A stretch of 63,787 nucleotides of DNA, filler included, from Collodictyon triciliatum (taxonomy: Eukaryota), in the NCBI GenBank assembly GCA_043381765.1. It is 54 parts of 54 records of this genome, joined end to end, with 100 filler letters (N's around TTAATTAATTAA, not from the genome) between each part and the next. Parts side by side here need not be neighbours in the genome. Positions count along the whole stretch, not along the records: positions 14,263 to 15,348 come from JBHJMP010012360.1; positions 15,449 to 16,534 come from JBHJMP010012361.1; positions 16,635 to 17,720 come from JBHJMP010012362.1; 51 more parts are not named here. One strand, 5' to 3'. The translations under genes and the position numbers were made by a program. Shown here one piece after another: positions 1 through 63,787 of this stretch. The notes beneath the pieces were generated by a model. The model was not told the origin of the DNA. It worked only from the letters and a program-made list of their open reading frames with translations, and made no database searches. How positions within the stretch are numbered: position 1 is the first letter of the stretch; every line of letters begins with the position of its first letter.

Positions 1-13788: not shown

Positions 13789-14162
13789 CTACCGTGGAGA
13801 GGGTAGCACTGGAAAGAAGTCAGTGATAGCGAGTTGGTCAGGTGGGCGTCCCAACTGGTTGATTGGTTGCATGGGCAGCAGGAGTTGGATATGCTGTGGG
13901 AAATATCTTACGACACATTCCCACATCTCTCTTCGCTTGCGGTCAGAGTAGCGAAGAATGTGGGTGTGCTTTAGAGACTGTTCAAGAAGCTGTATTGCAC
14001 GAGGCTCTCAAGCCTGGCTACATTGATTTCTCGTTCGGGTGAATCATTGGGGCAAGAGAATGCACACACACTCCATAGGAACCACAGCATATGTCCCCTT
14101 GTGACTGTCCAGAGTATTCTAGAGTCGTGGGTCATTTGGTATTGTGGGCCAAACAGGATGTC
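13789..14162 (-). mobile_element. L1/Tx1-like LINE ORF2 3' end (disrupted)
   Basis: Reads DILFGPQYQMTHDSRILWTVTRGHMLWFLW...QLAITDFFPVLPSPR*. The first ~130 nt are near-identical to 19964-20090 (+). Confidence 0.75.
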
Positions 14163-14262
14163 NNNNNNNNNNNNNNNNNNNNNNNNNNNNNNNNNNNNNN
14201 NNNNNNTTAATTAATTAANNNNNNNNNNNNNNNNNNNNNNNNNNNNNNNNNNNNNNNNNNNN

Positions 14263-15050
14263 TTCTTCAGCTTTTCTAGCTTCTTCAGCTTTTCTAGCTT
14301 CTTCAGCTTTTCTAGCTTCTTCAGCTTTTCTAGCTTCTTCAGCTTTTCTAGCTTCTTCAGCTCTTCTAGCTTCTTCAGCTCTTTTGGCTTCTTCAGCTGC
14401 GGTGTCGACCTAGGGTTATGTTAGTTGTGTCCTGTGTTGTGTATGTGGGGGTTGGGGGTGGTTGTGTGCTTACGGGGTCGTAGAGCTGCAGCTTTCGGAT
14501 GTGTTGGTAGTCAGAGGATCCTGTGTTATTCCAGCAGGGGAGATTTGAGATTCCACGCGGGGCTCTCTTTATGTTTACTTTTCCTTCGTACTCAATGTAG
14601 AGTATTTTCAGATTTGTGAGCGCTGTGATCTGTGCTGGAAGCTCCTCCATCTGTGTGTATTGTTGTCAGTCACTTTTTTTTAAACATAAATAGTAATATA
14701 ATATATGAATAAAAACATACCGGATTTACCCAAACCCGAAGTTCTGTGAGACCAGTCAAACACGATATTTGTGCAGGTAGTGATGACAGCTGATTGTTAC
14801 CAAGATACAATTCTTTCAGACCAGTCAAACACGATATTTGTGCAGGTAGCGATGACAGCTTATTGTTTCCAAGATACAATACTTTCAGGCCAGTCAACAA
14901 AAAAACACCAGGCGGCACAGATGACAGATTCTTGTAAAAGAGATTCAGTTTTGTGGAGCTTTTTAGACTGGCAATATCAGGATAACCAGAGAGTATCCGG
15001 ACTTCTTCCAAAAGCGCATCCACTTGGGCAGGTGTGAGATAGTCGGACAT
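14263..15050 (-). CDS. LRR protein with (AEEARK/R)n helical stalk, family copy 1 (3' truncated)
   Basis: Exons 15050-14721, 14650-14474 and 14409-14263 with GT-AG introns. The 23-aa LRRs follow LxxLxLxxNxLSSLPAQISCLTG, then an 18-nt repeat encodes AEEARK. Confidence 0.88.
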
Positions 15051-17663
15051 CTGGACAGATTCCGGCTATGTATAAGTAGACTGGTTGGGTGTCAATACAA
15101 TACACATCATTTATTTGTCTTATGAGTGAACTTGACTATCACACAGGACAGAACTACTCGAGTCAGAACGGTAGGGTTGTGCACACGGAGATCAGAAAGT
15201 ACTTTGAGAGAGAAAAGAAATAAAGCAAGTATTTCGACAAGACGAGATTAAATATCCCGCAAAGGCCGGCGAATTTTTCCGAGAAGACGACTTGTGCAGA
15301 ACTTGTGTGCTTGTGCTTCCTTGGAAATTCACCGGTTCGGGGTTGGCCNNNNNNNNNNNNNNNNNNNNNNNNNNNNNNNNNNNNNNNNNNNNTTAATTAA
15401 TTAANNNNNNNNNNNNNNNNNNNNNNNNNNNNNNNNNNNNNNNNNNNNTTTTTCATTCTTAAGAGGTGATATCGATGGAGGATCTGATAATAAAGAGTTC
15501 ATGGGTTACGACACAGGTACATGTGGTACGGAGTACATCATAACAGAACAGAGCAGAACATAACATAACACATCATAACATAACATAACATAACATAACA
15601 TGACATGACATGACATGACATAACATAACTTAACTTAACATTTAAAAATCATCAAATCAGGCCAAAATATTTTCACAAACCCATCACAAGTGTGGTGGCT
15701 ACAACTTCTTCAAAGTCAATTAGCTTACCAGAATTTCCACTACCATGGATTGTTTTCGCAAAGTCACGGTATTTTTGATTTTCTTTAGCAACGGTTCCGT
15801 CATTAATTAAAGTTGACTTCGATTTCTTATCTGCGTCCCCAGAGAAATTTTTTAAAGCTTCTTTAGCTTTTGTCTCGTCTTTTGATGAAACTGCTTTTGA
15901 AAAGAAGTGCCTGTGAAATGCGGCATAGCTATAACAAGAAAGAATAAGCATAACTCATTGCACGACTTTCAAATGAGAAACGCTTGTATTTCCTCGCCCA
16001 TGTGATACACGCACGCAATTACTGAACCCCACAAGAGCGTGGGATTGATAGAATTATTAGTAGGCACATACGTAATTGTTCCTCTGTTGCCTTTTGAAGA
16101 GCTCATCTATAAAATAATATAATATAATATGTAAGATGAGAAAAGACAACAAATATAATCCAAGATATCAATTCAAGCCTGTCTAAGAGGCATGGCGTTA
16201 CTCCTCATGGTTCATTTATTTATAAAAAAAAAAACATTTAATGGTGTTCTTTCATAACGATTGTTTTTTCATGGCTTCAAAAGTTGGATTATGTTTTCCA
16301 AGTGGAGATACAACTAAATCACCATTAACACAAACAAGTATGGCAGAATCATATATGGAACACATGCTTTTTTCTTTAGACTTTTCAATCCTTTGAATTG
16401 AAGGATCATGACAATAGATATGAATATTAGGATGCAGAAGAAGAAGAAGAAGAAGAAGAAGAAGAAGAAGAAGAAGAAGAAGAAGAAGAAGAAGAAGAAG
16501 AAGAAGAAGAAGAAGAAGAAGAAGAAGAAGAAGANNNNNNNNNNNNNNNNNNNNNNNNNNNNNNNNNNNNNNNNNNNNTTAATTAATTAANNNNNNNNNN
16601 NNNNNNNNNNNNNNNNNNNNNNNNNNNNNNNNNNTTTGTCTTTGTCTTTGTCTTTGTCTTTGTCTTTGTCTTTGTCTTTGTCTTTGTCTTTGTCTTTGTC
16701 TTTGTCTTTGTCTTTGTCTTTGTCTTTGTCTTTGTCTTTGTCTTAGTCTTAGTCTTAGTCTTAGTCTTAGTCTTAGTCTTTTTTTTCCGCTTACTTTTTA
16801 AAAAAACAAAAGGATTCACCATATCCATCGGGTGTACAAAAGGCGAAGTGTTTTGTGGCGATGTGGGCGACCTGTCGCGCCGGTGGGTAACTCACTATCA
16901 TGGATAGTTCACCCACATTCATGCTTTGGATTCGATCTGTACATCACAACTAAGCTACATAACGGTTTATACTCGCACAATGTTGACGGTGGTAATGGCA
17001 TGTACGAAATGTAGAGAGTACGCATTTGTTGGAGGTAAGACCGGAGTGCACAGATTTTGAAGAAAGCCCATCCCATCGCCACACATATTCTTTATGTTCA
17101 TATATTGGCGTATCGCCCAAACATACCATAAATCCTTTAACCTTCTGATAGCTAAAGGGTTGAGAAAAGTTACTAATCATCGCGCAAATGCAGACATTGT
17201 GAACTCAGCTGCACATTTGATGACACTGCGACGAGGCGTTTTATGCTCGTCTGCAGTATACGAGTCATCTGAACATCGAGTAGAGTACCGAGAGCCTTTT
17301 AATGTCCGAATCAAAGGTCAGAGTGGAAGCTGATTCTAAGGAAGCTGGATGATATGATGATTCAGATATTTTTTATTGCAGAATAAAGGGATACATCGTC
17401 ATACTGACACCAATCCACTAATGATAGGACAAGACAGCGAAATCGCAGTTTACTCACCCATCGGAGCGAAAATCTTAGATGAAAGCGATATTGTTTTGGA
17501 AGGAGAGCTTTTTGTACCTGAAAATGAGGAGATGCGAGAGAGACTAATGTTCCGAGAGCAGCAGATGGGCGTTGTGAACTCATTTATACGAGACATGAGT
17601 AGTTTGGGGTATGTCATAGTTGAATGCTCGAATATTAATCGCTTCTGCCTCCGCTATTCCTTT

Positions 17664-17720
<57 letters not shown>

Positions 17721-17820
17721 NNNNNNNNNNNNNNNNNNNNNNNNNNNNNNNNNNNNNNNNNNNNTTAATTAATTAANNNNNNNNNNNNNNNNNNNNNNNN
17801 NNNNNNNNNNNNNNNNNNNN

Positions 17821-18906
17821 GGGTCTTCGACACGCAATGACAAACCTTTCGTCGACTGGACAATCAGGCACAAGCTGCAAGACCCTTGGAAGACGCTCAA
17901 TCCTCACTCTCTAGGAGCAGCCTGTAGAAGACATACAAAAAGCGGCTTCACGTGGAGCAGAATCGATCGCTTTCTCTGCACAAGGGACTCGCGTGCGTGG
18001 TTCAAGAAACTTAAAACAGTTTATTCTGCGCTGTCCGACCACAGTGCTATCCTGGCTAACATTGACTCAGCCGGTGGCTGTGAATGGCAGGCGAGGTATA
18101 TAGACTGGAGGGCAAACAATGGCTCTAAGTCGATAGAAGACATACAAAACAAGCTCAGGGCTTACTTCAACACCCCAGGTGATGCACCCATCAATACCAA
18201 TTGACTATTTTTTATCTTTAATTTTATAAAATACGTGCTCACTCTTATCTACAACATGAAAGGCACTTTACTGAATCCCCAAGAGGCTGAAGGAGCTGGA
18301 AGACATCTGCCGCAACTTCATCACTACGAATAATCAAAAATATAAAATCAAGACGCTCTCTAAGCCACCCACGGAGGGAGAGCTGGGACTCATAACGCCT
18401 GGTATTGCATGGACATCGCTCACGATGAGATGGTGGACAGATATGCTTACCCATCCGAAAGGATTTTGGCAGCGTGGAATGTGGCATCTTATCCACTGTT
18501 TATGCCCGAACTTCAAGGCACAGCTCTGTGAGAGCAGAATCCCATCACCCCCGCCAAACACGCCCGAGCCGCTACTAGCGCGGTGGAAGATTCTGTATGA
18601 AAACTGTAAAATGTACGAGTCTACCCAACTGCAGGCTGTTACGATGCCAACTTTGTTCGGATAGAGCAAAAGGCTTCTGTATCATCAAGTCGAGAGAAGG
18701 AAACAGCTCCTTCATCATGCAACAAGTCGCTTTCCAAAAGGATGGGAGCTTCGCACCGTCGAAAAATGCAACGATATTTCACTCCTCGAATGCAACCCCA
18801 ACCACAGCCGTCCTGAACAACAAAGGAGAATGGCGCTCACGACGTCCCATCTCATACGGAGCGCCGTCGCCATTTTTCTTTCGCCTGAAGAACCAAAGGC
18901 GGTCCA
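17821..18906 (+). mobile_element. Internally deleted L1/Tx1-like LINE: APE endonuclease end joined to the post-RT region
   Basis: LQDPWKTLNP...WSRIDRFL...LSDHSAI are APE motifs. From ~18240, IYNMKGTLLNP..EDICRNFITTNNQK..KPPTEGELGL matches 19600-19700. Stops and frameshifts are present. Confidence 0.8.
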
Positions 18907-19239
18907 NNNNNNNNNNNNNNNNNNNNNNNNNNNNNNNNNNNNNNNNNNNNTTAATTAATTAANNNNNNNNNNNNNNNNNNNNNNNNNNNNNNNNNNNNNN
19001 NNNNNNAGAGATATACCAAAAAAAAAAAAGAATCAATTCAGCCCATGAGCCATTCTGCAATTCAACCAGAAAGAAAACGAATAAAAACAACTGCATTCCA
19101 CCCCTTTGTATTCATCCGATTCCATCGATATCATATATATTTAACCATGTGAGATGAAGGATATTTTTTGGGTAAATCACCTTTATTTGATTCAAAGTTA
19201 CCAGAGACTACACCCTTACAAGTAACCAAGTGAACTATG

Positions 19240-20092
19240 AGTCGTAGAGTGGAGATGCAGGCAAGACACCAGCGGGAGGATAGCACCACCGGAAAGAAAT
19301 CAGTAGTGGCGAGTTTGCCTGGCCAGCGACCCGACTGGCGGATTGCCAGTGTAGGCAACTTGGGTGGTATATGAGTGGAAGATATGTTATGACACATGCT
19401 CCCATACCGTCTCGCCTGTCTTAATGTAACGTGTAAGCCACCCTCATACACACTCCAGTACCTTGGCATCATCTTCGGTCCACAATCGGATAACAAATGG
19501 ACAACCCTGGTTGAGGACATCAAGTCGAAAATATCAGTGTGGAGCAACTTTCATCTTTCGGACGTGGGGAAAGTAAGGTTGTGGAACCAAGTGATGTTGT
19601 CGACTTTTATCTACAACACGAAAGGCACTTTGCTGAATCCCCAAATGCTGAAGGCGCTGGAAGACATCTGCCGCAACTTCATCACTACGAATAATCAAAA
19701 GTAAAAAGCTGGAAGCAAGTCCGCATATCTCAGTTACTTCCGAAACACCGCAATCTATGCTCAATATCTCCAACAGAGAGCTGTGGATAAGTGCGCGTGT
19801 AGTCCATGCAGCAACGACCTCTCCAGAATGCACCATGTGCCATAGTGGAGATTACTCTATCGAACACAGGTTTACAAAGTGCTCTCTTGCTCAAAAAGTA
19901 ACAGAGTCTACCCACAAGATGCTCTCTGAGTTTGATTATGCTCCCACCCGACCCAGCGCGTCTGACATCCTGTTTGGCCCACAATACCAAATGACCCACG
20001 ACTCTAGAATACTCTGGACAGTCACAAAGATGACATATGCTGCGGTTCTTACGGAGTGTGCGTGCATTTTCTCGCTCTTATGATTCATCCGA
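19240..20092. mobile_element. L1/Tx1-like LINE copy with internal inversion: 3' end on the minus strand (~19240-19420), RT-thumb and zinc finger on the plus strand (~19430-20092)
   Basis: The plus strand encodes YLGIIFG..KWTTLVEDIKSKISVW..LSDVGKVRL and the zinc finger CTMC...EHRFTKC. The segment 19270-19410 aligns with 13793-13930. Confidence 0.78.
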
Positions 20093-20192
20093 NNNNNNNN
20101 NNNNNNNNNNNNNNNNNNNNNNNNNNNNNNNNNNNNTTAATTAATTAANNNNNNNNNNNNNNNNNNNNNNNNNNNNNNNNNNNNNNNNNNNN

Positions 20193-20258
<66 letters not shown>

Positions 20259-21028
20259 TGTTTGAAAGAGCTCGCTCCGCCTTATTCATAGGTTGGTGTA
20301 CTCACAGGTCGGTGGCAGCTGGCGCCTTGATCGTCGGTGTCTCTGTGCATACCCTGTGTTACAAAGGGATGTAGTAAAGTGACCTTTTCGCTCTCTGCGT
20401 TGGCTGCGTCGGGCTTCTCGTTTTGCGTTCGGTCAGTAGGCATTCATTGGGGCAGGGCGCTGGTCTCCTGGTAGGCGGTCTCGTCCTTCTCGGGATCGCT
20501 CTTTCCGATCGTTTTTTTTTTTTTTTTACCGGCTTCAGAATGTGGTGGGTTGGGAGAAGAAGGAAAGAAAGTCAGTGTAATGATATTATTTTCTGGGGAA
20601 TGTGTTTTTTTCCTCTCAGTATATTTGTTGTTTCTCAGCAAAGCAGACATATTCTTCTTGCTTGTTGTGTTCTGTTACATTGTTTCCCTTAGTTCTGTCT
20701 CTCTCAGCACGATCCCCACATTAATTCGTATTGTGGTATGTAGAATAGAACAACCATGTGAATTAATTATGAAATATATTTTGCTGGAAATAGTTTCAAG
20801 TATGAGTAATTTTGATATATAAATTATAGTATCCAGAAATAGAATAAAAGTACCTAATTTGTTCTGATATCCTCTTTGAATTTCTGGCAGGCTGCAGAGT
20901 TTTGTGTTGTTGACACTTCCCTTCACCTGCGGGGGGTTTTGGCTGGTATGTTTCGCTCGGGCGGATGCCGTCTCTGTTGACTCTTTTTGCTTCCTTTTAT
21001 TTGCACAACAACATTTTTTTCTTTTCTT

Positions 21029-21059
<31 letters not shown>

Positions 21060-21095
21060 TTTTTTTGTGGTTTTTTTTTTTTTTTTTTTTTACAT

Positions 21096-21135
<40 letters not shown>

Positions 21136-21378
21136 GTATGGAATGATTCGTGGGTGTTTCGCATTCAATATCACAACCAAATTTTCATTTTCATTTTCAT
21201 TTTCATTTTCATTTTCATTTTCATTTTCATTTTCATTTTCATTTTCATTTTCATTTTCATTTTCATTTTCATTTTCATNNNNNNNNNNNNNNNNNNNNNN
21301 NNNNNNNNNNNNNNNNNNNNNNTTAATTAATTAANNNNNNNNNNNNNNNNNNNNNNNNNNNNNNNNNNNNNNNNNNNN

Positions 21379-22411
21379 CAAACACGCATGATTTGATGTC
21401 TGGTTTAATTCGAATCTCGAAGCACACCTCAATACTACATGTAACTTTATTCATTTCCAAGACTAAGTGAATCTGTGAATGATTCGATTTTGCATTTAGA
21501 ACGCAAGTCTCGCAGATATGCTCCCGATAGTATTAGAATACGGAAATTCTGTATCAAGGAATTGGAGAGCAACACAAAAATTGTTATTCCAACTTACAAA
21601 TATAACAGAGTATTATTCAGGCGATGTGATATTCGAAAATTTTGTTCCTATGGGATTCAAGATATTGGATGAGGTTTGTCGATTTTCTTTCTTTTTCTAA
21701 TTGACTATGTCTTTCTATATTCCACTACATTATTGCATGATCTTTGTATTTTTAGAGTCATATGCTTGTCTTGTTGCAGTATTTTCTTGAGGATTTTTTA
21801 TTTACTTATTTACTAAAAGCGCAAATACAAATATTTGATTTAAATCTTAGGGAAGCGTACCTGTAAAAGAACCAGCAGCCCGACTATTATGTCATTTTGC
21901 TAGAAAAAACAAAAAGAGCTACCAGCGATCAAGTATATGCACCCAGTTTGTTCAAAAGTATGGTCGTCGGAAAGCCTTTCACAGTAGATTAGTGTACATG
22001 GACTTTTGTCTCGCAGCTATTGAAATGTTTAGTCGGAGGTTTTTCCGAGACATGTTTTATGATTGCGTTGTGGAATTAGGAAAAGTGTGTCATTTTAATA
22101 TCTTTTTTCTATACGTCTCTACCATTTATTATTTTCGATCTAAAAATACTGAGATATATTATAATATGGTTTACAAAATACGTTATCTTGATACATGAGG
22201 CTCATTTTGTAGTAACTCAAAATCTCCTTTTATATATATTCTTCTTCCCTCTCTCTTTTGTTCCTCTTTGGGAATTATGTTGAAAACAATGCGTCAGGAC
22301 CCTGTCTCAAATGTCAGACTTAAATTTTGCGCACTTTTGCCATACCTCCGGGGCTTACTTCGTGGCTCGACGGATGACCTGTATATTCGACGCCTAGATG
22401 ATCTTTTGGAA
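21379..22411 (+). CDS. PPP4R4: Protein phosphatase 4 regulatory subunit 4-like HEAT protein, internal exons
   Basis: The spliced product NWRATQKLL...VPVKEPAARLLCHFARKN..QR...SRL.YMDFC...EMFSRRFF...ELGK|DPVSNVRLKFCALLP follows the PPP4R4 pattern (WRTHEKLL..PVQKAASRTLC..NRLRF..FSKSFF..DPVANVRMKLC). Confidence 0.75.
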
Positions 22412-22736
22412 GTATGTTTTTCAATCGTTTTCCATGTAAAATATGCAACAAAAACTCTTAAAATNNNNNNNNNNNNNNNNNNNNNNNNNNNNNNNNNNNN
22501 NNNNNNNNTTAATTAATTAANNNNNNNNNNNNNNNNNNNNNNNNNNNNNNNNNNNNNNNNNNNNAAAAGAATAGAAAAGAATAGAAAAGAATAGAAAAGA
22601 ATAGAAAAGAATAGAAAAGAATAGAAAAGAATAGAAAAGAATAGAAAAGAATAGAAAAGAATAGAAAAGAATAGAAAAGAATAGAAAAGAATAGAAAAGA
22701 ATAGAAAAGAATAGAAAAGAATAGAAAAGAATAGAC

Positions 22737-23519
22737 CTTCTGTTCCTCCATCTATGTATGGTATGATGCTTTCCTGCATAATATCTCCGTCTTCGTCGTA
22801 TCTAATTAACCCAGCCAAGGTAGCATTCATCCAGCGACGGGCATCAATCGAGTCCAAACCGCCAATAACAAAGTTGAACTGGCGATAAAATTCCGAACCA
22901 AAATCCTGAATTTTGTTGTGATGCCTTTTTTCCCGTTTGTTAAAGAAAAACCTCAGAAAATTACAAACATATACCCGGATAGCTTCAAGTCTTAAGCACT
23001 TTTTTTAATTTTTTTTTTTATCTAAAGCGAACTAAAGCCAGCATTCCCACCACCTTGCACAAAATTGAAAGAAAGAATGAAAAAAATCTATAAATCGATA
23101 TGATATAAAATTGGATACGCAACCACATTTACACCAGGAACACGCGCATTGACAAAGCGCGCCGCAACAAGCGCTTTTGATTGCCCAACATCCGACTTTC
23201 TGGAGTGGATTTCCATGTGAAAAGTGAATATGGATGGACTTTATGAGAAAAAAATAAGTATACACCATGAATAAATGTCATAAAGAAACACACAATCAGA
23301 GTACGTAAGAATCAGCGGTAGTGTATTCACGATTTTCTATTATGTGACGAAAAACCTGAAGAGAAACTGTCGATTTAGGTTAGAGATGTCTATGGTGTCC
23401 ATATCGATAACGTGAATATGACGGAATCCAGAAAGTGCAAGATTTTTGAGAACTTCAGAGCCGAGACCACCGGCACCTATAACAAGAACTTTGCAATCGT
23501 TTTGGATGAAGCTCAAAAC
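22737..23519 (-). CDS. UBA3: NEDD8-activating enzyme E1 catalytic subunit, internal exons
   Basis: [89 protein letters not shown]. Confidence 0.92.
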
Positions 23520-23606
23520 CTATATTTTCATTTTGAGGAATTACAGGGAAGTGTAATAATGATAATAATAATAATGATAATAATAATAATGATAATAATA
23601 ATAATG

Positions 23607-23637
<31 letters not shown>

Positions 23638-23750
23638 TAATAATAATAATNNNNNNNNNNNNNNNNNNNNNNNNNNNNNNNNNNNNNNNNNNNNTTAATT
23701 AATTAANNNNNNNNNNNNNNNNNNNNNNNNNNNNNNNNNNNNNNNNNNNN

Positions 23751-24541
23751 GGGATTATGACACGGGATTATGACACGGGATTATGACACGGGATTATGAC
23801 ACGGGATTATGACACGGGATTATGACACGGGATTATGCCACAGGATTATGATACGGGATTATTACACTACGGGGTTATGATACGGGATTATGCCACGGGA
23901 TTATGCACGGGATTATGGCACGGGATTATGACACAGGATTATGCCACTACGTGATTATGCCACGGGATTATGCCACGGGATTATGTCACGGGATTATGAC
24001 ACAGGATTATGACACGGGATTATGATACGGGATTATGATACGGGATTATGCCACGGGATAATGACACTGATTATGATACGGGATTATGCCACGGGATTAT
24101 GACACGGGGTTATGACACTGGATTATGCCACGGGTTATGCTACGGGATTATGGTACTACGGGATTATGGTACTACGGGATTATGGTACTACGGGATTATG
24201 ACACGGGATTATGATACGGGATTATGATACGGGATTATGATACGGGATTATGATACGGGATTATGACACGGGATTATGACACGGGATTATGACACTGATG
24301 AGATATGACACGGGATTACGATACTGGATTATGATAAGGGATTATGCCACGGGATTATGCCACGGGATTATGCACAGGATTATACTGCAGGATTATGACA
24401 CGAGATTATGCCACGGGATTATGACACTACGAGATATGATACTGGATTATGCCACGGGATTATGATACGGGATTGTGATATGGGATTGTGATATGGGATT
24501 GTGATATGGGATTGTGATATGGGATTATGCACAGGATTATG
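23751..24541. repeat. 13-bp minisatellite (GGGATTATGACAC)n with variant units
   Basis: About 60 copies. They are perfect at the contig edge, with variants ATAC/CCAC/GTACTAC and GGGATTGTGATAT further in. Confidence 0.92.
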
Positions 24542-26122
24542 CAAGAGTTTACTATATCACTGAGTGGGATGGTTTGTGTTTGTATCATATATGATTTTCC
24601 TTTTTTTCTTTTTTTCTTTTTTCTTTTCTTCTTTTCTTCTTTTTCTTTTTTCTTTTTTTTCTTTTTTTTCTTCTTTTCTTTTTTTTCTTCTTTTCTTTTT
24701 TTTCTTCTTTTCTTTTTTTTCTTCTTTTCTTTTTTTCTTCTTTTCTTTCTTCTTTCTTTTTTTCTTTTTTTCTTTTTTTCTTTTTTTCTTTTTTTCTTTT
24801 TTTCTTTTTTTTCTTTTTTTCTTTTTTTCTTTTTTNNNNNNNNNNNNNNNNNNNNNNNNNNNNNNNNNNNNNNNNNNNNTTAATTAATTAANNNNNNNNN
24901 NNNNNNNNNNNNNNNNNNNNNNNNNNNNNNNNNNNATAAAATAAAATAAAATAAAATAAAATAAAATAAAATAAAATAAAATAAAATAAAATAAAATAAA
25001 ATAAAATAAAATAAAATAAAATAAAATAAAAAAGGAAGGAAGACTATGAAGAGGAAGAGCAGATGAGCGCGATCAAAACCCACGCTGGATTAGGACACTC
25101 CCAATCCCCAGCTCGCCCGCCCTTGGCAGTGGCCATCTTGAATCCTATGCCAAAGAAGCTATCCGGTTAGAAGCCTCGCCAAGGAGCCCTCTTCAAGTTG
25201 TGTCTGTGTGCCAAGGCCACACCTTAGATGTCTACCGCCCCAACCAAATGATGCGTTGCGCAGGCGCAAAGCTGATTGATCATCGAGAGGAAAATACAGA
25301 AATCCACAATTATGTGTACATATATGGAATTTATTTACATAAATATGTACTCCCCTCAAATATTGCCTGGTTGACCTATATTTATCAGTACTCACCGAAC
25401 ATATTACATTCACTAAAAAAATGAGCACAGCATCATCACTAACTTGTTGATGAAAACATTGCTCAAGCTCCAGCCCTCGCGTGCCATCCGTTTCCTACAT
25501 CCACACCCACCGAGCCACCTGAAAAGCTAGACGATTACATAGATTGACACACGCCGTCTCTTACGCCCTTGTACAACGAATCCTGCAGTCTTATCCTAAC
25601 GCGGAAACTAAATTTCACAATTTTCTTTCGATCAAGCGCAACACGAAAACTTTTGGCAAAAACAAAACCATAAACTCGTTAAGGAAGCCAAAGAAAAAAA
25701 GGAAAAGAAAATCCCCCAACCCCACATCGCCTGGTTTTATCGCGCCCGCCTTTGCAATAGTGTATTTGCCGAGATCAGAACCCTAAGAGCTCCTTTTAGC
25801 GTTTACTTGCAACCCACAATTCCTGGAACATGCCTTTTCTTTTCTTTTTCTTTTCTTTTTCTTTTTTTCTTTTTTTTCTTTTTTTCTTTTTTTCTTTTTT
25901 TTCTTTTTTTTCTTTTCATTTCTTTTCATTTCATTTCATTTCATTTCATTTCATTTCATTTCATTTCATTTCATTTCATTTCATTTCATTTCATTTCATT
26001 TCATTTCATTTCATTTCATTTCNNNNNNNNNNNNNNNNNNNNNNNNNNNNNNNNNNNNNNNNNNNNTTAATTAATTAANNNNNNNNNNNNNNNNNNNNNN
26101 NNNNNNNNNNNNNNNNNNNNNN

Positions 26123-26219
<97 letters not shown>

Positions 26220-26225
26220 CGGCAG

Positions 26226-37859: not shown

Positions 37860-40800
37860 NNNNNNNNNNNNNNNNNNNNNNNNNNNNNNNNNNNNNNNNN
37901 NNNTTAATTAATTAANNNNNNNNNNNNNNNNNNNNNNNNNNNNNNNNNNNNNNNNNNNNGCAGGATGATGAGAGAGAGGCAAGGTTTAGTCTCTTTCCCG
38001 GTTTTTATTTTGTATAGATTATTCAATACTAGGTGTCTACATATGCTTCGCTTCACGTGTATGTACCCCTGGAGGAATAAGCATGCTTGACTAATATCAC
38101 TTTGATATATATATATATATCCCTACTAAATCTCAGTTTGTAGTCTATGGCCAGCTTTGTATCCTTCACAAGGGATAGGCGATCACTGATGCATTATATC
38201 CAACAGCGTGCATATAGTGATATGTTTCATATGTAGGTACACCGGTTCATTTATTTGAAAATTATTTACATTCCTGTGTATGTCTTTCTCTGTCTTTTAT
38301 AAGATTACTTTCTTTTCTCTACGTCCCAGTCGTTCTTTTTATTTTCGACTCTTTTTCTTTATTTTCGACTCTTTTTTTTCTTTATTACGAACCACAATAT
38401 ATGCACTCACAAAAGCAAAGTTTTCTTTCCTCATTGTCTTTGATATCCCACAAATTTGTTTCCTCATAGGCCTTTTCCAAAAAAACTAAAGTACTATGCT
38501 TAAGTCTCTCAGAATAATAAATCATTTGAAATATCTTATTGATCTATGAATACTATTTTAGTAATGTATAGATAACAGATTGGTTTTGTTGCACACGCCC
38601 TTGATGCTTAAAGATTTTTAGTTGTGTATATGTCTTGCTGCTTCATTTGAACGGTACATATGAAGGTTGTCCTCTATCCATTTGCTACTTTTATTTATTT
38701 TGTCTTATTTTTTGCTTACAATAGTAACAGGATATGTTTTTATTCAATCAGAGCAAGCGTCGCTTTCCTACATGATAATCTTGTAGTAATATGAGCAGTA
38801 AAGTGAATCGTGTCCCCAGAGAAAGAGACCTACACTATTATTCGCGTAAATTGTATCCGTAACGATTGCACATAAAGCATAGTTTTGTTTATCAAAAAAT
38901 TCATATATTTAATTTCATTCGCTTATGTCTTCATTTTATGCATATTTTATTGCACTATCGTGTTTTCCCTTTTTATGTACAACAATATGTATTGTGCACT
39001 CAGCCTTGTTTGTTCCATTACGCTGTCTTCAACTTCATTACNNNNNNNNNNNNNNNNNNNNNNNNNNNNNNNNNNNNNNNNNNNNTTAATTAATTAANNN
39101 NNNNNNNNNNNNNNNNNNNNNNNNNNNNNNNNNNNNNNNNNATGAGAAAGAATGAGAAAGAATGAGAAAGAATGAGAAAGAATGAGAAAGAATGAGAAAG
39201 AATGAGAAAGAATGAGAAAGAATGAGAAAGAATGAGAAAGAGTGAGAAAGAGTGAGAAAGAGAGTGAGAAAGAGAGTGGGAGAATGAGGAAGAGAGTGAG
39301 TGACATCATCTTCACGTGAGCACTTGCAAGGGCAGGCGGCTGATTGGATACATGAGAGAACGAGTGGGCTATGTGTCGTTTTTCGCAACGCATGCTCAGG
39401 TATTCCGCCGGCGAGCATTTCTGGCACAGCAACTCCCCCGATGTCGATCCAGTTTATGCCAGTGTGCTGCACAACACCCGGCCATTGTTATATATAAGCT
39501 GCCCCCGCGGAAGATTTTATAATTAGCAAAGCGCGCACTTTTTTAAAAATACGAACTTAATTAGATGTTTGTACAAACTATTTTCTAAAATTATTTATCC
39601 TCACATAAAATACGAATAATATATATATTTGTGGAATTATTTTCCCGCCATAATGTTATTGTGGGCGTGTGCAATTTGTGCTTGTGCCATACCGTACTTT
39701 TGTTGCCCACATTCTCTCACGCCCTAGTTTCAATAGAATAAAATTAACATCAAAGTGATATATTAATAATAGGCAAAAACACCATTACTTTTGTTAATAA
39801 TTCAAGAGAGTATATTTATATAAATTCCACAAATACTACCCTTTTTAAAAATTTTCTTTGACTTGTTCCACCTGCGCCCCAGCGTTTCGCGATCACAAGC
39901 GCAACCCGAGTCAGCAGTAAGAGCTTATGAAGCGTATGCGCCCGAGGTCTTCAAATTGAGAAACACAGAGCCCAGATGGTGTGCACTTACACTTGGATTC
40001 AACTTCAAAAAGAAAGAGAAAAAGAAAGAGAAAAAGAAAGAGAAAAAGAAAGAGAAAAAGAAAGAGAAAAAGAAAGAGAAAAAGAAAGAGAAAAAGAAAG
40101 AAAAAAAGAAAGAGAAAAAGAAAGAGAAAAAGAAAGAGAAAAAGAAAGAGAAAAAGAAAGAGAAAAAGAAAGAGAAAAAGAAAGAGAAAAAGAAAGAGAA
40201 AAAGAAAGAGAAAAAGAAAGAGANNNNNNNNNNNNNNNNNNNNNNNNNNNNNNNNNNNNNNNNNNNNTTAATTAATTAANNNNNNNNNNNNNNNNNNNNN
40301 NNNNNNNNNNNNNNNNNNNNNNNATTCATAATGGGGATTTCTTTGTTTGAGTGGCTTGGAAGTGTGGCGGCTTTAGGACGCTGGCTCTTGTAAGGAAGAT
40401 ATTGCAGAGGCGAACTCCTTGATGATTCGGCTGGAAGCTATTGGACGAGACATGATGAGAAAGTGGGTGAACAGACTGAGGTGAGACAGAACGAGGCTGA
40501 TTCATCCTGCTATGGGTTCGAGGTAGGCAGTGGAGTGGAAAGGTATGTGGCTTGCTTTGGCGATATGGGTTAGGTTGCAAGGATATATGTCGGCCAGCTT
40601 TTGAAGGCGCTCGTAAGGGGGATTGTGCATTTGAATGTTTATAATAAGTGGGTGTTGTGAAGGAGCAACTCGCTACTGAGCGTGACAGAGGTTTGAAGTA
40701 CTTGAAAACAACTATCTTTCGAATGTTTATACATGGAGGGAATTTGCATGGGTTATAACGTCTTTATCAAGGGTGATATGGTTCATGAGCACAGCTGTGA

Positions 40801-43291
40801 AGGGATGCTGAAGGAGCATTGGATTATTTGAGTGTAGAATGAACGCATCAGCAAAAGTCTTGGCGTGATTGCTTTAACATATGCTGCGTCCCCGACATTC
40901 TTTCCTCCTTGCTCTTCATGATGATTGGCCTCTTGTACTGGCGCTCGATGACTTGGTTAAGAATATGATTATCGATAGGTGGGTGCGTGATGGCGCTCTC
41001 GTGTTGAAGCCCTTTTCTACTTTTGATAGATTCGTTACTACACATTTTTTGTTTGTAAAATTGAATTTTTAAGTTTAATTAGGATGTTTACTTCTGGAAT
41101 TTGTAATTTTGCAGGTTGCAATCGCCACATCCGTTGCATAGGTCGAAAGCTCGCAAGCAAAGCCAGCAAGGGAAACGAAGGGTGTTTGAGCGAGGAAAAT
41201 GAGATATGATTTGGATTATGACAGATATGCATCGGAATTGAAGGGCTACTTGCTATCTATCTACGGGTGGTGGTGCTTTAGGCTGTAGGATAGAACCAGC
41301 TGGAAGGGTTTGATGCATTGTCTCATATTCTTTGACTTGTCAGGTTTTTTCCCTTCCCTTCTGCATGACAAACGAAAAAAAAATAAATTATACATAGTTT
41401 TCTGNNNNNNNNNNNNNNNNNNNNNNNNNNNNNNNNNNNNNNNNNNNNTTAATTAATTAANNNNNNNNNNNNNNNNNNNNNNNNNNNNNNNNNNNNNNNN
41501 NNNNTTTCTTTCTTCTTTCTTCTTTCTTCTTTCTTCTTTCTTCTTTCTTCTTTCTTCTTTCTTCTTTCTTCTTTCTTCTTTCTTCTTTCTTCTTTCTTCT
41601 TTCTACTCCCATTTTTAGTTCCTGTACTCTTCTTAGCTCTCTTTCACTACATATCATTTGCAGCAGCAGCAGCGACCCAGTCATGTGCACGCAAAAAAAT
41701 TGAAGACTTCACGTTTGTAGACCTATTTCGTCCTTCCTTTCATTCAGGAGCCTTATTCACCCTAGCCAGCCTCCATGAGCAAGGTCGAAAACCTCGAGGA
41801 TAGTTTGGCGGATGGTGGACCAAATAACGAGGACATCGTGCGTGGCTTAATTCAGGAGTTCTTTTCTGCCAATGGGCTTGCTACTTTGTCAACCTTGCTG
41901 GAGCATAAAACCCGTATACTTATTTCACTTTTTTCTACCCTTTATTTTACTAATACATCCTTCATTATATTACATATTAGAATGTTCATTTTATTTTATG
42001 GTGTATTTTAATTTTCTATGGGCGGTTTTAAATGATAACAAGTAATTCCGTATTTTCATCATCTCATTGCTATTCCCTCTAAGCTATGTTGAGTGTCTGA
42101 GTATTGTATTATTTTTGAATATGAACTCTTCCATAAATACATATGTGATATGGTATAATAATCAAATATTCTGTAGGCAACCCTGGCTCCAAACTACCCA
42201 AGACATCAATTCATCGTATGTCTCTCGATTCGGCTTCTCTTAGTTTTTATGTTCAATTCTGTTCTCTCATGCTTTGGATTTCATGCAAATGCTCGCTATC
42301 TTTATTTTTTATTTGTCGATTTCCAACCGAGAAGAATTTATAATATATACAAAAACAAAACACTGATAGGACTTGTTGGGCGATACATGTCGAGTATGTC
42401 AAGTGGAAAAGACTCACCTGTTGGTATGTATCACTAACCGATTCTTACTCCTCCCCGAAACAAAAAGATACGTCTAGGTCTACCAGATCAACAAAAATTG
42501 ATTATATAATACAATATTAACATATTTTCGGTATAGATATTGCCTTCAGCAAACTAAGTCTAGACGAAAACGGTTTCTCCGAGGNNNNNNNNNNNNNNNN
42601 NNNNNNNNNNNNNNNNNNNNNNNNNNNNTTAATTAATTAANNNNNNNNNNNNNNNNNNNNNNNNNNNNNNNNNNNNNNNNNNNNTTATATTGATGTTTTT
42701 TTTTTTTTTTTTTTTATTTTTTTGTCTTTTTTTTTTTTTTTACTCATGTAATTGCTTTCTCATCTATTTACATATATGCTTTACAATCCTATTTGTTTTT
42801 ACAGGAACGACATTCCTATTGATGGTAGGGGCCTAATAGGCAACAAACTATAAGTTGGCTCAGATGCTTGACAACCTTCAACCGCGAATTCAAACTCAGT
42901 CTCCACCCAGACAGAAAAAGATATTAAAATCAATCGAAAATATCGAAAATCATAAAATAAAAATATATATAAATTAATTGGGCTTTGGGGATGCTTCAAT
43001 TTTTTTCTTTTATTCTACGTCAGTCACATAAGAATGATATTTCACCGCTGCATTCCACCATTTTATACAGATAGGGAGACAAGGCTCTGCCTCTTTGGAA
43101 GATAAAAGAAGAAAAAGAAATCCTTATATTTTAATGGCAAAAGATTACAAGATAGCCGGATCACTTTTGATCATACATGAAGATAATGACAATAAATGAC
43201 GATTGGAAGCAGGATAAGACAAGAAAAAATTCACTATTTTAATCTTGTCTGCAATCGTAATCGATAGTTCAGGGGTATTTTATCCAATCAA

Positions 43292-43526
43292 TTAGTCAAA
43301 GGTGTCAGAGAGAGGACGCTGGTTGTAATCAGTCGGCAGGTAGAAAGTTGCCAACGCACCGAAGCAGAAAAAAATGGCGCATATGAGTAAAGGTATGAAA
43401 GGATTTGTTTCAATAAAAAAGCTATTTGTTGTCAGTGCGACAATTGACGAAATGCGCCCGATAATTGAGGCAAGGCCAAACCCAGCAGAACGAACGACAG
43501 TAGGGAAGCACTCGGTACTAACTGTG
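43292..43526 (-). CDS. MFS transporter (SV2/SVOP/sugar-porter-like), last exon
   Basis: TECFPTVVRSAGFGLASIIGRISSIVA followed by TM11-12. Confidence 0.8.
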
Positions 43527-43626
43527 CTCAATTATAATGCGATGCACAAGGAATCAAGAGGAAGGGCTGTTAAATATATGTATGCATGCGTGGACATGTA
43601 CATCAACATACTTTTGGGTTTTATTG

Positions 43627-43747
<121 letters not shown>

Positions 43748-43867
43748 GTATTATTAGTATTAGTNNNNNNNNNNNNNNNNNNNNNNNNNNNNNNNNNNNN
43801 NNNNNNNNTTAATTAATTAANNNNNNNNNNNNNNNNNNNNNNNNNNNNNNNNNNNNNNNNNNNNATG

Positions 43868-44943
43868 TTATATATTAATTAGATGGCAATTACACAATCT
43901 GATAGTCTCAATTTCTAGTCGATAGGTTATTCCTTGAGGGTTTGAAAAAACCTTAGCATCCTCTTCAGCTCTTCTTGCCTCTTCAGCTCTTCTGGCCTCT
44001 TCGACTCTCCTGACCTCTTCAGCTCTTCTGGCCTCTTCAGCTCTTCTGGCCTCTTCAGCTCTTCTGGCCTCTTCAGCTCTTCTGGCCTCTTCAGCTCTTC
44101 TGGCCTCTTCAGCTCTTCTGGCCTCTTCGGCTCTTCTGGCCTCTTCAGCTCTTCTGGCCTCTTCAGCTCTTCTGGCCTCTTCAGCTCTTCTGGTCTCTTC
44201 AGCTCTTCTGGTCTCTTCAGCTCTTCTGGTCTCTTCAGCTCTTCTGGTCTCTTCAGCTCTTCTGGCTTCTTCGATTTTCTTGGCTTCCTCAATTATAACG
44301 TAGCCTTCTGTTTTCCTAGCCTCCTGGACTGTTTGTGTGGGGTTGACCTGCTGGCACCGTGTTAGCCTGATAAATGTGTACACTTAAACATTACTTACAG
44401 GGTCGTAGAGTTCAAGCTTTTGAAGGGCCTCCGCAAAGGTCATCGTCATCCAATCGAGTGGTTTTTCCGCATTATCCCAGCAAGGAAGATTTGTGATTCC
44501 ACGAGGTGCTCTACGGATGTTTATCTGTCCTGGTGTCTCGATATAAAGTCTCTTCAGCTTTTTTAAAGCTGTGATTTCTGGTGGAAGCTCTTCAATCTAT
44601 GTTTGGCGTTATGTTAGACACTTGCGCTACCTTCTAAAAGAATTTACTTACTGGGTTTCCATCAATACCAAGACCTTTGAGGCCCGTCAAGCGAGATATC
44701 TCGGTGGGAAGAGAGGAAAGCTGATTGTAGCTTAAGTCAAGTACAGTGAGACCTGTTAGTCGCGAAATGTCTGGCGGAAGGAACGATATCTGGTTGCTAT
44801 ACACCCATAACTGCAACAAACGGGTCAGTATGAAAACTGCCGGTGGAAGAGAAGTCAGATTCTTTGAGCGGAGGTCCAACGACGTGCGGTTTTTTAAGGT
44901 TGCAATATCTGGATCTTCGATTATCTTCCGCAGTTCCTCAAGG
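43868..44943 (-). CDS. LRR protein with (AEEARR)n stalk, family copy 3 (diverged; partial)
   Basis: Introns 44597-44651 and 44348-44398 lie at the same positions as in copies 1 and 2. It shares RAPRGITNLPCW..LYDP and has ~17 AEE(A/T)RR repeats. Confidence 0.85.
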
Positions 44944-45183
44944 NNNNNNNNNNNNNNNNNNNNNNNNNNNNNNNNNNNNNNNNNNNNTTAATTAATTAAN
45001 NNNNNNNNNNNNNNNNNNNNNNNNNNNNNNNNNNNNNNNNNNNGAAGAAGAAGAAGAAGAAGAAGAAGAAGAAGAAGAAGAAGAAGAAGAAGAAGAAGAA
45101 GAAGAAGAAGAAGAAGAAGAAGAAGAAGAAGAAGAAGAGAGAAGAAGAGAGAAAGAGAGTGAGTGAGTGAGAGAGAGAGATTA

Positions 45184-45846
<663 letters not shown>

Positions 45847-46236
45847 CTATGTTGGAAACGGAAAAGGTAGGACGACAGGCCCGATTTATACGAGAAACTC
45901 TGAACCATCATCAGAAAAAAAGTCATTATAAAGTTTGTATGTGTATTTGTATGTGTATTTGTATATGTATTTGTATGTGTATTTGTATGTGTATTTGTAT
46001 GTGTATTTGTATGCGTATTTGTATGTGTATTTGTATGTGTATTTGTATGTGTATTTGTATGTGTATTTGTATGTGTATTTGTATGTGTATTTGTATGTGT
46101 ATTTGTATGTGTATTTGTATGTNNNNNNNNNNNNNNNNNNNNNNNNNNNNNNNNNNNNNNNNNNNNTTAATTAATTAANNNNNNNNNNNNNNNNNNNNNN
46201 NNNNNNNNNNNNNNNNNNNNNNAAAAAAAAAAATAA

Positions 46237-46319
<83 letters not shown>

Positions 46320-46508
46320 CACAAAGAAAAAGAAAAAATCCTTTTACATTTTTTGATAGTTATTCATATATGCATTATTTTTACTAGATATTTTTCTTTT
46401 GATAAAGGAGCGATTGAAAATATATTCGATACTTCTCCCTCCCAAAATCGACCAACAAGAAAGCAAACACGGAACCCTAACTCACGATTAATTTAACCCA
46501 TACACAAG

Positions 46509-46664
46509 GCTACGGTCTGGTCGGCCCCGAATTATTGCTATCGCTGCGGCAACACAGCCTCCATTCTGGAGCTAGGAGAAAACCAGAAGCGCAACGTTCA
46601 GTATTTTACTGAATCACAGATCAGCAGAGGCCCCGCCGGCTCTGGATTGCCTTACTTTATGTAA
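46509..46664 (+). CDS. PP2A-family (PP4/PP6-like) phosphatase catalytic subunit, last exon
   Basis: [22 protein letters not shown]...LPYFM*; missing from the ORF track because it is short. Confidence 0.85.
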
Positions 46665-47401
46665 GCAACCAACCTATCTTGGGCCTTTAAGGTGGTTGAG
46701 GACAGAGAAGTCAAAGGACATCAAATACTCTCTATTCCGCTATATCTGCCGATTGGGAGAGAACCAACACAAACAAGATAACCAGCAGGGTGGTTTCTTT
46801 TTTCTTTTTTCAAAATCATGCTCTTCCTATCATGAAAAAAACAAAAACAAAAAACAAACCCATCGACTGCATCACATAACAATCCAATATAAAACAAAAG
46901 AAAACTTAAATATCAATATTCCAAAAAAAAAAAGAAAAAAAAAAGACAATATGGCCAGGTTTCTTGCAAGCGAATTCAGATGCCTCTCATTGCGTACACT
47001 TAGATACATGGGCACCAAAAACATTCCGCTCAGGTTGGAAACCTTTGCGCACTATGAGCGTTTGGATTGGTTGATTGGAACACCACACACCTACCGTATA
47101 TGCAGCCACGAGAAAGGCAATTATGGAAGAAAAAAAAGAAGAAAAAAAGAGAGTCACAAGCTAGCCTTCACCCAAGAGACAGGCCTTGCTACCCACACAA
47201 TCAAAAAATAAAATAAAATAAAATAAAATAAAATAAAATAAAATAAAATAAAATAAAATAAAATAAAATAAAATAAAATAAAATAAAATAAAATAAAATA
47301 ANNNNNNNNNNNNNNNNNNNNNNNNNNNNNNNNNNNNNNNNNNNNTTAATTAATTAANNNNNNNNNNNNNNNNNNNNNNNNNNNNNNNNNNNNNNNNNNN
47401 N

Positions 47402-47803
47402 TTTTGTCTTTTTGTCTTTTGGTCTTTTTGTCTTTTGGTCTTTTGGTCTTTTGGTCTTTTGGTCTTTTGGTCTTTTGGTCTTTTTGTCTTTTTGTCTTTT
47501 TGTCTTTTGGTCTTTTGGTCTTTTTGTCTTTTGGTCTTTTGGTCTTTTGGTCTTTTGGTCTTTTGGTCTATTGTCTTTTGGTCTTTTGGTCTTTTGGTCT
47601 TTTGGTCTTTTTGTCTTTTGGTCTTTTGGTCTTTTGGTCTTTTTGTCTTTTTGTCTTTTTGTCTTTTTGTCTTTTGGTCTTTTGGTCTTTTGGTCTTTTG
47701 GTCTTTTGGTCTTTTGGTCTTTTGGTCTTTTGGTCTTTTGGTCTTTTGGTCTTTTGGTCTTTTGGTCTTTTGGTCTTTTGGTCTTTTGGTCTTTTGGTCT
47801 TTT
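47402..47803. repeat. 8-bp minisatellite (CTTTTGGT)n
   Basis: Direct inspection; it produces the spurious repetitive ORFs in the track. Confidence 0.9.
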
Positions 47804-48581
47804 TTCGCGTCTAGGCCTTCTGATCCGTCCGGTCGTCCTGGCGTTCTTGCTGATGTGGGAGCAAGATGGGAAATGGGGCGCAGCAAGTTCGGCCATCGCG
47901 TTCATATATTCGGACGGCGCGCCGAGAAAGGAGCAGACTTGACAACATGATTCAAAAATTCAAACGGTTAATATATACCGCTCCTTATTGTGCAGTTGTC
48001 AATTACTCTGAATATGGCGACACCCATGATATGAGATTTCAATTATATCTGCACAACAATCACTAATTTCAGCTTTTATAGAACAAATTATGATTACCAT
48101 AAATAGATGACTTACTATATCCGTGCATATTTTTATTCCAGATTCAGTAAAAGGGTGGAAATAGCTCGCGCATGATGCAAAGGCAAGCTGCAACCCGTCG
48201 AAGGCTTTGCAAGTTGCAGCCAGTTCTTCTGGTTCCAACAATGGTGCGGAAAACCCCGAGTTGCATGTAAGTCCAGGAAAACCTGAGCAAGGAAGCCGCC
48301 TGCAAGTCTGTCTGAGCGGACAGTATTTTTGCATGATGTCGAGCAAATCGTTTACAACAAGAACAAGGCCCACAGGCTCACCGATGCGCTCGCCTCCTTC
48401 TTGAAAGCGAACAAACTTTGGGAAGAGTCCATCCAATTGCGCTTACCGGACAGCGAAGGCCTTTGCCTGATCGCCTTCCGCNNNNNNNNNNNNNNNNNNN
48501 NNNNNNNNNNNNNNNNNNNNNNNNNTTAATTAATTAANNNNNNNNNNNNNNNNNNNNNNNNNNNNNNNNNNNNNNNNNNNN

Positions 48582-49660
48582 CGCTAAGTATTGAATTACA
48601 TATTTCTCAGATACAGGATTACCCGCACATAGATACTGAGACAATTGCTTATAGGTCATACTACTCTTCCAAATAGTATAATCGGCTTCGGTCACAGTTT
48701 GAGCAATGTTTATACAATAGCCTAGCCAGTCTTTCCATTGTTGTCCGTCAAACTCTGGGAAATACTTTTCAAATGCAAAGCCCTTGAAATAGTTGTAGGC
48801 CTTGGGGTCGCACTGGTTTGTAAATCCGTCATAGGGTAAAAAGTCAAAGTACATAAAGTGTCGTTCTATTGGTAAGAATAACTGCACAGTTTCCCAAAAC
48901 CCATCTCCAAATTTTTGACAATAAGATGATGCAGACTTTATATGTTCGGGCTTACGAGTAGGTTGATCTGGGTACTCGACAAACAAGTTGCCAAGTAACA
49001 TAAAATGAGTCTTTGCAAATTCTTCTATTGGTGTGTCCGCTTTGATAGTAATTTCATTAGGCTCAAATGTTGATTCAATAGGTTCAAAGCTAAATTCTAC
49101 TCTGTACCCTGTCTCTTCTTCAATATATCTTGTCAAGGCTCCATTTCTGTCCTCTGGTTGATCGTACTGGGCTTTATTAATAAACAGCCCATCAAAATGA
49201 TACAGTCCAACATCGACCGCACATTCACCCAAGACATCGATCACTTTCTGCATTATTTTTGTTTCTTCTGTTTGCAGCAAATATGCCAACAAACTATAAA
49301 TGCGATTGTCGTGTTCTTCTAGACAACTAAATTCGTCTTTGAATTTTAACTTGTGCCATTCAGGATATTTTGAATATGCCATAGCAGCCAACACTTGCAT
49401 TTCACTTTGCAGTTTAATACTAAACTCGTCATTACTAACAAGTGCTTGTGTTTTGCCACTAAATGCTAACATCAAATATCTTTTCTTGACTTCCTTGCGA
49501 GTCTTATGTGTTAACTCCATTGCCCTTTCAATTATACTTTCACGGTTCTTTACATATTCCTCGATAGCTTCGTGATCTATATTCCATTTTTTTGCCAAAG
49601 CCAATGACAGAGCATAATGGCAGTTGACAATATCAAGGCTAGCATATTTATCCTTCAATA
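48582..49660 (-). CDS. TVpol (PolA-like primase-polymerase) domain running into a D5/SF3 helicase N-terminal region; viral, partial at both ends
   Basis: Intronless. Motif A-like LDIVNCH, motif B-like RKEVKKRYLMLAFSG, LQTEE and motif C-like HFDGL are followed by the D5_N-like YNYFKGF and YLCAGN...YVIQYLA. Confidence 0.78.
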
Positions 49661-52598
49661 NNNNNNNNNNNNNNNNNNNNNNNNNNNNNNNNNNNNNNNN
49701 NNNNTTAATTAATTAANNNNNNNNNNNNNNNNNNNNNNNNNNNNNNNNNNNNNNNNNNNNGGAGGAGGAATAACTCCAGTCTCCAGGTAATGCTGCTACA
49801 TTTGTTTTTGTTCTCTGCATTTACGTCCATATTCAGGTGATCGCGATAATTGCCTCTCATAGCTCGGCCTCTCTTTGTTTACATTACGATAACACGGCCA
49901 GTCACTCCTACCAGAATCTTGCTGTGGTGGGCTCTTGCTTTTGTTGTTTTGCTTTTTCTCCATACTGACTGTAAGTCTGTAACTCAATGCGCGTACATAA
50001 GTTTATATGTGTGATTTACAGGGGACGCTATTTTTCAGAGTGGGGACAGAATACATTCTGTTTGGAAGCTGGGCTCGACCGAATTTTCTAGAATTTTCAT
50101 CACGCTTCCAGAAGGATTCCAATTAAAGAAGGATTGGATTCATCATCCCATAATTTCCTTTTGAAGAAATTTATATGTGGAAGATATGATTAATTGTTTA
50201 CCAGAGCGCAATAGCATGATTTGAACGCACGCATATGAAATAATATACGTGGAAATATAATTTTGTGAAGCTTATGATGAATTTCGTACAATCATAGTAA
50301 TTAATCACTGTTATTTTTAATTTTGCCAGCTCCAACACAAGATTACTATAGTTGGCATTGTCGATTCGCACACGGCATCGGACTCGGTTAGATGACATGT
50401 TGACTTCTGCGCCGTTACATCGTCATATCATCCTACCGATAAGATCACCAGAGCCATGAGTTGTGTTGATTCCTAGTCTGATTGTTTTTGAGAACAAGTG
50501 GATTGCGTCTCACATCCAGCAGATTAAGTCGCAACTGCTTTCTAATTTGGCGGTGGGATATCGATTCCATGGGACGTCTGTCAGGATTTTTGTTACCAAC
50601 ACCAAATTTCATTCGAAAGGGAAGCACGAGAAGATTGGCAGGTTGTGCAGCATCGGGAACGATAATTCTCACCAGCGAAAAGCTTATCTGGAGCCACTTC
50701 GTTCGCCCGAAGAATCGGAGACGCCGTTTCTTTGCAGAGGAAAAAAAGAAAAAAGAAAAAAGAAAAAAGAAAAAAGAAAAAAGAAAAAAGAAAAAAGAAA
50801 AAAGAAAAAAGAAAAAAGAAAAAAGAAAAAAGAAAAAANNNNNNNNNNNNNNNNNNNNNNNNNNNNNNNNNNNNNNNNNNNNTTAATTAATTAANNNNNN
50901 NNNNNNNNNNNNNNNNNNNNNNNNNNNNNNNNNNNNNNAACAAAGAAGGAAACAGCAGGAAAGACCAAACCATGTAAAAAATAATGTCAATCCAATCAAG
51001 GCACCACACACAAGAAAACCGTTTCCACTCGCGGCTTGAGCTACTAGAGAACAGTAGTCAATCACAGCCTTGAAGTTTGGTCAAGTATTTATGTTTCAAG
51101 TGTGCAAAAACCACCTAGAACCGAACTAAAAGGCCAAAAAGTAAGAAACTTCATCCCCAAACATCTGAAGGAGTAAGAAAAAATTGCTAGGAAATTCATA
51201 GATGAAGTGCTCGGGGTTACAATCAATACTAATGAAGCGTCTCAAAAATCAAGAAATTGTATCAATTTGAATGAATATAGGGTAAAATAGAAAAAAAAGA
51301 AATGGATGCAAAAAATATGAGCGAATTACATGTCTATCAGTCCGTATATGATATTCCTAATTCATTAATCAATGCGGAACAGGTGAATTTAGTGATTGAC
51401 TAGGTATTTTGAAGATGTGAAGAGAACGCTGTCAGCTCCCAAAATTACCAACTTTTTCAACCCGATAATGCCCCACCAAACTCGCATTTGGATATTTAAG
51501 AGAATATCGAAGAAAGGTAAGCCAAAGCTGCCTGGTATCCGAATCGAACAGCAAAGGAGAGTAAACCGCGCCCACCTGCCACTCTGATGTCAAAGCTCCC
51601 AAATCCATCAAAGGCTCTCCTCATCAGCGACCACATCAGAAACATTAGAAAATAATATCAGAAACTGGATACGAGAGGACAGCCATCACAACCTTTTGCC
51701 CTCGCATAAGGCTCTTCAAGCTCCCTATGCGAGCTCACCCCGATTGCGAGTAGTCTCCACCCCTCCCCGAAGAAACAACTTTCCAGAAAAAAAGGAGGGA
51801 AGAAAAAAGAACCTAATATTAGACTTAAACACCCTGCTCAATCCTCACCACAGTTTCACCAACACAAGAAAAAATGAAGCAATCCAAGATTATGTCTCAC
51901 CTACGGACAAGAGAGGTAATCAACCGTGTACATCACCAAATATAAAGAAACAAAAAAAAAATGAAAACGAAGGTGAACCCAGCATCTCACGTAAATAACC
52001 AGGGGGACGCGGAATANNNNNNNNNNNNNNNNNNNNNNNNNNNNNNNNNNNNNNNNNNNNTTAATTAATTAANNNNNNNNNNNNNNNNNNNNNNNNNNNN
52101 NNNNNNNNNNNNNNNNAATACTTCGGGCGGGGTCAGAATCTTTCTTTGAGTTCAAAAAAAGCATGGTTATTCCCTACAGAGAGAAGCATATTGCAATTAG
52201 TACACAATTGAATGCTCATCTTGCTTCAGTGGAATTAAATCATGAGGTAGATAATTGAAAATCATTCAGATGAAATTATCGTCCTTTTGCCTTCAATTCA
52301 AAACGTATCACCTGCAAAACAACAAAGTACAATCGCCAACCATCTTGTGCATTTGATGATGAAAATGTAAGAAATAGTTCTTCCATATACCTCTATGTAT
52401 CGGAATATGTGGTTGTTTCATCAGGGTATGAAATTTGCATAAAAAAATTGCTTCGAGTTATATTATGGCAAGAATCCTTGAATCGAATATTGATAAAAAA
52501 AAAGTTATAACAAAAATCACAAATATGTTTTAATTATTTATCATTAGTTACTCTTTTCATTTTTGAGAGGGTACTCGTTTCATGCAAATAGACTTCAA

Positions 52599-63787: not shown

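What the first reader, a model, noticed from the sequence alone, without database searches (positions are those of the whole stretch)
14263..15282. LRR receptor family with hypervariable ligand-facing residues on a near-invariant framework
Seen in sequence: copies 1 (14263-15282) and 2 (34411-35493) are nearly identical in upstream DNA, both introns and the framework SSLPAQISCLTGL, including at the codon level. The LRR beta-strand patches are completely rewritten: KLNLFY/YLNLVG, VLYLGN/ELHLHI, ELYLGN/VLGVGV, ELRVWV/WLAVDR, ILYIEYEGKVN/ELYINLGYPQT. Copy 3 (43868-44943) keeps the intron positions with yet another set. Established knowledge: xxLxLxx residues form the ligand-binding concave face in plant NLRs/RLKs and lamprey VLRs. 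Inference: three hits in ~54 random contigs imply a large, rapidly diversifying, apparently cytosolic (no signal peptide seen) LRR-stalk-kinase repertoire, a candidate innate recognition system in a protist.
Basis: partly seen in the sequence, partly recalled or inferred. Interest (0 to 1): 0.85.

Follow-up and report, generated by a model that had tools for sequence, protein, structure and literature searches.

The report
Hypervariable cytosolic LRR-kinase gene family
An unidentified freshwater microbial eukaryote carries an expressed family of intracellular leucine-rich-repeat proteins, at least one joined to a kinase, whose predicted binding-face residues are almost completely rewritten between copies while the rest stays nearly the same, as in pathogen-recognition receptors of plants and brown algae.

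Summary
The window is 54 short contigs; 3 carry minus-strand paralogues of one family. Copies 1 and 2 differ at 8% of noncoding sites. At the 25 positions fixed beforehand as xxLxLxx, 19 residues differ, against 13 of 144 elsewhere (p 6e-12). Patch dN is 1.03; framework dS is 0.14.

The framework is not codon-invariant: 13 codons differ synonymously. Structural codons interleaved with patch codons sit at the noncoding background (5 of 60 nt against 38 of 75). This favours residue-level positive selection over local hypermutation or import of diverged blocks. No base-specific bias was seen.

AlphaFold places the patches on the LRR beta-strands of a SHOC2-like fold. No signal peptide or membrane helix was found.

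Contigs from four public runs show many more variants, spliced transcripts and seven further versions of the last patch.

A family-specific cap after the LRRs recurs in relatives fused to TKL kinase, Roc GTPase, RING-NHL or NYN RNase.

Corrections: the kinase is visible only in copy 2, whose likely mRNA lacks the stalk; family size remains a rough lower bound.

Verdict: a new variant of a known kind, germline LRR receptors under diversifying selection. An immune role is inferred.

The parts
15051..15348 (-). Copy 1 upstream / 5' region; its aligned part is 91% identical to copy 2
   Evidence: 21 mismatches of 227 aligned sites
14721..15050 (-). Copy 1 exon 1: N-terminal helices plus LRR units 0-3 (110 aa)
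   Evidence: Pfam LRR_8 E 2e-15; AF2 pLDDT 88
14931..14957 (-). Copy 1 unit 0 strand window STKLNLFYK (variable x positions)
14862..14888 (-). Copy 1 unit 1 strand window LKVLYLGNN
14793..14819 (-). Copy 1 unit 2 strand window LKELYLGNN
14724..14750 (-). Copy 1 unit 3 strand window LTELRVWVN
14651..14720 (-). Copy 1 intron 1 (70 nt, GT..AG)
14474..14650 (-). Copy 1 exon 2: last LRR unit plus the family-specific cap (RAPRGISNLPCW ... LQLYDP)
14570..14611 (-). Copy 1 unit 4 strand plus rewritten loop, LKILYIEYEGKVNI
14410..14473 (-). Copy 1 intron 2 (64 nt)
14263..14409 (-). Copy 1 stalk exon, cut by the contig end: 18-nt period encoding AEEARK, 7.6 copies
34929..35264 (-). Copy 2 exon 1 (112 aa). 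Strand windows at 35139-35165, 35070-35096, 35001-35027 and 34932-34958
34860..34928 (-). Copy 2 intron 1 (69 nt), seen spliced out in laid contigs
   Evidence: table 5: joint 34859 to 34929, skips 69, ends CT..AC on the + strand
34683..34859 (-). Copy 2 exon 2 (last LRR unit plus cap); unit 4 and loop at 34779-34820
34549..34682 (-). Copy 2 probable 134-nt intron 2, containing a one-repeat stalk relic that has no GT donor after it
   Evidence: An X2 transcript joins YDP directly to the linker exon (tables 5 and 5c)
34411..34548 (-). Copy 2 exon 3: about 30-aa linker and the start of a protein kinase (glycine loop GKGGFG), cut by the contig end
   Evidence: no Pfam hit on this 45-aa piece alone
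44652..44942 (-). Copy 3 exon 1 (5' end off the contig), 55% aa identity to copy 1
44597..44651 (-). Copy 3 intron 1 (55 nt), same position as in copies 1 and 2
44399..44596 (-). Copy 3 exon 2 (last LRR unit plus cap)
44348..44398 (-). Copy 3 intron 2 (51 nt), same position as in copies 1 and 2
43960..44272 (-). Copy 3 stalk: 18-nt period encoding AEEARR, 17.4 copies

Best explanation
These are germline paralogues of an expressed multigene family in an unidentified freshwater microbial eukaryote. They could also be very divergent alleles.

Each protein has a short N-terminal helical cap and about five 23-residue SHOC2-type leucine-rich repeats. These are closed by a family-specific C-terminal cap (consensus RAPRGI[ST]NLPCW ... 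LxLYDP). An Ala/Glu/Arg-rich stalk of variable length follows in some copies. In at least copy 2 and in four full-length relatives, a TKL-group protein kinase comes next. The protein is cytosolic.

The solvent-facing x residues of each LxxLxLxxN strand, and the loop after the last strand, have been replaced between copies much faster than neutral sites change. The leucine skeleton, helices, introns and flanks have drifted only about 8%.

The most likely cause is positive diversifying selection on the ligand-binding concave face. Exchange among the near-identical frameworks probably reshuffles the patches.

Inferred function: each member binds a different intracellular ligand on its concave face, and binding switches on the attached kinase. 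This would be a repertoire of intracellular recognition receptors, most plausibly for parasite or virus molecules.

What is shown: gene structure, fold class, location and statistics of the variation, expression and splicing, and the domain partners in relatives. What is inferred: ligand binding, kinase activation and the immune role.

My odds are about 0.85 for a real family with a selection-type signature on the binding face, and about 0.45 for an immune or non-self role.
For: - Patch against rest: 19 of 25 residues differ against 13 of 144. NG86 patch dN is 1.03 against framework dN 0.062 and dS 0.137.
- Codon-resolution alternation: inside the five 9-codon strand windows, the 20 structural codons differ at 5 of 60 nt, the same as noncoding DNA (29 of 360). 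The 25 x codons between them differ at 38 of 75, Fisher p 8e-8.
- Spectrum: noncoding ts:tv is 23:6, patches 14:24. No single base is preferred.
- The same concentration holds against copy 3.
- AF2 (pLDDT 88.1) puts strands at residues 34-36, 57-59, 80-82 and 103-105 of copy 1, inside the patches. The best solved match is SHOC2 (TMq 0.73); lamprey VLRs are also listed.
- No membrane helix or hydrophobic N-terminus was found.
- Laid contigs numbered 221, 172, 54 and 19 from runs X1-X4. Intron 1 is spliced out. Seven further last-unit patches all keep the L and V/I skeleton. Of the 22 variant rows displayed in exons 1-2, 16 fall in patch codons, which are 14.6% of exon bases (p 1e-9).
- The cap profile finds 702 cluster representatives at E<=1e-3; 30 of the 150 listed cover the whole module. 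Of 9 scanned with Pfam, 4 carry a protein kinase, 1 Roc, 1 RING+NHL, 1 Zc3h12a NYN RNase and 2 LRR only.
- The kinase of relative P0318 is nearest to Dictyostelium Roco4, MLK1, RIPK4 and TAK1 among solved structures.
Against: - The core statistics rest on one close pair of sequences. No tree-based site model could be run.
- The third-position contrast inside the strand windows is weak: 9 of 25 against 3 of 20, two-sided p 0.18.
- If donors share the same structural codons, templated patch exchange gives the same interleaved pattern, so recombination cannot be separated from in-place substitution.
- Copies 1 and 2 share exact runs of 76, 59, 48 and 45 nt. A short-read assembler could have combined patches of different paralogues in one contig.
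- Only 40 of 238 variant rows of the laid contigs were shown.
- The kinase is seen in the window only as a 45-aa start in copy 2, with no Pfam hit on its own.
- No ligand, no induction by infection and no genomic clustering is known. SHOC2-type LRRs also act as ordinary signalling scaffolds.
- Paralogues and divergent alleles or strains cannot be told apart here.
Confidence: 0.6

Rival explanations
1. Old patches on a homogenised background. The patch sequences are ancient and kept by balancing selection. Gene conversion or unequal crossing-over keeps erasing differences in the framework, introns and flanks, so the low neutral divergence reflects concerted evolution rather than recent duplication.
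For: - Framework nucleotides of units 1 and 2 are 93-100% identical within and between genes. Copy 1 unit 2 against copy 2 unit 1 is 100%.
- Off-register BLAST matches are as strong as in-register ones.
- Published precedent exists for concerted evolution of highly conserved repeats in fungal NLRs (passages of PMC4986451).
Against: - Structural codons lying between patch codons should hitch-hike with old patches, yet they are at background level: 5 of 60 nt, and 3 of 20 third positions.
- Units 0, 3 and 4 are conserved by position, not homogenised with units 1 and 2; their framework identity to those units is 0.20-0.59.
- Synonymous and noncoding differences are spread along the whole alignment.
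Confidence: 0.15
2. Programmed diversification. A dedicated mechanism, in the germ line or in somatic cells, writes new patch sequences. It could be targeted hypermutation or copying of short cassettes from a reservoir, as in lamprey VLR assembly.
For: - Patch divergence is extreme (51% of nt) beside 8% neighbours. 14 of 25 patch codons carry two or three changes.
- Ten different versions of the last-unit patch were found in ten sequences seen: 3 window copies and 7 transcripts.
- The patch ts:tv differs from the background.
- Identical frameworks would give homology for templated copying.
Against: - The window holds complete, intron-bearing, open germline genes, each with its own patches, so no assembly step is needed.
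- There is no A-specific or C-specific bias as in diversity-generating retroelements or deaminase-driven mutation.
- A tract-wise mutator would also hit the interleaved structural codons, and they are at background.
- No incomplete 'germline' copy and no cassette array was seen in 54 contigs.
Confidence: 0.06
3. Ordinary signalling scaffolds. The family diversified to bind different endogenous partners, as SHOC2, Rsu1 or LRRK-type proteins do. The fast patch evolution reflects sub-functionalisation after duplication, not recognition of non-self.
For: - The best structural matches are SHOC2 and Rsu1, both cytosolic scaffolds.
- TKL kinases with LRRs are common in protists with no known immune role (passages of PMC3019232).
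- No infection data exist.
Against: - Patch dN about 7 times framework dS, together with many expressed variants, is unusual for partners that co-evolve inside one genome.
- The same sensor module is joined to a kinase, Roc, RING-NHL or an NYN RNase in relatives. That combinatorial pattern is typical of immune receptor families (passages of PMC4986451).
Confidence: 0.17
4. Assembly artefact. The contigs are chimeras or consensus collapses of a repeated family, and the patches are not real gene sequences.
For: - The contigs are about 1.08 kb, from the short tail of a fragmented assembly.
- Exact shared runs reach 76 nt, and there is an internal 47-nt exact repeat.
- 28 of 221 laid contigs of X1 fit two places.
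Against: - Errors would not keep every frame open, keep L and V/I at every structural position, or keep splice sites in three contigs.
- Independent public runs from other studies hold the same frameworks with further in-frame patches, including spliced RNA.
- Chimerism could change which patches sit together, but not their existence.
Confidence: 0.02

Closest known systems
Brown-alga LRR-ROCO and LRR-kinase candidate receptors (Ectocarpus, Saccharina; PMC3341825 and PMC11378527, passages read)
   Same: - Cytosolic LRR proteins of a non-plant, non-animal eukaryote.
- Positively selected sites lie on the concave face. Site omega is about 5.9 in Ectocarpus ROCO LRRs, against about 7 here.
- LRR is joined to Roc or to a kinase.
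- Proposed as immune receptors without functional proof.
   Different: - In the brown algae each LRR is its own 72-nt exon, and diversity comes from exon shuffling and alternative splicing. Here four LRR units share one exon and only two introns are present.
- Copy 2 has no Roc-COR.
- The family-specific cap and the Ala/Glu/Arg stalk are not mentioned in the passages I read.
- The supplementary tables on the Ectocarpus LRR-kinases could not be seen.
Fungal NLR repeats with high internal conservation (WD40, ANK, TPR; PMC4986451, passages read)
   Same: Near-identical repeat units carry a few hypervariable, positively selected positions. Units are exchanged within and between paralogues. Sensor repeats are combined with many effector domains.
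   Different: - Fungal NLRs have no LRRs and do have a NACHT or NB-ARC domain; neither holds here.
- Only two units (46 aa) are highly conserved here, below the paper's threshold of over 85% identity across at least 100 aa.
- A WD40 array of that look does lie in contig 4 of the same window.
Plant NLR and receptor-kinase LRRs (xxLxLxx under diversifying selection; textbook knowledge, also summarised in passages of PMC4986451)
   Same: The same positions of the LRR strand carry the excess of replacements. The genes form large germline families.
   Different: No NB-ARC domain, no signal peptide and no membrane helix. The repeat is a 23-residue SHOC2-type unit rather than the 24-residue plant-specific type (recalled). 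The LRR is N-terminal and very short, about five units.
Lamprey variable lymphocyte receptors
   Same: A short LRR solenoid with hypervariable concave-face residues on an invariant framework, followed by a stalk. VLR chains appear among the structural matches.
   Different: VLRs are secreted or GPI-anchored, have Cys-rich LRRNT and LRRCT caps, and are assembled somatically from cassettes (recalled). Here the genes are complete in the germ line, the proteins are cytosolic, the caps differ and a kinase is attached.
SHOC2 and ROCO/LRRK kinases (Dictyostelium Roco4, LRRK2)
   Same: The LRR model is nearest to SHOC2 (TMq 0.73). The kinase of relative P0318 is nearest to Roco4 (E 6e-39). Some relatives carry Roc.
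   Different: Copy 2 goes from the LRR cap to the kinase through about 30 residues, with no room for Roc-COR. SHOC2 and LRRK2 are single conserved genes, not hypervariable families.
Oomycete LRR-TKL kinases (Phytophthora kinome, PMC3019232, passages read)
   Same: TKL kinases with LRRs. The nearest taxon-labelled Atlas clusters to relative P0318 are oomycete LRR-kinases, scores 0.94.
   Different: The 16 oomycete LRR kinases described in those passages are transmembrane with extracellular LRRs. The passages report neither hypervariability nor the cap module.

Membership tests
Leucine-rich repeat proteins, SHOC2-like 23-residue type | Tandem LxxLxLxxNxL units forming a beta-strand/helix solenoid | tested here: met
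   - Pfam LRR_8 E 2e-15 and LRR_4 E 4e-12.
- AF2 shows alternating strand and helix, pLDDT 88.
- Foldseek best match is SHOC2, TMq 0.73.
- 69-nt period by TRF.
TKL-group protein kinases | Complete eukaryotic protein kinase domain with catalytic residues, nearest to MLK/LRRK/RIPK kinases | tested here: inconclusive
   - The window shows only the glycine loop (GKGGFG) at the end of contig 30; there is no Pfam hit on that 45-aa piece.
- Four full-length relatives have PF00069/PF07714 at E 1e-37 to 1e-49.
- P0318 is nearest to Roco4, MLK1, RIPK4 and TAK1.
ROCO / LRRK proteins | Roc GTPase plus COR domain between LRR and kinase | tested here: not met
   - In copy 2 about 30 residues separate the LRR cap from the kinase glycine loop.
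- Relatives P0261, P0270, P0297 and P0318 have no Roc.
- Roc is found by Pfam in relative P0258, so some carriers of the cap module may be ROCO proteins.
Receptor-like kinases (plant LRR-RLK type, oomycete transmembrane LRR-TKL) | Signal peptide, extracellular LRR and a membrane helix before the kinase | tested here: not met
   - The highest 19-residue Kyte-Doolittle mean is 1.43 in the window pieces.
- It is at most 1.82 in 12 relatives; in the two highest-scoring kinase-bearing relatives it lies inside the kinase core.
- The N-terminus is a polar helix.
- This was a simple hydropathy scan, not a dedicated predictor.
NLR / STAND receptors | Central NACHT or NB-ARC nucleotide-binding domain | tested here: not met
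   None in copy 2 between the LRR and the kinase. None was reported by Pfam in the 9 relatives scanned.
Lamprey-type VLR | Incomplete germline gene completed by somatic copying of LRR cassettes; Cys-rich LRRNT/LRRCT caps | tested here: not met
   - The germline copies are complete and open, with their own patches.
- The N-cap is helical and the C-cap has a single Cys.
- Somatic change itself could not be tested with contigs.
Repeats with high internal conservation (fungal NLR sense) | Over 85% identity between repeats across at least 100 aa (PMC4986451) | tested here: not met
   Only units 1 and 2 (46 aa) share 93-100% framework nucleotide identity. Units 0, 3 and 4 are distinct.
Diversity-generating retroelement targets | Variation confined to template adenines; nearby template repeat and reverse transcriptase | tested here: not met
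   Patch differences involve all bases: pairs AG 15, AT 12, GT 11, AC 9, CG 8, CT 3. The laid contigs show no base preference. No template repeat was found in the contigs.
ER/K-type single alpha-helix stalk | Long stable monomeric helix of alternating Glu and Arg/Lys, without a hydrophobic heptad | not tested
   Only the sequence was read: AEEARK x7.6 and AEEARR x17.4, 18-nt period. Calling it a single helix rather than a coiled coil is my inference from recalled knowledge.

The most novel reading that the evidence does not exclude
The patches are not only selected but written. Family members would exchange or copy short strand cassettes through their identical frameworks, possibly in somatic cells, so that one clone expresses more receptor variants than its germ line encodes. 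This would be a VLR-like anticipatory repertoire in a unicellular eukaryote. It would use a shared LRR-cap sensor wired to alternative effectors: kinase, Roc GTPase, RING-NHL ligase or NYN RNase.
Probability: 0.06. Interest if true: 0.95.

Novelty: new variant of a known kind. Interest (0 to 1): 0.6.

Why it matters
Very little is known about how free-living protists recognise viruses and parasites. Large germline LRR repertoires under diversifying selection are established for plants and animals, and proposed for brown algae.

This would add a compact, cytosolic LRR-kinase version with an undescribed capping module. In relatives the same module is attached to several other effector domains.

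The contrast is unusually clean: about 50% nucleotide difference at binding-face codons next to 8% at their immediate neighbours. The family would therefore suit study of how recognition surfaces evolve on a fixed scaffold, and could serve as a natural template for designed LRR binders.

Family members are transcribed in two laid runs labelled as freshwater samples, so the question can be taken to cultures and environmental data.

Tried and rejected
- **Whole genome.** None is held for this window, so the planned census of all paralogues was impossible.
- **Word-based protein search with exon 1.** Among longer proteins, 246 hits of 1240 candidates were all generic LRR proteins at 58% identity or less. 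Among similar lengths there were 2 weak hits of 23 candidates. No close family member turned up.
- **Metagenome scan with the cap alignment.** 79 pattern matches gave 2 loci that share only a short motif and have no LRR. I judged them chance matches. No further scan was allowed.
- **Cluster look-up for names of relatives.** Switched off, so the organisms behind P0243-P0392 stay unknown.
- **Earlier notes of this scan.** None, by place or by sequence.
- **Rfam on the window.** No match, so no rRNA for taxonomy.
- **Taxon.**
  - A fungal-type fatty-acid-synthase fragment (contig 25) is 66-67% identical to unnamed sequences, 62-66% to oomycetes and 58-60% to fungi.
  - Atlas neighbours of relative P0318 include oomycete LRR-kinases.
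  - This is only a weak lean towards stramenopiles, and I name no organism.
- **Number of LRR units.** Joints that skip about one extra 69-nt unit are ambiguous, because the framework is repeated and contigs fit two places.
- **Diversity-generating retroelement or deaminase-type mutation.** Rejected on the base spectrum.
- **Contig-32 ORF.** Searched against viral contigs without result.
- **Literature.** Three searches found no description of this family.
Full report
**What the window is.** It is not one locus. It holds 54 contigs of 1076-1096 bp joined by N/ttaattaattaa spacers. Many contigs end in microsatellites. This is the short tail of a fragmented eukaryotic assembly. No whole genome is held.

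**The three copies.**
- Local BLAST finds the family in 3 of 54 contigs: contig 13 (14263-15348), contig 30 (34411-35493) and contig 38 (43865-44943). All are on the minus strand.
- Copies 1 and 2 match over about 900 bp at 87.7% identity. Copy 3 matches only as protein, at about 55%.
- All three share two phase-0 introns at the same positions, after '..NP' and after '..LYDP'. Intron lengths are 70/64, 69/65-or-134 and 55/51 nt, all GT..AG.
- Exon 1 encodes an N-terminal helical segment and LRR units 0-3. Exon 2 encodes the last unit and a conserved tail.
- Pfam calls LRR_8 at E 2e-15.

**Checking the observation.**
- Copy 1 against copy 2, mismatches are 21 of 227 upstream, 6 of 69 and 2 of 64 in the introns, and 44 of 330 and 26 of 177 in exons 1 and 2.
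- Of 169 aligned codons, 124 are identical, 13 differ only synonymously and 32 change the residue, mostly by two or three bases. So the framework is not invariant at codon level. It has drifted like the noncoding DNA.
- I fixed the 'patch' beforehand as the five x positions of LxxLxLxxN in five units of 23 residues. At those positions 19 of 25 residues differ, against 13 of 144 elsewhere (Fisher p 5.9e-12). Five of the 13 are the loop right after the last strand.
- NG86 gives patch dN 1.03, framework dN 0.062 and framework dS 0.137. The whole gene looks neutral (0.154 / 0.159) only because the two classes average out.
- Against copy 3 the same positions differ at 19 of 20 and 17 of 20, against 25 of 77 and 24 of 77 elsewhere.

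**Selection or mechanism?** The most informative test was at codon resolution.
- Within the five 9-codon strand windows, the 20 structural codons (L, L, L/V/I, N) alternate with the 25 x codons.
- The structural codons differ at 5 of 60 nt (8.3%). This cannot be told apart from noncoding DNA (29 of 360, 8.1%). The x codons differ at 38 of 75 (51%).
- A mutator acting on a tract would have raised the silent sites of the interleaved codons. So would the import of a long-diverged block, or old balanced patch haplotypes. They are not raised: third positions differ at 3 of 20, against 9 of 25 in x codons. This sub-test is weak on its own (two-sided p 0.18).
- The spectrum also differs. Noncoding ts:tv is 23:6 and patches 14:24, which fits multiple selected replacements.
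- No base is preferred. This rejects adenine-specific or cytosine-specific mutagenesis.
- One thing cannot be excluded: exchange of patches between members that already share the same structural codons.
- Framework nucleotides of units 1 and 2 are 93-100% identical within and between genes, while units 0, 3 and 4 are conserved by position. Some unit-level exchange or recent unit duplication is therefore likely.

**Structure and location.**
- AlphaFold2 on exon 1, with only the three copies as alignment, gives pLDDT 88.1. Strands fall at residues 34-36, 57-59, 80-82 and 103-105, inside the patches.
- Foldseek ranks SHOC2 first (TMq 0.73). Leptospira LRR proteins, Rsu1 and lamprey VLRs follow.
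- A hydropathy scan finds no membrane helix or signal-like N-terminus in the window pieces or in 12 relatives. 'Cytosolic' is supported.

**Stalk and kinase.**
- Copy 1 continues into 7.6 copies of an 18-nt unit encoding AEEARK, cut by the contig end. Copy 3 has 17.4 copies encoding AEEARR. I read this as a charged single-helix spacer; that was not tested.
- Copy 2 has only one degenerate unit, and no GT follows it. The likely intron 2 is therefore 134 nt (34549-34682) and joins '..LQLYDP' directly to a linker of about 30 residues and a kinase glycine loop.
- A contig of run X2 shows exactly such a join in a paralogue (tables 5 and 5c).
- So no single copy shows LRR, long stalk and kinase together.

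**More members in public runs.**
- No run holds the stretch as a whole; the best share of words is 0.22. Twenty runs of 16 studies hold parts.
- I laid four runs at 80% likeness or more. They gave 221, 172, 54 and 19 contigs on 1083 bp, mostly 90-170 nt long. This is the fragmentation expected when an assembly graph branches at every patch. Up to 13 distinct contigs cover one site in one run.
- Intron 1 is spliced out in X1. Spliced forms with other patches occur in X1 and X2, and in X3, which is on record as RNA. A 370-nt contig of X4, a presumed DNA run, keeps both introns.
- Seven further versions of the last patch were read: RLDVDVN, EVLFVFNN, LAVCAN, IGLYVSDN, RLDIFLN, SSLYVFDN and LVVCGN. 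All keep L and V/I, and all differ at the x positions.
- Of the 22 variant rows displayed within exons 1-2, 16 lie in the patch codons fixed beforehand, which make up 14.6% of the bases (p 1e-9). Only 40 of 238 rows were shown.
- X3 and X4 are labelled freshwater metagenomes.

**The wider family.**
- A profile of the exon-2 module finds 702 cluster representatives at E<=1e-3 among 1.84 billion. Thirty of the 150 listed match the whole module.
- Eight short hits are exon-2 ORFs. Seven run on past the L.LY[DE] end into what looks like intron read-through, so the exon structure is conserved in relatives.
- Relative P0283 (LRR plus cap) folds as one compact domain, pLDDT 96.4.
- Of 9 longer relatives scanned with Pfam, 4 carry a protein kinase (one of them also an SH3), 1 Roc, 1 RING plus NHL, 1 a Zc3h12a-type NYN RNase and 2 LRR only.
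- The P0318 kinase is nearest to Roco4, MLK1, RIPK4 and TAK1 among solved structures, that is, the TKL group.
- One sensor module joined to alternative effectors is the pattern described for fungal NLRs (passages of PMC4986451).

**Comparison with what is known.**
- The closest published case is the brown-alga LRR-ROCO and LRR-kinase set. There, positively selected sites (omega about 5.9) lie on the concave face, but each LRR is a separate 72-nt exon and diversity comes from exon shuffling (passages of PMC3341825 and PMC11378527).
- The oomycete LRR-TKL kinases described in the passages I read are transmembrane (PMC3019232).
- The family here fails the defining tests for ROCO, NLR, receptor-like kinase, VLR, retroelement target and, in the visible copies, the 100-aa criterion for high internal conservation.
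- It is best filed as a new variant of germline LRR receptors under diversifying selection.

**Limits.**
- The core statistics rest on one close pair.
- Chimeric assembly is possible, since exact shared runs reach 76 nt.
- Paralogues and alleles cannot be told apart.
- Names of relatives could not be looked up.
- Function is inferred.

Noticed in passing
window 3567-4652 (+), contig 4: One open frame of seven or more WD40 repeats (Pfam WD40 E 1e-71). The four 45-aa units compared are 80-87% identical in nucleotides and differ at a few positions. This is the look of fungal NLR repeats with high internal conservation, so the organism may hold a second hypervariable repeat family. The N-terminal part is off the contig.
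   Followed up: partly
window 36778-37704 (-), contig 32: A 309-aa open frame with no Pfam hit and no close relative in IMG/VR. Its nearest ESM-Atlas clusters are virophage (Sputnik-type) and giant-virus major capsid proteins, scores 0.97, with recognition below the usual level. A lead only: virophage- or polinton-like DNA may be in this assembly.
   Followed up: partly
window 48582-49658 (-), contig 42; 31176-31943 (-), contig 27; 27611-28390 (-), contig 24: Three long open frames (359, 256 and 260 aa) with no Pfam family at E<=0.01. Not examined further.
   Followed up: no
window 28493-28867 (+), contig 25: A fragment of a fungal-type fatty acid synthase alpha subunit. It is 66-67% identical to unnamed environmental proteins, 62-66% to oomycetes and 58-60% to fungi. 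A weak clue that the organism is a stramenopile or another lineage with this synthase.
   Followed up: partly
window 7138-8225, contig 7: The most GC-rich contig (0.53). It is open in three + strand frames over a degenerate tandem repeat (peptide motif HYAGIRRSLLHT and variants). Nature unknown.
   Followed up: no
window 34549-34617 (-), inside copy 2's probable intron 2: A single degenerate stalk repeat (VDTAAEARKAD) with no splice donor after it. It looks like the relic of a lost stalk exon. Stalk length would then vary from none to at least 17 repeats within the family.
   Followed up: partly
many contig ends, e.g. 16440-16534, 15540-15620, 58100-58400: Contigs commonly break in microsatellites (GAA, ACATA, AG/GA and A runs). 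The genome is rich in simple repeats, so the short contigs are a biased sample.
   Followed up: no

What the first reader, a model, noticed from the sequence alone, without database searches (positions are those of the whole stretch)
48582..49660. TVpol-helicase replication gene, probably from the same viral element class
Seen in sequence: PolA-like catalytic motifs (LDIVNCH / K..YL...FSG / LQ.EE / HFDG) followed by a D5_N-like segment, intronless and intact for 359 codons. Established knowledge: TVpol-SF3 helicase fusions occur in the Sputnik virophage (V13), some PLVs and related elements in place of pPolB. Inference: together with the MCP and fibre contigs this suggests a TVpol-type PLV. 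Physical linkage cannot be seen here.
Basis: partly seen in the sequence, partly recalled or inferred. Interest (0 to 1): 0.75.

Follow-up and report, generated by a model that had tools for sequence, protein, structure and literature searches.

The report
Fragment of a TVpol-helicase replication gene
This 1-kb contig is an intact internal piece of the polymerase-helicase replication gene typical of small polinton-like viruses and virophages, a known kind of gene whose link to the other virus-like contigs in the window is still unproven.

Summary
The window is 54 unrelated ~1.08-kb contigs joined by N spacers. Contig 48582-49660 is filled by one minus-strand open frame of 359 codons, open at both ends, and it carries the quoted motifs.

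The frame matches residues 80-438 of ~760-aa metagenomic proteins at 86-47% identity, with no indel against the closest ones.

The TVpol reading is supported:
- AlphaFold models have pLDDT 92-93.
- Residues 1-195 match family-A DNA polymerases first (Pol nu Z 10.0, Klenow Z 9.5, T7 Foldseek E 5e-5).
- In the full-length relative, 1-276 matches Pol theta/T7/Klenow (Z 14.6-15.9) and 283-726 matches the NrS-1, D5/E5 and C962R helicase modules (Z up to 24.7).
- D9, K58, E132, D156 and G157 are invariant in 100 relatives.
- The family profile matches the TV-Pol gene of phage Ma-LMM01 (hhalign 95%, E 3e-8).

An 82%-identical relative lies between an A32-type packaging ATPase and an rve integrase.

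Linkage to the window's other virus-like contigs is not shown, and PLV versus virophage stays open.

Verdict: a new member of a known kind, of modest interest.

The parts
48582..49658 (-). Open reading frame of 359 codons (P0001), open at both contig ends. It is an internal fragment (residues 80-438 of the 760-aa relative P0004) of a TVpol-SF3 helicase replication protein.
   Evidence: frame; 86-47% identical full-length relatives of 732-782 aa; dN/dS 0.28-0.29
49068..49658 (-). TVpol (minimal family-A polymerase) part on the contig: palm and fingers, fragment residues 1-197. The thumb and the beta-hairpin arginine lie upstream of the contig end.
   Evidence: VIA-align: Pol nu Z 10.0 (180 aligned, rmsd 3.7), Klenow Z 9.5, Pol theta Z 9.3, model range 1-195. 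Foldseek: T7 DNA polymerase E 5e-5. Full-length relative 1-276 versus Pol theta Z 15.9.
49617..49637 (-). Motif A, LDIVNCH (residues 8-14). D9 is the first catalytic aspartate, at the end of the first palm strand (E5-11).
   Evidence: D9 invariant in 100 of 100 aligned relatives. Aligns to YDVVKCH of the Ma-LMM01 TV-Pol. Strand and helix from the model.
49455..49499 (-). Motif B / fingers O-helix, RKEVKKRYLMLAFSG (residues 54-68). This is the RxxxK motif: R54 and invariant K58.
   Evidence: K58 invariant. hhalign places K58 on Klenow K758, L62 on F762 and F66 on Y766 (weak overall score). Helix H54-66.
49263..49277 (-). LQTEE (residues 128-132) in the long palm helix. E132 is invariant.
   Evidence: aligned to LQRIE of the Ma-LMM01 TV-Pol
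49188..49199 (-). Motif C, HFDG (residues 154-157), at the beta-hairpin E150-154/E157-161. D156 is the second catalytic aspartate.
   Evidence: D156 and G157 invariant. Aligned to HDG of the Ma-LMM01 TV-Pol. Hairpin from the model.
48582..49049 (-). N-terminal, D5N-like lead-in of the SF3 (D5/NrS-1-type) helicase module, fragment residues 204-359. The contig ends about 20 residues before the Walker A GGTGKT of the relatives.
   Evidence: Full-length relative 283-726 versus NrS-1 C-terminal region 305-718 Z 24.7, SaPI5 primase-helicase Z 18.6, D5/E5 323-701 Z 15-16. Profile versus PDB sequences: NrS-1 E 2e-40 from profile position 401, SaPI5 from 338. Walker A position from the alignment.

Best explanation
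The contig is an internal fragment of the single replication gene of a small eukaryotic dsDNA virus of the polinton-like-virus/virophage assemblage. The protein is about 760 aa. It fuses an N-terminal TV-Pol, a minimal family-A DNA polymerase with thumb, palm and fingers and no exonuclease, to a C-terminal D5/NrS-1-type superfamily-3 helicase module.

Shown here: the fold, the domain order, the invariant residues, purifying selection, and the virus-type gene neighbours of a close relative.

Inferred mechanism:
- The helicase module forms a ring that unwinds the element's DNA.
- The tethered TV-Pol uses the two-aspartate, two-metal site (D9, D156) and the fingers RxxxK helix (R54, K58). It starts DNA chains on the exposed single strand and extends them, working as a primase-polymerase.
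- This replaces the protein-primed PolB of polintons.
- Whether it copies the whole genome itself or hands over to a host or helper giant-virus polymerase is unknown.

The window's copy is unbroken over all 359 codons seen. It is either an integrated copy in the eukaryote that was sequenced, or DNA of a virus or cell sequenced along with it. The contig is too short to tell which.
For: (1) Frame: 359 codons without a stop, chance about 9e-13.

(2) Relatives: 10 full-length proteins of 732-782 aa at 86-47% identity, all with Pfam DUF5906 (SF3 helicase) right after the point where the fragment ends. There are 445 cluster representatives at E<=1e-3, mostly 650-850 aa, with the match at about residues 90-300.

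(3) Fold:
- Fragment model pLDDT 93.2. An all-against-48,161-chain search puts family-A polymerases in ranks 1-7: Pol nu Z 10.0, Klenow 9.5, Pol theta 9.3, apicoplast pol 8.9, Pol1 8.9 and 8.8, T7 8.5. All span model 1-195.
- Foldseek's 50 listed rows are family-A polymerases except one Pol alpha row (best T7, E 5e-5).
- The full-length relative's model (pLDDT 92.3) splits into 1-276 = Pol theta/T7/Bst/Klenow/Taq polymerase domains (Z 14.0-15.9, 249-260 aligned) and 283-726 = NrS-1, SaPI5, ASFV C962R and poxvirus D5/E5 helicase modules (Z 15-24.7).

(4) Residues: D9, K58, E132, D156 and G157 are invariant in 100 sequences with mean column identity 15%. The family consensus reads GRxY..LQ..R / DIVNCHP / RxxAKxxxLxxxYGG / LQTEERK / DG.

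(5) TV-Pol membership: the family profile versus the Ma-LMM01 ORF at 22746-24266 gives hhalign 95.1%, E 3.4e-8, 183 columns, with motifs A, B and C in register. It is the only hit in that 162-kb phage and lies beside transposase genes, as Iyer et al. describe for TV-Pol elements (PMC2579912, parts 1-2 read). E. coli Pol I scores far worse (hmmsearch E 3.2; hhalign 3.5%).

(6) Viral setting:
- Foldseek against viral models gives full-length matches to the Qinghai Lake virophage 'helicase/primase/polymerase' (E 5e-32) and the Zamilon 'DNA replication protein' (E 6e-25).
- The 82%-identical relative on L016 lies between a Pox_A32-type ATPase and an rve integrase.
- Three distant relatives on 17-18-kb IMG/VR contigs sit with A32 ATPases and collagen-repeat proteins, one also with a weak (below Pfam cutoff) tyrosine-recombinase match.

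(7) Function: the primase-polymerase prediction comes from Iyer 2008. The TV-Pol member CCPol, with its partner MP, was shown to prime and extend DNA with dNTPs, dependent on its two catalytic aspartates (PMC7581432, passages).
Against: - The fragment alone hits nothing significant in Pfam, PHROGs or PDB sequences.
- Pfam DNA_pol_A and D5_N do not hit it or its full-length relatives.
- hhalign against the E. coli Klenow polymerase domain is weak (3.5%, E 0.012). It places motif A five residues out of register and stops before motif C.
- Catalytic equivalences therefore rest on fold, motif order and invariance, not on a residue-level structural alignment that I could inspect.
- The thumb, the beta-hairpin arginine, the Walker motifs, the gene's start and stop, and every neighbouring gene lie off the contig.
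- No TV-Pol fused to a helicase has been assayed, according to the passage read in PMC7581432. CCPol needed a separate partner protein for priming, and no such partner is known here.
- The viral context is borrowed from relatives, not seen for this copy.
Confidence: 0.88

Rival explanations
1. The gene belongs to a virophage (Sputnik/OLV-like, dependent on a giant virus) and not to a polinton-like virus in the narrow sense.
For: - TVpol-S3H is the replication protein of Sputnik V13, OLV25 and YSLV1 (PMC3671162 passages).
- The named full-length structural matches in the viral library are virophage proteins (Qinghai Lake virophage, Zamilon).
- Distant relatives sit with collagen-repeat proteins, as the paper describes for Sputnik and OLV.
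- The window's MCP-like ORF is nearest to an Atlas cluster named after the Sputnik MCP first domain (0.97). This is a lead only.
Against: - The same fusion is widespread in PLVs: PgVV, PLV-YSL1, PLV-RED1, cryptophyte and Tetraselmis elements.
- The five best structural matches in the viral library have no names in the tables at hand.
- Pfam Sputnik_MCP_1st does not hit the window's MCP-like ORF or its full-length relatives.
- No cysteine protease was seen on the related contigs scanned, but only ORFs of 90 aa or more from 3 of the 14 loci, plus L016, were scanned.
- The distinction rests on capsid genes that are not linked to this contig.
Confidence: 0.2
2. The contig is a prokaryotic TV-Pol/D5-helicase gene (phage, prophage or transposon) that contaminates the eukaryotic assembly.
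For: - TV-Pols were first described mostly in bacterial mobile elements and phages (PMC2579912).
- The helicase half is closest in PDB to the phage NrS-1 protein.
- The frame has no introns.
Against: - tblastn of the fragment against 50,697 phage records finds nothing at E<=1e-3.
- The closest relative with context is flanked by a Pox_A32-type packaging ATPase and a retroviral-type rve integrase.
- Related IMG/VR contigs are 17-27 kb with A32 ATPases and collagen proteins.
- Full-length structural matches are to virophage proteins ahead of phage proteins.
Confidence: 0.03
3. The gene is part of a giant virus (Nucleocytoviricota) genome or bin.
For: Two distant relatives (L003, L004) lie on IMG/VR contigs labelled as giant-virus bins. 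Structural matches include helicase proteins of giant viruses.
Against: - Those contigs are only 17-20 kb.
- The giant-virus matches cover the helicase half only (aligned columns 467-508, against 774-868 for the virophage-type matches).
- The closest relatives come from contigs of 2.5-17 kb.
Confidence: 0.03
4. The N-terminal domain is an archaeo-eukaryotic primase (AEP/prim-pol), as first annotated for Sputnik V13 and as is usual upstream of D5-like helicases.
For: The architecture (an N-terminal nucleotidyl transferase fused to a D5-like helicase) is the same as in AEP-helicase fusions (NrS-1, C962R, D5). Some viral-library matches are annotated primase-polymerase.
Against: - The top structure matches for residues 1-195 are family-A polymerases, followed by family-B polymerases. 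No AEP is among the 50 rows listed.
- In the full-length model, the AEP-carrying chains (C962R, E5) align only from residue 283 on.
- The motifs match TV-Pol/PolA, and Iyer 2008 rejects the AEP assignment for V13.
Confidence: 0.01

Closest known systems
TV-Pol-D5-like helicase fusion proteins of virophages and PLVs (Sputnik V13, OLV25, PgVV TVpol, PLV-YSL1/RED1)
   Same: Same two-module architecture: a minimal PolA-like polymerase followed by a D5N-like segment and an SF3 helicase. The size is about 760 aa. It has the same motif set. There are full-length structural matches to the Qinghai Lake virophage and Zamilon replication proteins. A close relative has an A32 ATPase neighbour.
   Different: I could not align it directly to V13, OLV25 or PgVV, because none is in the collections at hand. 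Sequence identity to the viral-library matches is only 13-20%. The closest relative with context carries an rve integrase, not the tyrosine recombinase reported for PgVV and OLV. Only residues 80-438 are present in the window.
Stand-alone and transposon TV-Pols (Microcystis phage Ma-LMM01 ORF 30; SCCmec CCPol)
   Same: hhalign 95.1%, E 3.4e-8 to the Ma-LMM01 protein, with D[IV]V[NK]CH, the fingers lysine, LQxxE and DG in register. CCPol shows that the family can prime and extend DNA.
   Different: Those proteins have no fused helicase. They carry an extra N-terminal helical domain or need the partner MP. They sit in bacterial or phage mobile elements beside transposases or resolvases.
Family-A DNA polymerases (E. 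coli Pol I Klenow, T7 gp5, Pol theta, Pol nu)
   Same: Same right-hand polymerase fold over 249-260 residues (Z 14-16), and the same order of motifs A, B and C.
   Different: - No 3'-5' or 5'-3' nuclease domain, and a polymerase domain less than half the size.
- Motif C is DG, not DE.
- Histidine stands five residues after the motif A aspartate. In Klenow I recall this as the glutamate steric-gate position.
- No Pfam DNA_pol_A hit.
- The profile score to Klenow is insignificant.
AEP primase-SF3 helicase proteins (phage NrS-1 primase-polymerase, vaccinia D5 / mpox E5, ASFV C962R, SaPI5 Pri-Rep)
   Same: The C-terminal two-thirds is the same helicase module, including its N-terminal lead-in (Z 15-24.7; profile E 2e-40 to NrS-1). 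It plays the same presumed role as the element's primase-helicase.
   Different: The catalytic N-terminal domain has a different fold (PolA-type, not AEP). This is a non-homologous replacement, as proposed by Iyer 2008.

Membership tests
TV-Pol (transposon-virus polymerase; Iyer, Abhiman & Aravind 2008, PMC2579912) | RRM-like palm with two highly conserved metal-binding aspartates | tested here: met
   D9 and D156 are invariant in 100 of 100 aligned relatives. D9 sits on the first palm strand and D156 at the beta-hairpin (model). The palm and fingers fold matches PolA.
TV-Pol (transposon-virus polymerase; Iyer, Abhiman & Aravind 2008, PMC2579912) | Fingers module inserted after the first palm strand, with an RxxxK motif in its first helix | tested here: met
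   R54-K-E-V-K58 lies at the start of helix 54-66. K58 is invariant, and R54 is kept in at least 90% of the 10 close relatives. hhalign puts K58 on Klenow K758.
TV-Pol (transposon-virus polymerase; Iyer, Abhiman & Aravind 2008, PMC2579912) | N-terminal thumb (two antiparallel helices) and a beta-hairpin that supplies an absolutely conserved arginine | tested here: inconclusive
   These lie upstream of the contig end, so they are not in the window. In the relatives, G59-R60 (GRxY) is at least 90% conserved, and residues 1-79 are part of the PolA-matching domain.
TV-Pol (transposon-virus polymerase; Iyer, Abhiman & Aravind 2008, PMC2579912) | No fused nuclease or proof-reading domain | tested here: inconclusive
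   It cannot be seen on the fragment. The full-length relatives (732-782 aa) are fully accounted for by 1-276 polymerase plus 283-726 helicase module.
TV-Pol (transposon-virus polymerase; Iyer, Abhiman & Aravind 2008, PMC2579912) | Significant sequence-profile similarity to a founding member | tested here: met
   Family profile versus Ma-LMM01 ORF 22746-24266: hhalign 95.1%, E 3.4e-8. It is the only hit in the whole phage record. Caveat: the paper's text names the phage, not the gene number.
V13-type TVpol-S3H fusion | C-terminal D5-like helicase module (D5N plus AAA+/SF3 core) on the same polypeptide | tested here: inconclusive
   The D5N-like lead-in (fragment residues 204-359) is on the contig and continuous with the polymerase. 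The P-loop core lies beyond the contig end. It is present in all 10 of 10 full-length relatives (PF19263).
Family-A DNA polymerase (Pfam DNA_pol_A) | Match to the curated family model | tested here: not met
   No DNA_pol_A row for the fragment at E<=10, nor for three full-length relatives at E<=1. The fold is shared, so it works like a PolA but is not a classical member.
D5_N (Pfam PF08706) | Match to the curated family model upstream of the helicase core | tested here: not met
   No hit for the fragment or for P0004, P0008 and P0009. A distant relative on L006 reaches 22.5 bits against the cutoff of 22.4. Structurally the segment aligns with D5/E5 from residue 323.
Polinton-like virus / virophage genome | Double-jelly-roll MCP, penton protein and A32-type packaging ATPase on the same 15-40-kb molecule | not testable with these tools
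   The contig is 1,079 bp and holds only this gene. No assembly is held. The relative L016 shows an A32 ATPase and an rve integrase beside the gene.

The most novel reading that the evidence does not exclude
The contig is a piece of an intact polinton-like virus integrated in the nuclear genome of the low-GC eukaryote that was sequenced. It belongs with the MCP-like contig 36777-37859. This would give a first host for a freshwater PLV lineage otherwise seen here only in metagenomes. That lineage combines a TVpol-S3H replicase with an rve integrase, so it may be a dormant, inducible element of the kind proposed to defend protists against giant viruses.
Probability: 0.25. Interest if true: 0.45.

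Novelty: new member of a known kind. Interest (0 to 1): 0.3.

Why it matters
TVpol-S3H is one of the few interchangeable replication modules of polinton-like viruses and virophages. These elements are thought to shape protist genomes and to interfere with giant viruses.

This fragment adds a clean, high-confidence member. The fold models have pLDDT 92-93, and five residues are invariant across 100 relatives with mean column identity 15%. The fragment also flags that the sequenced eukaryote carries, or was sampled with, such an element.

Near-identical pieces occur in lake and freshwater metagenomes of at least two studies. The lineage is therefore circulating now and is not a fossil.

Beyond that it is an ordinary example. 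The class, its architecture and its predicted function are already in print.

Tried and rejected
- Single-sequence searches of the fragment: only sub-threshold chance rows in Pfam and PHROGs (PIN_8, Ter, E 0.02-0.15) and nothing in PDB sequences.
- The full-length family profile against PDB sequences found the helicase relatives but no polymerase.
- hhalign of the family against the E. coli Klenow polymerase domain: 3.5% probability, E 0.012, motif A out of register. hmmsearch of the family model against Pol I: E 3.2.
- Foldseek with the 760-aa model against PDB listed only helicase-module chains. The polymerase appeared only when the fragment was searched alone, or in the second look.
The names and accessions of the closest relatives, and their 17-kb contig, could therefore not be seen.
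- The metagenome scan returned only two short contigs (2.8 and 6.2 kb).
- No other window contig matches any fetched locus by tblastx, blastn or phmmer. No other piece of the gene is in the window, and there are no end overlaps.
- IMG/VR scans with the two other virus-like ORFs found nothing. The MCP-like family profile found one distant contig, L018, whose helicase protein is not of this family. The MCP-like family has no Pfam or PDB sequence match.
- tblastn against the phage collection: no match.
- The Sputnik record is not in the collections.
- Sequencing runs: no run holds half of the sampled words. Laid Logan contigs cover only parts of the stretch at depth 2-5 and cannot give relative depth.
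- The scan's earlier findings held nothing for this genome.
- No complex prediction was run.
Full report
**What the window is**

The 63,787 bases are not one molecule. They are 54 contigs of 1,076-1,096 bp in order of decreasing length. Each contig is separated from the next by 44 N, the 12-mer TTAATTAATTAA and 44 N.

Most contigs have no long open frame. The few coding ones include a WD40-repeat protein, a HECT domain and a CAF1A acidic region. The source is therefore a fragmentary, rather AT-rich eukaryotic assembly. No whole genome is held for it, and the scan's own notes have nothing on it.

**The observation**

The finding's coordinates are exactly one contig, 48582-49660. On the minus strand a single frame (49658 down to 48582) is open for all 359 codons and runs off both ends. 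No other frame of the contig has a stop-free stretch longer than 91 codons. With the strand's base composition, the chance of 359 stop-free codons is about 9e-13.

The quoted motifs are all present: LDIVNCH (residues 8-14), KKRYLMLAFSG (58-68), LQTEE (128-132) and HFDG (154-157).

**Relatives**

On its own the fragment hits nothing significant in Pfam, PHROGs or PDB sequences.

A search restricted to longer proteins found 10 full-length relatives of 732-782 aa at 86-47% identity. All carry Pfam DUF5906, a P-loop SF3 helicase family. In the alignment the fragment corresponds to residues 80-438 of the 760-aa protein P0004. It shows no indel against the two closest relatives in that alignment, and the Walker A motif GGTGKT begins about 20 residues after the contig ends.

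An exhaustive HMMER search found 445 cluster representatives at E<=1e-3. Most are 650-850 aa, with the match at about residues 90-300. The family is large and has one dominant architecture.

Two metagenome contigs carry 88.5% and 87% identical DNA. dN/dS of the window copy against them is 0.28 and 0.29, the same range as between the two of them (0.25-0.30). The window's copy therefore evolves under purifying selection, like its free relatives.

**The polymerase domain**

In a 100-sequence alignment with mean column identity 15%, only five columns in the fragment's range are invariant: D9, K58, E132, D156 and G157. The family consensus reads GRxY...LQ...R / DIVNCHP / RxxAKxxxLxxxYGG / LQTEERK / DG. 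This is the order of the pre-motif-A, A, B and C elements of family-A polymerases.

AlphaFold2 models built from that alignment are confident: pLDDT 93.2 for the fragment and 92.3 for P0004.

- **VIA-align, fragment.** A search of the fragment model against 48,161 representative PDB chains, independent of Foldseek, puts family-A polymerases in ranks 1-7. These are Pol nu Z 10.0 (180 residues, rmsd 3.7), Klenow Z 9.5 (chain 693-925), Pol theta 9.3, apicoplast polymerase 8.9, two Pol1 at 8.9 and 8.8, and T7 8.5. All span model residues 1-195. Family-B polymerases and unrelated RRM-like folds follow.
- **Foldseek, fragment.** Foldseek independently lists T7 DNA polymerase first (E 5e-5). Then come Klenow, Taq, Bst, M. 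smegmatis Pol1 and the apicoplast polymerase, with one Pol alpha row among the 50 listed.
- **Full-length model.** Residues 1-276 align to the polymerase domains of Pol theta (Z 15.9, 260 residues), T7 (14.8), Bst (14.7), Klenow (14.6, chain 537-926) and Taq (14.2).

The palm is there.

**Is it a TV-Pol, or just PolA-like?**

I read parts 1-2 of Iyer, Abhiman & Aravind 2008 (PMC2579912). They define the minimal TV-Pol domain by five features:

- a two-helix thumb;
- a beta-hairpin with an absolutely conserved arginine;
- an RRM palm with two aspartates;
- a fingers HTH with an RxxxK motif;
- no nuclease domain.

In Sputnik V13 the domain is fused to a C-terminal D5-like helicase module that includes D5N.

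On the contig I find the two aspartates and R54xxxK58. The thumb and the GR hairpin lie in the 79 residues upstream of the contig end, but they are conserved in the relatives.

As a direct test I fetched the Microcystis phage Ma-LMM01 record, a phage the paper lists as carrying a TV-Pol. The family profile hits one ORF there (22746-24266, annotated hypothetical, next to two transposase genes). hhalign gives 95.1% probability and E 3.4e-8 over 183 columns. YDVVKCH, the fingers lysine, LQRIE and HDG line up with the window's motifs. It is the only hit in the whole 162-kb record.

By contrast, E. coli Pol I scores E 3.2 with the same model. hhalign to its polymerase domain gives 3.5% and E 0.012. 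That alignment is sensible for GRL..LQ and motif B, but motif A is five residues out of register. Pfam DNA_pol_A does not hit.

The domain is therefore a TV-Pol. It works like a family-A polymerase but is not a classical member. One caveat: the paper's text names the phage, not the gene.

**The downstream segment**

Residues 283-726 of the full-length model align to:

- the NrS-1 C-terminal region 305-718 (Z 24.7, 376 residues);
- the SaPI5 primase-helicase (Z 18.6);
- ASFV C962R (Z 16-18);
- vaccinia D5 / mpox E5 from residue 323 (Z 15-16).

The sequence profile matches NrS-1 at E 2e-40. Fragment residues 204-359 are thus the N-terminal lead-in of that helicase module.

'D5_N-like' is a fair structural description. 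Pfam D5_N itself hits neither the fragment nor three close relatives. It only just reaches threshold in a distant relative (22.5 bits against a cutoff of 22.4).

**Viral setting**

- **Viral structure library.** Against predicted viral structures, the full-length model's best matches span the whole protein (774-868 alignment columns). Of the seven best, the two that carry names are the Qinghai Lake virophage 'helicase/primase/polymerase' (E 5e-32) and the Zamilon 'DNA replication protein' (E 6e-25). Phage and giant-virus matches rank lower, and those with low rmsd cover only the helicase half.
- **Closest relative with context.** The 82%-identical relative on the 6.2-kb contig L016 lies between a Pox_A32-type packaging ATPase (E 2e-9) and an rve-family integrase (E 9e-11).
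- **Distant relatives.** Three of them, on 17-18-kb IMG/VR contigs, sit with A32 ATPases and collagen-repeat proteins, and one also with a weak tyrosine-recombinase match below the Pfam cutoff.
- **Phages.** tblastn against 50,697 phage records finds nothing.
- **Literature.** TVpol-S3H is reported in Sputnik, OLV, YSLV1, PgVV, PLV-YSL1/RED1, and in cryptophyte and Tetraselmis PLVs. It is described as one of several mutually exclusive, readily exchanged replication modules (passages read in PMC3671162, PMC4642659, PMC12220804, PMC9356565). Mixed integrase and replicase combinations are described in PMC7805220.

The gene therefore belongs to the PLV/virophage assemblage. It cannot by itself say which of the two.

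**How it most likely works**

The following is inference. The SF3 module forms a ring helicase. The tethered TV-Pol starts and extends DNA chains on the unwound strand, using D9 and D156 for two-metal catalysis and R54 and K58 for the incoming nucleotide. In this way it substitutes for the protein-primed PolB of polintons.

The primase-polymerase role was predicted from domain displacement. It has been shown for one family member, SCCmec CCPol. That enzyme primes with dNTPs, but only together with a partner protein, MP, and it depends on its two aspartates (passages). The same paper states that no other TV-Pol had been characterised. Whether this protein primes unaided, and whether it copies the whole genome, is unknown.

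**Linkage to the other virus-like contigs**

- No contig of the window overlaps this one or holds the rest of the gene.
- None matches the neighbours of its relatives.
- Contig 36777-37859 carries a 309-codon ORF whose relatives are 579-632-aa proteins at 92-61% identity on contigs of up to 25 kb.
- A protein-language-model look-up places that ORF next to a cluster named after the Sputnik MCP first domain (0.97; a lead only).
- A 33%-identical member on IMG/VR contig L018 lies 1.7 kb from an A32 ATPase. The helicase protein of that contig is not of the TVpol family.
- The ORF of contig 30861-31944 stays unidentified.
- In trinucleotide composition, these two contigs rank 1 and 4 of 53 in closeness to the TVpol contig. 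The differences are small, and coding contigs cluster anyway.
- Read depth could not be compared. No run holds half of the sampled words.

**Occurrence in other sequencing runs**

The laid Logan contigs show that 164-385-bp pieces with 0-1 mismatches occur in a lake-water metagenome, a freshwater metagenome of a different study, and one unlabelled run. That last run may be the source of the window. The lineage is therefore present in fresh waters today.

**Verdict**

The 'one PLV' inference is unproven.

The contig is a new member of a well-described kind and is not a new system. Its value is as a marker that the sequenced eukaryote harbours, or was sampled with, a PLV/virophage-type element.

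Noticed in passing
window 36777-37859 (ORF 36778-37704, minus strand): A 309-codon ORF that looks like the N-terminal half of a capsid protein. Its relatives are 579-632 aa at 92-61% identity on metagenome contigs of up to 25 kb. The nearest Atlas cluster is named after the Sputnik MCP first domain (0.97). There is no Pfam or PDB sequence match. A distant member on L018 lies near an A32 ATPase.
   Followed up: partly
window 30861-31944 (ORF 31176-31943, minus strand): A 256-codon Gly/Thr/Ser-rich ORF, open at the contig end. It has no relative in IMG/VR. Atlas scores are below 0.9, to small proteins of tailed phages. Its identity (fibre-like?) is unresolved.
   Followed up: partly
L016:322-1044, 1537-3822, 4781-6037: The 82%-identical relative sits in the order A32-type ATPase, TVpol-S3H, two small ORFs, then an rve integrase on the opposite strand. 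This pairs a TVpol replicase with a polinton-type integrase, not with a tyrosine recombinase.
   Followed up: partly
L015:131-173 and 458-500: In the 88.5%-identical metagenome contig, a 43-bp stretch from inside the gene is repeated upstream of the gene's start codon at 221. The upstream copy is 97.7% identical to the matching window bases, 49616-49658.
   Followed up: no
L019 (AB231700) 22746-24266, minus strand: The Ma-LMM01 gene annotated 'hypothetical protein' (BAF36121.1), next to two transposase genes, is the phage's only match to the TVpol family profile (hhalign 95.1%). Its first ~230 residues are an extra N-terminal domain.
   Followed up: yes
window 47402-48481: The neighbouring contig is largely a tandem repeat that reads as KDQKTKRP-like units in one strand's frames and FWSFGLLV-like units in the other's. 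It is probably a satellite and not a gene.
   Followed up: no
window 3566-4653: A 362-codon frame fills the whole contig and encodes seven WD40 repeats (E 1e-71). This is a eukaryotic host gene without introns over 1 kb, useful as a host-composition reference.
   Followed up: no
window 48582-49660, in runs X1, X2, X6: Short low-depth contigs from a lake-water metagenome, a freshwater metagenome of a different study and an unlabelled run carry 164-385-bp pieces of this contig with 0-1 mismatches. One of them runs 56 bases beyond the contig's low-coordinate end.
   Followed up: partly
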